Origin: Candidatus Borrarchaeum weybense
GTDB lineage: Archaea > Asgardarchaeota > Sifarchaeia > Borrarchaeales > Borrarchaeaceae
NCBI GenBank assembly: GCA_019057385.1
Contig: JAHQJS010000004.1
Location: 544,001 to 608,000 of the forward strand
Direction of reading: 5' to 3'
Length of the DNA stretch: 64,000 nucleotides
Positions within the stretch are counted from its first letter, which is position 1. The number at the start of each line of letters is the position of its first letter. This document shows, one piece after another, positions 1-64,000 of this stretch. The translations under genes were made by a program, and so were the position numbers. Below the pieces are notes generated by a model that searched no databases, was not told the DNA's origin, and worked only from the letters and a program-made list of their open reading frames with translations.

Positions 1-639
1 AAAGGCAAGCATGATTTTTCTTGCTTTTAACTCCCTTGCCTTTTGATTGATTTCTTTGAGCTCGCTATCAGTGAATTGATACAGGGTGTGGCGCCCCTTT
101 CCGAAGAGTCTTGAGTACAACACATCTGACTCTCTTAAGGGAGATTGTCTAGAGAGATCTACACAATGGACGATATTGTAATCCTCCATAATTTTGACTA
201 CTTCTCTATCACTTTTTGCCTCTAGACTTCTAGGTTCCCAGACTAATCTTACTCCAGCGGTATCTACTGTTGAAAAGAAGTCTCGAATAACTTCAATTCT
301 TCGACTGGTAAATTCCAGTTGCGGAGGTGTCAAAATGTGCAGATATGCAGATCGAAGCAAACGGCAGATTTCAATCATTCTATTAAAGTTAGTTATAGCT
401 TCAGGAACAGATCTGAGCAAATGCTGATGGGTTATACTCCTGTGACACCGCACCGAAAACTCAAAGCCTTCAGGCACGCGTTTTCTCCACGATTTTACCA
501 ATTCAATAGACGGAAATTCATAGAAAGTCGAATTAATCTCTACATAATCGAATGCCTTTGAATACGCGCTAAGACTATCCATTCCCATTCCTGACACGGT
601 AAAATAAGCCCATCCACCTGTTCCTATTCGGATTTCCAT
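1..639 (-). CDS. DUF72 family protein (3'-partial; absent from the ORF track)
   Basis: Hand translation from ATG at 639 is stop-free to the window edge: MEIRIGTGGWAYF...SAYSKAFDYVEINSTFY...WEPR...YSRLFGKG. The IGTxGW and VEINSTFY motifs are typical of DUF72. Confidence 0.9.
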   Translation of the reverse strand, partial: MEIRIGTGGWAYFTVSGMGMDSLSAYSKAFDYVEINSTFYEFPSIELVKSWRKRVPEGFEFSVRCHRSITHQHLLRSVPEAITNFNRMIEICRLLRSAYLHILTPPQLEFTSRRIEVIRDFFSTVDTAGVRLVWEPRSLEAKSDREVVKIMEDYNIVHCVDLSRQSPLRESDVLYSRLFGKGRHTLYQFTDSELKEINQKARELKARKIMLAF

Positions 640-671
640 AAAGATTATTATCTTTTATGGATCTTATAAGA
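636..671. promoter_or_regulatory. Candidate bidirectional promoter/operator between the divergent DUF72 genes
   Basis: Imperfect inverted repeat CCATAAAGAT(636-645)/ATCTTTTATGG(650-660) and palindromic TATA-like TCTTATAAGA (662-671), within and overlapping the 48-bp gap. Confidence 0.4.
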
Positions 672-687
672 CTATGGAGGGTAATCT

Positions 688-1881
688 TTGACACAATTTC
701 TTTTTGGGTGTTCAGGCTGGAGTTATGATGAATGGACGGGGTCCTTTTATTTAGATAAAGGCAAAAGTAAATTGTCCGCTTATTCCAGCATTTTTAGTAC
801 AGTGGAAATTAATTCCACGTTTTATGCATATCCCAAAAAGGAGATCGTTATAGGATGGTTACGTTACTCCCCTGAAAACTTCATATTTTGTGCAAAACTT
901 CCAGGACAAATAACTCACGACAAGGAACTTCTGGTTAGCAAAGGAGTTGAGGAAGATCTTAACCAATTTCTACAACTTATGCAACCACTTGCTGACGGAG
1001 GTAAACTGGGCTGTCTCCTGGTTCAATTGCCACCAAGGCTGAAATTTAATTCCAATAAAGTTGAAGCGTTTTATGCGATCCTTCCGAGCGAGCAATTTCA
1101 TTTTGCCATTGAATTCAGAAACAAAACCTGGCTTAGTGACAAATCCTTTGAACTGCTCAAAAAATACAACCTTGCTTATACTATAATCGATGAGCCGCAC
1201 CTACCTCCCGACGTTGAAATCACCACAAACTTCGCCTATTTTCGCTGGCATGGAAGAGGAAAGAAACCTTGGTATAATTATCATTACAGCGAAGATGAAC
1301 TTAAAGAATGGGTACCTAGGATTCAGGAAGCACAGGAAAGCGCAAATACAGTATATGGCTATTTTAACAACCACTATCATGGTTATGCACCTGAAAACTG
1401 CTTGGATATCTTAGACATGCTGGGTATTGCAACTTCTGTACAGCAGAAAACTAGAGGACGAATAAAACAATTCCGAAAAACACCCCCTAAACCACAACCA
1501 AAGGCGAAAACTCTGTTTGACTTCATCGAGGATGCACCAAAAGAGATTGTTAAGAAAAAGAGGAAGGAAACTACCGAATCCTTGTTAAGGTTATTTGCTG
1601 ATGAAGGGCGTATTCTCAATGGAAGGGTAATGAAAAATGATGAACTAAAAGATTTGAAGATAGAAAAACAACGAATCTCAACTAATATTAGAGATTATAC
1701 AATATTGATCGATGAAGAAAAACAACGAATCTTCCACAATTGTGGTGATTGGAAACGTCGAAAACAAAGCAAGAAGTTCTGCAAGCATCTTGTAAGATTA
1801 TTTCTTTCTTTATCTAAATTAAGATCAAAGTTATTGCTGAAAAACATTTCAGAGAATCTCGAAGATTGGACATTCGAGTAA
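688..1881 (+). CDS. DUF72 family protein with C-terminal SWIM-type zinc finger
   Basis: GCSGWSY, VEINSTFY, LVQLPP, EFR, RWHG and YFNNH motifs; C-terminal HNC...CKH. GGAGG precedes the TTG start. Confidence 0.9.
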   Translation: MTQFLFGCSGWSYDEWTGSFYLDKGKSKLSAYSSIFSTVEINSTFYAYPKKEIVIGWLRYSPENFIFCAKLPGQITHDKELLVSKGVEEDLNQFLQLMQPLADGGKLGCLLVQLPPRLKFNSNKVEAFYAILPSEQFHFAIEFRNKTWLSDKSFELLKKYNLAYTIIDEPHLPPDVEITTNFAYFRWHGRGKKPWYNYHYSEDELKEWVPRIQEAQESANTVYGYFNNHYHGYAPENCLDILDMLGIATSVQQKTRGRIKQFRKTPPKPQPKAKTLFDFIEDAPKEIVKKKRKETTESLLRLFADEGRILNGRVMKNDELKDLKIEKQRISTNIRDYTILIDEEKQRIFHNCGDWKRRKQSKKFCKHLVRLFLSLSKLRSKLLLKNISENLEDWTFE

Positions 1882-1984
1882 TTGAATAAGTCGCCTAAAG
1901 ATTAATGTTTTAGTTCTCGCTATGAGTTTATCCAAGATTTCTTGTTTTCGGGCAATTTAAAAAAAACAAATTAAGATGGAGTAA

Positions 1985-2350
1985 GTGACATCCTCCCCAG
2001 CCTTTCGGATGGGGCTTCCAGCTTTCCATTGTAGTTCTCGCTCCCTCACGGGAGGCGACGCTTCGCCACTTTTCCTACAGTTATGGGCTTACGGAAGCCG
2101 TACCAGGTTGCACACGCTGCTCACCCTTATCCTGCCCCTTGTTTATCTGCCTGCAGGATGCTATTGATCTGTTACCTGCCTGCTTTGCAGGTTAGCACAC
2201 TGCACACCAAAAGGGGACTCTCTTGCCACGCTGGATAAGATCTCATGCACGGGCATCCTCACGTTTAGCCCTGTCACCTGCTGACTGGTCGCTTACAGGA
2301 GGATATACCTCCACCCAGTCGAGCATTACGGGTACACTTGCGGTACCATC
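1985..2350 (-). ncRNA. Large structured RNA (omegaRNA-like) inside the IS605-type ends
   Basis: Many helices: GGTAC/GTACC, GACTGG/CCAGTC, GGAGG/CCTCC, CTTATCC/GGATAAG, CCCCTT/AAGGGG, CCTGC/GCAGG, GGCTT/AAGCC, GGCGA/TCGCC, CTCCC-GTGA-GGGAG, TGTAG/CTACA and CC-GAAA-GG. An internal TATA-like TTTTTATA lies ~25 nt upstream. Confidence 0.6.
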
Positions 2351-2428
2351 TATAGGTTTCCAAAAAACTATAAAAAGACATCGGCTTTCATCCCCCAGCT
2401 GTCGAAAGGAGACTTTCCGCCGATAAAG
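1985..2428 (-). mobile_element. Non-autonomous IS200/IS605-type element (444 bp, no transposase or TnpB ORF)
   Basis: On the minus strand it reads TTTAA|CTTTATCGGCGGAAAGTCTCCTTTCGACAGCTGGGGGATGAAAGCCGA (left-end hairpin) ... GAAGCCCCATCCGAAAGGCTGGGGAGGATGTCAC| (right-end hairpin ending TCAC). GC is clearly higher than in the flanks. Confidence 0.75.
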
Positions 2429-2471
2429 TTAAATTCTTCTTCTCAATGAGTGTATCCACAATTTCTTGCTG

Positions 2472-3743
2472 TTAGGATGGAGTAATTAAAGGAAGCGTTT
2501 CTCCTCCAATAGGGAGCGTCCATACGCTTGCATCATTACCCATTCTTGAAAAAGCAAGATCTAGTGCGTCTTCCACGCTATCTGATGGGGTCATATTAAA
2601 AGGATCTTCTACTAATTCAGAGTCTAACTCTGAAACTAGAATTATATCTGCCTTCATCATCGTTTTCCGCATATAGTATGCTTTGTGCCCACCGAGTTTA
2701 AAATTAGTTTGCACTTGTTTACTTAGTTCCTCTAGAGTTTTATATTTATACATCCATTCTTCAAAGACTTTATGTCCTATACCATCTTTGCACGCTGCAA
2801 TTACCACTAATTGACCACCAGGTTTAACTATCGTCTGAGCCTGTTCAATCGCTTTTTGAGCTTGATAGAGGTTGATATCCTTTGGAAAGCCGCCTGAACT
2901 CACTAAGACGATATCGGCAGGTTTGTCTACGTAGATTTTGAACAATTCGTCTACTTTTTTTACACATTTATTGAAGGCGCTGACTATCCCACCAGTGGCA
3001 ACCTCGGCAACCTCCTTATTTGAATCGAGAACAACACTTACGCAAAAATCAACTTTAGCCTTTTCAGCAGCCTGTGTCATATCGACATGAATAACATTCC
3101 CGTCTAGGTTTCCTGTAACTGCATCTGGATGAATTAAATTTGAATGGTTTTTCTGAATGCTTTTTAAGCTTGAAATTCCAGGCAAAATGCTTTTTCGACC
3201 TCCTGTGTACCCTGCATAATAATGAAATGCAACATCTCCAATAGTAATTCGTTTATCTGCTTCAACAAACTTTCTATTTAGCTCCACAGGTGTCTGTAAA
3301 TGCGTCATTCCTAAATTGACTAAATCATCAGCTTGACAATTATGATTCTCTACTACAAAACGGCTAACTATGTCTTTACCCAATAACTCATCCATTTCCT
3401 TTCTAGTCACAGGACGATGACTACCAACTGCAATTAGTATCTCAATGTTTTCCTCTTTAATACCCAAATTATCAAGTCTATTTAGCAAAACAGGTAGGAT
3501 TTCTTTGCTTGGAGTGATTCTCGTGTTATCGTTGACTACTATACTTATTTTATCATTCCTATCGAAAAGCTTATCAAAACTTGATTTATCTACGGGATTA
3601 TTGATGGCGTTTTCATAACTAAGAATTGGTGTTGGATTTTCAATATTCGAATTTTTTTTACTCTCAATAACGCCCAAAGAGTTTTTGTCGCTTATATCTG
3701 TATAAATGGCTTCTTCTCCGTATTTTAGTTCTACTTCTACCAA
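2472..3743 (-). CDS. larA: LarA-family nickel-pincer lactate racemase/epimerase
   Basis: VNDNTR, AVGSHR, HYYAGYTGGRKSILPG, GGFPKDINLYQAQK motifs. Confidence 0.9.
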   Translation of the reverse strand: MVEVELKYGEEAIYTDISDKNSLGVIESKKNSNIENPTPILSYENAINNPVDKSSFDKLFDRNDKISIVVNDNTRITPSKEILPVLLNRLDNLGIKEENIEILIAVGSHRPVTRKEMDELLGKDIVSRFVVENHNCQADDLVNLGMTHLQTPVELNRKFVEADKRITIGDVAFHYYAGYTGGRKSILPGISSLKSIQKNHSNLIHPDAVTGNLDGNVIHVDMTQAAEKAKVDFCVSVVLDSNKEVAEVATGGIVSAFNKCVKKVDELFKIYVDKPADIVLVSSGGFPKDINLYQAQKAIEQAQTIVKPGGQLVVIAACKDGIGHKVFEEWMYKYKTLEELSKQVQTNFKLGGHKAYYMRKTMMKADIILVSELDSELVEDPFNMTPSDSVEDALDLAFSRMGNDASVWTLPIGGETLPLITPS

Positions 3744-3803
3744 TCAAATCGCCCACTAATCTTAGAGACGTCGCTTTTTAACTTTTTTGGTGGTTTACGA
3801 ACG

Positions 3804-4388
3804 TCAATGATTCTGATCTTTACTGTTTGTTATTATTTCCTCATCTTCAGGCGTTTTTGTTTCCCCAAACGGAATTGAGATTAATATAATTAGAAGGATA
3901 ACTGCTCCTATGATAAGAATTCCGTAGGGGCTTCCGGACACAGCAAGTGAAACATATCCTATGATTGGTACAGAAAGGATAACTTTCCCAATAACATTCT
4001 CCTGGGGAATCATGCCATTCCAACACTCACTGCCGCGCCAATAGTCGGCAGAAGGATTATTATCACCTTTGGTTCTAAAATATAATTTGCCGTCTTGACT
4101 GCGATACTGTATTTCTATGATCCGGTGCACAATGTCATATGATCTTGTAGAGACTTCAAAAACTATTACATCGTCTACTTGAAGTCTATCGCTTGGGATG
4201 TTTTGTAAAATAAGCAAATCTCCAACATTATAAGTTGGCCGCATACTTCCTGAAGAGACCGACCGAAGTGGACTTTCAGGATACGTCCCTAAACCTACCT
4301 CAAGTCCAATGAATATTGCATATGAGCCCACAACAGCTATGATTATAAAAACAACAGTTTCAATTATTTCTCTCTTATACTTTTTCAT
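3804..4388 (-). CDS. Signal peptidase I (archaeal/ER Sec11-like, S26)
   Basis: SGSMRPT, GDL, IVHR, TKGDNN motifs; N- and C-terminal TM helices. Confidence 0.92.
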   Translation of the reverse strand: MKKYKREIIETVVFIIIAVVGSYAIFIGLEVGLGTYPESPLRSVSSGSMRPTYNVGDLLILQNIPSDRLQVDDVIVFEVSTRSYDIVHRIIEIQYRSQDGKLYFRTKGDNNPSADYWRGSECWNGMIPQENVIGKVILSVPIIGYVSLAVSGSPYGILIIGAVILLIILISIPFGETKTPEDEEIITNSKDQNH

Positions 4389-4572
4389 AAAAACACCAAA
4401 CTTATACTATAAAGTTGTGGACCATCGCCTTTTTACAAAATCGTGTAATAGTTAAAAAACCTTTGGACAATAACATCAAAGCGTATATTTGAAGTCGATA
4501 TTATCGCGGGCGCAAAGATCTGATTAATTCAGTTTGTCAACTTCGATTGACTATAACTTATTTCGATCCTTC

Positions 4573-6093
4573 TTAAAAAACTCGATATAAGTCAGTATCA
4601 CCAAAAGTTCTTTCAAGTATACATTGTGACTCCAGAAATTCATGTAATTCTGGGCTGATTCCCCAGCCATATTTTAATTGAGGGTCGACAATAAGATAGT
4701 TAAGGTCATCTAACAGCGATTGATGAAGCGTATAATCTCCTTGACGTTCTGCGTTTTCAATAAGTGTTTGCGTATCATGAAAAACATGTTTTTTGGAGAG
4801 AAAATCTATTGCTGGGTTGCCAACTATCACAGCACCTTCCTCAACATACAAATCTAAGTATTCTGCTACTTGTTGTGGCTCATAATCTCCTTCCGAGGTG
4901 AATATGGCTCCCACGCTATTGAGGGTATCATAAAGTCCGATTAGAACGATGAGTCCTATCAATACTGATAATAGAATGCGTGGGTTGGCAAATAGTTCGC
5001 ATAGCAATCTCCTTTTGACGTGCCGATTAGAAGTGGCAAATCTGAATTGCATGGCAATATCGATAATAAAAACAGATGCGGCAATACTAAGAGGCAAGAA
5101 TAAAGGTGAAAGATATCTGAGAGGTAATTTGTTTGCAAATAGTAAAACTATAGTTGGTGCGAAAATCCAAGGGAAAAGAAGAAATGACTCTTTTCTTTTC
5201 TTCAAAAAGATCGAATAAATTAATCCGATAAAGCCAAAACCAAAAATTAATGGATTTGATCTAATTGAAAGGGCAAAATAATAAATGCCTTGTGCCTCAC
5301 CGCGTTGAGGTCTTAATAAATACATTCCAATCATTGTTTGGAGAACATCTGGATCAGATAAACGTGCAAATATGAGATATGGGCTAATGGTAATAATACA
5401 AACTACTAGTAAAATAATAAAACTACGTATCGACTGTTCTAGTTCCCTTTTTCCCTTTATAGCATTCAACAGTGTACTTACAAATATAATAAGAATAGCA
5501 AATGCTCCAGTTGCCTTTGTAAGAATTGCTAACCCAGCACAAATGCCTGCAAGGATAGTATATGCTTGTTTATTACTTCTGAAACTGACATAGCAGAAAA
5601 AGATTGAAAGAGCGATGAAAAAAGATTGTGTAGTATCCAATAGAGCAAGTCTATCAATTGAAAGTGCATATGCATCAATTGCGTATAAACCTGCAGCAAG
5701 TATTCCAACTTTTTCCTTATTTAATATGTCTTTACCGAATCTATAAGCAAGATAGCATGTCAATGAGCCAAAAATTGCCGAAACTGCACGTGCTTGGACG
5801 ATCCCACTCCCAAAAAGAGTAAATGAAATTGCAGTAAATATGAAAAACAATGGTAAATTCCAATAAGCTGGTCCAGCGAAACTGTGACTCCACCACATGA
5901 ATCTTCCATTCGCAGTATTTTCAGAAATGTCACAATAATTCCCCTCATCATAGCTGAATCGAGGTACACCCTCCAAATTCCAGAATCTTAAAAGAAGTGC
6001 AATTCCAATTATTATTACTACAATTATTTTTTCTAATGTTAACGTTCCTACATGTTTTTTGAGGATGTGAACTAGACGTTCCATTATGTACAT
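4573..6093 (-). CDS. GT-C fold glycosyltransferase (PMT/ArnT-like)
   Basis: LRFWNL...YDEG acidic motif, PLFF, multiple TM helices, GLAILTK and RYL motifs. Confidence 0.85.
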   Translation of the reverse strand: MYIMERLVHILKKHVGTLTLEKIIVVIIIGIALLLRFWNLEGVPRFSYDEGNYCDISENTANGRFMWWSHSFAGPAYWNLPLFFIFTAISFTLFGSGIVQARAVSAIFGSLTCYLAYRFGKDILNKEKVGILAAGLYAIDAYALSIDRLALLDTTQSFFIALSIFFCYVSFRSNKQAYTILAGICAGLAILTKATGAFAILIIFVSTLLNAIKGKRELEQSIRSFIILLVVCIITISPYLIFARLSDPDVLQTMIGMYLLRPQRGEAQGIYYFALSIRSNPLIFGFGFIGLIYSIFLKKRKESFLLFPWIFAPTIVLLFANKLPLRYLSPLFLPLSIAASVFIIDIAMQFRFATSNRHVKRRLLCELFANPRILLSVLIGLIVLIGLYDTLNSVGAIFTSEGDYEPQQVAEYLDLYVEEGAVIVGNPAIDFLSKKHVFHDTQTLIENAERQGDYTLHQSLLDDLNYLIVDPQLKYGWGISPELHEFLESQCILERTFGDTDLYRVF

Positions 6094-6094
6094 C

Positions 6095-6574
6095 TTACTC
6101 CTTTATTATTCGCCAATTTGGATACTTCAGCAATATACTACAACTAACAGTTCCAATAAAGAATAAAATTGCAAAAAAACACATTGGAAGCATTAGTAGA
6201 CTAATAATGAGGGGCAAGTCACCCGGTAGCACTTGGATATAAGACTTAGCGTAGTCTAATGTTATATAGATGAGATCTCCGATAATGCTTCCTAAAAATC
6301 CTAGCAACGCTAGGATGAAATAATCTTTGAAGAAAATATCATCCTGAATATCGTATACTCGGGCGTATCCACTTAAGAAACCGAATACTACTCCGCATAA
6401 GAGATATGCGAGAAATGCATTTGAATACATCTGTGTTATGTAAGTGATAAATGACTCCCATTGAATATTACTCCATAGAGTAATAATAATTCGTCCTATG
6501 ATTCTAATTATTATAATCATTAGAACTACTGAAGAAATATGCCTTAACGTTTCCTTAAGAGAAATAAATGCCAT
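6095..6574 (-). CDS. Hypothetical membrane protein (about 4 TM)
   Basis: Hydrophobic segments; abuts the downstream GT-C gene. Confidence 0.65.
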   Translation of the reverse strand: MAFISLKETLRHISSVVLMIIIIRIIGRIIITLWSNIQWESFITYITQMYSNAFLAYLLCGVVFGFLSGYARVYDIQDDIFFKDYFILALLGFLGSIIGDLIYITLDYAKSYIQVLPGDLPLIISLLMLPMCFFAILFFIGTVSCSILLKYPNWRIIKE

Positions 6575-6714
6575 TTCAGTTCATCTATAGAAATTTTCTC
6601 TTTAAAAAGAATTTCATCACATTTTGGTGTAACTATGGTCTTTTAGCTAAGCAAAGCGAAACATAAAAATATTTTCATGCTATAATTTCATCCCTCACCT
6701 GGAGGCAATTATAG

Positions 6715-8265
6715 GTGTTTCAGAATAAACTAAAGACCTTCAACCAAGAACACATCTATCTTCTTGCAGTAATAATACTTGCAGCGTTCATTCGTCTATG
6801 GAATCTGGAAAAAGTTCCGATCTTCTATGATGAAGGTCTATGGTGTTACTGGGGATTAAAGATCTTTCAAAGTGACTATTCGTTTTACAGCGTGTTTTAT
6901 ACCACCGTGGAATGGTCAAGAAAACCGTTCCTATCAGCTTTTCTTTATAGCCTATCCTATCATGTTTTTGGCATCAATTTATTTGCCGCTCGATTTATTT
7001 CAGCTATTTCAGGGATAGTTTCAGTGTTTATTCTGTGGAAACTAACCAAGGAATTGTATAATGAGTGGCTAACGGCTCTTATTTCTGCATTTCTCTTGAG
7101 CATTTCTATATTCCATGTCTGGTATAGTCGACTCGCAATGCAAGAAGCATTATTGACATTACTCGTAACAACATCAATTCTTGCATACTATATGGGCATT
7201 AAGCAGGAGAATGATGTCTTCCTACTGCTTGGAGGAGTGTTTCTTGGCCTTGCAATAAATACCAAGCAAAACGGTGCTATAGCCTTCATAATCATAGTTC
7301 TATTCCTCGTCATAAACCGAAACTATCGTTATGTATTCAAGAATAAATTTTTCTGGGCATCATTGGTAGTCGCTATAGTCATTCATTCTCCATATCTCTA
7401 TTGGGCATTTACACATAATTTTGACATTTATAGGTCACCAGGTAGGGTTGATGTTGATATTACAAGATTATTTTCAGCATCGGAAATCTATTTACGAATT
7501 ATTTATCTAGTTTCGTGGATTCAAGATTTTCTTGGATGGCCTTTACTCATTCTTACATTACTTTTCATCCCTGTATTGTGGTTACGCAGGAAGAATGATG
7601 ATACCCTAATCTTAATTTGGATTGCGGTAGTCCTCGTATCTTTCTGGCCTGCAGTCCGATTTTATCCTCGATATCTCATGCCTGCGGTTCCCAGTATCTA
7701 CATTGCAAGTAGTAGAGTAATTACAACTCTTATTGAGGAAGTGAAAAATCTTCGTACTACAAAACAGCGGCAAATTATTGTAAAGGGTTTAATACTACTT
7801 TTCGTCTTGATAACTGTCTTTGATACATCGACATATCTTTATGGAACATTAACACAGCCCTCTAAAGAAGAAAGGTTACCAAACGCTGTAAAACAGCAAT
7901 TCATTGAATCCAGTTCTTCTGGATATGGACTAGATGAGGCAGTACAATTCTTAGAAGAAAATGATTTCTCACAAAATACGGTTATTGTTACCCTTCCATA
8001 TTTCAAGTGGTCAATTGCCTTTTTAACAAAAGATTATTATCCAGCGATTTACGATATCACGCTAATTGATGGATACTTTGCTGGGGACACTGAGAGCAAA
8101 CCTATTATTGATGACAATGTGTGTGTTTTCATAATTCGAAATTATGAAGAGGAATATAATCGTTATAATTATTCTCGAATCAGCGAAATTCCGAATACTG
8201 ACTTAGAAAAGATAATTTACGTAGATGGTAGCCCAGAAGTCCACATTTTTGTAAAGAGTAAATAG
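6715..8265 (+). CDS. GT-C fold glycosyltransferase (PMT/ArnT-like)
   Basis: IRLWNL...FYDEG, KPFL, WYSR, GLAINTK and PRYL motifs; paralogous to 4573-6093. Confidence 0.85.
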   Translation: MFQNKLKTFNQEHIYLLAVIILAAFIRLWNLEKVPIFYDEGLWCYWGLKIFQSDYSFYSVFYTTVEWSRKPFLSAFLYSLSYHVFGINLFAARFISAISGIVSVFILWKLTKELYNEWLTALISAFLLSISIFHVWYSRLAMQEALLTLLVTTSILAYYMGIKQENDVFLLLGGVFLGLAINTKQNGAIAFIIIVLFLVINRNYRYVFKNKFFWASLVVAIVIHSPYLYWAFTHNFDIYRSPGRVDVDITRLFSASEIYLRIIYLVSWIQDFLGWPLLILTLLFIPVLWLRRKNDDTLILIWIAVVLVSFWPAVRFYPRYLMPAVPSIYIASSRVITTLIEEVKNLRTTKQRQIIVKGLILLFVLITVFDTSTYLYGTLTQPSKEERLPNAVKQQFIESSSSGYGLDEAVQFLEENDFSQNTVIVTLPYFKWSIAFLTKDYYPAIYDITLIDGYFAGDTESKPIIDDNVCVFIIRNYEEEYNRYNYSRISEIPNTDLEKIIYVDGSPEVHIFVKSK

Positions 8266-8310
8266 TGTTCTGAAATATCTTCAAACTGAGAATTCAATTC
8301 CCTAGAAATA

Positions 8311-9063
8311 TCAGAGGTGTATCACATCCAGATCGGATGGTACAATAATCTTACCATCGAAAAAAGTTCTTGCTTGCGCAATTAACGATGCTTTCTCCTT
8401 GAAATATTTCTCTGGCCAGTGTATTAACACCAACGCTTCTTTTATACCTGCCTTTTTTGCAAGCTTTCCTGCGTCTCCAGGAGTAGAATGTCCGTATTTA
8501 TGTGCCAACTCCTCCATTTCATTTGGAAATGAGGCTTCGTGAATCAGCACATCACAACCGCCTGACAGATTTTCAATTCTTTCATTTGGTCGCGTATCAC
8601 CAGAATAGCATATACATGATGCTTCAGCGTGAATCCGATACGCCATACTTTGTATTTGGTGATCTGACTCTATTGCAGATATAGCATCGTCAATCATGCT
8701 TCCTCCAATGATTTCGGTAAAATTTAAGTCAAATGTTAGAGCATGAAGAGGGGTATTCATCAATTCTAAAAGAGAAATGGTGAAGTCTTGAATTCCTTCA
8801 GGTCCTATTATTTCAAGCGGTAGTTTTCTTTCATTTTGCCACATCGTCCAGATCAAACCAGGGAGACCAGATACATGATCTTGATGAAAATGTGTAATAC
8901 AAATTCGTTTAATCTCGTTTAAATCATGGTTCATTTGTAATAACCGTTGTGTGACGCCTTCTCCAGCATCTAACAGCAAATCTGTATCAATAAGGATTGA
9001 AATGTTTACTCGATCCGCTGTTATCATACTTCCGCTTGTACCCAGAAATGTGATTTTCATCAA
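8311..9063 (-). CDS. RNase Z-like metallo-beta-lactamase fold hydrolase
   Basis: FLGTSG, DAGEG, THFHQDH, YSGDT, HEA, HST and IH motifs. Confidence 0.85.
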   Translation of the reverse strand: MMKITFLGTSGSMITADRVNISILIDTDLLLDAGEGVTQRLLQMNHDLNEIKRICITHFHQDHVSGLPGLIWTMWQNERKLPLEIIGPEGIQDFTISLLELMNTPLHALTFDLNFTEIIGGSMIDDAISAIESDHQIQSMAYRIHAEASCICYSGDTRPNERIENLSGGCDVLIHEASFPNEMEELAHKYGHSTPGDAGKLAKKAGIKEALVLIHWPEKYFKEKASLIAQARTFFDGKIIVPSDLDVIHL

Positions 9064-9492
9064 ATCACCTCAAGGAGATTGCTTCTCTTTGAAGGGAGAA
9101 GAATTATTAATTTAAATACTTTGCCAACATTTACTTGTAGGCAGTCTGTATGTTATGGAAAAACCAAGATTAGAAAACGTTAGGTTACCGGTTGAAATAC
9201 GACTCTCGTTTTAATTTATTTAGCTGGTCTTTTCTTGAGAAACATAATAACTCAAAATCTTGACAGTCTTATACATGAAAAGTATAAATGTGAAATATTT
9301 GCATATATACATTGATACGAGAGTACAAGAAAAACGTAATATTCTTGGGAGTAAAAATATCGCTTTAGGAGCGTAACGGGGAAACTTATAACATATTTGG
9401 GAGGGCGAAAGCACAAGCCAAGATACTACAAATAGAACCTTATTCTTTCAAGTACATCCTATTTAACTGTCAGATCTATGAGGATTTAAGAC

Positions 9493-11121
9493 ATGACTAA
9501 CAAAAATCCTGACCTTACGGAGTTTGAACGATTAGAGAAGGCACTTAAAGAGAGTGAAAAGAAGTATCGCTCACTTTTTGAAGATTCCAAAGATGCAATT
9601 TATTTTACTACGCGAGAGGGCACGGTTGTCGACGCCAACAAGGCTGCGATGGATTTGTTTGGATATACTAAAGAAGACCTACTCCATGTGAATGTTATAG
9701 ATACGTATGAAAATCCAGCTGATAGGCTTAAGTTTCAGCAAGAAATAGAGGAAAAGGGTGCGGTTAGAGACTATGAGGTAAGGCTTCATGGGAAGAATGG
9801 GAAGGTGCATGCCTGCCTGCTGACTACGACTGTGTGGAGGGGCAATGATGGAAGCATCCTAGGATATCAGGGAATCATCCGCGATATTACCGAGCAAAAG
9901 AGGCTTGATAAGGCATTAAGGGAATCGGAAGAAAAACTCAGAGACCATGCCGAAAACCTAGAAAAACTTGTTGAAGAAAGAACTTTGGAACTTAGGGATT
10001 CAGAGGAACGCTATCGAGGGTTATATGACTCATCCATAGACGGTATTGCCTCTACGAATATGGATGGAAACATTATAGAGTGCAATCAAGCCTTTTCTGA
10101 TATGTTTGGCTATCCTAAGGCAGAAATTAAACGAATGAATTATCTAGAATTCATTCCTGGTAAATGGCGAGACATTGTCGCACGAATCATTAGCGAACAA
10201 ATACTCCCAAGGGGGTTTTCAGACGTACTTGAAATAGAAGGCTGCAAAAGAGACGGACTAATCTTTCCTGCCTCTGCAAGAATATGGGTCATTAAGGATG
10301 AAGACAGCAGGCCTGCTAGAATGTGGATTCTTGTCCGTGATATTACAGAACGAAAAAAACTGGAAGGGAAACTGAAAGCATATACTGAAAAACTCAAAAG
10401 ACTTGATGAAGAGCGAGCTGAAGAACTGAGACGAAAAACTGTAGAACTTGAAGCCCTCAACAAAGAACTTGAGGCTTTCAGTTATTCTGTGTCGCATGAC
10501 CTGCGTGCACCTCTTAGGAGTATTGACGGTTTCAGCAAAGCGTTATTAGACGACTATATAGACGTATTAGATGCAGAAGGAAGTGATTATCTTCAACGAG
10601 TTCGTAAGGCGACCAAACGAATGGCAGAAATCATAGATGAGTTACTGGCATTGGCAAGGGTTACACGTACCGAAATGCACCGTGAGAAAGTTGATCTAAG
10701 TAAAATGGTGCAGGAAATTTTGACAGAACTACAAGAATCACAACCAGAACGTCAGGTAGAGTTCATTGTTGCGCCAGGATTGGTAGCGGATGGTGATGCG
10801 AGACTTCTCAGCTTAGTTTTTGATAATCTTCTAGGAAATGCTTGGAAGTTTACTGGAAATAAGTCAAATGCAGAGATAGAATTCGGAGTTACTTGGAAAG
10901 GGATCGATAGGGTGTTTTTTGTACGAGATAATGGAGCAGGTTTCAATATGGAATATGCAAACAAGTTATTTGGAGCTTTCCAGCGTCTTCACTCACCAGA
11001 AGAGTTCCCAGGAATCGGCGTTGGACTAGCTACCGTGAAACGCATTATTAATCGTCATGGAGGCCGTGTATGGGCTGAAGGCGAGGTGGGTAAAGGCGCA
11101 AGTTTCTATTTTACTCTATAA
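9493..11121 (+). CDS. PAS-PAS histidine kinase
   Basis: Two PAS/PAC repeats (RDIT), SHDLRAPL H-box, N/G1/F/G2 boxes. Confidence 0.95.
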   Translation: MTNKNPDLTEFERLEKALKESEKKYRSLFEDSKDAIYFTTREGTVVDANKAAMDLFGYTKEDLLHVNVIDTYENPADRLKFQQEIEEKGAVRDYEVRLHGKNGKVHACLLTTTVWRGNDGSILGYQGIIRDITEQKRLDKALRESEEKLRDHAENLEKLVEERTLELRDSEERYRGLYDSSIDGIASTNMDGNIIECNQAFSDMFGYPKAEIKRMNYLEFIPGKWRDIVARIISEQILPRGFSDVLEIEGCKRDGLIFPASARIWVIKDEDSRPARMWILVRDITERKKLEGKLKAYTEKLKRLDEERAEELRRKTVELEALNKELEAFSYSVSHDLRAPLRSIDGFSKALLDDYIDVLDAEGSDYLQRVRKATKRMAEIIDELLALARVTRTEMHREKVDLSKMVQEILTELQESQPERQVEFIVAPGLVADGDARLLSLVFDNLLGNAWKFTGNKSNAEIEFGVTWKGIDRVFFVRDNGAGFNMEYANKLFGAFQRLHSPEEFPGIGVGLATVKRIINRHGGRVWAEGEVGKGASFYFTL

Positions 11122-11139
11122 TTAAATGGAGGAAAAAGT

Positions 11140-11589
11140 ATGGATAAAGAAATAATCCTTTTAGTGGAAGATAATCCAGATGATGTACTTTTGACCAAGA
11201 GAGCATTCAAGAAAAGTAATATTTTAAACGAATTGGTAGTAGCTAACGACGGTGTTGAAGCATTGGATTATCTTTTTGGTACTGGCGCCTATAAGGGTCG
11301 GGATTTGAGCATTATGCCAGTACTTATTCTACTGGATCTAAGATTGCCTAAACTTGATGGTATAGATGTACTAAGGCGAATTAGAGATGATGAGAGAACA
11401 AAACTTATTCCTGTAGTTATTCTAACTACTTCAAAAGAACAAAAGGACTTAATTGAAAGTTATAGCCTTGGTGCCAACAGTTACATTCCCAAACCAGTAG
11501 ATTTTGACCAATTTGTTCTAGCAGTGCGTCAACTGGGATTATACTGGGTACTTTTAAATGAACCGCCACCAGTAATAAGGAGGGATTAA
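11140..11589 (+). CDS. Single-domain response regulator (Rcp1-like)
   Basis: LLVEDN, ILLD, LTTS, KP motifs. Confidence 0.95.
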   Translation: MDKEIILLVEDNPDDVLLTKRAFKKSNILNELVVANDGVEALDYLFGTGAYKGRDLSIMPVLILLDLRLPKLDGIDVLRRIRDDERTKLIPVVILTTSKEQKDLIESYSLGANSYIPKPVDFDQFVLAVRQLGLYWVLLNEPPPVIRRD

Positions 11590-13206
11590 ATGGGATTACC
11601 GCTCCGCGTTTTGATAGTTGAAGATTCAGAAGATGATGCTACATTATTGGTGCGTGAACTAAGGCGCGGAGGATATGAACCGACCTTTGTACGAGTGGAT
11701 ACACCTGACGCTATGAAGTCTGCACTCACTAACCAAACATGGGATATTGTTATCTCTGACTATGTTATGCCGAAATTCAGCGGTATCGCTGCTTTGAAAC
11801 TATTTCAAGAAAGTGGAATCGACTTACCATTCATTATCATGTCAGGCAAGATCGGGGAGGATTTTGCGGTAGAAGCTATGAAAGCTGGTGCTCATGACTA
11901 TATCGTAAAAGGTAAAACGGCGCGACTTATTCCCGCAATTCAAAGGGAGATGCGAGAGGCAGAGGTGAGAAGGGGACGTAAACGGGCTGAAGTTGCTTTG
12001 GAAGAGATCGCAAGGAGATTTCGAAGAACATTTGAAGCTATTCCTGATCCTGCATACCTCTGGGGGCGACAATCAGATTGGCGCATAATTTTAACTCAGG
12101 CTAACAAGGCAGCCTATGATTTGACAGAAGGTGAAATCGGAGATTTTATCGGTACTGAGGTGGAGAAGTTATATCATGGAATGGTAGAGAAACTCAATCT
12201 TGCAATGGACACCGGAAAAACTCAAAGAGAGGAAATGTTCCTTAAACTCCCTACTGGAGAGGAAAGATGGTTTCTTGTTGATCACGCGAAAACTGATGAA
12301 GATAGTGTTCTGACAATCACTAAGGACATTACTGATCACAAGAAAGCTGACCAAGCTCTTCGTGAGAGCGAAGAACGATACAGGTCACTATTTGAAGATT
12401 CCAGAGATGCGATCTATATTATTACGCGAGATGGTTATTATATCGACGTAAACCAATCTTTTGTGGAACTCTCTGGATACACGAAGGAAGAAATACTTAA
12501 ACTCAACGTCTTGGAATTTTATGTTAATCCCGCTGACAGACTTAGATTTCAACACGAAATTGAACGCAATGGATCTGTTAGAGATTTTGAAGTCAAGTTT
12601 CGTAAGAAGGATGGAACAGAAATTAATAGCCTACTCTCTTCAACTGTAAGGACGGACAGTGACGGAAGTGTTCTGGGATATCAGGGCATTGTTCGTGACA
12701 TTACCGAGCGCAAAAAAGCTGAAGAGGCACTTCTTGAGAGTGAAGAAAGATATCGTTCCATTTTTGAAGCATCAAGAGACATGGTCTATATCAGAACCAA
12801 AGAGGGAAATTTTGTAGACATAAACCCAGCTGGGTTGAAAATGTTTGGCTACACCAAAGAAGAAATGCTTAATTTGAATGTCATGGAACTTTATGTTGAC
12901 CCTGCAGATCGAATCAAGTTTCAGCAAGAAATAGAGCGAAATGGGGCAGTCAAGAACTTTGAAGTGAAACTCCGAAAGAAAGATGGGACTGAAATAGAAT
13001 GTCTGGCTACTTCGACTGTGAGATTGGACAGAGATGCCAATATATTGGGATATCAGGGCATCGTTCGTGATATTACCGAAAGTAAGCAAGAAGAAGAAAA
13101 GATGAAACGATATACTAAAGATCTTGAAAGGATCGTTGACGAGAGAACGGGAGATTTAAAGGAAGTGCAAAGACTGTTGTATAATATTTACTATAAACTA
13201 TCCTAA
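11590..13206 (+). CDS. REC-PAS-PAS-PAS protein lacking an output domain (possibly truncated hybrid kinase)
   Basis: N-terminal receiver and three PAS repeats; ends just after the LERIVDERT linker. Confidence 0.85.
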   Translation: MGLPLRVLIVEDSEDDATLLVRELRRGGYEPTFVRVDTPDAMKSALTNQTWDIVISDYVMPKFSGIAALKLFQESGIDLPFIIMSGKIGEDFAVEAMKAGAHDYIVKGKTARLIPAIQREMREAEVRRGRKRAEVALEEIARRFRRTFEAIPDPAYLWGRQSDWRIILTQANKAAYDLTEGEIGDFIGTEVEKLYHGMVEKLNLAMDTGKTQREEMFLKLPTGEERWFLVDHAKTDEDSVLTITKDITDHKKADQALRESEERYRSLFEDSRDAIYIITRDGYYIDVNQSFVELSGYTKEEILKLNVLEFYVNPADRLRFQHEIERNGSVRDFEVKFRKKDGTEINSLLSSTVRTDSDGSVLGYQGIVRDITERKKAEEALLESEERYRSIFEASRDMVYIRTKEGNFVDINPAGLKMFGYTKEEMLNLNVMELYVDPADRIKFQQEIERNGAVKNFEVKLRKKDGTEIECLATSTVRLDRDANILGYQGIVRDITESKQEEEKMKRYTKDLERIVDERTGDLKEVQRLLYNIYYKLS

Positions 13207-13432
13207 GTTTTTTTAATATCAACATTGATGAACCTGAATGGCTGTTATAGTTCACTTATCAATTAAGCTCATTTAGTTTTTTTTAAAGGCCACCAACTCT
13301 GCAGGATTCTTGCCATCACATACAGAATTCGACTCTCTAAAGATTATATGAAAAGTATAAAAGTACGGAAAACGCACAGTATCTTTTTGTCATAATTATA
13401 CATTACTAATTGTAAATTTGGAGGGGAAATAT

Positions 13433-13948
13433 ATGGCAGAAATATTAGAAGAAATCCCTGCTGAGACTAAGTGGGCAATAACCTCTAATGTCTTAGCCAG
13501 TGCCTTAGTAGTACGAGGAGAAAAGGTCATAGCACCTGTTTTGGGAAAATTAAAATGGCTAGAGATAAACAATGAAGTCTATGGTGAAGGCGGTAAACTT
13601 ATGTTTCCACAGATTAAAGAAGAATTTAAATTTCCAGTAGGAGATGCAACAGAAGCCGCTAAATTTGCCATGCTCGCCTTAATGTTGCTGATGGGACCTG
13701 AAACAGAAAGTGAACTGATCGAGGCAACGCCTGAAAGAGCTGTAGTCAAGACAACAAAATGTCCATTTTGGGAAAGATATCAGGAGAATGAGGTAAATCC
13801 TGAGCTTATCCCATGCGAAATAGGACATCAGGCGTTTTGTGAAGAAGGATTTAAGACAATAAATCCCAACATAACTTTCAAACTTGTTAAGGCACGACCA
13901 AGCGGAGAATCATACTGCGAAGGGATCTACGAGTTTAAGGCAGAGTAA
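13433..13948 (+). CDS. V4R/ATC-hydrolase-like small ligand-binding protein
   Basis: KCPFW...PC...C...GESYCE cysteine pattern; paralogous to 52325 and 52906. ATG 13433 follows GGAGG. Confidence 0.7.
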   Translation: MAEILEEIPAETKWAITSNVLASALVVRGEKVIAPVLGKLKWLEINNEVYGEGGKLMFPQIKEEFKFPVGDATEAAKFAMLALMLLMGPETESELIEATPERAVVKTTKCPFWERYQENEVNPELIPCEIGHQAFCEEGFKTINPNITFKLVKARPSGESYCEGIYEFKAE

Positions 13949-14003
13949 ACCTTTAACTTTATGAATTTAATCAGTTAATAATGGCAGAGGGAATGATTAG
14001 GCT

Positions 14004-15164
14004 ATGGAAAACAATTTTGTGGTGATTAGAGGCGAAAAATATTACGTAAAAAACGGCATGCTAAACCTTAGCAGGAAAGAAATTACTGATCTCACAGAGA
14101 TCAAGGGATTGGAGTCCCTGACTAATCTCCAAGAACTTACTCTTAGTTGGAATCAGATAGAAGATACCGAGGGATTAGAAAAAGTCACGAGTCTCCAACG
14201 ACTAGACCTTACTGGGAATCAAATCAAAGAGATCAGCGGATTGGGACATCTCAAGACACTCCAGATGTTATTTCTTGGACATAATCAGATAGAGGAACTT
14301 AGTGGACTGGAACGTCTATCTAACCTACAAAAACTAGAACTTTTCGATAACCCGATCAAAGAAGAAGAAAGAGTCTTACTAGAACGCCGTGCGCAGGATA
14401 TTGTGAAATACACTCAAGAAAAAGCAGAAGGAAAAGCAGATATAGGATGTGTGACATTTCAAGGGGAACTTCATTATGTAAAAGATGGCATTTTGAATCT
14501 ATACAAGAAAAGAATTACTGATATCTCTGAAATTGGGGGGTTGGAGCACCTTTCTAATCTTAAGGAATTACATCTTCATAATAGTTTCATTGAGGAAATC
14601 AAAGGATTGGAGCATTTAACCAACCTGCAGGAATTAGACCTTCGCTGGAATCAGATCGGAGAAATCAAGGGATTGGAAAACCTCACTAATCTCAAAGCAC
14701 TACACCTTGATCGCAATCAAATCAAAGAGATTGCAGGATTAGATAATCTTACTAATCTCCAACACATTTGTCTAAGTAATAATTTAATAAAAGAGATCAA
14801 GGGATTAGAGCACCTCTCTAATCTTAAAATATTATGTCTGCATGATAACTATATAGAAGAGATCAAGGGATTAGAAAATCTCAAAAATCTAGAAAAATTA
14901 AGCATTGGTAATAAGATACGAGAAATCAACGGATTGGACCCCCTCACTAATCTCAAAGAATTAAGTCTTTGGAATAATCAGATAAAAGAGATCAATGGTT
15001 TGGAATCGCTCGCTAATCTCCAAGAACTTAATCTTCGAGGAAATCTATTAAGAGGCTATGAAAGAGAGTTAATTGCACGAGATGCTCAAGAAATTGTGAG
15101 TTACTGTCAAGAAAAGGCAAAAAAGGATAAGCCTGGATTACTAAAGAGGCTATTTGCGTACTAG
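14004..15164 (+). CDS. SDS22-like leucine-rich repeat protein with two LRR blocks
   Basis: Repeated 22-aa unit IKGLExLTNLQELxLxxNQIxE; cap modules are duplicated (YVKxGxLNL...AQxIVxYxQEKA). Confidence 0.92.
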   Translation: MENNFVVIRGEKYYVKNGMLNLSRKEITDLTEIKGLESLTNLQELTLSWNQIEDTEGLEKVTSLQRLDLTGNQIKEISGLGHLKTLQMLFLGHNQIEELSGLERLSNLQKLELFDNPIKEEERVLLERRAQDIVKYTQEKAEGKADIGCVTFQGELHYVKDGILNLYKKRITDISEIGGLEHLSNLKELHLHNSFIEEIKGLEHLTNLQELDLRWNQIGEIKGLENLTNLKALHLDRNQIKEIAGLDNLTNLQHICLSNNLIKEIKGLEHLSNLKILCLHDNYIEEIKGLENLKNLEKLSIGNKIREINGLDPLTNLKELSLWNNQIKEINGLESLANLQELNLRGNLLRGYERELIARDAQEIVSYCQEKAKKDKPGLLKRLFAY

Positions 15165-15282
15165 AATGAATTAAAGTAAGTATTACACAAAAGAGCAGTA
15201 TTTATTATCCCAGGATTTAGTGTTCTAAGAATTTTTTCTTTTATATTCAACAATTCTCGAAAACCTGCTATAAGGTGATTAC

Positions 15283-16914
15283 CTGAAATCCTCCGCATAT
15301 ATTTTCGTCAATTTGAGTCCTGAAGTAGGCGAAGATTCTCTGGAAGATCTAAGAAATTTGAAAATAGTCCGAGAAGTTTCACTTATTCTTGAGCCCTTTG
15401 ATTTGGTAATCAAAGTCGAGGGGGAAAATAAACAGGAAATTGATGCTTTTGTAAGCAATTTGAAAGAGATGCATGGCTTTAAAGAAATCTTGTTGTCACC
15501 AACTCTTAAAACACTAAAGAGAAAAGCTGGAACAAGACGGATCGACATGGCGGAGTTGTCCCTTAGGGAACGCATAACCTCTTTTGATGAAGTTTTAAGA
15601 GGTTACACAAAAGAAGAAGCTATAGAAGAAGCAAAACGTTGCCTTCGTTGTAAAAAACCGTCTTGTGAAAAGGGATGCCTTTTAGATCTTCCTATTTCTT
15701 CCTATCAAGAAGATTATGATGCACGTGGTTTTGTGGGTCTTATAACTGAAGAGCGGTTTGAGGAGGCGTACCGTCTTATACTAACTAAGTGTGCATTACC
15801 TGCCACACTTGGGCGAATATGCCCTCATCCTTGCGAAGATAACTGTCTCTTAGGAAAAAAGGGAGACCCCCTCGCTATATGTAGACTTAAGCGATTCGTT
15901 GCCGATTATATATATGAACAAGAAAAACTAATGAAAGCGAATACGCGAGATTTTTATGCTGAGTTAATTAAAGGAATTGAAAAAAAAGATCAACGAGTTG
16001 CAATTATTGGATCTGGACCTGCTGGATTAGAAGTAGCCTATGAGCTTATAAGATTAGGTTATGGTGTAACTATTTTTGATAAAATGCATGCTTTAGGAGG
16101 CATGTTATATTGGGAACTTCCTTATTATCGCTTACCAAAAACTGTGCTTCAGAAAGAGATCAGTAATTTGCTGAGTCTTGGTATTGAGACAAGGTCTCAA
16201 ATACGAATCGGTAACATGGATGATCTCTTCACACAAGGCTATGCTGCTGTTTTTATTGGTGTAGGTGCCCCTATTCCAAGAAAACTGGGAATTCCGGGAG
16301 AAGATTTAGAAGGAGTATATCCTGGCGAACTGTTTTTAAAAGATGTGAATCTAGGGAAAGAAGTTGATTTTACAGGAAAGAAAGTAGTTGTAGCGGGCGG
16401 CGGGAATACAGCAATAGATTCCGTAAGAACAGCATTACGGCTTGGAGCAAAAAAAGTATCTCTTGTTTATCGAAGAAGCCGACGTGAAATGCCTGGCCAT
16501 GTACATGAAATTATAGAGGCTGAAAAGGAAGGAATTCTCTTCTATTTTCTTGCCTCACCAGTACGTCTCATGGGAGATAACAAACTTGAAATGGTTGAAT
16601 GCGTTCGAATGAAACTTGTGGAGACCGATGAGAGCGGAAGAAGACGTCCTATTCCAATTGAACATTCTGAATTTCTGTTAGAAACAGATGTGTTTATACC
16701 CGCAATTGGAAGAACTCCTGATACTGGATGGTTAAGTGACATAAAACTAACAAAATGGGATACCATCGTAGTAGATGAAAATGGTGCCACGTCATTGATA
16801 GGAGTATTTGCTGGCGGAGATGTAGTTAATGGTGCTTCAACATCCGGAGAAGCAATGGCAAGTGGAAAAATAGCAGCACAAGGCATTCATGCGTATCTTC
16901 AACAAAAATCTTAA
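15283..16914 (+). CDS. Lrp/AsnC ligand-binding (RAM) domain fused to a GltD/SudA/NfnB-like Fe-S flavoprotein
   Basis: EAKRCLRC, GRICP, GSGPAG, GGGNTAID, YRRSR and FAGGD motifs. An in-frame CTG at 15283 follows AGGTGA and adds KSSAYIFVN, completing a RAM-like domain. Confidence 0.8.
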   Translation: MKSSAYIFVNLSPEVGEDSLEDLRNLKIVREVSLILEPFDLVIKVEGENKQEIDAFVSNLKEMHGFKEILLSPTLKTLKRKAGTRRIDMAELSLRERITSFDEVLRGYTKEEAIEEAKRCLRCKKPSCEKGCLLDLPISSYQEDYDARGFVGLITEERFEEAYRLILTKCALPATLGRICPHPCEDNCLLGKKGDPLAICRLKRFVADYIYEQEKLMKANTRDFYAELIKGIEKKDQRVAIIGSGPAGLEVAYELIRLGYGVTIFDKMHALGGMLYWELPYYRLPKTVLQKEISNLLSLGIETRSQIRIGNMDDLFTQGYAAVFIGVGAPIPRKLGIPGEDLEGVYPGELFLKDVNLGKEVDFTGKKVVVAGGGNTAIDSVRTALRLGAKKVSLVYRRSRREMPGHVHEIIEAEKEGILFYFLASPVRLMGDNKLEMVECVRMKLVETDESGRRRPIPIEHSEFLLETDVFIPAIGRTPDTGWLSDIKLTKWDTIVVDENGATSLIGVFAGGDVVNGASTSGEAMASGKIAAQGIHAYLQQKS

Positions 16915-17188
16915 TTGAACGATCTAGTTACTTTTTTACATTTTGTTTTCATCCGTCTTTTATTTCTCTAAATTCGATGATAAATTCGCAATACTGATCT
17001 CCTCTTAGCATTGATTGACCTCCAGTATATCAAAAGATTAATGAGTAAGTAAGATGAATTCCTCGCAATGTTAAGACTTTAGTAGCGTATCAAATCGCAT
17101 TTGTCCATTCAAGAAAGTGTGAGCTACTTCTTGCAAGAAAGTATAAAAGTCATATCTTAGTATAACTTGGAGGTGGAGAGGACTCAAA

Positions 17189-18526
17189 GTGAGTGAAGTA
17201 GTTAAAAAAATCCCAAAGGCTTGTCATTATATCTATTTCCACATTGATGATGATAAAGAAATCAACGAAGTCTGGAATTATCTAACAAAAGAATATGAAA
17301 AAGACACAGATGGTGTAGTTTGCACACTAGAACCTACAGCAGATTCGACTATTTCCATTTCTCTTGCAACTGGAGATGAATACGGAGCATATCTCTCTTG
17401 TTTCGAAGATGTAGCTACAATTGGAATGTTATTCTATTCAGAAGACACGACCCTGCAGGGCATAGACGATAAGAGAAATCAACTAGATAATTTATTGTCG
17501 TCTCAAATCGGTGAAGCAACTGTTCTGATAGTAGATAAAGAAGATCAACTTAAAGTTGCGAAGGAAAAGTTTTCAGAATTTGAATCTGTCGAAAGTGGAC
17601 TATCTTTTGGAAAGTTGTACCATTTTTATGACGAAGACAGGGGTTTTTATTTCTGTCTTCCATTTGAAAAGGATCCACTTTTTGATTTTCTAGTGGAAGA
17701 ACTGCCGCTCTTTGATGCAAGTTTTCAAAGTCTTGATAAGAAGGTTAAATACTTCCAAGATCAATTACGATTGATGGAACAAGAAAGGGTCGCAGCGGAT
17801 AAATTTGTGAGTAAGTTGCTCTACGCCGGAATTGGGAAAAAAGAAACAGATGCGGAAAGAATTGACGTTTTAGAAAAAGAAATTGACGATCTATCACAAC
17901 TTTATGAAAAAATTGCAAATTATACATATATGATTAAAAATGCGGTTCTTACCGTCAGAAATGACTTACTAAAGTTAGATGAAGGTTTAGCCTCGTTTTG
18001 TATTGAAAGAAGGTTGGAATCACAATATATCCAAATGAATAAAAAATTTCAGGATCGACTGGAAACAGAAGGAAGTCTTCTTTCTAACACTCTAACTGGC
18101 ATTAAGACGGCGATCGACATCGTTGACACAAAAGTGGGCCTTCAAAGGGGTAAGGAGAGCTTAACACTTCAACAACAAACCCAACATCTTCAAGAAGAAG
18201 GCACATCGATGCAAATGGCCACAAGTATGATTGAATTTGTGCTAGTATTCTTTTATTCGTTAGAATCGTGGGAAATACTGTCAAGTCATGAAATATTTTC
18301 TCTTATACCGGTTACGCTCAAAATAGGGCTCATCGGATCATGGGCGTTCATGGCAGTCATAGCCACACATTTCCTCGCAATGAGTTGGAGGGAAAACTGG
18401 AAATTAAATAAAGGTGTTGTAATTTCGTTTGCAATCCTGATTGCGATCCTAATATCCATAATCCTTATTACACAGTATTATGCCGGAGTAGCAGCACACG
18501 CAGCAGACGCAGCGAATGGCCATTGA
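17189..18526 (+). CDS. Hypothetical protein: coiled-coil region plus about 3 C-terminal TM helices
   Basis: 445-aa ORF with GGAGGTGG upstream; no family recognised. Confidence 0.75.
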   Translation: MSEVVKKIPKACHYIYFHIDDDKEINEVWNYLTKEYEKDTDGVVCTLEPTADSTISISLATGDEYGAYLSCFEDVATIGMLFYSEDTTLQGIDDKRNQLDNLLSSQIGEATVLIVDKEDQLKVAKEKFSEFESVESGLSFGKLYHFYDEDRGFYFCLPFEKDPLFDFLVEELPLFDASFQSLDKKVKYFQDQLRLMEQERVAADKFVSKLLYAGIGKKETDAERIDVLEKEIDDLSQLYEKIANYTYMIKNAVLTVRNDLLKLDEGLASFCIERRLESQYIQMNKKFQDRLETEGSLLSNTLTGIKTAIDIVDTKVGLQRGKESLTLQQQTQHLQEEGTSMQMATSMIEFVLVFFYSLESWEILSSHEIFSLIPVTLKIGLIGSWAFMAVIATHFLAMSWRENWKLNKGVVISFAILIAILISIILITQYYAGVAAHAADAANGH

Positions 18527-18854
18527 AGAAAAGAAAAGAGAATTGAAGAAAATTAGTTTTTACAGAAGTATGTAATGCTGGGTCCTTTTTTATTACTTCA
18601 TTAGTTTTCAGGTCTTTGAACTTTTCCATTCCCTATTTACTTTATTGTAGTTCAAGGCCATCTGATGGACTCGCTAATACTTCTCATGCTATTACCTTGC
18701 GGACCTTTTACAGTTAGTCTTTTCATGTTTCACGTATACATTATACGATAAAACGTACAATCTTTTCCTTTAGACGTATTATTGCTCCACACAAAATATA
18801 TAAGATCAAAGATATATGTTCAAATGGATTTAGTAAACTATAGGAAACTTGAAC

Positions 18855-18930
18855 AAGGCGGAATGCTTCTCTTGTAGCGAGGGGAGCACGTTCTTGTGCA
18901 TGAGACTGAACACGAGAGGTCTGACGCCTT
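18855..18930 (+). ncRNA. Candidate structured RNA (three-way junction with K-loop-like motif)
   Basis: AAGGCG/CGCCTT closes an 11-bp hairpin (TGCTTCTCTTG/CGAGGGGAGCA, G-U pairs on the + strand) and TCTTGTG/CACGAGA capped by ATGAGA-CTGA. A TATA-like sequence lies at 18794-18803. Confidence 0.35.
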
Positions 18931-19051
18931 CTAAGACGGGAATGGATGACAGGCAGGGGACGAAAAAGGTCAAAAACACGAACACGAAAAAGAAAAAAAG
19001 TTAGGTATATCTGTCCTTAACAAGGTTGTTTTTACAAACAACCTTTTTTTA

Positions 19052-19252
19052 TTATTTCATCAGCTTTAAAGCAGCTAGCCTTCGTTTAAGTACCTTTTCA
19101 TGTCCTTCTTCGTCTTTTGCTAATTGTTCAAAGAAAGCACGTGTTTCAGGGTCTTCCGCCATTTCTGCCGCCTTTTTATAATCTATTTGAGCCTGTCGTT
19201 CGTCTTTTATGGCTGCTTCAATTGTTTTGATAAGTTCTTCTTTAGCACTCAA
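19052..19252 (-). CDS. Short (two-helix) ferritin-like/rubrerythrin-like protein
   Basis: AIKDE...Y...LAKDEEGH diiron half-site; TTG start follows GGAGTGA. Confidence 0.8.
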   Translation of the reverse strand: MSAKEELIKTIEAAIKDERQAQIDYKKAAEMAEDPETRAFFEQLAKDEEGHEKVLKRRLAALKLMK

Positions 19253-19594
19253 TTTTATCACTCCAGTAAATTCATCCCATATCAAGTTTTTCGTTCTTTA
19301 GAATGTAAGAATGAGAAAAACAATTTTTTATTATGGACCTCACCTTTTTAAAATCTTTTTGATAGCGGTCTTAAGGCATTTTTTGAAATACTTCGCCCCC
19401 TCCAATGCCGCTAGTTTCTATGGATAATAGTGATCAAATATATGACTGGATGCCTCTTGCTTACTCGACTTTTAGAGAAATAAGTAATTACTGTGATCTT
19501 TGAAAAAGTATTTAAAATTTACATATGTAAATTTTACATAGTTCAGCTTAACATATTCAACCAAGTGGAAAGACGTGATAAAAGGCGTAAAAAA

Positions 19595-20740
19595 ATGCTA
19601 GAAACAGAATGTAAACGATTGTTCCTTTCTGGGAATGAAGCGCTGTGTGAGGGGGCTCTTTATGCAGGATGCGACTTTTATGCAGGATACCCGATTACAC
19701 CCGCGTCAGAAATCATTGAAATTTTATCTAAGCGCATGCCGGCATTAGGAAGAGTATCGATGCAACTTGAAGACGAAATAAGTTCACTCGCGGCAGTCAT
19801 TGGGGCATCTCTAGCAGGGGCAAAAGCAATGACGGCTACTTCTGGTCCTGGTGTGTCTTTAATGTTAGAGAATTTAGGTTTGGCGGTTATGTGTGAGGTT
19901 CCGCTCGTTTTAGTAAATATTATGCGCGGGGGTCCAAGTACAGGGCTGCCGACAAAACCGGCACAGGGAGACGTTATGCAGGCTAGATATGGATCTCATG
20001 GAGATTATGAACTTGTAGCATTGATTCCTAATTCTGTACAAGAATCATTTGACTTAATAATAGATGCATTTAACATATCAGAAATGCTTAGGACTCCTGT
20101 AATCCTCTTATCTTCGGCAGATGTCGCACATATGCGAGAGACGGTTTTCATTCCTGAAGAAGGTACAATTCCTATAATTAATCGAAGAGTACCTTCCAAA
20201 GAAAAGACTGATTTCAAACCTTTTGATAACAACTCACATGATTTAGTACCACCTATGCCTATTTTCGGTTCAGGTTATAACACACATTACACGGGTCTCA
20301 CACATGACGAATATGGTTTCCCTTCTGATGACCCCGTAGTTCATACCAAATTAATTGAACGTCTTAAGAATAAAATTACAAATAAAATCGATGAGATTAC
20401 AAAAATAGACACAAAATATCTAGAAGATGCTGAATTAATTGTCATCTCGTACGGAAGTCCCTCAAGAGCAGCTCTTCAAGCAATTATGGATGCTAGGAAT
20501 GAAGGACTAAAGGTTGGATATATTCGCTTGATTACTCTTTGGCCATTTCCTCTAGATATACTTAAAAAACTGTGTGAAAGTGCCAATAAACTTCTCGTGT
20601 TAGAATTAAACATGGGTCAAATTGTAAATCAAGTTCGTTTGCTTGGTAACGAAAATGTTTACTTCTATCCTAAACTTGGGGGCACATTATATACACCCAT
20701 TGAAATTTTGTCAGAAATACGGCGGTGTCTGAAAAAATGA
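19595..20740 (+). CDS. korA: 2-oxoacid:ferredoxin oxidoreductase alpha subunit
   Basis: GNEA, AGYPITP, EDEI, ATSGPG, RGGPSTGLPT motifs. Confidence 0.92.
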   Translation: MLETECKRLFLSGNEALCEGALYAGCDFYAGYPITPASEIIEILSKRMPALGRVSMQLEDEISSLAAVIGASLAGAKAMTATSGPGVSLMLENLGLAVMCEVPLVLVNIMRGGPSTGLPTKPAQGDVMQARYGSHGDYELVALIPNSVQESFDLIIDAFNISEMLRTPVILLSSADVAHMRETVFIPEEGTIPIINRRVPSKEKTDFKPFDNNSHDLVPPMPIFGSGYNTHYTGLTHDEYGFPSDDPVVHTKLIERLKNKITNKIDEITKIDTKYLEDAELIVISYGSPSRAALQAIMDARNEGLKVGYIRLITLWPFPLDILKKLCESANKLLVLELNMGQIVNQVRLLGNENVYFYPKLGGTLYTPIEILSEIRRCLKK

Positions 20741-21651
20741 TGGAAACAGCTCAAAAAGAAACTAAAGAACGGGAAAAACACCCACTTCAGAAATATTTCA
20801 GAAAAGAACGTTTCCCAACAATGTTCTGTCCTGGTTGTGGTAACGGAATTGTTATGAGTGCTGTTATGCGGGCAATTGACAACCTAACAAATTTTAACGT
20901 CGACAACACGGTTTTTGTGTCAGGTATTGGTTGTGCAGGGCGTATTCCCGGTTATATTTTAGCTGATTCTGTACATACTACACATGGTAGAGCGATACCC
21001 GTAGCTACTGGCATTAAGATGTTCAACCCAGATTTAGAGATAGTTGTTTTTGGCGGAGACGGAGACATTACCGCCATAGGGGGCAATCATCTTTTACATG
21101 CGGCACGTCGCCACATAGATTTAACTGTTGTGTGCGTAAATAATCTCAACTACGGACTCACTGGTGGTCAATTTTCTCCCACAACACCCGCTGGGGCATC
21201 TACTTACACCACACCTTATGGCAATATAGAAGGTTTTTTCGATTTTGCAGAACTTGTATCCCTTGCAGGGGCTGCGTATTCAGCACGATGGACAACGAAC
21301 TACCCCCGTAGAATTACGAAGAGTGTTGAAAAAGCTCTTCTCAAAAAGGGTTTTGCATACGTCGAAGTGGTTTCACAATGTCCAACTTCTTTTGGAAGGC
21401 ATAATGTATCCGCAAAGCCAAAAGAACTCATGGAATGGCTTAAATCAAACTCAATTCGTGTTGACGAAGTTAGAGATCAGTGCATGTCAAGAAGTGATGT
21501 CGAGGGCAAACTTGTTATTGGTGAGTTCATAGATGTTGAGTTACCAGAGTTGACCGAAGAATATAAAAAATTAATCGAAGGCATAAAAGACGGCACAATA
21601 AAAGCTAAGAAGCCACGATTAGATTGGCTCGAACTAGCGATACGTGCATAA
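20725..21651 (+). CDS. korB: 2-oxoacid:ferredoxin oxidoreductase beta subunit
   Basis: FCPGCG, SGIGC, HGR, GGDGD...NN TPP motif, YGLTGGQ. The start may be ATG 20737. Confidence 0.92.
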   Translation: MSEKMMETAQKETKEREKHPLQKYFRKERFPTMFCPGCGNGIVMSAVMRAIDNLTNFNVDNTVFVSGIGCAGRIPGYILADSVHTTHGRAIPVATGIKMFNPDLEIVVFGGDGDITAIGGNHLLHAARRHIDLTVVCVNNLNYGLTGGQFSPTTPAGASTYTTPYGNIEGFFDFAELVSLAGAAYSARWTTNYPRRITKSVEKALLKKGFAYVEVVSQCPTSFGRHNVSAKPKELMEWLKSNSIRVDEVRDQCMSRSDVEGKLVIGEFIDVELPELTEEYKKLIEGIKDGTIKAKKPRLDWLELAIRA

Positions 21652-21838
21652 TATTAAACTCCTCTTTCCTTTCGGAAAGGTTTTTCTCGCAGATATCAGC
21701 TAGACTTTTTATACGTTTTAAATTTCAAAGTATAGAAAGTCATACTCTTTTTATATGATTTTTCGGATTACCATTACGTGAGAGAATCACCTGTAAGAAG
21801 CATGATGATTAAAACCTAGGACTCTGAGAGGACAAACA

Positions 21839-23371
21839 ATGGCTGATAAAGTTAAAGACGTCCCCCGCAAGCTATTGGATGGCTATCTTAAAAAGTTGGA
21901 AACACAAGGAGAAATAGATTCTGCCTTCATACGTGAGTCTGTATGGAACGCCAATTGGAAGGAAGAATTACAAACATATCTTTCTTCAAAATCTATGCAA
22001 TTCTTAGAAAATATTCGAACTATGGATGAATTACTTGAAAAAATAAAAGAGGTTAATATGAACATAGTTGAAGGAAAACTAAGTGCAGAGATGGCAGAAG
22101 TCTTAGTTAGCTATGCAAAGACTTTAGATGCAATTTCACAATTTCAGGGCTATGAAGATGTCTACGTAGCTTATGAGATCAACGATCCGGTCACTGGCAA
22201 AATGATCCCTATTCAGGACGAGTATTTGGATATCGCTGTAGCCTTAAGAACCGCAGCAATAGTTTTTGAAGATTTAGTCATTAATTTGCTGCAGAAATCA
22301 CAGTTATCCTCAGAGATTTATGATCGCGTTTCTAATTTATATTTAAAAGCATCTAATCTTTTTCATACATCATCACTTTATTCTTCTTTATTAACAGGTC
22401 AATCTATTCCTGAATGTCTCTTATCAGATCATTTAGAAGCACATGCCTTATGTGCAAGGGCTGAAGCACAACATATTTTAGCTGTAAAAGAAGATAGAGC
22501 CCAGAATTTTGCTCATGCCGCCCAAATTTATGCTGGAGCATCAATTCTTTTTAAGAATGCATCTAACCTTTTTTTGGTTAAGAATAATTCTGAAGAAGCT
22601 AATGGTCGATCAAAATTTGAACTAGGATATTCATGTAACTCTATGGCATTAGCTACTGTAAATGACGACCCCTGTGAAGCTATTGGATATTGGAAACGTG
22701 CTATGCATCATTTTGAGACTGGCTCGCGTTTGTTTCCCTCAGATCGTATTGATGAAATGTCAACAACTGCAAACAATTTGATAACGACACTTGAACAAAA
22801 TCTAAACATGGCCAGTAAAAATTGTGTAGGAACTCCATATTCAGCCGAAGATGTTACTGATTTTGAGGCTAAAGTAGTCGCAAGTGAACCACAGCCAATC
22901 ATCCAACCTAAACGAGGTCAGCCTTCCATAATAGTAGAGCAACCTGTAGAACAGCCTGTTATAACAGAAGAGGCAGTCGAAGTAGAAGATGCAGTTGAAG
23001 TAGAAGAAACCAGAGTAGAAGAAACCAGAGCAGAAAAAGCCAGAGTAGAAAAAGCAGTTGTAGTTGAGAAACTGGCTGAACGTATTGAACTGGGTGCGCC
23101 TCTTGCGGAAGAATCAGTAAGTGAATCTGGCGTAACACCAATAGTCCCTATCCCTGGAACGCGTTATGCTGCACAACTTCAAGCAGAAGGAGGCGGAAAA
23201 TATATTCTAAAAGTCTTTGCTGGAAAAGAATTGAAGAAGGAAGTCAATTTACGATCTACAGGGCACTACGATATTATGGGGAGTATAGCAAGTTCTGTAT
23301 CCCTCAATATATCTCCACATATCCTGAGCAAGGTCGCACTTTCCCTTAAAAAACTGTTGCAACAAACTTAG
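21839..23371 (+). CDS. Bro1/ALIX-like helical domain protein with Pro/Glu-rich linker
   Basis: By-eye alignment to Bro1 consensus blocks (NWKEELQTYL, EVLVSYAKTL, INDPVT, YLKASNLF, LCARAEAQ, EAIGYW). Confidence 0.55.
   Translation: MADKVKDVPRKLLDGYLKKLETQGEIDSAFIRESVWNANWKEELQTYLSSKSMQFLENIRTMDELLEKIKEVNMNIVEGKLSAEMAEVLVSYAKTLDAISQFQGYEDVYVAYEINDPVTGKMIPIQDEYLDIAVALRTAAIVFEDLVINLLQKSQLSSEIYDRVSNLYLKASNLFHTSSLYSSLLTGQSIPECLLSDHLEAHALCARAEAQHILAVKEDRAQNFAHAAQIYAGASILFKNASNLFLVKNNSEEANGRSKFELGYSCNSMALATVNDDPCEAIGYWKRAMHHFETGSRLFPSDRIDEMSTTANNLITTLEQNLNMASKNCVGTPYSAEDVTDFEAKVVASEPQPIIQPKRGQPSIIVEQPVEQPVITEEAVEVEDAVEVEETRVEETRAEKARVEKAVVVEKLAERIELGAPLAEESVSESGVTPIVPIPGTRYAAQLQAEGGGKYILKVFAGKELKKEVNLRSTGHYDIMGSIASSVSLNISPHILSKVALSLKKLLQQT
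23000..23055 (+). repeat. In-frame 15-bp tandem repeat (about 4 units)
   Basis: GTAGAAGAAACCAGA x2, GCAGAAAAAGCCAGA, GTAGAAAAAGC; encodes VEETR/AEKAR units. Confidence 0.9.
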
Positions 23372-23512
23372 TCTCAAAGAAAATCAGACATCCGTTGTAT
23401 TTTCCTATTAACTACTTCTTTTTTTCAGTATGATCATAACTATCCTTTAATTTGAACTAGTTCTCAAAAGATACCATTTTCAACTGTTTCTGATCTCTAA
23501 ATAAGTTTTCTC

Positions 23513-23670
23513 TGGGCACTTACAACAAATATGCCCCGTATTTTTTAGACCCTTTGTGATAATCTTGGGTGTCTACTCTTACGCGCGCGAAACGGTAAGA
23601 TTCCAACTCGCTACCCCCACACAAAGTCAATCTTCAACACATGACCTCCACCCATGACTGACCTTACCTA
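23513..23670 (-). ncRNA. Candidate structured RNA divergent from the histone gene
   Basis: GGTAAGGT/ATCTTACC, GTCAGTC/GATTGAC, TAGAC(A)CCC/GGGTCTA and GGGCAT/GTGCCC helices; G-U pairs favour the minus strand; TATA-like CTTATAAA lies ~25 nt upstream. Confidence 0.4.
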
Positions 23671-23800
23671 CTTGTACTGGAAAACCAAATAATTTATAAG
23701 GAAGTGATGCTGTATAAAAGATTTGGACACAACCTAAATTTAGGTAGTGTTCAAAGAAAAGTATTGAACACATAGATCCAAATATTTGGAGGAAATATAT

Positions 23801-24001
23801 ATGGCTAGATTGGCAATTGCCCCAGTTCGAGACCTTATGAAAGAGACCGGTGCAAAATTAGTCGCGAAAGACGCTGTAATGAAATTAGTTGAATATTTAG
23901 AGGGCCAAATTGAAGCTATCACTTCAAAGGCTGTTGGACTCGCAAAACACGCCGGCCGAAAGAAGGTCATGATGAGTGACATCAATCTTGCAATAAAGTA
24001 G
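23801..24001 (+). CDS. Archaeal histone (HMf/HTk type, no tail)
   Basis: LAIAPVRDLMKETGAKLVAKDA...AKHAGRKKV...D histone fold; GGAGG at 23788-23792. Confidence 0.95.
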   Translation: MARLAIAPVRDLMKETGAKLVAKDAVMKLVEYLEGQIEAITSKAVGLAKHAGRKKVMMSDINLAIK

Positions 24002-24265
24002 TTGAGATAAACTCGTCTAAACTTCTTTTTTTTTCCTTTTTTTCCTTATAATCTTTAGATCAAGTGTTACAATTTCAAAAACAAATATTGTTTGGTCTTT
24101 TTAGAAACTACAGCATATTAGTTCTTTAATTCAATTAAACTAATTCAAGAAAACCAAGACAAAAGCCAATACAAATATATCTTGATCTGTGCTACTGAAG
24201 AACAGTTCCTTGTATAACAGTGTTTGTTTTTCGTAATCTCTAAATTAGTTTGGTTGGAATATAAT

Positions 24266-24997
24266 ATGAAACATTATCTGAGAATCGGTGGTGTCGTTGA
24301 ATTATCAACAGTTGACATCCCCCAACGAGCATGTAGTGTGGTTTTTTTAGCAGGCTGTAACTTCGATTGTGTTTTCTGCCAAAACTCGACATTAATTCCA
24401 GTTAATTCAGGCGAATTAATAGAACTCACTAAGTTATTAAATGTGATTTACAAGAATATCCTGATAGATTCTGTTTCAATTACCGGTGGTGAACCCCTTT
24501 TACAACCTACGTTAATTCCTCTCTGTCAGGAATTAAAAAAAAGTTTCTATGTAAGCGTGGATACCAATGGATCACTTCCGAGGGTAACATCTGAACTTGT
24601 TAATATTGTAGATCGAATCGCCTTAGACTTAAAATGTGAATTTTCCCGCTATACATCGATCACTCAGACATCTTCGAATACATTAGAAAATGTTATGCAG
24701 AGTTTTAATATAATTAACTCTTCAAGCGTTGTCGATTTTGAAGTGAGAACAACGGTTGTTCCTGAGCTTATTATGAAAGATGACATTGAAGCAATCTCAA
24801 GATTTTTAGCTAGTCATTCTTTTCGCGGCGTATACGTATTACAGCAGTTTTGGAACGAAGGAGATGTACGAGAACTAAAAAATATAACCTCTCCAACAAG
24901 AAATAAACTAATTGAGTTAGCAGAAGTATCAATAAATCAGGGTGTGCAAAAGGTTGCAATAAGAACACGAGAAAAAGGATACGAACTCATTTCATAA
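24266..24997 (+). CDS. Radical SAM protein, NrdG-like anaerobic RNR activase
   Basis: GCNFDCVFCQN, ITGGEP, DTNGS, EVRTT motifs. Confidence 0.85.
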   Translation: MKHYLRIGGVVELSTVDIPQRACSVVFLAGCNFDCVFCQNSTLIPVNSGELIELTKLLNVIYKNILIDSVSITGGEPLLQPTLIPLCQELKKSFYVSVDTNGSLPRVTSELVNIVDRIALDLKCEFSRYTSITQTSSNTLENVMQSFNIINSSSVVDFEVRTTVVPELIMKDDIEAISRFLASHSFRGVYVLQQFWNEGDVRELKNITSPTRNKLIELAEVSINQGVQKVAIRTREKGYELIS

Positions 24998-25046
24998 GCA
25001 ATGACGTTGAAAAATAAAAGAAAATTGGAAAAAAAGTTACAAAAAT

Positions 25047-27440
25047 CTATAGGATTTTTAGTTTGCCGATGTTGTTTAGCGTTTGAGTCATCTCTTCAAC
25101 GGCTCTAGTGAATACATTAACCTCTGCGCAGTCAACGAAATACATTTTGAGACGTTCTTCGCTGATACCCATTTGACCAAGTAATATTTGGAGCAGATTT
25201 ACTCGGAGGTCACCGATTTCACTGCCTTTAAGGAAGTGACACCTCTCTTTTAGACAACCAATTACAAGCACGCCATCTGCTCCCTCTTGTAGTGTTGAAA
25301 GAACTAACTGTGGGTCAACACGAGAGATACAGGGTACCCGTACAATGTAAACACTAGGATCATATTGAAGCCCCATAAAACCTGCTTCATCTGAAGTACC
25401 ATATGCACATTCATCGCAAAGGAATGCAATAACTTTCTTTTCAGTACCAGCATTGTATAGTAGACTATTGATTTCAGCCTTTAGTTGTTCTTCAGAGTAG
25501 AACTTGAAACTGATCGCTGCAGATGGACAAGCTGAAACGCATAGACCACATGCATAGCATTTAGCATCTAAGACTTCAGCAGGTCCTAACTCGCCATCTT
25601 CTTTTACTCCCATCTCTATGGCGGAAAAAGGACATACTTGCTCACAAATTCTGCAGGTGCTGCATTTCTCTTGGTCTACCCAGGCTGTGACCTTATCTTT
25701 CTCCATTTCGCGGGTTTGCATGAGCTTGGCAGCCCTGATGCTCGCTGTACCCGAATATGCCATCGTAGTTGGTATGTCCATCGGTGTTATTGCACAACCG
25801 GTTGCAAATATTCCTGCAACGTTCGTCTCGACGGGGCGAACTTTAGGATCAAGAGGTTTAATGAAGCCATATTCATCCAGTTCAACACCTAACATCTTAG
25901 CAAGTTCTGTAGACCCTTTGGAAGGAACCATTGCCATTGATAAAACCACTACATCAGTCTCAAGAATATTAAATTCCCCAGTTAACGTATTCTCAACTTC
26001 TACGAGCAGTTTCTCGGTTCTCTGATCATCAACCACATAACTTGGTTTTCCTCTCAGGAAGACCACACCTAATTCTCTTGCCTTTCGATAGTATTCCTCA
26101 TAGTTCTTGCCAACTGGACGGATATCCATATAGCATATCGTTATGTCGATCTCTGGATGTTTCTCTTTGATCATTATACTGTGTTTTAATGCAATCATAC
26201 AGCATGCATTTGAGCAGTATGGCATATGTGCTTCATCTCTGCTTCCAGCACATTGGATCATCACGACTTTTTGAGGCATGTCTTGATTCGATAGCCTATA
26301 GGGCTCACCAAAAGATGGACCGGTTGGATCTAACATCCTCGCCAACTGAAGTTGAGTGACAACATCTGGAAACATTCCATAACCGTAATTCAGCTTTTTA
26401 GCATCATATTCTGCAAAACCAGTGGCCATTATAACTGTTCCAAAGGTTTTCTCTACTGTTTTACTTTTTTCTTCTAGATCAATAGCGTTTGTTGGGCAAA
26501 CTTCCACACATTTTCCGCACCATATACATGTGTCTGGATCAATTACGTAATATGGCGGAATAGATTGTGGGAATGGGCGGTAAATTGCCTTTCTTTTAGT
26601 TAGAAAAAAATTAAAACTATTGTCTGCTTCGATAGGGCACACATCTACACATTTATTGCAGTTAATACAATGTTCATTTACATATCTTGGTTTCTTTTCC
26701 AAAGTTACCTTAAAGTGTCCGACTTGACCTTTAACATTCTTTACTTCTGTATTTGTTAAAATCTCCAATTTGTCAAGTGAGCCAAGTCCACCGCGATAGA
26801 AGCATCTTCGGGGTCCTCCAATGTCGTATCCGACTGAACCGGAAGAGCGTACGCAAAGAGAGCAATCATCAGTTGGGTAAACTGTTCCTAATTGAAGCAT
26901 TCTCCCACCTATTGAAGGGCGACGTTCAACCAGTGTGACGTCAAATCCAAGATCAGTTAATTCTTGTGCAGCGGTTTCTCCAGCAATTCCACCGCCAATA
27001 ATTAGTGTAGAAGGTTGTATCGGAATCTTTATTTTCTCAATGGCTTCAGCCTTTTCCAGCTTCGCCACAGCAGCTAAAATCAATGTTTTAGCTTTTTCTG
27101 TTGCTTCTTTTGGCATGTCTCTATGTACACGAACAACATGATTCTCTAAGTTTACCATTGCTAACGAACTGTATTTATTCATGCCTAATTCTTCGATAAC
27201 CATCCTAAATGTCGGCTCATATGCCTTGGGTGAGCACGCAGCAATCACAATTTTTTCTAAATTATTTTCGGTAATCATTTGTTTGATCGTTTCTAAGCCA
27301 GATGTCATACAAAAGTCAGCTTTTCTTAGTATTACAGAGAATTTGCCTGAATCTCGCATAGCTTGTTCAATAGAATCGAAATCAAGTACATCTACAAACT
27401 TACCAAAACAATCGCAAAGTGCAAGACCAATTTTCGTCAA
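25047..27440 (-). CDS. hdrA: Heterodisulfide reductase subunit A fused to a C-terminal MvhD domain
   Basis: AACSP, GGGIAG, PTDDCSLC, ferredoxin repeats, QCAGSRD...YCSNACC; MvhD motifs LCDEC, VPCISR and GCLKERCH. Confidence 0.93.
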   Translation of the reverse strand: MTKIGLALCDCFGKFVDVLDFDSIEQAMRDSGKFSVILRKADFCMTSGLETIKQMITENNLEKIVIAACSPKAYEPTFRMVIEELGMNKYSSLAMVNLENHVVRVHRDMPKEATEKAKTLILAAVAKLEKAEAIEKIKIPIQPSTLIIGGGIAGETAAQELTDLGFDVTLVERRPSIGGRMLQLGTVYPTDDCSLCVRSSGSVGYDIGGPRRCFYRGGLGSLDKLEILTNTEVKNVKGQVGHFKVTLEKKPRYVNEHCINCNKCVDVCPIEADNSFNFFLTKRKAIYRPFPQSIPPYYVIDPDTCIWCGKCVEVCPTNAIDLEEKSKTVEKTFGTVIMATGFAEYDAKKLNYGYGMFPDVVTQLQLARMLDPTGPSFGEPYRLSNQDMPQKVVMIQCAGSRDEAHMPYCSNACCMIALKHSIMIKEKHPEIDITICYMDIRPVGKNYEEYYRKARELGVVFLRGKPSYVVDDQRTEKLLVEVENTLTGEFNILETDVVVLSMAMVPSKGSTELAKMLGVELDEYGFIKPLDPKVRPVETNVAGIFATGCAITPMDIPTTMAYSGTASIRAAKLMQTREMEKDKVTAWVDQEKCSTCRICEQVCPFSAIEMGVKEDGELGPAEVLDAKCYACGLCVSACPSAAISFKFYSEEQLKAEINSLLYNAGTEKKVIAFLCDECAYGTSDEAGFMGLQYDPSVYIVRVPCISRVDPQLVLSTLQEGADGVLVIGCLKERCHFLKGSEIGDLRVNLLQILLGQMGISEERLKMYFVDCAEVNVFTRAVEEMTQTLNNIGKLKIL

Positions 27441-27486
27441 TTTATTTCACCTTAATTTAAATCATTTTTCTGAGGATAATGAAAGA

Positions 27487-28410
27487 TTATATAGCTGGTA
27501 CTGCTACAGCATCAATTTTTTCTAACAGTGGTTTTACTTTAATTCTGTGACGTTTGAAGTCGAATTCTTTTGGATCAATGCCGAATGATAAGCCAAGCAG
27601 CTGAGGATAGTAAAGCACGGAGATTTGGTATGGGACATCATATGAATCTTTGAAAGCTTTTGAGGCCATTTCTTGACCTAAATCGAACTGCAAGAAGCAG
27701 AACGGACATAGCACAGACATACAATCTGCGCCTACGCGAGCCACTTGTCTTAGTTTTTCCATAACCATCTCTGCAGCTACATTACCGTCAAGAGATTTTG
27801 TTCCTGCCCCACAGCAGTAATCTCGCCTGAGGTACATGACTGAAGTAGCTCCAGTAGCTTCTATAAGTTCATCAAACTTTGTCGGGTTGTGGGGGTCATC
27901 AAAAGCAAGAATCTCACTTGGTCGTAATAAATGACAACCGTAGTGAGCGGCAACCTTTATATTGTCCAATTTTTTTACTACGTTCCGTTTCAATTTATCT
28001 AAGCCTATATCTTCATAGAAAAATTGAGATATGTGTTTTACTTCTACAGTGCCTTTGTATTCTCGCCCTACTTTGCCTAGATGTTTGTTTACCTTCTCCA
28101 TTAGTTTAGGTTCATGTTTTAACTTCACACTAGCAGTTTTTAGTGATTCAAAACAACCAGTACAAAGTGTCATTATATCCATGTTCTGTTCTTCAGCAAC
28201 GGTTAAATTACGAGTTGCAAGGGTGAGCCACGTCATATTGTCCATACCTGGGAAACCAATTGGCTCTGGGCAACAGCCGAACCCTTCGATGTCATGAATT
28301 AAGTTCTCACTGTCAAGATGATTTACAACTCTTCTAAATGAATATTCAAGATGTGGAAGTCTGTTTGGTACCATACAACCAAGAAAAAGTGCATATTCTT
28401 TTTCTGTCAT
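27487..28410 (-). CDS. hdrB: Heterodisulfide reductase subunit B
   Basis: FLGC, GCCP, CTGC, HYGCH, CCG, CPFC CCG-domain motifs. Confidence 0.95.
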   Translation of the reverse strand: MTEKEYALFLGCMVPNRLPHLEYSFRRVVNHLDSENLIHDIEGFGCCPEPIGFPGMDNMTWLTLATRNLTVAEEQNMDIMTLCTGCFESLKTASVKLKHEPKLMEKVNKHLGKVGREYKGTVEVKHISQFFYEDIGLDKLKRNVVKKLDNIKVAAHYGCHLLRPSEILAFDDPHNPTKFDELIEATGATSVMYLRRDYCCGAGTKSLDGNVAAEMVMEKLRQVARVGADCMSVLCPFCFLQFDLGQEMASKAFKDSYDVPYQISVLYYPQLLGLSFGIDPKEFDFKRHRIKVKPLLEKIDAVAVPAI

Positions 28411-29007
28411 TTAGGCTTCCTCCTTTTTCTCTTTTTCCAATTTCTCCATTCGCGCTTTTGCTTCCTCTGCTATTTGTCGTTCTTTTTCTTTCTCCATTTC
28501 TTCGTTTCGCATTACCATGTCTTTTATTCCTGTTGATTCTGCCAAAGCACGGATTTCGTCGGCTGGCGCTTCAGGAACTTCGGGTAATCCTAACTTCTCC
28601 CTTCTTCTATTTATTGCGCTACTGGGAGGAACGACCTGCCCTGTTTCCAATAGGTTTTTTACTTCACCAACCAAATGTGCAGGAATGTTGCCAATTTTTG
28701 ACGCTAAGTTCCTGATGTGTGATAAAATTTCACTCAACTCTACACCTTGCGGGCACTGCTCGGTACACGCGTGGCAGAGCCCACAGAACCAGAGATTTGT
28801 ATCCTTGATAATTTCGTCCTTTAGACCGACTAAAACCTCTTGTACGATCCTTCTGGGATTATAAACCTTAGAATATTTGAATGAGGGACAAAAAGCAGCA
28901 CAGGTTCCGCACTGGTAACAATTCTTCAAATGTTCGCATTCAGGTAACTTTGTGAGTTCTTTTATAAATTCATGATTGATCTTTATCTGTTTAGGTCTAG
29001 CTACCAT
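28411..29007 (-). CDS. hdrC: Heterodisulfide reductase subunit C
   Basis: CYQCGTCAAFCP and CGLCHACTEQCP. Confidence 0.95.
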   Translation of the reverse strand: MVARPKQIKINHEFIKELTKLPECEHLKNCYQCGTCAAFCPSFKYSKVYNPRRIVQEVLVGLKDEIIKDTNLWFCGLCHACTEQCPQGVELSEILSHIRNLASKIGNIPAHLVGEVKNLLETGQVVPPSSAINRRREKLGLPEVPEAPADEIRALAESTGIKDMVMRNEEMEKEKERQIAEEAKARMEKLEKEKKEEA

Positions 29008-29308
29008 GATTTCTTCCTCCTAAATCCTTTTTTGAACTCTAAAAGGGTATTTCGATAACTTGTTTTATTATTGTAAAAACGATTTTTAGCTTCTCGTCAC
29101 AATTACATTGATCAAGTTAATTATCAGTCAATGTGAACTAATTACTTTGATTTATTACCTTTTCTCTTGGCGCATAAAAGAATAAAGAATCTATCATAAT
29201 CGTTCATTTTGGATTCCTAAATGCGCTAAGCTATTTTTAAACTAAAAAAAAGACCCTATCAATCTGTAATTACATTTTCGCGTGAATTGCAATATCGAAT
29301 CTAAGGAC

Positions 29309-29911
29309 TCAAGAACTGCGAAAATCAGCCTCATCAGAGTAGCCTCTACTCTCATAGTATCCAAGAAAATCATAATCTACTACTTCGATATGTATGAGGT
29401 ACTTTGCCCATTTGTAACCGTACTTTCCAGGCACCACCAACTGCGTCGGCGGATATCCTTCTTGTTTTTTGTCGATGAACTTCCCGTCGCGCTGGAGCGC
29501 AATTATAATATCGTCTCTTAGTGCAGTTTCTGGCGTAAGATCTGTTGAATACGCATCTGCCGCATAGAAAGCAATTTTTACTGCATTATCAGAGATCCCT
29601 GCTGTTTCTAAAATATCTTTTAGAGGGACTCCAGTCCAATCGTGAGTACTAGCACTTACTCCTGTGGGATCGTCTACGCACCAAAGCCTAGCTCTTACTG
29701 TCTTAGAGGGCATTTCAAGAAGATCATTATATGTCAGAGTAAGTGGGGAACTTACCAGACCATCTACTACGAGAACCCATTCGTCATTGTCTTCTTCTGG
29801 TATATAATTTCTATCAGAATTAATAGCGTTCAAAAGAAAAGTGGTTGCTATTAAAGAAGCGCCAATTAAAATTAATACAATAATTGTTACAAAATTCTTC
29901 TTCTTCAACAA
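29309..29911 (-). CDS. Membrane-anchored sulfite-oxidase-family molybdopterin oxidoreductase (MsrP/YedY-like)
   Basis: LWCV, WTGVPL, GYP..LVVPGKYGYKWAKY, GYYESRGY motifs; N-terminal TM. Confidence 0.85.
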   Translation of the reverse strand: MLKKKNFVTIIVLILIGASLIATTFLLNAINSDRNYIPEEDNDEWVLVVDGLVSSPLTLTYNDLLEMPSKTVRARLWCVDDPTGVSASTHDWTGVPLKDILETAGISDNAVKIAFYAADAYSTDLTPETALRDDIIIALQRDGKFIDKKQEGYPPTQLVVPGKYGYKWAKYLIHIEVVDYDFLGYYESRGYSDEADFRSS

Positions 29912-30024
29912 AAATCACTCTATATCTTATGACAGTGGTATTTATTTAGTTGAAAATAAATATTTTTTAAAAATTTCGATTGCAGCACTTCATGCGCTTT
30001 GGCTAAAATAAGCACTTTGACATT

Positions 30025-32397
30025 TCAACTGATTTTCAGGACTACAACTTCATCAGTGTCTAACGGAAGTTGAACTCCTTTTGTAATAAATTCTTCTTTC
30101 GCAAATGTTTGTGAGTCAACTGCCTTGTATTTTCCTCGATTGTTGTTTGAGAAGATCACATCAACGCGAAACTCTTCTTTGTTTCCTAAATTGAAATGCT
30201 CCAAATCACGAATCTTGAAAGTTCGGGATCTGGATATTCCTCGATTTATCAAAAAGAATAATGTACAATCCTCTGCAATTCTGGCTACAGTTTCTACGTA
30301 CTCGCAACCTGCTATCTTTCTTTCAATCCCTGTCATTATTAGACACTGATCGATGAAGTTAAGGTATTCTGAATGTCTTTCCTCAGATTGTTCATAATAT
30401 CTCCATGTTATGAACGGAGCCCCTATAATTGTTCCAAGGACGATTATTTTTCCGTTACCGTATGAATTCACATAACCAATCATATTATCTTTATCATCAG
30501 CTAGAAATGGTTCGACATTGGCACGTTTATCAAATTCCAGTGTTAGAGCGTGCCCACGAACCATAGTTCCTTTCGGTTCTAAACGTAATACTTCACTTGG
30601 ATTAAAGACATTATGGATGGCGTTGATTAGTATATGCATAGAATCGAGGACGAACAGCGAGTCTTTATGTTTAATCTTAGAGCGGTCAAATAGTGCATAT
30701 TTGGCGAAAGAAAGTCCGGTTTTTAGATAGGCTAAAGGTCGGTTTATTACTCTTAATCTCAGATCAGAACCTATAGGTTCTGCTGGAAAGAGTTTCTCGT
30801 ATCCCTCAAGGATTATGCCATTTTGGTCATATTTTATGATTTCTGGCAAAACAATAAGTGACCCTCCGCGTTCGACATAATGAAAGAGCTTTTGGAAGTT
30901 TTCTTTGTCCATAAAACCTTTACTAACCATAAAAACGAGTTTATACTTTAAGAGATCGTCTGTAGTCAACGTCTCTAGGGTGAGTACTTCTGGATCGTAT
31001 CCCGCAGACAAGATCATCCCCATCAACCCATATTGAGAGAAGTCAACAACTGCGTCGGTTGGATTCTGAGAGATCATTCGATTATTTGAAAGATATTCGA
31101 CTATGGCTATTGGATCGTGAACTTCCTTTGAATTTAAGAGTAATTCTTTGTTATCTAAAACAAATTCATTAACCTTTTTAACGGCATCAAATCGGGTTGT
31201 CTTTTCCCCTTGTAAATCAATGGCGGTCTTCCAAATGTATTCAGATCCATCTACCTCTCTGCAATCTGCTATTAAGTACCAATTAAACCCACAAACGCCA
31301 TGAGCAATTAGTTGCATAGCTAATTGTATAGTCTGTGCGTTTGAAACATTTGAGGAGGGATCAAACCAACCACATTGAAGCTCAGTAATTATCTGTGGCC
31401 AATCTAATAAAAAATTTTTGAATAGGTGACCAGTATATGATCCCATAAAGGGTAAGTCAAACGTATATGAATGACCAAAGAATTTCGCATAGATATCAGG
31501 AAACACTGGTCCTTGAGCAATGGTCATTTTGTCATAAGAAGAAATCGGGCTGAATGGAAAGGATGGATCATTGAAAAATATGGGTACATTAACTCCCTTT
31601 TCTTGTACTTTTTTTTGTATCATGTTTTTTAATGTCCGTAAATACTTCGCAACATAGTTTTCAAGGAATTCATGCCAATCTGCAAATTCTTCTTTAAGTT
31701 CAGGTCGAATCCAGCCATGAGGGGGTCTAATTTTTGAAAAATCTTTGAAAGAACTTTTCCATACTCTATTCAAAGCATCTATCGCTGAATTATACTTCTC
31801 CTTTAACCAATTTATGAACTGTCTGAGCGTATAGGGATTGTGATCTCGCTTATTTGTGTTTGCTACGAGTAATTCGCCGGCTTCATTATCTGGCTGGATG
31901 GCTATTATAGTCCCATCTTCAATAAAAGGCAAAAGAACCTGATCAAAGAGCGCATCATACCAATTCTTCACCTTTTTTAGAAAGCTTGGGTGTCTTACTG
32001 TAACCTCTTTGTATATTTTTCCATTGCTTTCAACCTGTAATATCTCTGGATATTCTTCCCGAAGCCAATCTGGAATACCATAGCCGGCATATTCGGCAAA
32101 GATATAGGGACCAGGTCTAACTACAAGTTTATAACCTAGTCGTTTGACGATTGAGATAAATTCAGCAAGATTTCTCTCAGGGACGGTGTTACCTTCGTAA
32201 TCAAATTGACCTTCATTAATCTCATGCCAAATCCAAGGAATGTAAGTAGAAATTGTATTAAACCCCGCGTCTTTTAATTGAGTTAAACTACTCTCCCATA
32301 AATCCCTCGGAATGCGAAAATAATGATATGCGCCGCTTATAAGAGTAAAAGGTTCCCCATCAACAAACCAAACATTATCTTTGATCTCAGACGTCAT
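30025..32397 (-). CDS. GH35-family beta-galactosidase/exo-beta-glucosaminidase-like glycosidase
   Basis: HYFR, FNTISTYIPWIWHE, RPGPYIFAE, QPDNE, ELQCGW motifs. Confidence 0.85.
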   Translation of the reverse strand: MTSEIKDNVWFVDGEPFTLISGAYHYFRIPRDLWESSLTQLKDAGFNTISTYIPWIWHEINEGQFDYEGNTVPERNLAEFISIVKRLGYKLVVRPGPYIFAEYAGYGIPDWLREEYPEILQVESNGKIYKEVTVRHPSFLKKVKNWYDALFDQVLLPFIEDGTIIAIQPDNEAGELLVANTNKRDHNPYTLRQFINWLKEKYNSAIDALNRVWKSSFKDFSKIRPPHGWIRPELKEEFADWHEFLENYVAKYLRTLKNMIQKKVQEKGVNVPIFFNDPSFPFSPISSYDKMTIAQGPVFPDIYAKFFGHSYTFDLPFMGSYTGHLFKNFLLDWPQIITELQCGWFDPSSNVSNAQTIQLAMQLIAHGVCGFNWYLIADCREVDGSEYIWKTAIDLQGEKTTRFDAVKKVNEFVLDNKELLLNSKEVHDPIAIVEYLSNNRMISQNPTDAVVDFSQYGLMGMILSAGYDPEVLTLETLTTDDLLKYKLVFMVSKGFMDKENFQKLFHYVERGGSLIVLPEIIKYDQNGIILEGYEKLFPAEPIGSDLRLRVINRPLAYLKTGLSFAKYALFDRSKIKHKDSLFVLDSMHILINAIHNVFNPSEVLRLEPKGTMVRGHALTLEFDKRANVEPFLADDKDNMIGYVNSYGNGKIIVLGTIIGAPFITWRYYEQSEERHSEYLNFIDQCLIMTGIERKIAGCEYVETVARIAEDCTLFFLINRGISRSRTFKIRDLEHFNLGNKEEFRVDVIFSNNNRGKYKAVDSQTFAKEEFITKGVQLPLDTDEVVVLKIS

Positions 32398-32635
32398 ATT
32401 CTAACATCCCTACTCTCTACTTCAATATTTTCAAAAACAATATGTAAAACTTTTCGGTCTAAAATTGAATACTTTATAGGGCATCTTTTTTAAAAAGCCA
32501 AGTCATATGCTTTTTACTACTATTTTGTTAATTTATCTCAATATATTGCTTGCTGAAAACGTTTAATTTACCAACTTGTTGAACATACTAGAAAAATTCA
32601 ATAAAATAAAAAAACAATAATCCTTGATTGGGTGA

Positions 32636-33337
32636 TTGATCACACCCCAGTTCACCTATAATATCATATATAACCAGGGGAATTATTTGAAAGAGAAGAC
32701 AAAAATAAAATTTAGAAGAGAGGTAAGCCGAAAACTATTCCATCTCACTATTCTAGTTGTTGTCATTCTATATTATTTTTCTAATAAGCCAACAACTCTA
32801 TTATGGTGTTCTATTTTTTTGTTGGGGTTTGTTGTATCAGATATCATTCGTGTAAAAGCCTATTACTTATTTCCTTTACGAAAAATGGCGGATACAGTCA
32901 CGAGGCCGTTCGAAAAGCGAACTTTAGGTGCTGCTGTCTACTTCACAATAGGTGCATTGACTACAGTTTTTTTATTTGAAAAGATAATCGCTATCGCAGC
33001 AGTTACTATCGCAGCAGCCGGAGATGGGATGGCAGCAGTTACTGGAATTGCTCTTGGAAGACACAAGATTTCTAAAGATTCACAAAAGACAGTTGAAGGG
33101 GCAATAGGTGCGTTTCTTACCAGTTTAGGTCTTAGTATATTTTTCTTCTTTGAAACACCTTTATTTTGGCCAATTATTATTTCGATAGTAGCTGCAAGTG
33201 TAGTTGTTTCAGTTGACTTAGTTGAGTTGCCGATTGATGATAACCTTATCCTGTCAATCATTCTAGGTTTCGCAATTACATATGTTCATCTTGCCCGTTT
33301 TTATATGAGTGATATTCTCAGCATTATCTTCTTTTAA
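32636..33337 (+). CDS. SEC59/DGK1/VTE5-family polyprenol/diacylglycerol kinase
   Basis: RKLFH, GDGMAAVTG, KTVEG, IDDN motifs; the true start may be a later TTG. Confidence 0.85.
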   Translation: MITPQFTYNIIYNQGNYLKEKTKIKFRREVSRKLFHLTILVVVILYYFSNKPTTLLWCSIFLLGFVVSDIIRVKAYYLFPLRKMADTVTRPFEKRTLGAAVYFTIGALTTVFLFEKIIAIAAVTIAAAGDGMAAVTGIALGRHKISKDSQKTVEGAIGAFLTSLGLSIFFFFETPLFWPIIISIVAASVVVSVDLVELPIDDNLILSIILGFAITYVHLARFYMSDILSIIFF

Positions 33338-33362
33338 GAAACCCAGTTTGGCTAAAATGCAT

Positions 33363-34547
33363 TTATTGATTCTTTCGCTTGCCAATACGAGCAGAATGTA
33401 GAAAGAGCCCTATAATGAGAATAAATGGTATAAAAAATCCAACAACAAAATTAAAGGCTGATATCTTGATTGAAATGATGAATTCCACAGCATAAACAAT
33501 ATTTAGATTGAACGCGAAAGGCTTAAAGAGAATAATAAGTCTAAGTGTTTTTTCTCCAAAAGTGTAGGGGATCAAAGACGATTGTACTTCAATTGAAATA
33601 TGATTCGATCCTTCTGTAATGTTAAAAGGCTTCTCAAATCTCTCAAATCCTCCTGATTCTGATTCTACTCGAACAAATAAATTAGAGCGATTTTGTAGAC
33701 TGAAAATATTAATTGTTAATATCACAGATGCTCCTTGGACAACACTGGTTGCGCCAACAACAATTTCAGTAACATCTAAGACGAACCACCCGAAAATATT
33801 TAAAAGAAGGTTCCTTGCTTCCCCTTCAAGAAATTCGTTACTAAAAAGATCAGAATCCCCTATAGCTACGATTTTTCCACTTTTTAACCGACTTGATGTC
33901 AATACTGTTGCATTTGAGGGACTAGCCTCTAAGGAAGTAAATGCGATTGGTCTACCACCAAATATTGAAGTCGCATTATAGAGCGTGAACTCCTGAACAT
34001 CAGTAGTATTGATAATAGGATGCTTAGAGAATCTTGAAATTGTTGGCTGATCAGGACGGCCATCATTGCTACTGACATCTTCAATAAGTTCTTGGTCAAA
34101 TTCTATTCCAAAATGCGATGAAAGAGAGTTAATAGAAGTAGTCAAAGTTGAATTGAATTCATAATCACCAAGCAAGAAAAGGTTTCCACCATTAGCGACA
34201 AAAGTCTCTATGAGTTGTGTCTCATTCGGAAGAAACGTCTTGTGGGGAGCAGTTACTACAAAAATATCACAGTTAAGAAGCACTATAGAAAGGTCAGTGT
34301 GTATCTCTGTACTTTTGTTTACTAAATAACCTTTATTATTAAGCAATTCAGCGGCATTATTAAACTCCCCATTAATTGAATTGGTTTCTTCGTGAGTATT
34401 ATCAAATACAATTCTCATAAGAGGCTGATCTGCTGCAGTAACATGATTATCATTGTCCGTAATAGGCAAACCTGCAATGAGCACAAAGATAAGACAAAAT
34501 ATCGTAAGAAAAACAGCACTTTGTTTTAAGGGTGTGAAGTATCGCAT
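33363..34547 (-). CDS. Surface protein with GldG/IFT52 (GIFT)-like domain and C-terminal TM anchor
   Basis: Signal-like N terminus; VFDNTHEE, FVANGGNLFLLGD, HPI, GKIVAIGDSDLFSNE...NIFGW. Confidence 0.7.
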   Translation of the reverse strand: MRYFTPLKQSAVFLTIFCLIFVLIAGLPITDNDNHVTAADQPLMRIVFDNTHEETNSINGEFNNAAELLNNKGYLVNKSTEIHTDLSIVLLNCDIFVVTAPHKTFLPNETQLIETFVANGGNLFLLGDYEFNSTLTTSINSLSSHFGIEFDQELIEDVSSNDGRPDQPTISRFSKHPIINTTDVQEFTLYNATSIFGGRPIAFTSLEASPSNATVLTSSRLKSGKIVAIGDSDLFSNEFLEGEARNLLLNIFGWFVLDVTEIVVGATSVVQGASVILTINIFSLQNRSNLFVRVESESGGFERFEKPFNITEGSNHISIEVQSSLIPYTFGEKTLRLIILFKPFAFNLNIVYAVEFIISIKISAFNFVVGFFIPFILIIGLFLHSARIGKRKNQ

Positions 34548-34894
34548 AAGTTTTCCCTTACAATATTTTTAGTAATGCACAATAGTTATTCTAAAAGCAA
34601 AGAAAATGACTAAAAATGTTTTGGAGATAAAATACCTTTTGATCTCTCCACCATAATTGCATGAAAGACCTCAAAACTTGGGATTAGGCAATTTTTATAA
34701 GAAAGCATTGCGTTATTTGTATAACAACCTAGGTGTGTCAATTCAACATATCCCTCCATGAGATTGAATCTGGTAGATTTTTCATTAATTTATCGCATAG
34801 AAAACTTCTATCATCATCTAAAAAGAACATCTGGTTGTTATGCACAGTGTTTCATTAAGAATGAAGAGCAAAAGCTCTTGAATTAGTATCAAAG

Positions 34895-36409
34895 GTGAAA
34901 AATGTGAGTTGGACAAAAAGAGTGAAAGTAACTGAAAAGACGGTTGAACGAGTAGAGGCTTCACAAGCAAGATATACAGCCTATAATGTTCGCTTGGGGA
35001 AGCCATTGTTATATATTCTACCACTATTTTTGGTTGGTCTCACAATTGTTTCATTATTAAATATCTTTAATGCTATGGTGTTATTGTATGTATTTGTTGT
35101 TGTGCTTTTGGTATTTGCTATTAATACTTTGATGCTAGGTTTTGCAGCGACAAGAACAAAAAGCGCCTTTACGAAACGCCTTCAACTTGAAAGACAAAAA
35201 GGGAGACCTCTGGATAGCTTAAGAGGCTTTGTTGCGATTAAACGTAATATTGATGCAACCATCTTCACTTTGAAATTGTTGTTTGTTATCAGCATTCTAG
35301 TGCTAATCATCTACCTTGTTTACGTTTATATGATTTTCACTAATGTAGATGTCAATTTAGCTCAGTGGGTAGCTTATGGAGGGCTGGGGTTGGCATTAGT
35401 ATGCTTCGGAGGAGCACTTCTAGTGCAAAGTGTACAAATGGACATTACCTCAGTGACAGGACTTTCTGATTTCTATAGACCCTCTGCACATGAATTATTT
35501 GTAGATAACTTTTTTGGTGACGTTTTTCAAGGCCATTTAGATCCAGTAGTTTATTTAAAATGGGATGAATTTACTGAAGAAGTCAGGAAAAGCCTAAAAC
35601 CCGGTTTCATAAACTCAATACTGGCAGAAGAACCTGACGAAATACCGGTAAAGTTTGCTATTGAGAAACTGCTTTACTTGCACTATTTGGAATATAGCGG
35701 TGTTTTAGACCATAAAGAAGTCTTGAGAGAATTAGAAGAGTTCCTTGATCTTAATTCAGGGTTTTATCATCCTGACCAAGGTGTTAAGATCGGCGGAAGA
35801 CGCTATTTTCATTGGAACGACATTTTCAAGATATTTGACTTAATTGAAAGTTATAGTCCAGCATTTTTTGATATTGTAGATAGATTACAGCTTGAATTAA
35901 TGGACAATATTACAATCGTTGCGGACGATCCTGTTTATATGGATGTTTCAGCTAGTGAAGTATGCAGAAAGGACGATGAATGTAATTTGTTTTTGATGAT
36001 CTATAACAACGCACCCGAAACGAAAGACTACTTTGTACGAATCATCTCACCAGGTTTTGAACCTAACGAATTGAAGGTAAAAGTACCTGTAGAAGGACGT
36101 GGCAACTTTGAGATTCCTAAAAAACCAATTGCGCTTACTGATGAATCTGATGAGGATGTTGTGTACATACTTGCTACAATGATTAAAAATGCTGATTCTC
36201 TATGGGTAACGTTTGAGCCACGAGATATTGGTATTCAGACAGTGCAGGTTTTCCTTGAGGACGCTGAGGGCAGAATTATTGAAGGAAAGACTATGGCCAT
36301 TGACATTATAAGAAATATTGAGCATCTCCTTAAAAGATTTACTTCCTTCGGTTCAATGGCCGGTGGGGCTGCGAGTCCTCTCTTAAGACTGATTGGGTTC
36401 GATTTTTAA
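34895..36409 (+). CDS. Hypothetical membrane protein (4 N-terminal TM plus large soluble domain)
   Basis: 504-aa ORF; no family recognised. Confidence 0.75.
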   Translation: MKNVSWTKRVKVTEKTVERVEASQARYTAYNVRLGKPLLYILPLFLVGLTIVSLLNIFNAMVLLYVFVVVLLVFAINTLMLGFAATRTKSAFTKRLQLERQKGRPLDSLRGFVAIKRNIDATIFTLKLLFVISILVLIIYLVYVYMIFTNVDVNLAQWVAYGGLGLALVCFGGALLVQSVQMDITSVTGLSDFYRPSAHELFVDNFFGDVFQGHLDPVVYLKWDEFTEEVRKSLKPGFINSILAEEPDEIPVKFAIEKLLYLHYLEYSGVLDHKEVLRELEEFLDLNSGFYHPDQGVKIGGRRYFHWNDIFKIFDLIESYSPAFFDIVDRLQLELMDNITIVADDPVYMDVSASEVCRKDDECNLFLMIYNNAPETKDYFVRIISPGFEPNELKVKVPVEGRGNFEIPKKPIALTDESDEDVVYILATMIKNADSLWVTFEPRDIGIQTVQVFLEDAEGRIIEGKTMAIDIIRNIEHLLKRFTSFGSMAGGAASPLLRLIGFDF

Positions 36410-36520
36410 TTCATCAGCAATAATAGACTTTTTGTCTAAAAATTCCCTTTTATTTTTTAGTGAAGGGCAACTGATGTAAACTTAATCACAACGTAGGCCA
36501 TGCACTTAGGGGTTAAAAAA

Positions 36521-37606
36521 ATGCACGTTTCAGACAATATAAAATTTGGTATCTGCCCTAATCTTTATCCAATTGATGTGATCTACGAAAGTGCGCTGTA
36601 TGCTGATAATAATGGCTTTGCCTCTGTTATGATGGGTGACCATCTTATTGCTATTGGGATTAAACGTTTTGATTGCCTCGAAGCATGGAATACTTTATCT
36701 GCCTTAGCTGTAAAAACAAAAAAGGTGAAGTTAGGCACTTGTGTTACCGATCCTCATCGACGACCTCCGGCAGTATTAGCACAAACTGTAACCACACTTG
36801 ATATCATTAGTAATGGAAGAGCAATATTAGGTATTGGACCCGGCGAAGCAATGAACTTAGATCCTTATGGTGTAACTTGGAAGCGACCGGTATCGCGAAT
36901 GCAAGAATCTCTTAAAATAATTAAGAGCTTATGGACAAAGGAGATGACAGACTATAACGGGGACTTCTTTAGCCTTCAAGAAGCCATATTTGAGCCAAAG
37001 CCAATTCAACAACCACATCCTCCCATTTGGATAGCCGCTAACTCACCAAGAACTATGAAGATAACAGGTGAATTGGCTGATGGATGGTTTCCACTCAATA
37101 TTTCACCTGAAGCCTACAAAGAGAAACTTACATTCATTAGAAAACATGCAAAAGATGCTGGACGATCTCCTGAAGATATTGAACCCGCACTGTTCATGTA
37201 TACGCTTGTTGCACCAACTTCTGATGAGGCTATTGAAAGATTTGAACTGCCTGCAAAAATGCTTTTGGCGTTTTTTCCACGACTGCTTAAAGAGAAGTTT
37301 GGCTATACGTTACCTAACGAGAAATTCAATGCAGCAAAGTTCATTGTTACGCCTTCTAATGTTAAAGAACTCCTAAGCCAAGTGAAAGACATTCCTATGG
37401 AAGCGGTTGAAAAATTTTTTGTTTTCGGTTCACCTGACGAGTGTATCGAAGGAATTGAAAAATTCAAAAAAGCAGGAACTAGGCATTTTGCCTTGGCTTT
37501 GCTTGTTCCTCCACCAAAATTGATGCCTACATTAAAAATGTATCGTGAAAAAGTCATAGCTTATTTCAAAGAATCAACAACGTCATCACTATCGTCTATT
37601 CCTTAG
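36521..37606 (+). CDS. LLM-class (F420/FMN-dependent) oxidoreductase
   Basis: MGDH, LGTCVT, SNGRAILGIG, PPIWIAA, ADGW motifs. Confidence 0.9.
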   Translation: MHVSDNIKFGICPNLYPIDVIYESALYADNNGFASVMMGDHLIAIGIKRFDCLEAWNTLSALAVKTKKVKLGTCVTDPHRRPPAVLAQTVTTLDIISNGRAILGIGPGEAMNLDPYGVTWKRPVSRMQESLKIIKSLWTKEMTDYNGDFFSLQEAIFEPKPIQQPHPPIWIAANSPRTMKITGELADGWFPLNISPEAYKEKLTFIRKHAKDAGRSPEDIEPALFMYTLVAPTSDEAIERFELPAKMLLAFFPRLLKEKFGYTLPNEKFNAAKFIVTPSNVKELLSQVKDIPMEAVEKFFVFGSPDECIEGIEKFKKAGTRHFALALLVPPPKLMPTLKMYREKVIAYFKESTTSSLSSIP

Positions 37607-37667
37607 ACTTGTTCTTCATTTTTATAATTAAAGTGATATATACGAAAGGTGGTAAATTAGAGAAATT

Positions 37668-37925
37668 GTGGTGAATATTATGAAAAAAGTTGGCGTTGTA
37701 GATAAATTCTATTCTAAGATAAGCGTGGCCTTAGTTACGCTTAGTGATACTTTGGCTGTAGATGATAAGATAAAAATTAAAGGGGCGACGACTGATTTTG
37801 AACAGGTTGTTAAGAGTATGCAGATTGAACATGAATCAATTAATTCTGCAACAAAAGGTCAGATGATAGGATTGAAAGTTGAAAATAGGGTACGACCTCA
37901 TGATGAGGTGTTTATTGTAGAATAG
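37668..37925 (+). CDS. Small translation-factor-like beta-barrel protein (U32 C-terminal-like)
   Basis: VGVVDKFYSKISVA...IKGATTDFEQVVKSMQ...GLKV..RVR pattern. Confidence 0.75.
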   Translation: MVNIMKKVGVVDKFYSKISVALVTLSDTLAVDDKIKIKGATTDFEQVVKSMQIEHESINSATKGQMIGLKVENRVRPHDEVFIVE

Positions 37926-38004
37926 CCTGTATCAAAATTTTAAGTTCATTTTTTTAAATTGACTTTTTTGTAGTTTCATCAAAAAAATAGGACCAAAAAA
38001 TCGG

Positions 38005-39312
38005 TCATTTCGAGTAATCGTAGAATCCTCTTCCAGTTTTTCGCCCTAATCGACCAGCTCGTACCATCTTTCGAAGCAGTGGGCACGCTTTATATTTTGG
38101 ATCTCCGAATTCTTCATAAAGATAGTCAAGAATCGCTAGTACGACATCTAATCCTATAAAGTCAGCGAGTGTGAGAGGACCCATTGGATGATTCAATCCA
38201 AGTTTCATCGCTGTATCGATTCCTTCGGCGCTAGAAACTCCCTCTTGAAAAGCAATTATAGCCTCATTGATCATGGGAGTTAGTATTCTATTGACGACGA
38301 ACCCTGGTGCTTCATTAACAAGAACTACAGTCTTATCGAGTTTTTTCACGAATGTTTGCACAGTTTCATATGTTTCATCTGAAGTGCTAAATCCTCGAAT
38401 TAATTCGACTAACTTCATTATAGGCGCTGGGTTGAAGAAGTGTACACCAACTACATTAGCTGGTCTTTTTGTTGCAGAAGCTATCTCTGTTATGCTCAAT
38501 GAAGACGTATTGCTGCCGATAATCGCTTCAGGTTTACATATATTGTCAAGATCGCTAAAGATCTTCTTCTTAAGATCCATGTTTTCTGGTGCAGCTTCAA
38601 TGACGATATCTGCATCTTTTACCGCATTTAAATCTAATGAGCCTTCAATTCTTCCCATTATTGAATCTGCTTGTACTTGTGAAATTTTCCCTTTATCAGC
38701 ACTTCTTGTAACGAATTTCTTGATAGTATTCAGGCCTTTTTGAAGAAACTCATCTGCAACATCTGTCACGACAACATTAAACCCATTCTCTGCCGCAACT
38801 TGGGCAATTCCCGCTCCCATAGTTCCTGCACCAATAACAGCGACCTTCTTTATAACAAAATCTTCCTCAACCTCTTTTTCAACTTCTTCGAGCCCTGTTC
38901 CAACCTCAAAGGCTAAGGCCATCCCAGATTTCGTGGCCATAAATCTTGCGGTCACAGATTTACCAATTTCGACAGTTTCTGGTTTCGATTGCTCTATTCC
39001 GAGAAGAACTGCACTAATTGATGCCCCCTCATCTAATTTTACGACACAATAAGCGTAAGGATGCTTCATATCATAGCCTTTTTGACAATATTCTGAAGTA
39101 CCTACATAAATATTCGTGAATGATTCAACTTTTCCTTTCCCAGCAAGTTCTTGCCATTTGGTATCGGTACTTTGGCACTTTGAACATATTTGTCGTGGCG
39201 GTAAATCAATATTACCACAATTCTTACACTTTGTCCCCATGAGTTTCTTTTCATTCAAAAACTCGTGATAAGATGCCATTGAAATTTCTTTTTCAGCAGT
39301 CATTTTTTCCAC
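38005..39312 (-). CDS. hbd: DUF35 (Zn-ribbon/OB-fold) fused to 3-hydroxybutyryl/3-hydroxyacyl-CoA dehydrogenase
   Basis: N-terminal KCKNCG..PPR..CSKC plus OB fold; then GAGTMG, SNTSS, HFFNP, PGFVVNR, HPMGP, GRKTGRGFY. Confidence 0.92.
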   Translation of the reverse strand: MEKMTAEKEISMASYHEFLNEKKLMGTKCKNCGNIDLPPRQICSKCQSTDTKWQELAGKGKVESFTNIYVGTSEYCQKGYDMKHPYAYCVVKLDEGASISAVLLGIEQSKPETVEIGKSVTARFMATKSGMALAFEVGTGLEEVEKEVEEDFVIKKVAVIGAGTMGAGIAQVAAENGFNVVVTDVADEFLQKGLNTIKKFVTRSADKGKISQVQADSIMGRIEGSLDLNAVKDADIVIEAAPENMDLKKKIFSDLDNICKPEAIIGSNTSSLSITEIASATKRPANVVGVHFFNPAPIMKLVELIRGFSTSDETYETVQTFVKKLDKTVVLVNEAPGFVVNRILTPMINEAIIAFQEGVSSAEGIDTAMKLGLNHPMGPLTLADFIGLDVVLAILDYLYEEFGDPKYKACPLLRKMVRAGRLGRKTGRGFYDYSK

Positions 39313-39500
39313 CTACCTTCGATAAATATGAACATATAAGTGTATACATTCATCGCCCAACTACTTAATATGAAGATTTTCATTAGTGAGTTAATGGTAA
39401 AGTGACTAGAATTACTTCTATTTTACTTGAGTTTAAAAAGTATTGGCCCGATTCGATCGACAGACGGTTTACAAGTTAATAGTTAATACAAAACAAAGTT

Positions 39501-39576
39501 TGAGGGGAAAAGGGGGCTACCCTCTGTCTCTCGAACCATTTGCGCTTTCTAGATTCGAGATCATCCTTATCCCTCA
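39501..39576 (-). promoter_or_regulatory. Eukaryote-type SECIS element in the 3' UTR of the Sec-peroxiredoxin
   Basis: Minus strand reads UGAGGGAUAAGG-AUGA-UCUCGAAUC-UAGAAAGCGCAAAU-GGUUCGAGA-GA-CAGAGGGUAGCCC-CCUUUUCCCCUCA. Spacing is AUGA-N12-AA-N18-GA; it begins 19 nt after the stop. Confidence 0.88.
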
Positions 39577-39595
39577 GATATTATTGGTTATCACT

Positions 39596-40159
39596 TTAAA
39601 GTTTTCCTGCTAGGTCTATACCGGGTGTTAAACCAGGTTCTCCTTCCTTCCATCCGGCAGGAGCAACTTGTCCGGTTTTTTTATGGAATTGTATGGCCTT
39701 GAGAACTCGGATAACTTCGTCCGTATTGCGTGCTATGGGTTCATTGTATATACTGAGCGCTTGTATCATTCCCTCTGGATCGATCCAGAAGATTGCACGA
39801 AGAGCAAATTTTCTGTCCTCGTCGTAAACCCCGTATAGTCTGCTTATTTCACCGTCTGGGTCAGCTAGCATCGGATAGGTAACTTTCTTGACTGTCGGAG
39901 AAACATCGGTCCAGACCTTATGTGAAAACACTGTATCCATGCTGATTGAAAGCACTTCTGCATTGAGTTCTTTAATTTCATTGTATTGATCGGCTACAGC
40001 GCCTAATTCGGTGGGTCAGATGAAGGTAAAATCGGCAGGATAGAACCAGAGAAGAACCCACTTACCGAGGTAGTCCGCGAGGCTAACTTCTTTGATTTCA
40101 TTGTCAATGTATGCTTGCGTCTTAAAGTCAGGTGCTGGCTTTCCAACAATTGCCTCCAT
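39596..40159 (-). CDS. Selenocysteine-containing AhpC/Prx1-type peroxiredoxin (PrxU-like), 187 aa, Sec48
   Basis: ATG 40159 follows AGGTGA; the sequence reads [15 protein letters not shown] with TGA at 40016-40018 in place of the peroxidatic Cys; the frame continues into the 119-aa ORF of the track; a SECIS lies downstream. Confidence 0.93.
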
Positions 40160-40303
40160 TTTTTTCACCTTTTTGGCTGAAACCGTATCTATATAGGCTT
40201 TAAGTCTAATTGTATGCTCTAAAAAAGCAAATTCTTATTTTTAAAGAGCAAACAGACCCCCGCACTGGTCTGACTTTTGAAGCACTTTTAATACAATTTC
40301 TGC

Positions 40304-40343
40304 CATAATGAAAATGATTATCAATATCATTAAATATATAAAA
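40304..40343 (-). promoter_or_regulatory. Overlapping Fur-box-like operators next to a TATA box facing the peroxiredoxin
   Basis: 40304-40322 CATAATGAAAATGATTATC and 40310-40328 GAAAATGATTATCAATATC each match GATAATGATAATCATTATC at 16/19; minus-strand TTTTATATA at 40335-40343. Confidence 0.7.
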
Positions 40344-40650
40344 TTAACGGATTCAATTCTAAAAGGCCCATCCATCTAATTCAGAAATTTTTCAAAGACG
40401 AGTAATCATCATAAAGAGGCTTAAAAAGCATAGAATTATGCACATAAAGGCAGTTCAAATGGCTCCCGAAAGCACAAGTGGTCTAGCGCACATTTTTCTA
40501 AGAGTGCAACAGTGCTCAATATTGAAGACAACTGGTAACTCGATGAGGGCTTACGGTTCGATAATTTCTGATAGCATAAAAAAAACGAAAATTCACTCGT
40601 AAACCGCTACCATACATTCTTAAGAGTAATAGAGTTTATTATCTTTCAGA

Positions 40651-41127
40651 GTGAGGAAAATGCAATTGCAGAAAAGAAAAAAGGATTTAAATCTCATAAT
40701 ATCTGAGTCTCACTTAAAAGAAAAACTTAAGGAAAGAAATCTACGTTTAACGAAAGCACGAAAAATTATCCTTGAAGAAGTAAAAAAGGCACGGTCTCAT
40801 CCAAGTGCGTATGATATTTGTGTAAAAGTTAGAGAGCGGTTTCCGAACATCGGAATTGCTACGGTCTATCGTAATTTGAAGCTTTTTAAAGAATTAGGCC
40901 TTATTTTTGAGTTAGAATATACTGGGGAACAAGGTAGGTTCGATAGTGGTTCTCCAGATCATTCTCATTTTATTTGTGAGAGGTGTGGAGAGGTTTTCGA
41001 CCTTGAAGATCCCATTGATAAAACACTTGAGGTAACATTTGAAAAACGTATTGGTGCAAAATTTACACACCATAGAGTAGAATTCTATGGACTTTGCAAA
41101 GTATGCAGGTCTACTAAGCGCGCATAG
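40651..41127 (+). CDS. Fur-family regulator, PerR-like
   Basis: HPSA, ATVYRNL, RFD...HSHFICERC...D, CKVC motifs; the exact start is uncertain. Confidence 0.9.
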   Translation: MRKMQLQKRKKDLNLIISESHLKEKLKERNLRLTKARKIILEEVKKARSHPSAYDICVKVRERFPNIGIATVYRNLKLFKELGLIFELEYTGEQGRFDSGSPDHSHFICERCGEVFDLEDPIDKTLEVTFEKRIGAKFTHHRVEFYGLCKVCRSTKRA

Positions 41128-41194
41128 ACATTGATTTTTCCAATTTTTTCTCTTTAAGATATACTAAATTCTTTCATTACAAATAACTAAGCAA

Positions 41195-41228
41195 GAAAGC
41201 ACCACCGCTTTAGCGTGAGGTAGTTCAC
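41195..41228 (+). mobile_element. IS200/IS605 right-end remnant
   Basis: GAAAGCACCACCGCTTTAGCGTGAGGTAGTTCAC, the classic GAAGC..CGCTTTAGCG..TAGTTCAC end; it overlaps the thiolase stop codon. Confidence 0.6.
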
Positions 41229-42475
41229 CTTTTATAGATGTGAACAACTGCAGTGCTTCCGGATCCTCCTACATTATGTGTCAATCCAATTTCAACGTTT
41301 GATACCTGACGTTCCCCAGCTTCATCACGTAATTGCTTAAATATCTCAACAGTTTGTGCAACTCCGCTAGCACCAACCGGATGTCCCTTACTCTTGAGCC
41401 CACCTGATGTATTGATAGGCAGATCGCCGTCTAAGGCGGTTCTTCCTTCCAAAGTTACTCTTCCTCCAGTTCCTTTCTCAAAAAAGCCCAGATCTTCTAT
41501 TGCCAGAATCTCAGCGATAGTGAAACAATCGTGTACTTCAGCAATTTTGATATCCTGAGGTCCAAGACCAGCCATTTGATAAGCCTGTTGACTTGCTACC
41601 CTAGCAGCTCTCAGAGAGGTCATAGTATCTCGATCATCTAAAGAAAATGCATCACTACCCTGACCACTACCTATTACCCAGATAGGTGTATCTGTATACT
41701 TTTTAGCTACCTCTTCAGATGCTAAAAAGACACATGCCGCCCCGTCTGTGATCAATGAGCAATCAAACAATCGTAATGGATATGCAATCATAGGATTTGA
41801 ACTACTTTTCAGAAATTCATATTCATCAGCCCAACTTGGAACAGTTTGACCCTTTTGTTTTGCTCTTTCAATGCGTTTGTTCATGATGTCCGTGATGGTG
41901 TTTTGCATTTGCGCCTTTGGATTAAGCGCACCGTTTGCATGGTTCTTAATTGATACTGCCATTAATTGTTCCTCTGTTGTACCGAACTTTGCCATATGTG
42001 CTGTGGCCATAGTTGCATATAGACCAGGGAACGTAGCTCCAGCTAAAACTTCTGAGTGCGTGTCGCTTGCTGCTGCTAAGGCATCTGTCACTTCAGTCGT
42101 CGTCAAGTTTGTCATCTTTTCTGTGCCACCGATACATACAATATCGTATTCACCAGAGGCAATAGCTAGAACACCAAGTCTTAAGGCTACACCACTACTG
42201 GCACATGCATCTTCGATCCTCATTGCAGCCTTTGGAGTGAGTCCAACTAGATCCGCCATAAGCGGAGCAGTATGCGTCTGTTTTTCGAAAAGGTCAGATG
42301 AATAATTGCCTAAAAAGAGGGCTTCAACGTCCTTCACATCAATGTCATTATCCACTGATTTTTTTGAGTCCAAAAAAGCTTCTACCCAAAGTTCTCGGTT
42401 CGTCTTTCTATCAAATCTACCAAATTTACTCATTCCTGCTCCAATAACTGCTACATTTCGAAAAAGTTTTCCCAT
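41225..42475 (-). CDS. Archaeal/SCP2-type thiolase
   Basis: EDACASSG, DCSLITDGA, HDCF, GHPVGASG, HNVGG motifs. Confidence 0.93.
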   Translation of the reverse strand: MGKLFRNVAVIGAGMSKFGRFDRKTNRELWVEAFLDSKKSVDNDIDVKDVEALFLGNYSSDLFEKQTHTAPLMADLVGLTPKAAMRIEDACASSGVALRLGVLAIASGEYDIVCIGGTEKMTNLTTTEVTDALAAASDTHSEVLAGATFPGLYATMATAHMAKFGTTEEQLMAVSIKNHANGALNPKAQMQNTITDIMNKRIERAKQKGQTVPSWADEYEFLKSSSNPMIAYPLRLFDCSLITDGAACVFLASEEVAKKYTDTPIWVIGSGQGSDAFSLDDRDTMTSLRAARVASQQAYQMAGLGPQDIKIAEVHDCFTIAEILAIEDLGFFEKGTGGRVTLEGRTALDGDLPINTSGGLKSKGHPVGASGVAQTVEIFKQLRDEAGERQVSNVEIGLTHNVGGSGSTAVVHIYKR

Positions 42476-42514
42476 GTTGTTTCCCTCATAAAAAATCGAA
42501 TTTTCTGTTACACA

Positions 42515-43300
42515 TCAATTTCCTGCAAAGTTTGGTTTTCTCTTATCAAATAGTGCTTGAATTCCTTCTCTGAGGTCTTCGGTCTCAAAACATTTCTTTT
42601 CTGCTTCGAGTTCATGTTTGTATCCTTCTTCAATATTTCCTTCAAAAGAAACATTTGTAGCTGCTTTTGCTAATTGCACCGCAATAGGTGCGTTGTTTGC
42701 TATTTTTTCTGCGATCTTGTTAGCCGACGGGATTAATTCGTCGAAAGTTACAACCTTATTAACCAGCCCTAGACGTTCTGCATCTTTTGCCGAAATATGA
42801 TTTCCCGTTAAAATAAGTTCTTTTGCTCTTCCTAGTCCTATCACTTTTGGCAGTCTTTGTGTTGCGCCCCAGCCAGGTATGAGTCCTACTCCAACTTCAG
42901 GAGTTCCTAATTTTGCATTCTCAGAAGCAATCCTAATATCACAAGCGAGGGCTAACTCTAAACCGCCACCAAGAGCGAATCCATTAATCGCCGCAATGAA
43001 AGGTTTTTTCATAGTCTCAATTTTTCGCATAAGCATTTGTCCTTTTTCGATAAATTGTGCAAATTCCTCTTTGGTGGAGTTTTTAATTCCAGCCAAATCT
43101 GCACCAGTACAAAAGGCTCTCTCTCCTTCACCTGTTATTATTACAACTTTTACTCTCCCATCGTTCCCTATTTCGTCTAGCAAATTGTCAAATTTGTCTA
43201 TCACATCTTTATTAAAAGCATTGAGAGCATTTGGCCTATTAATCGTAATAATTCCTATTTTATCTACCGCTTCATATTTCAGTGAGTTCAATATAATCAC
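42515..43300 (-). CDS. Enoyl-CoA hydratase (crotonase)
   Basis: AFCTGADL, ALGGGLE, PEVGVG, PGWGATQRL motifs. Confidence 0.93.
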   Translation of the reverse strand: MIILNSLKYEAVDKIGIITINRPNALNAFNKDVIDKFDNLLDEIGNDGRVKVVIITGEGERAFCTGADLAGIKNSTKEEFAQFIEKGQMLMRKIETMKKPFIAAINGFALGGGLELALACDIRIASENAKLGTPEVGVGLIPGWGATQRLPKVIGLGRAKELILTGNHISAKDAERLGLVNKVVTFDELIPSANKIAEKIANNAPIAVQLAKAATNVSFEGNIEEGYKHELEAEKKCFETEDLREGIQALFDKRKPNFAGN

Positions 43301-43466
43301 CTATCACGCTTGTATAGAACTTTGATAACTTTCTTAACTTCACCTCATGTGCCTTTATTTAATAAAAGTTTGATGTAGAACTATCCCCTCAAATGAAACT
43401 TAAAATAGCTTTTTCTCATAGACACAAAATGTTTGTGATTTCGTTAAAAAAAAGAAAAGATGATTG

Positions 43467-43934
43467 TTACATCCTACCTTTTAGGAAGAATAGAATCGAA
43501 TTAAGTAAGCCAGCTATTGTGCCGCCGTAAAAGCCTGGTTCGAACCACCATTCATAATAACTGTATGCAGCCGCAAATGCTGCACCGCCTATAAGCGTAA
43601 TAATCAAGGTAAAGACTGCAAAAAAGATACCCCATCTTGAAAAGTTTGCTGGCAGAAACTGAGAAAGTATAGTCTCAGGCCACAACTCATTCACGCATAT
43701 CACAATTTGTCCCAGCAGAAGTAACATAGCAAGAATAATCGCCGTTCTATCAACTGCGGTTGCATATTCACAGGTTAAGCAGGAATAACGGTACCCTTTA
43801 TAATAGCCTGTTAAATAAAATCCTGCAAAACGCGTAAAGGTAACAAGAATAAATCCTATTATACTCAGTACAAGAATAATTAACGAATACATCCTTTGTG
43901 ACGCAAATCCTAAATTTGAGTTCGAGTCTGACAA
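43467..43934 (-). CDS. Hypothetical 4-TM membrane protein
   Basis: Hydrophobic segments; GGGAGG upstream of the TTG start. Confidence 0.7.
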   Translation of the reverse strand: MSDSNSNLGFASQRMYSLIILVLSIIGFILVTFTRFAGFYLTGYYKGYRYSCLTCEYATAVDRTAIILAMLLLLGQIVICVNELWPETILSQFLPANFSRWGIFFAVFTLIITLIGGAAFAAAYSYYEWWFEPGFYGGTIAGLLNSILFFLKGRM

Positions 43935-44085
43935 ATTTAATCCTCCCTAAGACTTCTGAATTAAAAATATATGTATCTATTTGCTAATATAAAAAAAATT
44001 GGTATAGGCTAGATTCTGATGCTTATTGTTAAAGAATGTATTAAACGGAAAAAAGAACTATGACCAAGCAAAACGCCAAGTCGAC

Positions 44086-45546
44086 TCACTCTTTGAATTC
44101 TGGAAATGCTTCAAATGGTTCGATGCCCGCAAGTACTTTTGCGATTTTCTTTCGTGTTTCCCAATCGTATCCTCTATTAATTGTGATTCGTTGCGCTTCT
44201 GGTGATCCACCGCCATGGCATGATGCAACCATGAGCCAGCCTGCGAATCCATGAGCCGTTAAGTCTTCCACTAGTTTGAATGCTTTCATTCTGTCTTCAG
44301 AAGGAATTTCTGCTTTTCCTTTCATGTATTTTTCGAGGTCAGGGCGTGTTTCAGGGTTTTCAAAGTCTGCGCCTGAGGGACAGGTAACCGCAAATCCTCC
44401 GGCGATATCATGGACGCGATAAATCTCTTCGTATATGTGAGTTCCCGCGATATACTTGCCAATATTGACATAAGTAATATCAGGGATATATGTGCCAGGC
44501 CCCATTGGTTTACCTCTGACTGACCCTGTAATTCCGCATGCATACATCTGTTCTGCTGTGCATGCTAAATCTGTAAGTTTTCCTTGTATGTGAGATGCAT
44601 GGTCTACGCCATTATATTCTGCAATTAATGCTGCAGTTCCTGAGAGCATGTCCGTGACCGCTGGCTTGCAACCACAGTAGGAATGTCGATGATAAACCCC
44701 AAATCCCTCGGCTACTTGACCTGCGAGCTCCCACTCTCCTGCCATAAACACGCGATTCCATGGGACAAATACATCCTGCAAGATTGTTAAAGTCTCTGTA
44801 ACACCCCATCTTTGTCCGAAGGGACGGTCCATTTTACTTGTTCTTTTTGGAACAGTTGAACGTGCAATGAATTTCATGCCCTCAGCATCCACAGGTAACG
44901 CAAATGCAACGGCATAATCTTTATCTTCTTTTCTCATTGCGCGTGTAGGCAAGAAAATTATATCATTGGCAGGAATAGCCGCAGTGGTGTGGCATTTGGC
45001 TCCTCTAACGGTGATCCCTTCGTCATTTCTATCAACAATTCGAACATAAAGGTCTGGGTCTGCTTGATCTGCGGGTCTTAACTTTCTATCGCCCTTTACA
45101 TCCGTCATCGCCCCTGTGGCACAAACATCCTCTTTTTGAAACCATTTCATATATTCAATGAAATTATCATAATAATTTGTTCCATATTTCTTGTCAGAAA
45201 GCCAAGTTGTTATTGACAGCGTGTTAAGGGCATCTATGGCCATACATCTTTGAATGCAACAGCAATATCGTGCGTATAATCTAGTCATTTGGACTTTTTT
45301 CACTAAATCCTCGTTCGATTGCTGTATGTGAGTGAACCGATTAATTTTTTCACCAGTGAGATGTGATGTGGCGGTTGTCAGATGTTCATATCTTGGATCT
45401 CGTGCTAATTCGTAGGTGAACGCTAATACATCGATTTGAGGCTTGAGTAGTGGATGATTTATGCGATCTTCTATTTTTTCACCAAACATGTAAATCTCAG
45501 GTTTCTGTTTTTTTAGGCTTTCAATATACTCTCCTTTTGTTTTCAA
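44086..45546 (-). CDS. 4-hydroxybutyryl-CoA dehydratase (AbfD)/HpaB-family FAD-[4Fe-4S] protein
   Basis: CIQRC, MTDVKGDR, RGAKCH, YHRHSYCGCK, HGGGSPEAQR motifs. Confidence 0.85.
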   Translation of the reverse strand: MKTKGEYIESLKKQKPEIYMFGEKIEDRINHPLLKPQIDVLAFTYELARDPRYEHLTTATSHLTGEKINRFTHIQQSNEDLVKKVQMTRLYARYCCCIQRCMAIDALNTLSITTWLSDKKYGTNYYDNFIEYMKWFQKEDVCATGAMTDVKGDRKLRPADQADPDLYVRIVDRNDEGITVRGAKCHTTAAIPANDIIFLPTRAMRKEDKDYAVAFALPVDAEGMKFIARSTVPKRTSKMDRPFGQRWGVTETLTILQDVFVPWNRVFMAGEWELAGQVAEGFGVYHRHSYCGCKPAVTDMLSGTAALIAEYNGVDHASHIQGKLTDLACTAEQMYACGITGSVRGKPMGPGTYIPDITYVNIGKYIAGTHIYEEIYRVHDIAGGFAVTCPSGADFENPETRPDLEKYMKGKAEIPSEDRMKAFKLVEDLTAHGFAGWLMVASCHGGGSPEAQRITINRGYDWETRKKIAKVLAGIEPFEAFPEFKE

Positions 45547-45745
45547 AGTCTTGCCTCCAAAATATGTAGGTGAACTAGTTTAGAAGATGCGATTAAAAAA
45601 CCTATTCTTTCGGTCAAATATGAGCATAGCTGTTGCTTGAGCTATGTTTTTTTATACAAAGAGGCATAAAAGAACCTTGCAGTTAGTCTTGTTGTTGTAG
45701 TTTAACCCTCAAACGATATTTGTAATTGATTACCGAGGTGTCTCT

Positions 45746-46516
45746 ATGAGTGAAAGGCTCAAAGATAAAATTGCGATTGTTACAGGGAGTTCAACAGGAA
45801 TTGGTAAGGCGATTGCATTAGCTTTTGCTAAAGAAGGTGCGATAGTGGTTACAAATTCGAGAAAATTGGAAAGAGCAGAAACTACAGCCAAAGAAATCAG
45901 AATTATGGGACGACAAGCACATACTATTGAAGCAGATCTCACAAAAACGTCTGATATAGATTATCTTATTGATACAACAATTGAAAAGTTAGACAGAATT
46001 GATATTCTCGTAAATAATGCCGGAATTGCGATGATTTCGCCAACTGAGGATCTTTCAGAGCATGACTGGGATCGAGCCGTAACTATTGATCTCAAAGCAA
46101 CCTTTCTTTGTTCTCAAAAAGCGGCTAAACGCGCTATGATACCTCAAAAACGCGGTGTGATCATTAACATCAGCTCAATTTTGGGCAACGTTGGTTTGCC
46201 CATGCGGGCTGCTTATTGTGCTGCAAAAGCAGGGGTAAATGCGCTTACTCAGGTTATGGGTAGTGAATGGGCTAAATATAATATACGGGTAGTTGCTATT
46301 GGACCTGGCTATATATTGACTGAGATGGAGCAGCAATCGCTTGACAAAGGTGATTATACTACTGAACATATTCTTAATCGGGTGCCTATGAAACGGTATG
46401 GTAAACTTGAGGAGGTAGCAAACACTGCGGTATTTTTGGCTTCAGATGATGCCAGTTACATTACAGGAGAAATAGTTTACGTAGATGGTGCAATGAGCGC
46501 AACTGGTGGGTGGTAA
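45746..46516 (+). CDS. Classical short-chain dehydrogenase/reductase (paralog 1)
   Basis: TGSSTGIG, NNAG, YCAAK motifs. Confidence 0.93.
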   Translation: MSERLKDKIAIVTGSSTGIGKAIALAFAKEGAIVVTNSRKLERAETTAKEIRIMGRQAHTIEADLTKTSDIDYLIDTTIEKLDRIDILVNNAGIAMISPTEDLSEHDWDRAVTIDLKATFLCSQKAAKRAMIPQKRGVIINISSILGNVGLPMRAAYCAAKAGVNALTQVMGSEWAKYNIRVVAIGPGYILTEMEQQSLDKGDYTTEHILNRVPMKRYGKLEEVANTAVFLASDDASYITGEIVYVDGAMSATGGW

Positions 46517-46581
46517 CAACACTAACTGACTTATAGTTTAATATTTACACGATACATTTGATTGATGGATGGTGTGTTTCA

Positions 46582-47352
46582 GTGAGTGAGAAACTCAAAG
46601 ATAAAATAGCGATTGTTACGGGAAGTTCATTAGGAATTGGTAAGGCGATTGCATTAGCTTTTGCCAAACAAGGTGCAATTGTAGTTACAAATTCAAGAAA
46701 ATTAGAAAGAGCAGAAGTCACAGCCAGTGAAATCAGGCATCTGGGACGACAAGCACATGCTATTGAAGCAGATCTTACAAAATCGACCGATGTAGACCAT
46801 TTAATCGATACAACTATTGAGCATTTCGGGAGGATTGATATCCTTGTAAATAATGCTGGAATCGCGATGATTGTGCCGACAGAAGACCTTTCAGAGCATG
46901 ACTGGGATCGTGCAATAGATATCGACCTTAAGGCGACTTTTCTGTGCTCGCAGAAGGCTGCTAAGCGTGCTATGATTCCGCAAAGGAGTGGTGTTATCAT
47001 CAACATCAGCTCGATCCTAGCCAAAACCGCCTTACCTATGCGTGCCGCTTATTGTGCCTCAAAAGCTGGAGTAATGGCACTCACTCAAGTTATGGGATGT
47101 GAATGGGCAAAATACAGAATCCGCGTTGTTGCAATCGGTCCCGGTTATATATTGACGGAGTTAGTACAACAGTCGATTGATACCGGTGTCTTTAATGCTG
47201 AAACTCTTATCGATAGGACACCGATGAAACGCCTTGGTAAGCTTGACGAAATTGCGAATTTGGCAGTATTTTTAGCTTCTGATGATGCGGGTTACATTAC
47301 AGGAGAGATAATATATGTAGACGGCGGTATGACAGCAACTGGAGGCTGGTAA
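46582..47352 (+). CDS. Classical short-chain dehydrogenase/reductase (paralog 2, tandem duplicate)
   Basis: TGSSLGIG, NNAG, YCASK; highly similar to the upstream copy; GTG start chosen by alignment. Confidence 0.93.
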   Translation: MSEKLKDKIAIVTGSSLGIGKAIALAFAKQGAIVVTNSRKLERAEVTASEIRHLGRQAHAIEADLTKSTDVDHLIDTTIEHFGRIDILVNNAGIAMIVPTEDLSEHDWDRAIDIDLKATFLCSQKAAKRAMIPQRSGVIINISSILAKTALPMRAAYCASKAGVMALTQVMGCEWAKYRIRVVAIGPGYILTELVQQSIDTGVFNAETLIDRTPMKRLGKLDEIANLAVFLASDDAGYITGEIIYVDGGMTATGGW

Positions 47353-47397
47353 AGTCTTTTCCTCTTAGAAAAAAAGGAAAATACTCACATCTAATTC

Positions 47398-47877
47398 TTA
47401 AGCCAAATTCTCTAAAGATTTTTCGATTTCTTCGTAAGGGGGCTCAATTTTTGGATTCTCTGATACCCATGTGTATCTTACAATCCCTTCTTTGTCAATA
47501 ACAAAGACGGCACGCATTGCAACTGTATATCCTTTGAGCCCTGCAAAGTCTTTAGATTCAAGACCATAAAGTCGTGTTACTTCTCTATTATAATCATTTA
47601 GCAAAGGAAATTCGAGTAAGTTTGCCCCTGCAAAAGCCCTGTTCGTGAAGGGATCATTTACACTTATTCCGAGAACTTGAGCGTTTAGATCGTTAAATCT
47701 TGATAGAGAATCTTGAAAGGTACAGAGAGATTTTTGACAGGTTGACGTAAATGCTCCTGGGTAAAAGTATAAAACAACATTTTTGCCACGAAAACCACTT
47801 AATCTTTGAGGTTTTAACTCGGTGTCGGGTAGAGTGAAATCAGGAGCTTCCTGATCAACTTTTATTTTAGGATTCAT
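47398..47877 (-). CDS. Cys-type peroxiredoxin (BCP/AhpE-like)
   Basis: [16 protein letters not shown] motif; RAVFVID. Confidence 0.9.
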
Positions 47878-48007
47878 TTATTTTAAAACCCCTCGCAGAT
47901 TACTGTTAATAACTCGTTTAGTTAAACTATAAAGACGTTTCCAAATGGGAAAAAGTATTCTTTTTAAATGAGAAAAAAGCATGCGTTTACTAATTCAGGT
48001 GATCAAT

Positions 48008-49009
48008 ATGAAGATGGTCTTTTATGAAGTTGAGCCGTGGCAAGAAGAGTACTTGCAAAAAACCCTTGAAGGACATGAGTTATATTTCTACGAAAATTGC
48101 CTTAGTTCTCCTGATGTCGTAGAAGTCGATGAAGTTGGCGATGCAGAGGTTCTCTCTACGATGGGAAGAGGACACCATCCGAACAAAGCGGCTTTGGATC
48201 GTTTTTCGAATCTCAAATTTATAGCACTCAGATGTACCGGATTCGATCATGTCGACCTAAAAGAATGTAAGAGACGTAATATACCCGTGAGTAATGTTCC
48301 AGCCTACGGTGATAATACAGTAGCTGAGCAAGGATTTTGTTTATTATTGGCATTGATGCGGCGATTCCCTCAATATAATTCAATGGTTGCTGCTGAAGAT
48401 TTCTCTGTTGGGCCGATAGGATTTGATCTGAAAGGGAAGACTCTAGGAATAGTTGGTGCTGGTCGTATTGGACTCTATGCTATCAAAATCGGACGCGGAT
48501 TTGGAATGGACGTACTTGCATATGATATTATCTTTAATGATTTTGCTCGCGAAACGCTTGGATACGAATATGTATCTCTTGAAGAACTGTTGAAAAACTC
48601 GGATGTAATCTCTCTGCATGCACCATACAATAAATACACACATCATATGATCAACAAGGACAACATTAGACTGATTAAACCAGGTGCTGTCCTTGTTAAT
48701 ACGGCCCGTGGTGCAATTATAGAGCTTGGAGCTCTCAAACAGGCATTGGAAGAAGGAATCTTTGGTGGAGCGGCTTTAGATGTTATTGAAGGAGAGGAAT
48801 TGCTTTTAAAAGATCGAACACAACTTTCTCAAGAGGAAACAGAGATTTTGGAACAAGTTTTGAGCATTGTGCGGCGCGACAATGTTGTTTTCACTCCGCA
48901 TATCGCTTACTATACAAAAGAGGCGGCGGAAAGAATTCTAGACACAACGATTGCTAATATAAAAGCGTTTGTAGAAGGACATCCCCAAAATGTGGTTTCA
49001 AAAACATAA
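48008..49009 (+). CDS. D-isomer-specific 2-hydroxyacid dehydrogenase (D-lactate dehydrogenase-like)
   Basis: RCTGFD, NVPAY, GAGRIG, NTARG, TPHIAYYT motifs. Confidence 0.9.
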   Translation: MKMVFYEVEPWQEEYLQKTLEGHELYFYENCLSSPDVVEVDEVGDAEVLSTMGRGHHPNKAALDRFSNLKFIALRCTGFDHVDLKECKRRNIPVSNVPAYGDNTVAEQGFCLLLALMRRFPQYNSMVAAEDFSVGPIGFDLKGKTLGIVGAGRIGLYAIKIGRGFGMDVLAYDIIFNDFARETLGYEYVSLEELLKNSDVISLHAPYNKYTHHMINKDNIRLIKPGAVLVNTARGAIIELGALKQALEEGIFGGAALDVIEGEELLLKDRTQLSQEETEILEQVLSIVRRDNVVFTPHIAYYTKEAAERILDTTIANIKAFVEGHPQNVVSKT

Positions 49010-49137
49010 GAACGCGAATATTATCTTATCTCATACGTCAGAACTCCTCTAGATACAAAACTTATTTAAAATCACTTTGTAAAGGTAGAGCATACTTTAC
49101 TATTCTTTTTGTCCTATGATTTTATGTTTCATCAAAG

Positions 49138-49419
49138 GTGAATAAAGTGGAAAAACTCCGTCCGACCCCTGGTGCCGTAGTCCCATCTGGAACATCTGAC
49201 CAGTATATTAAAACAGGGACGTGGCGTTTTGAGAGACCTGTTATAGACAATAAAAAATGCATCCGATGTCTTCTGTGCTGGATTTTTTGTCCCGATGCAT
49301 CAATTGTGCAGAATGAAGATGGCACACTTGACGTCTTACTTGATTATTGTAAAGGTTGTGGAATTTGTGCACATGAATGTCCTGTAGAGGCAATTAAGAT
49401 GGAGGAAGAAGAAAGATGA
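49138..49419 (+). CDS. porD: Pyruvate/2-ketoisovalerate:ferredoxin oxidoreductase delta subunit
   Basis: TGTWR, CIRCLLCWIFCP, YCKGCGICAHECP. Confidence 0.92.
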   Translation: MNKVEKLRPTPGAVVPSGTSDQYIKTGTWRFERPVIDNKKCIRCLLCWIFCPDASIVQNEDGTLDVLLDYCKGCGICAHECPVEAIKMEEEER

Positions 49420-50627
49420 CGAAAGTTCAAGAAGAGCAAATGATTCAAGAGCTAACAATGACTGGGGCAACAGCTGCTGCGATAGGTGCAATACTGTCTC
49501 GTGTAGAGGTAGTCTCAGCATATCCAATCACTCCGATGACACATGCTTTGGAATACATAGCTAAAGTAATTGCTGACGGTGAACTAAATGCTGAAATGCT
49601 TACAGTTGAAAGCGAGCATTCCGCAATGGCTGCATGCATAACTGCGTCTCTATCAGGTGCGCGAACCTTCACGGGCACAAGTTCCCAAGGTCTATTTTTG
49701 ATGCATGAGATGCTTCATTGGGCTGGTGGGTCTCGTGTCCCTATTGTAGCGCTTGTAGGAAACAGGGCGGTGTGTGTGCCTTGGTGCTTGAATGTAGACC
49801 ATCAGGACTCAATGAGTCAACGAGATACAGGATGGATGCAATTTTACGTTGAGAATAATCAGGAGGTTCTAGATACAGTTATCCAAGCGTATCGTATTGC
49901 AGAAGATAAGAACATATTACTTCCTGCTATGGTCTGCCTTGATGGCTTTATTCTTACTCACACCAGAGAAAGGGTTTTCGTTCCCACTCAAAGGAAAGTT
50001 GACGATTTTTTGCCCCCATACGACAGTGGAGTATTTAAGATCGATGCTGACAATCCCTTATCTCAAAATGTAGTAGCGTTAACGAGTTCTTATCAAGAAT
50101 TTCGTTATCTTCAACAGAGAGCTATGGAAAATGCTAAGAAATTAATCAAACAAGTGAATGACGAGTTTGCTGAGGAATTTGGACGTTCTTGGGGAGGTCT
50201 CATCAATATTTATCCACAGGATGCCGATTTCGAGACTGCTGTTGTTGCAATGGGTACAGCAGCAAGCACAGCCAGGACTGCTGTCAAGGAACTCAGATCT
50301 GAAGGCAAAGATGTGGGATTAATTAAACTACGCGTATTTCGTCCGTTTCCAGATGAAGAATTACAAAAAATATGTTCTGGGATGAATGCTCTTGCGGTTA
50401 TTGATCGAAATTGTTCTTTTGGCGCGCAAGGAATTGCATATAACCAAATCCGTTCAAGCCTGTATGATTTAAAGGAACGTCCCTTAGTGTTGGGTCATAT
50501 CGCTGGTCTCGGAGGTCGTGATATTTCTGTAAATGATATTAAAAAGATATTAACTGATGCTATTGAAGTCGGAAAAACTGGTGAGCCCCCAAAAACTGTT
50601 GAATGGGTCAATTTAAAGGAGATCTAA
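49416..50627 (+). CDS. porA: Pyruvate/2-ketoisovalerate:ferredoxin oxidoreductase alpha subunit
   Basis: AYPITP, VESEHSA, TSSQGL, NRA, DGF motifs. Confidence 0.92.
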   Translation: MTKVQEEQMIQELTMTGATAAAIGAILSRVEVVSAYPITPMTHALEYIAKVIADGELNAEMLTVESEHSAMAACITASLSGARTFTGTSSQGLFLMHEMLHWAGGSRVPIVALVGNRAVCVPWCLNVDHQDSMSQRDTGWMQFYVENNQEVLDTVIQAYRIAEDKNILLPAMVCLDGFILTHTRERVFVPTQRKVDDFLPPYDSGVFKIDADNPLSQNVVALTSSYQEFRYLQQRAMENAKKLIKQVNDEFAEEFGRSWGGLINIYPQDADFETAVVAMGTAASTARTAVKELRSEGKDVGLIKLRVFRPFPDEELQKICSGMNALAVIDRNCSFGAQGIAYNQIRSSLYDLKERPLVLGHIAGLGGRDISVNDIKKILTDAIEVGKTGEPPKTVEWVNLKEI

Positions 50628-50630
50628 AAA

Positions 50631-51551
50631 ATGCCGTCACAACAGATTCCCATACGAGATATTCCCTATGATATTGAACTTTTGACAAGAGGACATCGTG
50701 CATGCCCAGGCTGTGGAATGGCTATTGCGTGTCGTCAAGCCCTGAAGATATTAGGTAAAAATACAGTATGTATGTTATCAGCTGGATGCTTTGCGAGTTG
50801 TACTGCTGGTCCGTTTCCTACCTCAAGTATTGGAACCCCTGCAATTTTTGGCTCCTTTGGAAGTACTGGCGCGGCTCTTTCAGGTATTGAGGCTGCTTTG
50901 AGAATAAAGGGGCGAAATAAGGACTTCAACATTGTCGCCATAGCTGGTGATGGAGGAACCGCTGATATCGGGTATCAGTCACTCTCAGCAGCTATCGATC
51001 GGGGGCATAATATCATCTATATTTGTTACGATAATGAAGCCTATATGAACACAGGAATTCAGAAAAGTGGCTCAACGCCTTATGGTGCCTGGACTACCAC
51101 AACACCTGTTGGAAGATTGATAAAAGGAAAGCAACAACCAAAGAAGCCGCTTGCACAACTGTTTGCAACAAATGGTGCATATTATTCTGCAACAGCATCA
51201 ATTGCTTACGTTTCTGATTGGGTTGGCAAGGTCAAGCGCGCAATTGAGGTTACACAAGCAGGGTTAGGACCCGCATTTCTTCACATTCCGGCTGAATGCC
51301 CCACAGGATGGCGATATCCTTCAGAACACACAGTTGAATTGGCTCGACTTGCGGTTCTGACTGGATGGTGGGCACTTTACGAGATCGAGCATGGTGAATT
51401 TAAACTCAATTTCCGTCCTAAGAACAGAGAACCTGTTGAAGCATATCTTCGTCCACAAGGACGATTTAGACATTTTACAGCAGAAGATATTGCTAAAATA
51501 CAGGAACGGATTGATAAAGACTGGGAAGTACTGGAGAGTGACATGATTTGA
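50631..51551 (+). CDS. porB: Pyruvate/2-ketoisovalerate:ferredoxin oxidoreductase beta subunit
   Basis: GHRACPGCG, GDGGTADIG, DNEAYMNTGIQ, CPTGW motifs. Confidence 0.92.
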   Translation: MPSQQIPIRDIPYDIELLTRGHRACPGCGMAIACRQALKILGKNTVCMLSAGCFASCTAGPFPTSSIGTPAIFGSFGSTGAALSGIEAALRIKGRNKDFNIVAIAGDGGTADIGYQSLSAAIDRGHNIIYICYDNEAYMNTGIQKSGSTPYGAWTTTTPVGRLIKGKQQPKKPLAQLFATNGAYYSATASIAYVSDWVGKVKRAIEVTQAGLGPAFLHIPAECPTGWRYPSEHTVELARLAVLTGWWALYEIEHGEFKLNFRPKNREPVEAYLRPQGRFRHFTAEDIAKIQERIDKDWEVLESDMI

Positions 51552-52126
51552 GCTGGAACTATAAGAATGATGTAACTGAGATAATTCTTTTTGGTCGAGG
51601 CGGAATGGGCGTAGTAACAGGTACGGAACTATTAACAGAAGCAGCAGCTCACGAAGACAAGTATGGTCAAAGTTTTCCCCTTTTTGGATTAGAACGTCGA
51701 GGTGCTCCTTTCCGAGCATATGTGAGACTTAGTAATGAACCAATTTATGTTCGGACAGAAATTCATCAACCAGACATTGTTATTGTTATGGATCAAACAC
51801 TATTGAAATTACTGGATGTTACCGAAGGTTTGGATTCTCAGAATGGAACACTAATCATTAATAGCACACATTCTCCTTCTGAACTTAGATCAGAATACGG
51901 TTTCCAATGTAAAGTAGCAACAGTAGATGCAGATCATATTGCTATGAAAGAATTCGGACGTCGTATAACAAATACGCCAATGATTGGAGCTTTTTGCCGA
52001 GTAAGTGGATTAGTACAACTTACATCAGTATTTAAAGCAGTATCTACCCTTTTTGGTGAATCTGCTATTACAGAAAAAAATATCAATGCCATAACAGAAG
52101 CATACCACTCAGTTGTGATGGAATAA
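51548..52126 (+). CDS. porC: Pyruvate/2-ketoisovalerate:ferredoxin oxidoreductase gamma subunit
   Basis: GRGGMG, FGLERRGAP, NTPMIGA motifs. Confidence 0.92.
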   Translation: MSWNYKNDVTEIILFGRGGMGVVTGTELLTEAAAHEDKYGQSFPLFGLERRGAPFRAYVRLSNEPIYVRTEIHQPDIVIVMDQTLLKLLDVTEGLDSQNGTLIINSTHSPSELRSEYGFQCKVATVDADHIAMKEFGRRITNTPMIGAFCRVSGLVQLTSVFKAVSTLFGESAITEKNINAITEAYHSVVME

Positions 52127-52324
52127 GTGTTTCTAAATCTTTACCTCTTCTTCTTAAGTTTTGTTTGTCCCGTTCAGAGCGATCGGATCTTTAGTTTCCA
52201 GTTTTGATACGTGGATCTGCCTTTCACAACTTTACAATACCCTTTTTTGTAATAAGTTAACTATTTATTTTTGTAATAATATATACCCCCACATTATTTT
52301 ACATCTCAAAAAAGGTGACGATGA

Positions 52325-52876
52325 ATGGCTGAAGAATTATTGGAGAAAATCCCACCTGAAAAGCGTTGGGCAATAACTGCCAAACTTCTCACTTCATTAC
52401 ACGTGATACAAGGTGAAAAAAACACTGCGCCAATCATAGGGAAAGGAGAGAATATTAATTCACCAGTTAAGGGTGCGGAAACGTGGACAGAGATAAATAC
52501 AAAGATATTTGGCGGATTCTTTAAGTGGTGGTGGCCAAGGATTCAAGAAATGTTCAACATACCAGTAGAGAACGCCGTAGATGCCGCTAAATTTGCAAAC
52601 GTCACGGCGCCATTGCAGTCAGGACCTGAATGGGAGTTTGAGTATCCTGAAGTAACCAGAGAAAGAACTGTACTCAAGGTGGCCAAATGTCCGTGGTGGG
52701 AGAGATATACGGAATATGAGGTACGTCCTGAATTTATCCCTTGTCTCCCAACCTGTGAAGTAGAGATTGGAGAGGGAATTAAGGCAGTTAATCCTAAGAT
52801 GACTCACGAACTCACGAAGGCAAGACCAAGAGGCGATTCCTACTGTGAATGGGTCTACGAGCTTAAAGACGAGTAA
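52325..52876 (+). CDS. V4R/ATC-hydrolase-like protein (paralog 2)
   Basis: KCPWW...PC..C...GDSYCE. Confidence 0.7.
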   Translation: MAEELLEKIPPEKRWAITAKLLTSLHVIQGEKNTAPIIGKGENINSPVKGAETWTEINTKIFGGFFKWWWPRIQEMFNIPVENAVDAAKFANVTAPLQSGPEWEFEYPEVTRERTVLKVAKCPWWERYTEYEVRPEFIPCLPTCEVEIGEGIKAVNPKMTHELTKARPRGDSYCEWVYELKDE

Positions 52877-52905
52877 ACATTCAGAAATCTAAACAGGTGA
52901 CATGA

Positions 52906-53466
52906 ATGGCTGAAGAATTATTGGAGAAAATCCCACCTGAGAAGTGTTGGGAGATAACTCGTGATATACTCGTCAAATTTATAGTTTTGAGAGGGGATAA
53001 AATTATCGCGCCTGTTTTAGGTTTGAGTGAAGGAATCATCGCGCCTGTCTTGGGCGCGGAAAAGTGGGATGAGATAAACGATAAGGTATATGGTGAAGGC
53101 GGTAAGCAACTTTATACTTGGGTTAAAAAAACTTTTAATATACCAGTAGAGGATGCAATAGGAGCGTTTAAATTAGTCTACGTTGTTGAATCACTATTGT
53201 CTGCTGGCCCATTCACGAGCGAGGATTATGAAATAGTCGAGGCAACCCCAGAAAGAGTAGTATTCAGATGGCATAACTGTTGCTGGTGGGAGGCGTATGA
53301 AGAGTTTGGTGTACATTCTGAGCATAGAGCTTGCGACGCAGCCGATCAAAAACATCAGGAAGAGGGTCTCAAGGCTGTTAATCCTAAGGCAACTTACAAG
53401 CTCACGAAGACTCGACAAGAAGGATATCCCTATTGCGAATTGATCATCGAGTTTAAGGAAGAATAA
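52906..53466 (+). CDS. V4R/ATC-hydrolase-like protein (paralog 3)
   Basis: NCCWW...AC...GYPYCE; 5' end identical to paralog 2. Confidence 0.7.
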   Translation: MAEELLEKIPPEKCWEITRDILVKFIVLRGDKIIAPVLGLSEGIIAPVLGAEKWDEINDKVYGEGGKQLYTWVKKTFNIPVEDAIGAFKLVYVVESLLSAGPFTSEDYEIVEATPERVVFRWHNCCWWEAYEEFGVHSEHRACDAADQKHQEEGLKAVNPKATYKLTKTRQEGYPYCELIIEFKEE

Positions 53467-53599
53467 ATGATTAATCCTATCTCTTTCATAAATCTCTTTA
53501 GCTAAAATTGATTTTAAGGAAAAAATTAAAGTGCATTTTAGTTTGTTGCCTTATATTTATTGAAAAAGTTAAAAGCAGTGTAAATATTCTAAAACGAGG

Positions 53600-54166
53600 A
53601 TGATCAAAGTGGAAAACTACAAACTCTCGTTAACAGATATTCTCATTGTCATCAATTCCATCATCTACGTAATCCTTGGAGTGCTTGGTGGAAATATCCT
53701 TATACTTCCCATTTCTCTGTTAGCCCAATGGGGTCAATGGAATCGTGCGGTTCTTGAATTCGGTGCTTATTGGCAACTTTTCAGCTCTATTTTCATTCAC
53801 GCAAATATCCTTCACATTGGGGCTAACATGTTCTTTCTATGGATCTATGGAAAACGTGCTGAGGAACTCTTTGCTTCTTATTCATTTCTGGCTATCTATC
53901 TCATTGGTGGTCTCCTTGGTAGTCTATTTACGTTATTGCTACCTCTAGATACGGTCTCAGTTGGTGCTTCGGGTGCCATTTTTGCAGTCCTTGCCGCCGA
54001 TTTAATCAGTTTAGGGCGCAGATATGGAAAACTTAAACAAAATATCCTTGTAGCTGCATTATTTTTTATGTTTAGCATTACAGTGGGATCGAATATTCTA
54101 GCCCATTTGGGCGGAATTTTTGACGGAGCACTTTTAGGTTACTTTATTCCCTCAAAAAAGAAATAA
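53600..54166 (+). CDS. Rhomboid intramembrane serine protease
   Basis: WQL, HANILHIGANM, GASG catalytic Ser, AHLGG catalytic His. Confidence 0.92.
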   Translation: MIKVENYKLSLTDILIVINSIIYVILGVLGGNILILPISLLAQWGQWNRAVLEFGAYWQLFSSIFIHANILHIGANMFFLWIYGKRAEELFASYSFLAIYLIGGLLGSLFTLLLPLDTVSVGASGAIFAVLAADLISLGRRYGKLKQNILVAALFFMFSITVGSNILAHLGGIFDGALLGYFIPSKKK

Positions 54167-54197
54167 AAGCAAAATGAAGTTAGATAAACCATGCACT

Positions 54198-54662
54198 TTA
54201 TTTATTATCTGATAGATTAGTCCAAGTAGCATGTCGTGCTACATGTTCTTTTACATGTGCCTTAAATTTTTCAACATTTTCTTGTAATTCTCTAGCAGCT
54301 TGCCTATTCAGAGGATCGCTCGGATTTGGTGCGGTTAATAAAATTCGTAAAGTTTCAATAACATCAATCAAGCTATTTGAAGGCGACCAATCCTTTCCAA
54401 GTATCCCAACACAGACATTTTTATTGTGGATATTCGGATGCCATGTTTTTGTAAGCCATCTCACCTTTGGTGGTCTATACGGAAAGTTTCTTGGTAGTAC
54501 AATTTCAATTTCAAAAACCCCTCCATCATAGAGCTCAGTGCCGAGAATAAAGCCTCTTAACTTACGAATATCGTTTTTTACTGGTGAGAAGGTTGGTTCT
54601 TCCCGCTGTAGTAACTTAAGTTCATATACAAGTCTCGCCGCGAAGTCTTCATCAGAGAGCAC
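54198..54662 (-). CDS. Ubiquitin-conjugating enzyme E2 (eukaryotic signature protein)
   Basis: RLVYEL, YDGGVF, FPYRPP, WHPNI, active-site VCVGIL, WSP, NPSDPLN. Confidence 0.93.
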   Translation of the reverse strand: MLSDEDFAARLVYELKLLQREEPTFSPVKNDIRKLRGFILGTELYDGGVFEIEIVLPRNFPYRPPKVRWLTKTWHPNIHNKNVCVGILGKDWSPSNSLIDVIETLRILLTAPNPSDPLNRQAARELQENVEKFKAHVKEHVARHATWTNLSDNK

Positions 54663-54916
54663 TTTAATTCTACCTTCAAGATCTTATATAAGAAATCGCT
54701 GATAACTAATTGAAATGTCTTTCCATGTTCTATCAGCTATGAATGATTCGTGAACAAAACTATTTATTAGACTTAAGTTCAGGTAGTAATTTGTTACCAA
54801 ACAAATGAAGCCTAAAGAAGTTTTCTGTGTTCACCAAAAAATTTATACTATTTCTAGTGGTGTTGTTGATTGCCAGAATTACAAATTCTGTAACTGAAGT
54901 TTATGGTGCCAACATA

Positions 54917-55588
54917 TTGAAAATCTTAGTTGTTGAAAATTCTATCATGGGTAGGAAACAATATGAATGGCTAGGTGATCTAATTCCAAATTACCGTGAG
55001 TCTATGGATGTATGGATTAGTTACAATTGCGAACCTCCTAAAACAATTAATCAATATGACCGTCTTATTTTGCTAGGTTCGGAAGCTTCAATTTTAGATG
55101 AACATGAATGGCTTAAACCAGAAATGGATATCATTCAAAACTCAATTGAGCATGGGATCCCGCTTCTAGGAATCTGCTTTGGTCATCAACTGATTGTTCA
55201 TACAGTACTTGGTCGTGAATGTGTTAAAAGAAGGTCTAAACCTGAATTAGGATGGCCCGAAATTCGAATTTTAAAAAAGAATAAGCTTTTTCAAGGTATC
55301 TCCAGTCGTTTTTTTTCATATTCTTTCCACTTTGACGAAGTAATCAAGTCATTCGCTCTAGAAATATTAGCAAATTCCAATGAATGTAAAATACAGGCCT
55401 ATAAATTGAAGAACAAAGATGTGTGGGGTATTCAGTTTCATCCAGAGATTAATATTGAAACTGGTGCACAAATCCTTCGCGAAACTGCATCTAGTTTTAG
55501 ATGGAATAATATTGAAGAGATAATCAAAAAAGCAAATGATTCCAATATCGGATCACAGTTGCTTCTCAACTTTTTAAACGAACTTTAG
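54917..55588 (+). CDS. Type 1 glutamine amidotransferase-like protein
   Basis: LGICFGHQ and QFHPE triad motifs; start adjusted to TTG 54917. Confidence 0.88.
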   Translation: MKILVVENSIMGRKQYEWLGDLIPNYRESMDVWISYNCEPPKTINQYDRLILLGSEASILDEHEWLKPEMDIIQNSIEHGIPLLGICFGHQLIVHTVLGRECVKRRSKPELGWPEIRILKKNKLFQGISSRFFSYSFHFDEVIKSFALEILANSNECKIQAYKLKNKDVWGIQFHPEINIETGAQILRETASSFRWNNIEEIIKKANDSNIGSQLLLNFLNEL

Positions 55589-56106
55589 TTTTTATTTACG
55601 TCTTTAATTACATGAAAGTGCGCTTTCATGCCATTCATTACAGGAATTTTATATATTAATTCTATGACATGATCACAGGATAGTTTTTGAACGCGCATTT
55701 GAAATTTCTTGTCTAGTTTCTATTTCGAATTTTATTATGGATTCTACCAACTTGTTGTGCTATTTAGTAAGCAAGTCAGATTAAGGCTGTCGACTGCTGA
55801 ATCTTGATATCCGAAAAATTCTGACATTCGAAGAAATCGGAAGCGTGATGGCCATTGCTCACAACTTAATAAATACAATGATAAGGTGACATGTTCGCGA
55901 TAAATTTTATTATTTGATGAAAATTTTGCCATTATATTAATGTAAATTATTTTCTCCCCCTAAATGATGATTCTTATTTGAGAAAAAATTCAAATACATG
56001 AAAATACAATTTCTTTTAGAGAATGTTGATAATTTTCAAGAATGAAGGTAAATGTACACGAGGTATCGACTATAAGAAACTACCTTTGTGAACTATATCC
56101 TACTCC

Positions 56107-58839
56107 ATGTCTCGGATTTTATGGATGCTGTTGTATATGACTGATATAAACCATAACGTCACGGAACGTGAGAAAATGAAGGAAATCTTGCGCGAGAGTG
56201 AAAAAAAATACCATTCTGTGTACGATTCAATGAATGAAGGAGTTGCGCTCCATCAGATTATTTATGATGAACAGGGGGAGACGGTAGACTATACAATCAT
56301 AGATGTTAACCCCGCTTATGAATCGATTACCGGTTTGAAGAGAGAAAAGGCAGTAGGGAGTAGAGCATCAGAATTATATGGAATAGGCAATTCTCCTTAC
56401 CTCGACATATATGCAAAAGTGGCTGCTACGGGACAACCAACGTCATTCGAGACCTATTTCCCACCAATAGACAAGCACTTCAGCATCTCCGTTTTTTCAC
56501 TAAGCAAAGGCCAGTTTGCCACGGTGTTCACTGATATCACAGCCCACAAAAAAGCAGAGAAGGCACTCATTTCTGAAAAAGAACGCCTTGCAGTCACGTT
56601 GCGTAGTATTGGTGATGGCGTAATCGCCACCGACACCGAGGGAAAGATAGTCTTAATCAATAAAGTCGCTGAAAAATTAACTGGATGGCCTCAGAAGGAG
56701 GCCTTTGGCAAACCTCTTGGTGAGGTTTTTCGTATCATTAATGAGAAAACTAGTACGCCCTGTGAAAATCCTGTGGAGAATGTACTAAAAACTGGTGTTA
56801 CAGTCGGTCTTGCCAACGATACAGTACTTGTATCTAGAGATGGTAAGGAGCGCATTTTAGCAGACAGTGGAGCGCCTATTCGTGATGGAGACGACAAAAT
56901 TATTGGTGTTGTTCTTGTATTCAGAGACATCACCAAGCGCAAGCAAACGGAGAAACAACTGAAATACTATACTGAAAATCTGGAAAAGCTTGTTGAGGAA
57001 CGGACAGATGCCTTAAGTGAATCGGAAGAAAAACTTAAGGTAATACTATCGGGAATCGGAGATTTCGTCACTATTCAAAATAAGAATTTAGACATTATCT
57101 GGGCAAATCAATCAATAAAGGATATCTGGGGAGATGTTATCGGAAAGAAGTGTTACGAAGTATATAAAGGGTTAACTGTACCCTGTCCTGACTGTTACGT
57201 CGAAAAGGTGTTTAATGAAGGAAAAACAGTCGTTTCGGAACGAGTTGACATAGGTCCGGATGGAAAACATATTCACCTTTTGATCTCCAGTTCTCCGATG
57301 CGAGATGTTGAGGGGAACATCGTAGGTGTTGTGGAAGTGGTTAAGGACATCACGAAACGAAAAAATGCAGAGGAGGCCCTAAAGGAGTCGGAGGAACGCT
57401 ATCGTGGGCTGTATGAATCCTCAATTGATGGTATTGCCTCTTTGGATCTGAAGGGACATATTGTAGAATGCAATCAGGCCTTTGCAGAAATGCTCGGCTA
57501 TACAAAAGAAGAACTGTACAACCTTACCACTTTTGACCTGACGCCTAGTAAATGGCTCGATACGAATAAAAGGTTCCATAAACAGTTACTTACGACAAAT
57601 TATTCGAAAGAGCTAGAAAAAGAATACTACAAGAAAGATGGATCCATTATCCATGTCTCCATAAAAGGATGGCCCATAAGAGAAAAAGAGGGCAAGCCGA
57701 TTGGTATGTGGGGCATTATTCGCGACATCACAGAACGTAAGCAGGCTGAGAAAAAAATAAATGAATCAGAAAAAAAGTACTCAACTATCGTAGAAAAAGG
57801 AAACGACGGAATAATTATTATTCAGGACGGCTTACTGAAATTTGCAAATTCAAAGATGGTAGAAACTACGGGTTTTTCGTTGGAGGATGCAATTGAGAAG
57901 CCGTTTATTAATTTTATTGCTCCAGAATATAAAGAATTAGTGCTAGATAGATACAAAAAGAGACTCTCTGGAAAGGAGGTGTCAAACAAATACGAAATAG
58001 AACTTTTTTCAAGAGATGGCAGAAAGATACCTATTGAAACAAGTGCCAGTGTGATTGAATACGAAGGTCGTCCTGCAGATATAGCTATACTCCGTGACAT
58101 CACCGAGCGCAGGGAGGCTGAAGAAAAGTTAAAACAAACCTTAGAGGAGTTATCACGTTCCAATTCGGAACTAGAGAAATTCGCCTATATCACTTCTCAT
58201 GACCTACAGGAGCCACTACGCATGGTTGCGAGTTTTTTACAATTGCTGGAGCACCGATATAAAGATAAACTCGACGAAGACGCAAATGAGTTCATTGCCT
58301 TTGCCGTAGATGGAGCAAACCGTTTAAAGGGGATGATTAAGGATCTGCTGACGTATTCACGTGTGGGGACGCGCGGTAAGTCCTTCGAACTATTTGACAG
58401 CAAAGAGGCACTTGATTTGGCACTGATCAATCTCAAGATGGCGATTGAAGAGAGTAATGCAGTGATAACCAATGATCTTCTGCCGAATATAATGGCAGAT
58501 CGTTCACAATTGATTCAGCTATTTCAAAATTTAATCGGGAATGCTATTAAATTTCGAGGTAAGGCGCTGCCAAGAGTTCATGTCTCTGCACGACAAGAAG
58601 GCAGCGATTGGATATTTTCTGTACGCGATAATGGAATTGGCGTAGATCCTAAATATTTCAATAGGATATTCGATGTTTTCCAGCGATTGCACAGCAGAGA
58701 TGAGTATCCAGGTTCTGGTATTGGGTTATCGATATGTAAAAAGATTGTAGAGCGCCATAATGGGCGAATTTGGGTGGAATCACAGCCCGAAAATGGTTCA
58801 ACGTTTTTTTTTACAATCCCCTTTAGACATGCTGTTTAA
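56107..58839 (+). CDS. Multi-PAS (5) histidine kinase
   Basis: Five PAS/PAC repeats, SHDLQEPL H-box, HATPase boxes. Confidence 0.95.
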   Translation: MSRILWMLLYMTDINHNVTEREKMKEILRESEKKYHSVYDSMNEGVALHQIIYDEQGETVDYTIIDVNPAYESITGLKREKAVGSRASELYGIGNSPYLDIYAKVAATGQPTSFETYFPPIDKHFSISVFSLSKGQFATVFTDITAHKKAEKALISEKERLAVTLRSIGDGVIATDTEGKIVLINKVAEKLTGWPQKEAFGKPLGEVFRIINEKTSTPCENPVENVLKTGVTVGLANDTVLVSRDGKERILADSGAPIRDGDDKIIGVVLVFRDITKRKQTEKQLKYYTENLEKLVEERTDALSESEEKLKVILSGIGDFVTIQNKNLDIIWANQSIKDIWGDVIGKKCYEVYKGLTVPCPDCYVEKVFNEGKTVVSERVDIGPDGKHIHLLISSSPMRDVEGNIVGVVEVVKDITKRKNAEEALKESEERYRGLYESSIDGIASLDLKGHIVECNQAFAEMLGYTKEELYNLTTFDLTPSKWLDTNKRFHKQLLTTNYSKELEKEYYKKDGSIIHVSIKGWPIREKEGKPIGMWGIIRDITERKQAEKKINESEKKYSTIVEKGNDGIIIIQDGLLKFANSKMVETTGFSLEDAIEKPFINFIAPEYKELVLDRYKKRLSGKEVSNKYEIELFSRDGRKIPIETSASVIEYEGRPADIAILRDITERREAEEKLKQTLEELSRSNSELEKFAYITSHDLQEPLRMVASFLQLLEHRYKDKLDEDANEFIAFAVDGANRLKGMIKDLLTYSRVGTRGKSFELFDSKEALDLALINLKMAIEESNAVITNDLLPNIMADRSQLIQLFQNLIGNAIKFRGKALPRVHVSARQEGSDWIFSVRDNGIGVDPKYFNRIFDVFQRLHSRDEYPGSGIGLSICKKIVERHNGRIWVESQPENGSTFFFTIPFRHAV

Positions 58840-59463
58840 CTTAATGATGCGGAAAACACTCAAATCTGATTGAAAGATAAATTCGTTGGAAATTCTTTTT
58901 GGAACTATTTGCAAATAAAGAAATAATAATAATAAGGAAGATGCCAAACCGTGACTTTAACGAGTTCAATCATGTGTTCCGACCTCTAGATTGTGATAAC
59001 AAATTTTTGTGTTTCTTTTAGAAATAAATAATACTCGCCAAAAATATCCAATATCTTATATCAGAACAAATTGCAATGCAAATTGGATCTAGACATCTCC
59101 AAGGCTCTTAAAAAATAGAACCTTAATGCAAACTTCAACCGATTCATAGTTTTCAAATTTGACTTTTCTAAATGAAATACTTGTTGTTTGACATGCGGAG
59201 AATTTACTGGAAACACTTAAATGAAAAGCTAATGGTTCTCTAAGTAACACACAGTTCTGAAAAACTTAAGAAAAAGATTATAAAAGAACTAAAAAATAAA
59301 AATATCGCGGATTTAATTATAAAATATTGTGAATATCACAATCTCTATTGAAAAAATTGTAGTTTTTTGGAACTTTATTCTTATCTATCCACATATTCAA
59401 TGTGTGATATAATCCCTGTTCAAACACTCGAATGAGCTATACTTTAACGGAGTTCATCCAAAA

Positions 59464-61398
59464 ATGGATAAATATCGTGATCTCTCAACTCTTAAGGACC
59501 TTGACGACTATTTTTTTAAAAAATTACAATTTGATTCTATGCAAAAAGGAGTATTAAATGCACTACCTTACATGGTAAGAATTATTGATAAAAGCTTAAA
59601 TATTGTCTGGGCAAACAAAATATCGATAGAAAGGTGTGGTAACACTATCGGAAAAAAATGGAATGCCGTTTATGAAAATTGCGATGAGGATTATCCAGAT
59701 TGTGTGATAAGACAAATCTTCGCTAAGGGAGAAAAATTTGAGACAGAAAACTCGATTATTTTCACAAATCATACGAGGAGAGATTTTTTAATAAGCCATT
59801 CTCCTCTCAAAGACTTGAATGGAAAAGTCATCGCTGTTATAGAATCCTTAAAAGACATTACAAAGCGAAAACAAGTTGAGAAAGAAATAATGGAATCACA
59901 AAGAAAATACTCAACCATTGTAGAACGAGGAAACGATGGAATTGTTCTTATTCAAGATGGCTTACTAAAATTTGCAAATTTGAAGTTTATTGAAATTACG
60001 GGGTTTTCTTTGCATAGCTTATTCGGAAAGCCGTTTATGGATTTTTTTTCTACTGAATATAAAGAATTATTCGTAGAAATCAATTTAGAGACTTCAGATC
60101 AAAACGAGAATGAAAATATATTCGAAGCAGAAATCATTCCCGAAGATGGAAGTAAGATATCCGTTGAAATAAATTCAAAGAAGTTTAAATACGAAGGGAG
60201 AACCGCGTATGTTTCCATAATCCGTGATATCACTAAGCGCAAACTCGCTGAAGAAAAATTAAAAGATTATACAGAAAATCTCGAAAATAAGATTAAAGAA
60301 CGAACAAAGGCCTTAAGAGAATCTGAAAAAAAATACTCGACTATAGTTGAAAGAGGTAACGATGGAATAGTCATTATTCAGGATGATGTATTAAAATTTG
60401 CAAATTCAAAAATAGTTGAATTCACTGGCTTTTCATTAAAGGAAGCAATTGGACAGCCATTCATTAATTTTATTTCCCCAGAATATAGAGAACTAATATT
60501 AGATAGATATAAAAAAAAGTTGTCTGGAGAGAATGTTCAAAACAAGTATGAAGTAAAGATTCTTTCCAAAGATGGAAGAGAGATACCTGTTGAAATAAAT
60601 GCCAGTATAATTGAATACAAAGGATATCCTGCAGATATGGCTTTAATTCGTGACATTACGGAAAGAAAGCTGACCGATGAAAAACTAAATCAAACGTTAG
60701 TAAATCTGGAACGTTCTAATACTGAACTTGAGCAATTTGCATATATAGCCTGTCATGATCTGCAAGAGCCGTTACGTATGGTTGCGAGTTTTTTACAGCT
60801 GCTGGAGCGACGATATTGGGATAAGATAGATGAAGCTGCTACTGAATTTATTTCATATGCCGTAGACGGGGCAACTCGTATGCAGCAAATGATCAATGAT
60901 TTGTTAGCATTTTCACGCGTGGGGACACGTGGAAAACCATTTGAGAACGTAAACAGTAAGAATGTTTTAGATTTGGCAATTGCAAATCTTGCATTATTAA
61001 TTGAAGAAAATGATGCGATAATAACTCAAAGTTCTCTGCCGATCGTATACGCAGATCCCTTACAATTAACCCAGGTATTTCAGAATCTAATAGTAAATGG
61101 AATCAAATTCCGAAGAGCTGATCCACCGAGGATTCATGTTTCATCAGAAAGAAAAGGCGAGTGGGTTTTTTCTGTAAAAGATAATGGCATAGGTATAGAC
61201 TCAAAGCATTTTAATCGCATTTTCTCGATCTTTCAACGTTTAAATACAAAGGGAAAATATCCAGGTTCAGGTATTGGTCTATCAATATGTAAGAAGATTG
61301 TAGAACGTCATGGGGGAAGAATACGGGTCGAATCAAAGCTTGGAAGGGGCTCAACATTTTTTTTTACGATCCCGATGATAGAAGGTGAAATCTTATGA
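59464..61398 (+). CDS. Multi-PAS (3) histidine kinase
   Basis: PAS repeats, CHDLQEPL H-box, HATPase boxes. Confidence 0.95.
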   Translation: MDKYRDLSTLKDLDDYFFKKLQFDSMQKGVLNALPYMVRIIDKSLNIVWANKISIERCGNTIGKKWNAVYENCDEDYPDCVIRQIFAKGEKFETENSIIFTNHTRRDFLISHSPLKDLNGKVIAVIESLKDITKRKQVEKEIMESQRKYSTIVERGNDGIVLIQDGLLKFANLKFIEITGFSLHSLFGKPFMDFFSTEYKELFVEINLETSDQNENENIFEAEIIPEDGSKISVEINSKKFKYEGRTAYVSIIRDITKRKLAEEKLKDYTENLENKIKERTKALRESEKKYSTIVERGNDGIVIIQDDVLKFANSKIVEFTGFSLKEAIGQPFINFISPEYRELILDRYKKKLSGENVQNKYEVKILSKDGREIPVEINASIIEYKGYPADMALIRDITERKLTDEKLNQTLVNLERSNTELEQFAYIACHDLQEPLRMVASFLQLLERRYWDKIDEAATEFISYAVDGATRMQQMINDLLAFSRVGTRGKPFENVNSKNVLDLAIANLALLIEENDAIITQSSLPIVYADPLQLTQVFQNLIVNGIKFRRADPPRIHVSSERKGEWVFSVKDNGIGIDSKHFNRIFSIFQRLNTKGKYPGSGIGLSICKKIVERHGGRIRVESKLGRGSTFFFTIPMIEGEIL

Positions 61399-61850
61399 AT
61401 CAGCACAAGAGTAGAAATTCCATTGATATCCTGCTTGTCGAGGATAATCCTGGCGATGTGCGTCTGACCATAGAAAGCCTTAAAGAAGCAAAACTACTAA
61501 ATAAACTTCACATTAGTTCTGATGGCGAGGAAGCTATGGCATTCCTACGCCGTGAAAGAGAATTCAAAGATGCACCACGTCCAGATCTTATCCTACTTGA
61601 CCTTAATCTGCCTAGGAAGGATGGACGTGAGGTTTTGGCGGAAATCAAAGAAGATTCAGATTTAAAACAAATACCCGTCGTTATCCTTACCACTTCAAAC
61701 TCATGTGAGGACATTCAAGAAACATACAATAGCTATGCAAACTGCTATATTAAGAAGCCAGTTGTACTTGATGAGTTTATCAAAGTAGTGATGTCCATTG
61801 AAAACTTCTGGCTATGTATTGTACAACTCCCACCAAAAGTCTTTAGGTGA
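61395..61850 (+). CDS. Response regulator (Rcp1-like)
   Basis: LLVEDNPGD, PDLILLD, LTTS, KP motifs. Confidence 0.95.
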   Translation: MNQHKSRNSIDILLVEDNPGDVRLTIESLKEAKLLNKLHISSDGEEAMAFLRREREFKDAPRPDLILLDLNLPRKDGREVLAEIKEDSDLKQIPVVILTTSNSCEDIQETYNSYANCYIKKPVVLDEFIKVVMSIENFWLCIVQLPPKVFR

Positions 61851-61855
61851 TTTAA

Positions 61856-62293
61856 TTGGCACGTAATCTATTTAAGGTCTTATTGATCGAAGATAATCCT
61901 GGAGATGTGCGATTAATACAAGAAGAACTCACAGATATAGAGGCAATTACTCTTCATAACATAAATTTCGAATTAACAAAAGCTAATCAACTCTCAAAAG
62001 GTTTGAAATGTCTTCATGATCAAAAGATTGACCTAATCTTATTGGATCTAATGTTACCGGACAGTCTAGGGATTGATACTTTCATGGAAGTGCATTTGTA
62101 TGCTCAAAAAGTTCCGATCATTGTCTTAACGGGAATTAACGATGAAAAATTGGCAATTAAAGCAGTTAATGAGGGTGCGCAAGACTATATCGTCAAAGGA
62201 AAAATGGATACGCAATTATTGATGCAATCTATAATTCGTGCGATCGGGAAACATCGAGTGTCATCGAAATTGAAAAAATCATCATATTATTGA
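61856..62293 (+). CDS. Single-domain response regulator
   Basis: LLIEDNPGD, ILLD, VLTG, GAQDYIVK motifs. Confidence 0.92.
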   Translation: MARNLFKVLLIEDNPGDVRLIQEELTDIEAITLHNINFELTKANQLSKGLKCLHDQKIDLILLDLMLPDSLGIDTFMEVHLYAQKVPIIVLTGINDEKLAIKAVNEGAQDYIVKGKMDTQLLMQSIIRAIGKHRVSSKLKKSSYY

Positions 62294-62677
62294 CGATAGA
62301 AATTACAGATTACTTTGGAGCAGTCTTCGATAATAATTTTTTAGTGTTTATGGTATATTATAACTTCTGTTGTATTTTGAGAAATTCGCAAAAATTGATA
62401 TTATTGATGATATCTTATACTTTAAAATCTTATCAACTTGCGGAATATTATGTGAGAATCTTTATATTATTTTAATAATTAGTATATTAATTAAGGAATT
62501 CTTATTAAAGAATATTTATTATTGAGAATGTCGTAAAAATTATAAAACTGATTCCAATTTCTAAAAGAAGCATGTCTAATGAGTCCCTCACAAGTCAGAT
62601 ATTATATGCTATATCCAAGCGACGGATGAAAAATGCTCTCTCGACGAGATCAATTACAAAACAATGGAGCCTATGAC

Positions 62678-64000
62678 ATGATAGACCAAAACCAAGATAT
62701 CTCAAAACTTGAGATCGTTGAAGACAAACTTACGAAAGTCTTTCGATCGAAGGTTATGTATGAACACATATTAAACGGAGTAACTCATTTGATCATTATA
62801 ATTGATGACACTCTTAATCTTATCTGGGCAAACAAAGCAGCAGTGGAAAAGTGTGGCGATATTATCGGAAAAAAGAGCTACAAAGTATATAATAGTCTCG
62901 ATTCAGAGTGTCCCGATGGTATTGTGAGACAAGTACTTGAAGATGAAGAAGTATTTGAATTAGAGCGTTCAATTACATTTCCGAACGGTACACAGGGAGA
63001 TTTTATTATCACTAGTTCTCCCCTCAAAGATTTAACTGGAAATGCTGTCGCGGTTCTACAAATATTCACAGATATTAGTGAACGTAAACAGGCTGAAGAG
63101 AATTTAAAAAAGAGTGAATTGCATTTTCGTACACTCATCGATAATATCTCAGAAATTATTACTGTATTGGACTCTAAGGGAGAAATCAGTTATCAAAGTT
63201 CGTCGATTGAACTAGTTCTTGGTTACTCAATTGAAAAAATCCTCGAAAAATCTTTTTTTGACTTTGTACATCCCGATGATCTTCCATTGATACTTAAGGT
63301 TTTCCAAGATATTATCAAAAAGCCAGGAGCATCTCGTACTCTTAAATATCGTTTTCATCATAAGAATGGCTCGTGGCGTGTTCTTGAAAGTACTGGGAGA
63401 ACGTTTATTGACGATTCAGGTTCAATAAGTGTCATTTTAACTTCTCGCGATATAACTGAGAGAATGCACGCTGAAAAAGCTCTGATAAAGGCTCAAGAAG
63501 AATCGGCTGTTGCCAAGACGGCCAAACAAACAATTGGTTGTATGATGGATCCTGTTATCATTACTGATCTTCATGGAAAGATAACTCAATTTAATAATGC
63601 TTTTACAAATTTGTTAGGTTATGAATCAGAGATGATAGGTGAGTCTCCTACAAAAATTATTGTTGAAAAGGATGCTTTAAAGATTCAAGAGGCAATAAAA
63701 GAATGTCTTAAGACGGGATTTTTAAACAATTTCGAATGCACAACATTAAGTAAGTATGGAAAAAAAATCCCGGTTTTATTCAATATTACAGTGTTGAAGA
63801 ACTCGACGAATAAATCCATAGGTTTGATTTTTGATGCAAGAGATATTACTGAACAGAAAAAAGCAGAACAAAAATTGCAACTAACTTTAAACGATCTAGC
63901 TCGTTCTAATGCAGAACTGGAACAATTCGCCTATATTGCATCTCACGATCTGCAGGAACCACTACGCATGGTGGCAAGCTTTTTACAATTACTGGAGCGT
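62678..64000 (+). CDS. PAS histidine kinase (3'-partial; absent from the ORF track)
   Basis: ATG ATA GAC CAA... frame with PAS repeats reaches [21 protein letters not shown] at the window edge. Confidence 0.88.

Follow-up and report, generated by a model that had tools for sequence, protein, structure and literature searches.

A gene-less IS200/IS605-type element and a diverged copy of its flank at the 3' end of larA in Candidatus Borrarchaeum weybense

larA, the element beside it and the resident transposon proteins

The locus lies within a window of 64,000 nt, the whole stretch of DNA that was analysed. On its minus strand, larA (2472–3743) encodes a nickel-dependent lactate racemase of 423 aa with the Pfam domains Lar_N (9.7e-63) and LarA_C (2.3e-22). 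The protein ends in ...GGETLPLITPS, and the terminal ...LPLITPS is kept in homologues as distant as 75% identity. The 3' end of the gene reads CCT TTA ATT ACT CCA TCC TAA on the minus strand. A first TTTAA (2490–2486) is contained in the codons CCT TTA ATT and is followed by the current last four codons and the stop codon, TTACTCCATCCTAA (2485–2472). Convergent with larA, a DUF72-family gene on the plus strand (688–1881; Pfam DUF72, 7.5e-66) marks the far limit of the spacer and is the same neighbour in every allele.

The element beside larA (2433–1985, minus strand; 449 nt) is a multi-copy, gene-less MITE of the IS200/IS605 type. A second TTTAA (2433–2429, minus strand) abuts its left end on the 5' side; in the alignment of alleles, it takes the place of CTAAAA in the original spacer. 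The body of the MITE (2428–1985, minus strand) comprises a left-end hairpin, the motif TTTTTATAG, a predicted structured RNA, a right-end hairpin and a terminal TCAC, its last letters on the minus strand (1992–1985) being ...GATGTCAC. The motif TTTTTATAG is invariant across copies and is probably an archaeal TATA box. Six full copies with 88–92% identity are present in this genome (G000), and at least nine more are found in four congeners. An alignment of 15 copies (mean identity 92%) yielded a consensus fold with 117 predicted pairs, eight of them with double changes, and the conserved and structured RNA part spans about 300–360 nt. TGTCAC at the end of the element pairs with GTGACA further upstream, and the IS copies have GTGGAC and GTTCAC in the equivalent spots. 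Single-sequence folds of the MITE and of the IS 3' region gave weak z-scores of about −1.7.

Rfam returned nothing relevant for the whole window at the gathering score, and at E values up to 10 the interval 1850–2560 produced only a sub-threshold 6A match in A/T-rich spacer. Searching the MITE by tblastn with the resident TnpBs revealed no TnpB coding remnant (nothing below E 0.3). A group I or group II intron (IStron-like) was considered for the structured RNA and rejected, given that no Rfam intron matched and that the last letters of the 5' flank and of the element are A instead of U and C instead of G, respectively. A metatranscriptome run (X16), searched as contigs only, contained a larA fragment and a contig of 260 nt from a diverged relative of the element, neither of which speaks for transcription of this copy or locates its 3' end.

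The ends of the MITE connect it to larger elements in the same genome. Its left end (~73 nt) is 79–85% identical to the left ends of the IS copies, and the right-end hairpin, GGAAGCCCCATCCG...GGGG...TCAC, is common to the MITE and the TnpB-carrying IS copies; the scaffold of the MITE RNA resembles that of the IS copies only in the last ~35 nt and the closing helix. The MITE RNA may be a working guide RNA. TTTAA, which the earlier note had treated as the TAM, is the insertion motif: it precedes 20 of the 24 left ends in the genome, the others following TTAAA or CTTAA, and it also stands at the empty sites described below. The left and right flanks of the six full copies are unrelated to each other, which, together with the empty site TTTAA/TTAC (the slash marking the insertion point), indicates that ordinary copies are inserted without target-site duplication.

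The resident TnpBs are encoded within multi-copy mobile IS elements, and the ORF of these IS copies combines OrfB_IS605, TNB and HTH domains. Family 1 (six copies) has D, then E, E, Q, D, D or D, then D at the three RuvC positions, all three being acidic in five of six copies. Family 2 has the canonical D-E-D in all 12 full-length members of its 13 copies, and the 13th is a 162-aa fragment. Neither a nuclease-dead lineage nor an association with larA was found among the resident TnpBs. A Y1 (HUH) TnpA is represented in the genome by a single PF01797 match (131 bits), located inside an IS at G000:C7:194103-195885. In this sole TnpA-bearing IS, an identical stretch of 10 nt (ATAGACTTGG) stands behind the TTTAA and again behind the TCAC.

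Standalone omega-RNAs were reportedly described by Altae-Tran and colleagues in 2021. The element shares with them, and with PATE-like elements, a fixed pentanucleotide (here TTTAA) 5' of the insertion and, as predicted, a structured RNA whose scaffold would run up to the right end, with the flank as its guide. Like the PATE-like elements of Geobacillus ISGst (Meers et al. 2023, PMC10055086), it is gene-less and has its ends in common with TnpB-carrying IS copies and one TnpA copy. It differs from the PATE-like elements in that its RNA is long and, beyond the last ~35 nt and the closing helix, cannot be aligned to the 3' portions of the resident tnpB genes. In addition, the partner protein of the MITE beside larA is putative, and a diverged duplication of the target (52/78 nt) lies on either side of this copy, which the mechanism of the family would not generate.

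The flank, its near-match in larA and the empty sites

Beyond the terminal TCAC, the flank reads TTACTCCATCTTAA (1984–1971, minus strand). These are the former last codons and the stop codon of larA, which directly continue the gene in alleles without the element (G004/L053, L054 and the X6 contig), and they are the first 14 nt that an omega-RNA would bear as its guide. That the flank resembles the end of larA had already been noticed in the earlier note, and the coordinates, the strand and the 13/14 match given there proved accurate. Behind the first TTTAA, the 5' copy of the 14-mer is identical to the flank in 13 of 14 positions, and the single mismatch, at guide position 11, is a synonymous change in the third base of a Ser codon (TCC in larA, TCT in the flank). 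Past position 14, pairing with the larA end drops to 0/6, giving 13/20 in total. Of the two larA strands, the guide would pair with the template. The expectation for a match with at most one mismatch in 14 beside any of the 24,372 genomic TTTAA sites is about 0.004 per guide; the near-match is not due to chance.

Similarity between the two sides of the element continues further downstream, past the stretch given in the earlier note. In the flank, the T-run TTTGTTTTTTTT (1970–1959, minus strand), originally located past the larA stop codon, now lies 15–26 nt beyond the right end of the element and is, judged by its letters, probably an archaeal terminator. On the larA side, 38 nt (2471–2434, minus strand) that form a diverged copy of the spacer behind larA match the original segment at 1944–1914 (minus strand; flank positions 41–71) in 26/32 positions with one gap, a score reached in none of 7000 random trials. 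In total, the 5' copy comprises 52 nt (14 nt of coding end plus the 38 nt), followed by the second TTTAA, and is without the T-run and the ~26 nt found behind the stop codon in the original, i.e. from position 15. With 77–82% identity to all other spacer alleles it is the most diverged allele, and beyond the reach of the guide it carries six substitutions in 35 nt. An exact 26-mer of the 5' copy had no match in the genome contigs and occurred in one contig of the metagenome scan. The 5' copy restores the native LarA C-terminus ...LPLITPS, in place of which a plain insertion would give the computed tail ...LPLTLSAESLLSTAGG.

Related genomes and metagenome contigs contain the locus without the element. 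These empty sites, represented by G004, L053, L054/55 and an X6 contig that joins position 1963 to 2472, read larA...TTTAA/TTAC.CC.TC.TAA-TTTG..., with the 14-mer present once, right behind TTTAA. They place the insertion at the TTTAA of larA and identify the 3' flank as the old larA end. The X6 allele carries TCC, which makes the difference at position 11 an ordinary synonymous polymorphism. In a sister lineage (contig L042), the layout is the same as here; its 5' copy is 100% identical, its element 96% identical, and its flank reads TTACTCCTTCTTAG, with 3/14 mismatches to the larA end, position 8 among them.

Had the duplication arisen after the split from the empty-site lineages, a divergence of ~7–9% would be expected for the 5' copy, as opposed to the ~20% observed, so that an older or introgressed source is required. 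An intermediate allele would carry the element either right behind the TTTAA of larA or behind the second TTTAA with the remainder of the original spacer after it; neither kind was found in the four congeners (G001–G004), the contigs L042 and L053–L057 and four runs including X1, X5 and X6.

Origin of the near-match

We consider it likely that the match between the flank and larA is a historical by-product of transposition and local duplication. A 449-nt non-autonomous IS200/IS605 element (a PATE or MITE with a probable promoter and a long, omega-RNA-like RNA) would have entered 3' of TTTAA in the last larA codons. When insertion proceeds without target duplication, the right-end flank, from which TnpB draws its guide, is always what once stood behind TTTAA; here, these are the last four codons and the stop codon of larA, plus its probable terminator. 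To our knowledge, IS200/IS605 elements make no target duplications, and the 52-nt copy therefore needs a second event. In the surviving allele, a diverged 52-nt copy of the flank with a second TTTAA lies between larA and the element and rebuilds the native C-terminus. Coding constraint on 14 nt accounts for the persistence of the 13/14 match, for the synonymous nature of its sole difference and for the collapse of similarity past the stop codon.

As the source of the duplication, we favour recombination within the element, which may have been unequal or inter-allelic, between alleles bearing the element at either TTTAA. The same layout might also have come about through a tandem duplication from which one copy was later excised, or through imprecise repair of a TnpB cut. 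The suggestion of the earlier note that the RNA targets its own locus in cis stands insofar as a TTTAA-adjacent near-match is present on the same molecule, 505 nt away, but the origin of this site is structural (insertion plus duplication) and not that of a designed target.

An unlikely alternative is that the larA allele escaped cleavage: the duplication would have re-created TTTAA together with the full flank, TnpB loaded with the RNA of the element would have cut this site, and the survivors would have lost complementarity by shedding the sequence from position 15 onwards and by acquiring C at position 11. Pairing does stop sharply at position 14, and the ~26 nt missing from the 5' copy begin at position 15, near the TnpB cleavage region, which in ISDra2 spans 15–21 nt. 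The resident TnpBs mostly look catalytically intact in their predicted active sites, a mid-guide mismatch (position 10) nearly abolishes cleavage by Ymu1 TnpB, and cutting by ISDge10 TnpB drops at guides of ≤14 nt (PMC13507860), all of which would favour such an escape. However, the boundary at position 14 is the stop codon, so that coding constraint alone predicts the pattern, and the TCC variant is present at the X6 empty site, which never needed to escape. Nor would escape explain why the 5' copy is equally diverged outside any guide, and use of the RNA by TnpB is assumed in this scenario, the likeness to the IS scaffold being confined to the last ~35 nt of the MITE RNA and its closing helix. 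Escape by a seed mismatch, as raised in the earlier note, is thus compatible with the locus but not needed to explain it.

A related and rather doubtful proposal is that the flank copies are scars of repair coupled to TnpB cutting, in which imprecise homing or post-excision repair would leave TTTAA and some of the former flank on the 5' side of the element once it is back in place. That the 5' copy lacks sequence from exactly guide position 15 on, near the TnpB cut, would fit a cleavage-repair scar too, though coding constraint explains it. Two cases in the genome fit the scar pattern, namely the larA copy (52 nt) and the TnpA-bearing IS (10 nt).

Comparison with known RNA-guided systems

Work by Karvelis and colleagues from 2021 is said to bear on the donor joint, at which TAM and flank together form the guide target. 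An IS605 omega-RNA takes its guide from the sequence that flanks the transposon, and this guide matches the scarless donor joint (PMC10055086; 10.1101/2023.11.30.569447). The locus is comparable in that TAM plus flank are the guide target by construction (PMC10055086), and the rebuilt larA end resembles the excision product of the same element. In contrast to a donor joint, the joint-like site and the element occur here on one molecule, and since the site matches only 13/20, it is most likely not cut.

Very improbable, in our assessment, is a functional partial targeting, in which the TAM-proximal 13/14 match would let the TnpB-RNA complex bind the larA end without cutting it and act as a roadblock, as a terminator or through another coupling, as a natural counterpart of repression by truncated guides or of TldR. 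In the ISDge10 case, TnpB given a guide of 10 nt still engages DNA but does not cut it, and a TAM-proximal complementarity of ~10–14 nt is the range in which binding is retained while cutting is lost (PMC13507860). That system is engineered and operates in human cells; binding at larA would be hypothetical, and the match there has an internal mismatch at position 11. Pairing of the guide with the template strand and the complete conservation of the 5' copy between G000 and L042 would both suit this reading, but the latter is explained by the coding end of larA and by a short tract that may have been exchanged recently. Conservation does not extend to the guide side, with three mismatches in L042 that include position 8, and a site at the stop codon offers little regulatory leverage. 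Also, the TnpBs are transposon-borne, with neither a nuclease-dead lineage nor an association with larA. None of the other copies targets a neighbour: the best TTTAA-adjacent matches of the 30 other TCAC right ends of the family in the genome have 2–4 mismatches and all lie at unrelated loci. A looser right-end pattern was tried and discarded: it mainly recovered non-element sites, and its lone perfect self match over 20 nt (around 815063/816791 of G000:C6) stems from coding DNA duplicated in tandem over 1.7 kb, not from an IS.

TldRs also combine a TAM-flanked genomic site with a nearby complementary TnpB-type guide (Wiegand et al. 2023/2024, 10.1101/2023.11.30.569447). Their RuvC sites are decayed and their transposon ends lost; they are associated with particular non-transposon genes, and their guides are conserved and directed at promoters (10.1101/2023.11.30.569447). 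In contrast, most resident RuvC triads are acidic here, the element is mobile with intact ends and the target spans a stop codon. Stable gene linkage is absent, as the empty-site larA loci of relatives are without the element, and the guide is not conserved in L042. Domesticated RNA-guided regulation of larA, for which the earlier note had envisaged a nuclease-dead partner, is therefore not supported: guide and target are not conserved as a pair, the site is at a stop codon and not at a promoter, and the TnpBs are mobile, with a fully acidic RuvC in five of the six family-1 copies.

An assembly artefact or a chance similarity is hardly credible. Short-read contigs do break within the element, a repeat, but the whole layout lies within L042, an independent JGI metagenome contig, and Logan contigs from runs X1 and X5 cover both junctions. 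By chance, such a match is expected 0.004 times genome-wide, and the similarity runs 32 nt further.

If the flank copies were indeed repair scars, they would offer one of the rare traces that TnpB activity leaves in an archaeal genome. IS200/IS605 elements could then occupy gene ends while rebuilding the genes, and TAM-adjacent partial targets would arise that the RNA of the element itself binds but does not cut. Under the preferred reading, transposition and local duplication, the locus is a natural record of empty, occupied and remnant alleles at one insertion hotspot in Asgard archaea, with a mini-transposon lodged in the final codons of a conserved gene and, in compensation, a duplication not expected from the textbook mechanism. 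As the guide of an IS200/IS605 element corresponds to the pre-insertion site, a duplicated insertion site can yield a TAM-adjacent match. Genome scans should therefore treat a nearby TAM-adjacent match with caution, as it can stem from duplication of the insertion site and is not in itself a sign of RNA-guided regulation.

The larA-site element and its relatives

The larA gene (2472-3743, minus strand) encodes Lar_N and LarA_C domains, has homologues with source names from Promethearchaeota (an Asgard phylum), and ends in ...CCT TTA ATT ACT CCA TCC TAA. Downstream on the same strand follow a 38-nt stretch (2471-2434), a second TTTAA (2433-2429), a G+C-rich element body of 444 nt ending in GATGTCAC (2428-1985), and a flank that opens with the 14-mer TTACTCCATCTTAA (1984-1971) and continues as TTTGTTTTTTTT. 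The left part of the element contains T5 and T6 runs around a TATA-like box (2380-2360, minus strand). These runs would face read-through transcripts of larA, since the gene's own probable T-run terminator is now found past the element; the 3' end of the larA transcript may therefore be formed within the element.

Counted from the second TTTAA, the element (2433-1985) belongs to a set of six full copies with 88-92% identity in the 4.18-Mb genome, and each of the four congeners searched contains more. All begin with TTTAAC (rarely TTAAAC), finish in TCAC, and have unrelated left and right flanks. The element shares its first ~73 nt and its final hairpin (GGAAGCCCCATCCG-loop-GGGG...TCAC) with IS copies of 1.3-1.8 kb, in which a single ORF of 411-427 aa encodes a product with HTH_OrfB_IS605, OrfB_IS605, and Cas12f1-like TNB domains that matches ISDra2 TnpB structures. 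An invariant TTTTTATAG lies ~60 nt from the left end of the element, and the same box is found 5' of tnpB in the IS copies. Neither a TnpB coding remnant nor an Rfam match was detected in the element, and an alignment of 15 copies (mean identity 92%, with long invariant blocks) gives a consensus fold of 117 pairs. Its copies, the ends shared with the IS, the lack of a TnpB remnant, and the conserved fold identify the element as a gene-less IS200/IS605-type MITE/PATE with omega-RNA-like cargo. It is thus a new family member of the same kind as the PATE-like gene-less IS200/IS605 elements with a guide-RNA scaffold (PMC10055086), and we infer that it would yield a working guide RNA for a partner protein.

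The last six bases of the element, TGTCAC (1990-1985), could pair with an upstream GTGACA (2276-2271). At the corresponding places, the IS copies have GTTCAC and GTGGAC beside a shared GGGCTA (e.g. around 187-330 of L015, a record carrying a tnpB of the first of two families). Two pairs are changed on both sides, a hint that the guide-RNA scaffolds of MITE and IS are closed by a common helix, although the MITE scaffold is ~145 nt longer. A deletion derivative of ~255 nt in the congener G004 (contig C69, L043:3080-3335) retains ~30 nt from the left end plus the final ~225 nt, and so suggests where the core of the RNA lies. Minimal elements of ~50 nt, consisting of TTTAAC and the left-end hairpin followed directly by ...TCAC, are found in the genome of the window (G000) at C7:708195, C6:90782, C4:842066, C4:1075416, and C4:1139615. 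In L040/L041/L056 one directly follows the larA stop codon, as is the case in the more distant congeners G001 and G003, making the larA spacer a repeated insertion hotspot. A 1.7-kb direct repeat at G000:C6:815063-816900, whose compared ends are perfectly identical over >160 nt, is apparently coding DNA and unrelated to this IS family.

Empty sites and the origin of the larA match

The site lacks the element in G004 (~93% identity here), in ENA contig L053, in JGI contigs L054 and L055, and in a Logan contig of sequencing run X6, where window position 1963 is joined to 2472 with four bases between. All these alleles read larA...CCTTTAA directly followed by TTAC.CC.TC.TAA, then the T-run and the remaining spacer. 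Because they carry a single 14-mer straight after TTTAA, the element inserted 3' of this motif, within the final larA codons, and what follows its TCAC is the old gene end. This is what the biology of the family predicts, in which the sequence flanking the transposon serves as guide and matches the scarless donor joint (PMC10055086; 10.1101/2023.11.30.569447); the guide-target relation at larA is the same as that between an IS605 guide and its donor joint.

The earlier note had described the predicted guide as matching a TAM-adjacent site in larA, and re-reading the sequence confirmed its coordinates, the TTTAA, the 13/14 match, and the synonymous TCT/TCC difference. Positions 15-20 all mismatch (13/20 overall), and the match extends over exactly the coding part of the larA end; both the match and its abrupt end can be explained by purifying selection on the LarA tail. 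The position-11 "mismatch" amounts to ordinary synonymous variation in larA, since the empty X6 allele carries TCC.

Functional meaning of the guide-target pair

Five tests (conservation, generality, position, partner, and constraint) speak against design of this pair. In L042, an independent JGI metagenome contig from a sister lineage, the flank is TTACTCCTTCTTAG, with 3 mismatches in 14 to a larA end that is itself identical, and the guide side drifts as neutral spacer does. Among the genome's 31 TCAC right ends, that of the larA-site element alone has a TTTAA-adjacent match with ≤1 mismatch. The best matches of the other 30 have 2-4 mismatches and fall on contigs unrelated to them, as is expected with 24,372 TTTAA sites, so the idea that other copies target their neighbours finds no support. 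The near-target spans the larA stop codon, not a promoter.

As for possible partners, the six TnpBs of family 1 have D at the first and third RuvC positions and E, E, Q, D, D, and D at the second, and the Q copy may be inactive. In these copies (L015:234-1466, P0001, and five others), the spacing at the position of the catalytic RuvC-II Glu is one residue shorter than in family 2. The latter comprises ~13 copies ~30% identical to family 1 (e.g. C4:969246-970334, C7:428241-429332, and C6:302595-303680), and 12 full-length proteins have the canonical D-E-D, the remaining one being a fragment. Both families occur exclusively in transposon contexts and largely keep their RuvC residues, the opposite of the TldR pattern (10.1101/2023.11.30.569447). 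The interpretation in the earlier note is partly supported: its premises hold, and of its two readings, escape from cleavage is possible, while domesticated control of larA finds no support in view of the mismatches in L042, the stop-codon site, and the transposon context of the TnpBs.

Published TnpB behaviour suggests that the larA site would not be cut: Ymu1 TnpB nearly loses cleavage with mismatches at positions 4, 7, and 10, and editing by ISDge10 TnpB drops at guides of ≤14 nt (PMC13507860). As ISDge10 TnpB still binds with a 10-nt guide (PMC13507860), the larA site may be bound without being cut. Survivorship may also have played a part, as an allele whose copy matched in full would be cut, but the data can be explained without either.

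The diverged duplication of the target

A plain insertion is computed to turn the LarA ending ...LPLITPS into ...LPLTLSAESLLSTAGG, whereas homologues with as little as 75% identity keep the tail ...GGETLPL(I/L)T(P/A)S. The native tail is preserved here because 52 nt and the second TTTAA separate the first TTTAA from the element. These 52 nt comprise the 14-nt coding end and 38 nt in which positions 41-71 of the old spacer recur as a diverged copy (26/32, a score reached in 0 of 7000 random trials). In alignments with relatives' alleles, the copy reaches the second TTTAA, which aligns with the original CTAAAA, and lacks ~26 nt (the T-run and onward) found directly 3' of the stop codon in the original. 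The copy shares 77-82% identity with each of the other spacer alleles, vs. 82-93% among those alleles. The layout is neither an artefact, as the earlier note had allowed, nor private to this assembly, since it recurs in L042 and in contigs of run X5. L042 shares 100% identity with G000 in the 5' copy, 96% in the element, 97.7% over the final 300 nt of larA, and only 84% over the 100 nt with which the 3' flank starts.

As IS200/IS605 transposition makes no target duplication, a second event is required; an intermediate allele of the duplication was looked for in four congeners, further contigs, and sequencing runs, and none was found. One candidate is recombination inside the element between alleles bearing it at the first and the second TTTAA; its direct product would have left and right copies from different lineages, in keeping with the high divergence. 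Alternatively, element and flank could have been tandemly duplicated and the first element then excised by TnpA. A third candidate is imprecise repair after a TnpB cut, and we consider it unlikely that the flank copies are scars from the repair of TnpB-triggered breaks.

A single Y1 transposase gene (PF01797, 131 bits) is present in the genome, within one of the IS copies that share the element's ends and the sole one bearing TnpA (G000:C7:194103-195885, L052). There, the 10-mer ATAGACTTGG directly follows both TTTAA and TCAC, on the left taking the place of the 9 nt with which the left end usually starts (CTTTATCGG). Less ordinary features are that the element entered the final codons of a conserved gene with a compensating, diverged target duplication, and that the repeat at the TnpA-bearing IS is a smaller parallel to it.

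What the first reader, a model, noticed from the sequence alone, without database searches (positions are those of the whole stretch)
1985..2428. Protein-free IS200/IS605-ended element carrying a ~360-nt structured RNA
Seen: TTTAA precedes a left-end hairpin, and a right-end hairpin terminates in TCAC. Between them are an internal TATA-like box and a GC-rich tract with at least 11 helices, two GNRA tetraloops (GUGA, GAAA), a k-turn-like GC-AUGAGA...GUGA-GC motif and a crossing AGGAUGC/GCAUCCU pair (possible pseudoknot). No TnpA/TnpB coding remnant is recognisable. Established: TnpB omegaRNAs derive from the right end and take their guide from the flank. Inference: a stand-alone, mobile, unusually large guide-RNA gene served in trans by a TnpB/Fanzor-like nuclease, or a new ncRNA class that travels on IS605 ends.
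Basis: partly seen in the sequence, partly recalled or inferred. Interest (0 to 1): 0.85.

Follow-up and report, generated by a model that had tools for sequence, protein, structure and literature searches.

The report
Protein-free transposon carrying a guide-like RNA
This is a mobile, gene-less IS200/IS605 element of Asgard archaea that carries only a promoter and a conserved 250-350-nt folded RNA built like a TnpB guide RNA, yet no nuclease gene carrying this RNA scaffold was found.

Summary
Window 1985-2428 (native strand: minus) is a 444-nt protein-free IS200/IS605 element. It sits directly after TTTAA (2429-2433) and ends in GGATGTCAC.

- **Mobility:** the genome (Asgard, Borrarchaeum genus) has 6 full copies and 1 deleted copy, all with different flanks. 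Nine loci that are filled in relatives are empty here, with precise joints and no target duplication.
- **Ends:** the left end, including an archaeal TATA box, is shared with seven TnpB elements, one of which carries the genome's only Y1 tnpA. The right end shares only its last hairpin with them.
- **RNA:** the interior has no tnpB remnant and no Rfam match. It folds into three domains with 93-97% pairing and 39 pairs showing compensatory changes.
- **Spread:** homologous protein-free elements occur in at least four other Asgard families.
- **Guide-RNA features:** a TnpB-omegaRNA-like 3' module, a candidate pseudoknot between GUGAC and the last five bases before the flank, and no conserved internal terminator.

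The most likely reading (about 0.55) is a stand-alone omegaRNA-type guide RNA used in trans. Stand-alone omegaRNAs are already known. What is new is an old, enlarged, RNA-only lineage with no effector locus carrying its scaffold. First readers of this scan had noted other copies of this family in the same genome.

The parts
2429..2433 (-). TTTAA target site (expected TAM) directly 5' of the left end
   Evidence: Conserved 5' of every copy. Empty sites in G000 keep TTTAA, or a diverged form of it, joined directly to the right flank.
1985..2428 (-). Whole protein-free IS200/IS605 element (444 nt)
   Evidence: BLAST, nhmmer and alignment boundaries. Precise insertion without target duplication.
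2381..2423 (-). Left-end subterminal hairpin
   Evidence: Alifold pairs 15-19/55-59 and 25-31/44-50 with compensatory changes. 79-85% identical to the left ends of 7 TnpB elements.
2369..2377 (-). Archaeal TATA-like box (TTTTTATAG) inside the left end, facing inward
   Evidence: Core T and A are invariant in 17 elements from 5 lineages. The same box precedes tnpA or tnpB in the resident IS copies. Promoter function is inferred.
2260..2350 (-). RNA domain 1 (5' hairpin, GCCC/GGGC stem, GACUGG/CCAGUC stem, GUGAC motif)
   Evidence: Model R2. 96.9% of cells paired, 14 pairs with changes on both sides, 0 of 500 shuffles reach this.
2273..2277 (-). GUGAC, candidate 5' arm of a pseudoknot with the last 5 nt of the element
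   Evidence: 31 of 34 scorable copies can pair with the tail (4 more copies lack the motif or were not parsed). GCGGC pairs with GUCGC in two g12 genomes, a change on both sides. An analogous GUGRAC/GUUCAC pairing is seen in the TnpB omegaRNAs.
2103..2261 (-). RNA domain 2 (long-range helix, k-turn-like motif, CCCC/GGGG stem); 2145-2211 is an apical insert found only in subfamily A
   Evidence: Model R3. 93.0% paired, 14 pairs with changes on both sides, 0 of 500 shuffles. The insert is absent in subfamily B and other lineages.
1985..2104 (-). RNA domain 3, an omegaRNA-like 3' module (closing stem, GGCGA hairpin, GNRA hairpin 2041-2054, right-end hairpin 1995-2014, tail GGAGGAUGUCAC)
   Evidence: Model R1. 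96.2% paired, 11 pairs with changes on both sides, 0 of 500 shuffles. Weak matches to the last ~70 nt of the TnpB elements.
1965..1984 (-). Right flank, the place a TnpB-type guide would come from (begins TTACTCCATC; a T8 run follows from about +19)
   Evidence: Sequence. Guide function is inferred, not shown.
2434..2485 (-). Extra DNA between the ancestral TTTAA and the left end (57 nt at 2429-2485 counting its own TTTAA); starts with a 10-nt copy of the right flank and restores the C-terminus of the LarA-like gene
   Evidence: Comparison with the empty orthologous locus G004:C20. Unique in the genome.

Best explanation
The element is a non-autonomous IS200/IS605 transposon whose only cargo is an RNA gene.

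Shown:
- It inserts precisely 3' of TTTAA without a target duplication.
- It is multi-copy and polymorphic between species.
- Its left end is homologous to that of resident TnpB elements, one of which carries the genome's single Y1 TnpA. That TnpA is the likely mobiliser in trans.
- Its interior has a conserved, covarying secondary structure in at least five Asgard lineages.

Inferred:
- The TATA box in the left end drives a roughly 350-nt RNA on the minus strand.
- That RNA runs through the right end into the flank, because no conserved oligo-T lies inside the element.
- The RNA therefore has the layout of a TnpB omegaRNA: scaffold 5', flank-derived guide 3'. Its 3' module has the topology of the resident TnpB omegaRNA, and a pseudoknot joins an upstream GUGAC to the five bases next to the guide.
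- A TnpB made elsewhere in the genome, with TAM TTTAA, would load it and cut the empty donor joint after excision. Repair from the sister copy would then restore the element.

On this reading the element exploits both TnpA (for movement) and TnpB (for retention). The extra 5' domains, with a k-turn-like motif, may stabilise the RNA or recruit an archaeal RNA-binding protein.
For: - **Copies and flanks:**
- **Empty sites:** nine loci. The window's own locus is empty in G004.
- **Left end:** shared with 7 TnpB elements, and tnpA lies at C7:194221-194586.
- **Right end:** the hairpin and GGAAGCCCC motif are shared with the TnpB elements.
- **Structure:** 96/97/93% paired, with 11, 14 and 14 compensated pairs, 0 of 500 shuffles, and slid controls at 34-52%.
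- **Strand:** several pairs are mostly G-U. Alifold gives -91 against -78 and -62 against -49 kcal/mol for native against opposite strand, and the single-sequence z-score is -2.3 against -1.1.
- **Pseudoknot:** tabulation. The same kind of pairing is seen in the sister TnpB omegaRNAs. In ISDra2 the pseudoknot uses nucleotides -5 to -3 next to the guide and is the conserved core of TnpB and Cas12 guides (PMC10097598).
- **Co-occurrence:** the TnpB clade is in 11 of 14 RNA-positive genomes against 15 of 137 others.
- **RNA libraries:** contigs in RNA libraries of four studies contain the interior.
- **Precedent:** stand-alone omegaRNAs work in trans (PMC10691335; PMC10055086).
Against: - No TnpB gene carries this scaffold or its right-end tail GGAGGATGTCAC in this genome, nor this scaffold in 150 other Asgard genomes.
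- TnpB elements of several families always end in GTAGTTCAC, so the two lineages have been separate for a long time.
- Similarity to the resident omegaRNA is limited to about 70 nt and is weak (E 0.2-0.6).
- The RNA is two to three times the size a TnpB needs (116 nt in ISDra2).
- Three RNA-positive genomes showed no close TnpB of that clade, although they are only 77-80% complete.
- The pseudoknot rests on one compensated change seen in two related genomes.
- Kin are not independent, and any element that depends on the same TnpA would also co-occur with this TnpB clade.
- No read evidence exists for strand, RNA ends or a guide.
Confidence: 0.55

Rival explanations
1. The RNA is a cargo that works without TnpB, for example a ribozyme or the RNA of another ribonucleoprotein. 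It uses IS200/IS605 ends and TnpA only for transport. Its resemblance to an omegaRNA at the 3' end then reflects only the right-end sequences that TnpA needs.
For: Two thirds of the RNA (domains 1 and 2) have no counterpart in any TnpB-linked RNA found. Conservation across five lineages exceeds that of the TnpB-linked ends. A k-turn-like motif and a GNRA hairpin are present. No effector locus has the same scaffold.
Against: No known ribozyme or RNA family matches. The 3' module extends about 70-115 nt beyond what TnpA hairpin recognition needs, and it covaries. The candidate pseudoknot involves the last five bases, as in TnpB and Cas12 guides. Nothing suggests what such an RNA would do.
Confidence: 0.22
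2. The element is selfish DNA with no RNA function. On this view the conserved pairing reflects folding of the single-stranded DNA transposition intermediate, or simply recent common descent of the copies.
For: IS200/IS605 elements move as single-stranded DNA and depend on DNA hairpins (PMC10055086). Copies within the genus are only 8-14% diverged.
Against: Compensated pairs are spread over all three domains and occur between lineages that share little sequence (mean column identity 51%). Several pairs are mostly G-U, which is weak in DNA and strand-specific. ~50-nt mini-elements with the same ends occur at several loci with different flanks, so the interior does not appear to be needed for transposition. 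The TATA box is conserved. The interior is found in contigs of RNA libraries.
Confidence: 0.1
3. The element is a degraded omegaRNA relic. It would be a deletion derivative of a TnpB element whose intact form is now lost or not sampled, still mobilised by TnpA but no longer used by any nuclease.
For: Conventional deletion derivatives of the resident TnpB element exist in the same genome, for example C8:185652-185957. The 3' module has omegaRNA topology.
Against: Structure is maintained by compensating changes in at least five lineages, which argues for continuing selection. There is no coding remnant. No parental TnpB form was found in 151 genomes or in the metagenome scan.
Confidence: 0.1

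Closest known systems
Stand-alone omegaRNAs and PATE-like IS200/IS605 elements that encode omegaRNAs (Altae-Tran 2021 as cited in PMC10691335; Meers 2023, PMC10055086)
   Same: Protein-free, bounded by IS200/IS605 ends, mobilised in trans, found in genomes that also hold effector-containing elements, with an RNA placed at the right end.
   Different: In the descriptions read here, the known cases are presented as working with compatible effectors encoded in other loci of the same genome. Here no effector locus carries this scaffold. The RNA is 250-350 nt with two extra domains, sits behind the promoter of the left end, and forms a separate lineage spread over at least five Asgard families.
TnpB omegaRNA / reRNA (ISDra2; PMC10097598)
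   Same: Scaffold ends at the transposon right end with the flank as the would-be guide. A guide-adjacent pseudoknot is a candidate. The closing stem, inner hairpin and right-end hairpin have the same topology as in the resident TnpB omegaRNAs.
   Different: It does not overlap a tnpB gene. It is about three times the 116-nt functional scaffold. The pseudoknot partner lies 190-290 nt upstream. No significant sequence or covariance-model match extends beyond about 70 nt.
IscB/IsrB omegaRNA (HEARO, Rfam RF02033)
   Same: A large, highly structured RNA carried by IS200/IS605-type elements. The same genome holds 16 IscB-like genes with true HEARO RNAs.
   Different: No HEARO match, although HEARO is readily detected at the IscB loci. 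The strand and guide position are opposite: HEARO has a 5' guide and is read from outside the right end. Models R2 and R3 do not match the IscB loci.
IStrons (group I intron plus IS605/IS607; 10.1101/2023.11.20.567912)
   Same: An IS605-ended element that carries a large structured RNA. ORF-less PATE forms exist.
   Different: No group I intron match. All seven copies are intergenic. The element has its own promoter. The boundaries do not fit the usual group I splice-site rule (U before the 5' splice site, terminal G), a rule taken from general knowledge rather than from a paper read here.

Membership tests
IS200/IS605 non-autonomous element (PATE-like) | Insertion 3' of a fixed short motif, with no target-site duplication and a scarless empty site | tested here: met
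   Filled and empty pairs at nine loci, for example ...TTTAA|element|GCATTTACC against ...TTTAAGCATTTACC. The window locus is empty in G004.
IS200/IS605 non-autonomous element (PATE-like) | Different subterminal hairpins at the two ends, no terminal inverted repeats | tested here: met
   Left-end and right-end hairpins with covariation. The two ends are unlike each other.
IS200/IS605 non-autonomous element (PATE-like) | Ends shared with an element encoding a Y1 (HUH) TnpA in the same genome | tested here: met
   The left end is 79-85% identical to those of 7 TnpB elements, including the tnpA-tnpB copy at C7:194115-195965. The right end shares only its hairpin and GGAAGCCCC motif.
IS200/IS605 non-autonomous element (PATE-like) | No protein-coding gene | tested here: met
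   No significant tblastn match to TnpB in the interior. No Pfam hit for the small ORFs. Indels between subfamilies include one- and two-base gaps, as well as a ~70-nt block.
TnpB omegaRNA | Scaffold abuts the right end and the guide is read from the flank | tested here: inconclusive
   Promoter orientation, strand-specific G-U pairs and the lack of a conserved internal oligo-T fit this. No reads show the 3' end.
TnpB omegaRNA | Pseudoknot between the nucleotides next to the guide and an upstream segment (PMC10097598) | tested here: inconclusive
   GUGAC/GUCAC complementarity is kept in 31 of 34 scorable copies, with one compensated change seen in two genomes. The analogous pairing exists in the sister TnpB omegaRNAs.
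TnpB omegaRNA | Overlaps or follows a tnpB gene, or matches the omegaRNA of a tnpB-carrying element | tested here: not met
   No tnpB is present. Model R1 reaches only E 0.24-0.55 at resident TnpB 3' ends, and R2 gives nothing. No TnpB gene in G000 has the tail GGAGGATGTCAC.
TnpB omegaRNA | Bound by TnpB and directs TAM-dependent DNA cleavage | not testable with these tools
   Needs expression, pull-down and interference assays.
IscB/IsrB omegaRNA (HEARO RF02033) | Match to the HEARO covariance model, with a 5' guide read from outside the element | tested here: not met
   No match even at E up to 10 or in divergent members. HEARO scores 67-135 bits at three IscB loci of the same genome. R2 and R3 find nothing there.
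IStron / group I intron | Group I catalytic core, with insertion tolerated inside genes through splicing | tested here: not met
   No Rfam intron match. All 7 copies are intergenic.

The most novel reading that the evidence does not exclude
It would either use a dedicated, still unidentified effector encoded outside the element, or act on nucleic acid by itself. That would make it a new class of mobile guide or catalytic RNA, rather than a stray copy of a TnpB omegaRNA.
Probability: 0.2. Interest if true: 0.85.

Novelty: new variant of a known kind. Interest (0 to 1): 0.62.

Why it matters
Guide RNAs of TnpB, IscB and Cas enzymes are usually found next to their nuclease genes. Here the RNA has become the whole transposon. 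It keeps only ends, a promoter and a scaffold, and it has persisted as its own lineage in several Asgard families beside the TnpB elements.

If a resident TnpB uses it, this is a clear natural case of a guide RNA acting as a hyperparasite of both a transposase and a nuclease. It would also show how far a TnpB scaffold can be enlarged and diverge while still being used, which is useful for engineering compact editors.

If TnpB does not use it, it points to an unknown RNA-guided or RNA-catalysed activity in the archaea closest to eukaryotes. In either case it is a well-supported new structured RNA family that is absent from Rfam.

Tried and rejected
- **Rfam:** nothing at gathering thresholds over the whole window, nothing at E up to 10 on 1700-2700, and nothing at E up to 1 on divergent members. 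An early guess of RNase P RNA, based on a GGAAAGUC motif, was dropped.
- **tRNA/tmRNA:** none in the window.
it lies in a subfamily-specific insert and is not compensated.
- **Degenerate 19-mer scan of genome contigs:** only chance hits.
- **Viral contig scan:** 18 chance hits, none confirmed by model R1.
- **G001:C178 variant:** a decayed, truncated copy that tells us nothing more.
- **G005:C171:** the 3' module follows unrelated sequence, with no TnpB ORF upstream.
- **G075 hit:** only a 51-nt right-end-like hairpin, so it was not counted.
- **Guide off-targets:** the first 12 nt of each copy's right flank have no TTTAA-adjacent match elsewhere in the genome.
- **Sigma-70 and terminator scan:** not informative for an archaeon.
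- **Read laying:** contigs of four RNA libraries cover only about 1986-2329. The left end (2346-2433) and most of the flanks are uncovered. No DNA run was laid for comparison, the records are assembled contigs, and the element is a repeat, so this lack of cover says nothing about the RNA's 5' or 3' end. The habitats of those low-share runs are not evidence either.
- **Co-occurrence with TnpB:** suggestive only, because related genomes are not independent samples.

Full report
**The observation.** The stretch is a GC-rich island (50-55% GC against 32-42% around it). It lies between two convergent genes, a DUF72 gene (688-1881, +) and a LarA-like gene (2472-3743, -). Read on the minus strand it begins right after TTTAA (2429-2433) with a hairpin (2381-2423). 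A TTTTTATAG box follows (2369-2377), then about 350 nt of dense structure. It ends with a hairpin (1995-2014) and GGAGGATGTCAC at 1985.

**It is a mobile element.**
- The assembly (4.18 Mb in 8 contigs) holds six full copies that are 88-92% identical, plus one internally deleted copy. Similarity stops sharply at the same two boundaries, and every copy has different flanks.
- All seven copies are intergenic.
- Record titles of related contigs place the genus among Asgard archaea, named Borrarchaeum, Sifarchaeum or Promethearchaeota by different depositors.
- All four other genomes of the genus carry several copies, in two subfamilies. Subfamily B lacks a roughly 70-nt apical insert. Marine-sediment and other metagenome contigs hold more copies.
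- For nine loci that are filled in relatives or metagenomes, this genome has the empty site. The joints show insertion exactly after TTTAA with no duplication, for example ...TTTAA|GCATTTACC.
- The window's own locus is empty in G004, whose flanks are 91% identical.
- These are the hallmarks of IS200/IS605 peel-and-paste transposition (PMC10055086).

**Relation to resident elements.**
- The genome has 41 TnpB-type matches but only one Y1 tnpA.
- The 73-nt left end, TATA box included, is 79-85% identical to the left ends of seven 414-436-aa TnpB genes. One of these follows the tnpA at C7:194221-194586. The likely mobilising enzyme is therefore present.
- The right end resembles theirs only in the terminal hairpin and the GGAAGCCCC motif. 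TnpB elements end in GGGGTAGTTCAC, while this family ends in GGGGAGGATGTCAC.
- No TnpB gene in the genome has the second tail. It occurs only on the seven RNA elements and on five ~50-nt single-hairpin mini-elements.

**The interior is an RNA gene, not a decayed protein gene.**
- tblastn with the resident TnpBs gives only chance matches in the interior. The small ORFs have no Pfam match. nhmmer finds the interior nowhere else in the genome.
- RNAalifold on 17 copies predicts 108 pairs.
- I built covariance models for three domains and aligned all members to them. The results:

| Domain | Cells paired | Pairs changed on both sides | Shuffles reaching this |
|---|---|---|---|
| 3' module | 96.2% | 11 | 0 of 500 |
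| Domain 1 | 96.9% | 14 | 0 of 500 |
| Domain 2 | 93.0% | 14 | 0 of 500 |

- Slid controls give only 34-52% pairing. These alignments were fitted to the models, which favours the structure. Even so, the same compensations are visible in plain MAFFT alignments. One example is the GNRA hairpin, which reads UCCC-GUGA-GGGA, CUCG-GCGA-CGAG and UUUG-GUGA-CAAA in different lineages.
- The RNA strand is the minus strand. Several pairs are predominantly G-U. Full-length alifold energies favour it (-91 against -78 and -62 against -49 kcal/mol), as does the single-sequence z-score (-2.3 against -1.1). The conserved TATA box points inward, as it does in front of tnpA and tnpB.
- Contigs from RNA libraries of four studies contain the interior. 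This shows presence in RNA libraries, not proven transcription.

**The family is old and wide.**
- Models R1 and R2 find homologous protein-free elements in other Asgard families. G005 has at least ten copies that break its assembly. G018 and G036 have one assembled copy each. Six of 15 sampled genomes of genus g12 have elements of about 300 nt.
- They all keep the same plan: a TTTAA-type site, left-end hairpin, TATA box, GACUGG/CCAGUC stem, GUGRC motif, AUGA...GA motif, CCCC/GGGG stem, AACCUGG, closing stem, GNRA hairpin, right-end hairpin and a GGAGGAUGUC-type tail.
- None has an upstream TnpB frame.
- TnpB orthologues in those same families end in GTAGTTCAC. The two kinds of element have therefore run in parallel for a long time.

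**What it is not.**
- No Rfam family matches the window, the region, or the divergent members.
- Following a first-reader lead, I found 16 IscB-like genes in this genome. True HEARO RNAs (67-135 bits) lie upstream of the three examined. HEARO detection therefore works here, yet this RNA does not match it. Models R2 and R3 also do not match the IscB loci.
- An IscB-type RNA would also lie on the other strand, with its guide at the 5' end.
- An IStron-like intron is unlikely: there is no intron match, every copy is intergenic, and the element has its own promoter.

**How it most likely works.**
- The layout is that of a TnpB omegaRNA without the gene. The scaffold runs up to the right end, and there is no conserved oligo-T inside, so transcripts should continue into the flank.
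- The last ~115 nt have the same topology as the resident TnpB omegaRNA: closing stem, inner hairpin, A-rich linker, then the right-end hairpin.
- In ISDra2 the conserved core of TnpB and Cas12 guides is a pseudoknot between nucleotides -5 to -3 and a distant upstream segment (PMC10097598).
- Here the last five bases (GUCAC) are complementary to an invariant GUGAC in domain 1. The pairing is kept in 31 of 34 scorable copies. It changes on both sides (GCGGC with GUCGC) in two g12 genomes, where the competing local hairpin would be broken.
- The sister TnpB omegaRNAs show the analogous GUGRAC/GUUCAC pairing.
- The TnpB clade that shares the left end occurs in 11 of 14 RNA-positive genomes against 15 of 137 others. 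Relatedness and shared dependence on TnpA weaken this figure.
- I therefore favour, at about 0.55, a stand-alone omegaRNA-type guide RNA. TnpA would mobilise it, and a TnpB supplied in trans would use it to re-cut the emptied site so that the element is restored.

**Against this reading.**
- No effector locus carries this scaffold.
- Similarity to the resident omegaRNA is weak (E 0.2-0.6 over about 70 nt).
- The RNA is far larger than TnpB needs.
- Rivals are a TnpB-independent RNA cargo (0.22), selfish DNA without RNA function (0.10), and a relic omegaRNA (0.10).

**Novelty.** Stand-alone, mobilised omegaRNAs that work in trans, and PATEs that encode omegaRNAs, are already published. The general idea is therefore known. 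What is new is a distinct, enlarged RNA-only lineage that sits behind its own copy of the left-end promoter, is conserved across Asgard families, has no cognate effector locus, and is absent from Rfam. First readers of this scan had flagged other copies of the family in this genome. I checked those copies here by alignment.

**Limits.** There is no direct evidence for the RNA's ends, for a guide, or for protein binding. Most related genomes are incomplete metagenome bins, so absences are weak evidence. The covariance-model E-values are rough.

Noticed in passing
window 2429-2490 and 1965-1984: Compared with the empty locus in G004, the window has 57 extra nt between the ancestral TTTAA (inside the last codons of the LarA-like gene) and the left end. 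The extra DNA starts with a 10-nt copy of the right flank (TTACTCCATC) and restores the gene's C-terminus (...ITPS-stop). As a result, the would-be guide matches a TTTAA-adjacent site in the gene at 13 of 16 positions, with the first mismatch at position 11. The origin of the 57 nt is unexplained, and it is unique in the genome.
   Followed up: partly
G000 C6:388842-389357, C6:531260-531772, C3:136540-137052 and 13 more (loci L283-L288): The genome has sixteen IscB-like genes (RRXRR domain, roughly 315-450-aa frames). True HEARO RNAs (Rfam RF02033, 67-135 bits) lie upstream of the three checked. This Asgard genome therefore carries IscB, TnpB and the RNA-only family side by side.
   Followed up: partly
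G000 C6:740464-740502, C6:90729-90782, C4:817182-817221, C7:213986-214038, C7:708194-708246: There are ~50-nt single-hairpin mini-elements that fuse the left and right ends (TTTAA | ... GGGGAGGATGTCAC). Others carry the TnpB-type tail GTAGTTCAC (for example C4:842066 and C4:1075416). This suggests the interior is not needed for transposition.
   Followed up: partly
G000 C8:185652-185957: This is a conventional deletion derivative of the resident TnpB element: left end, the last ~230 nt of tnpB with its omegaRNA, then the right end. It is the ordinary kind of stand-alone omegaRNA, and it sits in the same genome.
   Followed up: no
G001:C89:2357-2412 and G003:C273 (loci L119, L120): In two more distant relatives, the same DUF72/LarA intergenic spot holds a mini-element with the GTAGTTCAC-type end, placed right after a TTTAA that follows the LarA stop codon. 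The spot seems to be a repeated target.
   Followed up: no
G000 C6:738268-739908 and C4:1265246-1265464: Two larger TnpB-like proteins (546-558 aa) have OrfB_IS605 and Zn-ribbon domains and a long N-terminal extension. One lies just downstream of a mini-element. Their RNA partners were not examined.
   Followed up: no
G000 whole genome: There is only one Y1 tnpA (C7:194221-194586, with HUH and Tyr motifs present), against 41 TnpB-type matches, 16 IscB-like genes and dozens of protein-free elements with related ends.
   Followed up: partly
G005:C171:3838-3946 (L273 439-547, minus strand): A copy of the 3' module (tail GGAAGCCAC) follows sequence unrelated to domains 1 and 2, with no TnpB frame upstream. 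It may be a chimeric or decayed variant.
   Followed up: partly

Follow-up and report, generated by a model that had tools for sequence, protein, structure and literature searches.

The window analysed here, a stretch of 64,000 nucleotides from Candidatus Borrarchaeum weybense, contains a gene (prx) that most likely encodes a functional selenoperoxiredoxin of the AhpC/Prx1 type, read with the help of an Asgard-type SECIS element in its 3' UTR. Among archaea it is probably the first selenoprotein noted that is a true (TxxU) peroxiredoxin. Sec-peroxiredoxins as such are widespread in bacteria, and Asgard archaea are known to have SECIS elements of a eukaryote-like kind. The combination of an archaeal TxxU peroxiredoxin with a 3'-UTR SECIS is absent from the 2024 survey of Asgard selenoproteins (PMC11227280) and from a 2026 review (PMC13188914).

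The initial annotation had noticed that the track of open reading frames gives only a fragment of 119 aa, and that a longer frame, opened by an ATG with a ribosome-binding site, reads through one TGA exactly at the peroxidatic position. This is borne out. Plain ORF calling splits the gene into a 50-aa head and a 119-aa tail (39596-39955), a GGTG motif precedes the ATG at 40159, and the translation of 40159-39596 with TGA as Sec has a single in-frame TGA, codon 48, see Table 1. The protein of 187 residues contains no Cys at all, and the VCP motif around the resolving Cys of its relatives reads VAP, both as first described. An alignment with the 119 nearest full-length homologues shows Cys at position 48 in every one and at position 166 in 118 of them.

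Table 1. Features of the prx locus, in window coordinates, with the strand and the main characteristics of each.
Feature	Position	Strand	Description
Sec-peroxiredoxin CDS, AhpC/Prx1 type	39596..40159	-	187 codons plus TAA (39598-39596); translated with TGA=U
UGA codon 48 (peroxidatic), predicted to be read as Sec	40016..40018	-	motif P41-A-D-F-T45-F-I-U48
Codon 166, Ala for the resolving Cys	39662..39664	-	VAP (VAPAGW), VCP in relatives
GGTG ribosome-binding motif	40166..40169	-	7 nt 5' of the ATG at 40159; read from the sequence
SECIS core hairpin	39527..39564	-	AUGA, 9-bp helix, 14-nt loop with AAA, GA
Whole 3'-UTR structure (lower stem, SECIS hairpin, second small hairpin)	39501..39576	-	RNAfold -26.8 kcal/mol, z = -2.0
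Lineage-specific insertion, 1.9 kb	39334..41252	.	between thiolase and DUF35-HADH genes; holds prx, SECIS and all cassette parts
Fur/PerR-box-like sites, overlapping	40304..40328	.	upstream of prx; downstream of TATA-like TTTTATATA
Decayed tRNA-Sec copy with 5' flank and T-loop intron	40461..40612	+	78-81% identical to the resident C6:464916-465039
Fur-family regulator, PerR-like, divergent from prx	40651..41127	+	Pfam FUR 5e-30
Copy of a multi-copy repeat of ~45 nt	41176..41228	.	right edge of the insertion; found by BLAST

The fold with its C-terminal domain, the PxxxTxxC motif (with Sec for Cys) and a conserved Arg place the protein, Prx, in the AhpC/Prx1 subfamily. It matches the Pfam families AhpC-TSA (3.8e-39) and 1-cysPrx_C (2.1e-7), and its top match in the PDB is AhpC 4mab (E 3.5e-51, residues 9-187). 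The AhpC structures of Salmonella and E. coli (4mab, 1yep, 4o5r) align with it over the full length (E ~1e-51), with the WKEGE...DL.GK C-terminus included. Pro41 and Thr45 are intact, and R121 aligns with the catalytic Arg of AhpC. However, AhpC is a 2-Cys enzyme that is recycled by AhpF, whereas Prx has Sec for the peroxidatic Cys and, with Ala166, lacks the resolving Cys of the VCP motif that defines the typical 2-Cys enzymes. Protein searches returned no orthologue above 57% identity, its own fragment aside.

The assignment to the PrxU type, also made in the initial annotation, is only partly upheld. The TxxU motif with its UGA agrees with it, and PrxU is the top NCBIfam model, with 223.4 bits compared with 214 bits for AhpC. 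This score is below the equivalog cut-off of 270 bits, and both a tree and a profile comparison set Prx between the Sec-containing and the Cys-containing peroxiredoxins (see below). The model in question is NF040737 (peroxi_PrxU); PrxU itself is a protein of Eubacterium acidaminophilum.

The TGA is not confined to one assembly. The contig JAHPYX010000215.1 of an independent assembly (GCA_019058535.1) is 100% identical over 721 nt, TGA included, and a further sample from the source study contributed an identical contig, again with the TGA. Neither TGT nor TGC is found at 40016-40018 in any assembly or contig compared. The gene table of JAHPYX010000215.1 already has a 187-residue product at exactly the coordinates of prx, so that the expected mis-annotation of the gene as split holds for plain ORF calling but not for every pipeline.

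A diverged relative provides evidence for selection. In two mangrove-metagenome runs from a different study we found a gene that is 94.5% identical over 39501-40203 without gaps; the similarity stops at 39501. It retains the TGA as well as Ala166, the latter through a synonymous change from GCT to GCC. Between the two coding regions we counted 17 synonymous and 9 non-synonymous changes (pN/pS ~0.15), of which 16 and 6, respectively, lie downstream of the TGA. In the 3' UTR the changes are limited to positions adjacent to the stop, the apical loop and the pair that closes it: there are no substitutions in 39501-39536 and 39543-39577, compared with 14% at synonymous sites, and the relative has the AUGA, the GA, eight of the nine helix pairs and the lower stem in identical form. 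The two changes in the hairpin weaken its innermost pair, and in this one diverged relative there are no compensatory substitutions. The conserved UGA, Ala and hairpin core together with the low pN/pS point to purifying selection, and probably to a working selenoprotein rather than a pseudogene. Two scans of JGI metagenome contigs with degenerate patterns made no finds.

The hairpin with a SECIS core that had been described downstream of the stop is present, with exactly the AUGA-N12-AA-N18-GA spacing that was given for it. The AUGA (39564-39561) starts 31 nt past the TAA stop and is followed by a 9-bp helix, formed by 39560-39552 and 39537-39529 with one G.U pair, while the GA is found at 39528-39527. 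The 14-nt apical loop reads UAGAAAG..., with the AAA at 39548-39546, i.e. from the fourth loop position. The 9-bp helix is also present in the RNAfold structure, which in addition has a lower stem beginning 19 nt past the stop, the distance noted originally. Together with a second small hairpin, the lower stem and the SECIS hairpin are predicted to form a three-way junction. A T-rich tract lies 3' of the whole structure.

Calling this hairpin a eukaryote-type SECIS, as was done at first, is justified by the resemblance of the motif and does not extend to a match with the Rfam models. It shares with the eukaryotic SECIS elements (RF00031 and related families) the AUGA/AA/GA spacing and the core of tandem G.A pairs that resembles a kink-turn. 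At E <= 10, Rfam returned chance matches only in the region 39300-40300, and none to a SECIS family. Standard SECIS tools miss the SECIS elements of Asgard archaea in general (PMC4989117, PMC11227280).

To describe the hairpins of this genome we used a hand-made descriptor, consisting of [AG]UGA, a helix, a loop with AAA near its 5' side and then GA or AA. With a helix of at least 9 bp it matches 32 sites in 8.4 Mb (both strands), which gives a chance of about 4e-4 for one site within 100 nt of a given stop. At least six of the 32 are located directly 3' of other TGA-interrupted genes. The same type of hairpin follows two VhuD genes, SelD, a thioredoxin-fold gene that resembles the N-terminal domain of AhpF, and two HesB-like genes, each of which has a TGA at the position of a redox Cys; in the AhpF-N-like gene this is in a UPFC box. 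In the two VhuD genes (CxxU) the UGA stop overlaps the AUGA of the hairpin. A hairpin of the descriptor type is also found behind one further gene near SepSecS. That all of these are of the same type rests on the hand-made descriptor, since the MAFFT alignments of the SECIS set of the genome were structurally wrong and were rejected. BLAST against the genome found no second copy of the 3' UTR of prx, and the element is thus not a recent duplicate.

The window belongs to a 1.3-Mb contig of a 4.2-Mb genome, and the Sec-decoding machinery was searched for in the entire genome. The archaeal/eukaryotic pathway is complete: tRNA-Sec, PSTK, SepSecS, SelB/EFSec and SelD are all found. SepSecS scores 490 bits, SelB/EFSec 286 bits and SelD, which has an in-frame TGA of its own, 250 bits. 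The PSTK-like gene, directly upstream of selB and adjoining it, obtains 186 bits; this is below the cut-off of 290, yet it is the best match. The closest named relatives of SelB are from Ca. Sifarchaeum (87%) and Ca. Borrarchaeum (84%), which, taken with the presence of a tRNA-Pyl, assigns the genome to Sifarchaeia/Borrarchaeales. With the machinery complete and the hairpin type shared with other Sec genes, the decoding by an Asgard/eukaryote-like Sec system that was proposed for prx is supported.

The tRNA-Sec gene of this genome (G000) is located at C6:464916-465039 and was identified by a GC-filtered search for the CUUCAAA anticodon loop. Its acceptor and T stems comprise 9 bp and 4 bp, respectively, its D stem of 7 bp closes a loop of 4 nt, the discriminator is G, and an intron of ~31 nt interrupts the T loop. 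An intron at the same position has been described in Lokiarchaeota (PMC4989117). Genome-wide, the gene is detected neither by the Rfam model nor by Aragorn, with or without introns, while Aragorn reports tRNA-SeC(tca) when the intron is removed in silico. A looser search for the acceptor stem was too noisy to be used. The gene is flanked by genes for a HEAT-repeat protein and a polyprenyl synthetase, which are unrelated to the prx cassette.

The bacterial Sec-peroxiredoxins (PrxU, NF040737) have in common with Prx the AhpC/Prx1 fold, the PxxxTxxU motif and, usually, the loss of the resolving Cys. Among the matches listed, about 80% of 119 bacterial Sec-Prx lack this residue, compared with 1% of the Cys-type homologues. 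The difference is in the insertion signal. That of the bacterial genes is a SECIS hairpin of 6 bp with an AGUU loop, located in frame ~14 nt past the UGA, while prx carries its signal in the 3' UTR. Of the ten bacterial Sec-Prx closest to it among the matches listed, most fold a stem of 4-6 bp with an AGUU-type loop at about +14. After UGA-48 of prx there is a stem of 3 bp only (-5 kcal/mol), i.e. no SECIS of the bacterial type. The amino acids ELGAVA, which correspond to the stretch encoded by the bacterial hairpin, are kept in Prx.

Scanning for DFTF[VI]-UGA-PTE yielded at least 120 loci, all bacterial among the matches listed. In 400 genomes of the phylum the shorter pattern F[VI]-UGA-PTE had ten other matches, none of them a peroxiredoxin, and prx is thus the sole peroxiredoxin with the motif. 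One contig labelled 'archaeon' (L143) also carries a Sec-Prx; with 51.5% GC, a bacterial in-frame SECIS and a coverage of 0.77 it is probably mis-binned and was discarded.

Compared with the eSECIS-like elements of Asgard archaea (type I, lokiSECIS), the hairpin of prx shares the position in the 3' UTR near the stop, the AUGA_GA core, the 9-bp stem and unpaired apical As (PMC4989117, PMC11227280). According to the description of type I, the element lies in the 3' UTR at most a few hundred nt from the stop, has a [A/G]UGA_[G/A]A core with unpaired apical As and has no apical mini-stem, all of which is found here. It deviates from lokiSECIS in its loop, which is 14 nt and not 11 nt long and in which the AAA begins at the fourth position and not at the loop start (PMC4989117). 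It differs from the type I elements also in that the stop does not overlap the AUGA and in having one more small hairpin, located between core and lower stem.

Seven selenoprotein families have been listed for Asgard archaea: SelD, FrhA/VhuU, HdrA, FrhD/VhuD, Prx-like, an AhpF-N homologue and DsbA-like (PMC11227280). The Prx-like family of that survey is a CxxC-type protein without peroxiredoxin features (PMC11227280). The Asgard PrxL proteins (UxxC/UxxU; PMC4989117) share with Prx a thioredoxin fold, Sec and the absence of Cys outside the redox site. However, PrxL has a redox box of the CxxC type and no peroxiredoxin features, while Prx is a true peroxiredoxin with TxxU, the conserved Arg and the C-terminal tail of AhpC. 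The genome has PrxL copies ~65 kb away, and in a rough comparison the arrangement of the arms in the PrxL 3' UTR differs from that of prx. The supplement of the 2024 survey holds VhuD sequences identical to those of this genome, under the name Sifarchaeia_GCA_019057385, and none of six peptides of Prx is present in its supplementary sequence sets (PMC11227280). In the 2026 review, Prx (TxxU) does not carry an archaeal mark, and Sec-containing Prx is described only in bacteria (PMC13188914).

The gene is located in an insertion. The flanking genes abut in three genomes of the same genus (G004, G001 and G002), with a gap of ~7 bp or an overlap, which identifies 39334-41252 as lineage-specific; prx is absent from the same-genus genomes. 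Besides prx, the insertion contains a divergent PerR-like gene, an extra copy that is 56% identical to the resident Fur (C7:19286-19744). Its top NCBIfam models are those of PerR, with scores below their cut-offs. A 19-bp Fur consensus has three matches with at most 3 mismatches (2 in the best) upstream of prx, where 0.07 are expected, and three were reached in none of 100 shuffles. Between prx and the regulator lies a copy of tRNA-Sec with a substituted anticodon arm and with disrupted acceptor and T stems; Aragorn reports no tRNA at 40461-40612. The repeat at the right edge has 57 BLAST hits in this genome and dozens in G001-G004. The GC3 of prx is 0.415, while the ORFs of the window have 0.312 +/- 0.034 (3 sd above this mean); that of the Fur gene is ordinary.

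Another account of the TGA would be that prx is a pseudogene, in which a mutation from TGY to TGA killed a Cys-peroxiredoxin, while the stem-loop behind the gene is fortuitous or acts as a terminator. Such a mutation from TGT or TGC takes a single step, the hairpin goes unmatched in Rfam, and the gene, missing from the same-genus genomes, is dispensable. However, the relative that differs at 5.5% of the positions still has the TGA, at a pN/pS of 0.15 and with 16 against 6 changes downstream, and its stems (8 of 9 helix pairs and the lower stem) and core are unchanged; this pattern of conservation in the 3' UTR and in the downstream frame is not expected if nothing beyond codon 48 were translated. 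The resolving Cys is replaced too, as in most bacterial Sec-Prx among the matches listed, and the hairpin has every core feature of the SECIS set of the genome, at odds with a coincidence given the chance of ~4e-4. We consider a pseudogene highly improbable. It is also very unlikely that the read-through is real but inserts Cys or Trp at UGA-48 by near-cognate suppression, or uses another Sec element, with the hairpin serving in termination or mRNA stability. The T-rich tract behind the structure would fit such a role, the link from the hairpin to SelB is drawn from sequence, and no homologues of SBP2 have been detected in Asgard archaea (PMC9723677). Against this reading stands the use of TGA as an ordinary stop in this genome, for instance in both VhuD genes. 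In addition, a bacterial-type hairpin is absent after the UGA (3 bp compared with 4-6 bp in bacteria), and every other recognised Sec gene checked has an AUGA...AAA...GA hairpin directly 3' of its stop.

If prx is a selenoprotein gene read through its 3'-UTR SECIS, as we prefer, its origin can still be seen in different ways. In one of them, a PrxU-type gene was acquired recently from bacteria and had its in-frame SECIS exchanged for an Asgard 3'-UTR SECIS. Consistent with this are PrxU as the top NCBIfam model, the lost resolving Cys and the shared ELxAVA stretch (SECIS-encoded in bacteria), the GC3 3 sd above the local mean, the location inside an insertion, and a careful tree that sets Prx outside the Cys clade with a support of 95/90. 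Against it, the identity to bacterial Sec-Prx (at most 55% among the matches listed) is no higher than that to Cys forms (at most 57%), and the quick tree and the AU test disagree. The quick tree, which grouped Prx with the Sec clade, was set aside because a tree constrained to the Cys clade was likelier (AU p = 0.86), and the careful tree ends in a trichotomy. In a Sec-versus-Cys profile comparison the log-odds of Prx is -2.9 (means: Sec +264, Cys -240), which makes it equidistant from both. In addition, the relic of tRNA-Sec in the insertion has the T-loop intron of the Asgard type, which points to an archaeal immediate donor. Altogether we regard a recent bacterial transfer as possible, though on the unlikely side. 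Rather doubtful, and put forward tentatively, is the idea that the insertion is a portable selenoprotein module, made up of a foreign-looking prx with its SECIS, a PerR-like switch and once its own tRNA-Sec, that moved among Asgard lineages and landed at a repeat-marked site. If so, the first archaeal TxxU selenoperoxiredoxin would belong to a family that otherwise uses bacterial in-frame SECIS elements and that was refitted with a 3'-UTR SECIS and spread laterally.

For the selenoprotein itself the following mechanism can be proposed. UGA-48 would be read by Sec-tRNA(Sec), brought by the archaeal SelB/EFSec, and the decoding would be directed by the AUGA...AAA...GA hairpin 31 nt past the stop, of the type that the other selenoprotein genes of the genome presumably use. 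Without any Cys, the resolving one included, Prx is most likely a one-Sec enzyme: peroxide would oxidise Sec-48 to a selenenic acid, which would then be reduced directly by an external protein thiol or selenol. Candidate reductants are thioredoxin and the Sec-containing protein of the genome that resembles the N-terminal domain of AhpF, encoded at C6:507444 and upstream. Should the portable module be real, recycling by the latter might make the peroxide relay an all-selenium one. Peroxide or metal probably controls the expression of prx, as suggested by the Fur-box-like sites and by the PerR-like gene that is transcribed divergently.

With this gene, the few selenoprotein families of archaea come to include a true peroxiredoxin, and one enzyme family is now seen with two unrelated Sec-insertion signals, in-frame in bacteria and in the 3' UTR in this archaeon. 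Gene and UTR form a compact unit of ~660 nt, well suited to testing how the SECIS elements of Asgard archaea function without SBP2. The regulator and the relic of tRNA-Sec that share the insertion with prx are relevant to the spread of the Sec trait and of new selenoproteins. There is also a lesson for annotation, as genes of this kind are split by ORF callers and neither Rfam nor Aragorn detects the resident tRNA-Sec with its T-loop intron.

The selenocysteine peroxiredoxin (Sec-Prx) gene, prx, and the PerR-like regulator gene of the Fur family lie in a 1.9-kb insertion (window 39334-41252) that splits a thiolase and DUF35-HADH gene pair, which is otherwise adjacent. The insertion is absent from three genomes of the same genus. 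A repeat of ~45 nt, found in its thiolase-side part, has 57 BLAST matches in the genome holding the window and dozens in the relatives. The features upstream of prx are listed with the other coordinates in the Table. A second peroxiredoxin, of the Cys type, is located 7 kb away and shares 36% identity with Sec-Prx.

The insertion also contains a decayed tRNA-Sec copy, which matches the resident gene at 78-81% identity, with 5' flank and T-loop intron included; in this copy, ~46 unrelated nt replace the anticodon arm, and the acceptor and T stems are both broken. The resident gene has a T-loop intron of ~31 nt and an encoded CCA, and it is detected neither by Rfam RF01852 nor by Aragorn.

Coordinates of the features (G000, genome holding the window; G001, G002 and G004, genomes of the same genus; C, contigs)
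Feature	Location	Strand	Remark
~45-nt repeat	window 41176-41228		directly 3' of thiolase stop
Cys-type AhpC/TSA-family peroxiredoxin	window 47452-47859	-	136 aa; Pfam 7.8e-37
Overlapping Fur-box-like sites	window 40304-40328		downstream of TATA-like TTTTATATA
GC-rich hairpin, then T-rich stretch	window 40243-40262		between Fur-box-like sites and prx-proximal TATA
Putative hydrophobic ORF	window 40241-40375	-	44 codons
Decayed second tRNA-Sec copy	window 40461-40612	+	between prx and Fur gene
Resident tRNA-Sec gene	G000:C6:464916-465039	-	124 nt; outside window
tRNA-Sec copies of relatives	G004:C84:3198-3346; G001:C68:9359-9475; G002:C113:2495-2583
SECIS hairpins of two small HesB-like paralogues	G000:C6:502374-502409; G000:C4:174439-174473	-; -	3' of the genes
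SECIS of AhpF-N-terminal-domain-like gene	G000:C6:507444-507480	-	gene upstream
Two near-identical SECIS-like hairpins	G000:C8:185740-185783; G000:C6:513942-513985	+; -

Elsewhere in the genome, SECIS hairpins follow other TGA-interrupted genes. Two small HesB-like paralogues contain a single in-frame TGA each, in the contexts GK-U-SKTC and SSS-U-SG, and match Pfam Fe-S_biosyn weakly (E ~0.007); HesB-like proteins are not in the published Asgard selenoprotein list (PMC11227280). The AhpF-N-terminal-domain-like protein is a double thioredoxin with a UPFC site, and the UGA stop of its gene overlaps the AUGA of its own SECIS. This protein is a candidate reductant of Sec-Prx. The last two hairpins in the Table (AUGA, 9 bp, a loop starting with GAAAGCAGGG, GA) are found 22 nt 3' of small ORFs with a common conserved C-terminal peptide, in which an in-frame TGA has not been identified so far.

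Six intron-free tRNA genes are tightly clustered on the 179-kb contig C1 (G000:C1:19435-19896), and this contig carries 11 of the 17 tRNAs found by Aragorn without introns in the genome. The tRNAs outside C1 seem mostly to be intron-bearing. The cluster could be contamination or a mobile element; the contamination estimate of the genome is 7%.

Full-length SelB/EFSec homologues with 41-43% identity are present in many Bathyarchaeota/Bathyarchaeia MAGs (loci L208-L234, on genome contigs), which suggests selenocysteine use beyond the lineages named in the archaeal selenoprotein papers considered.
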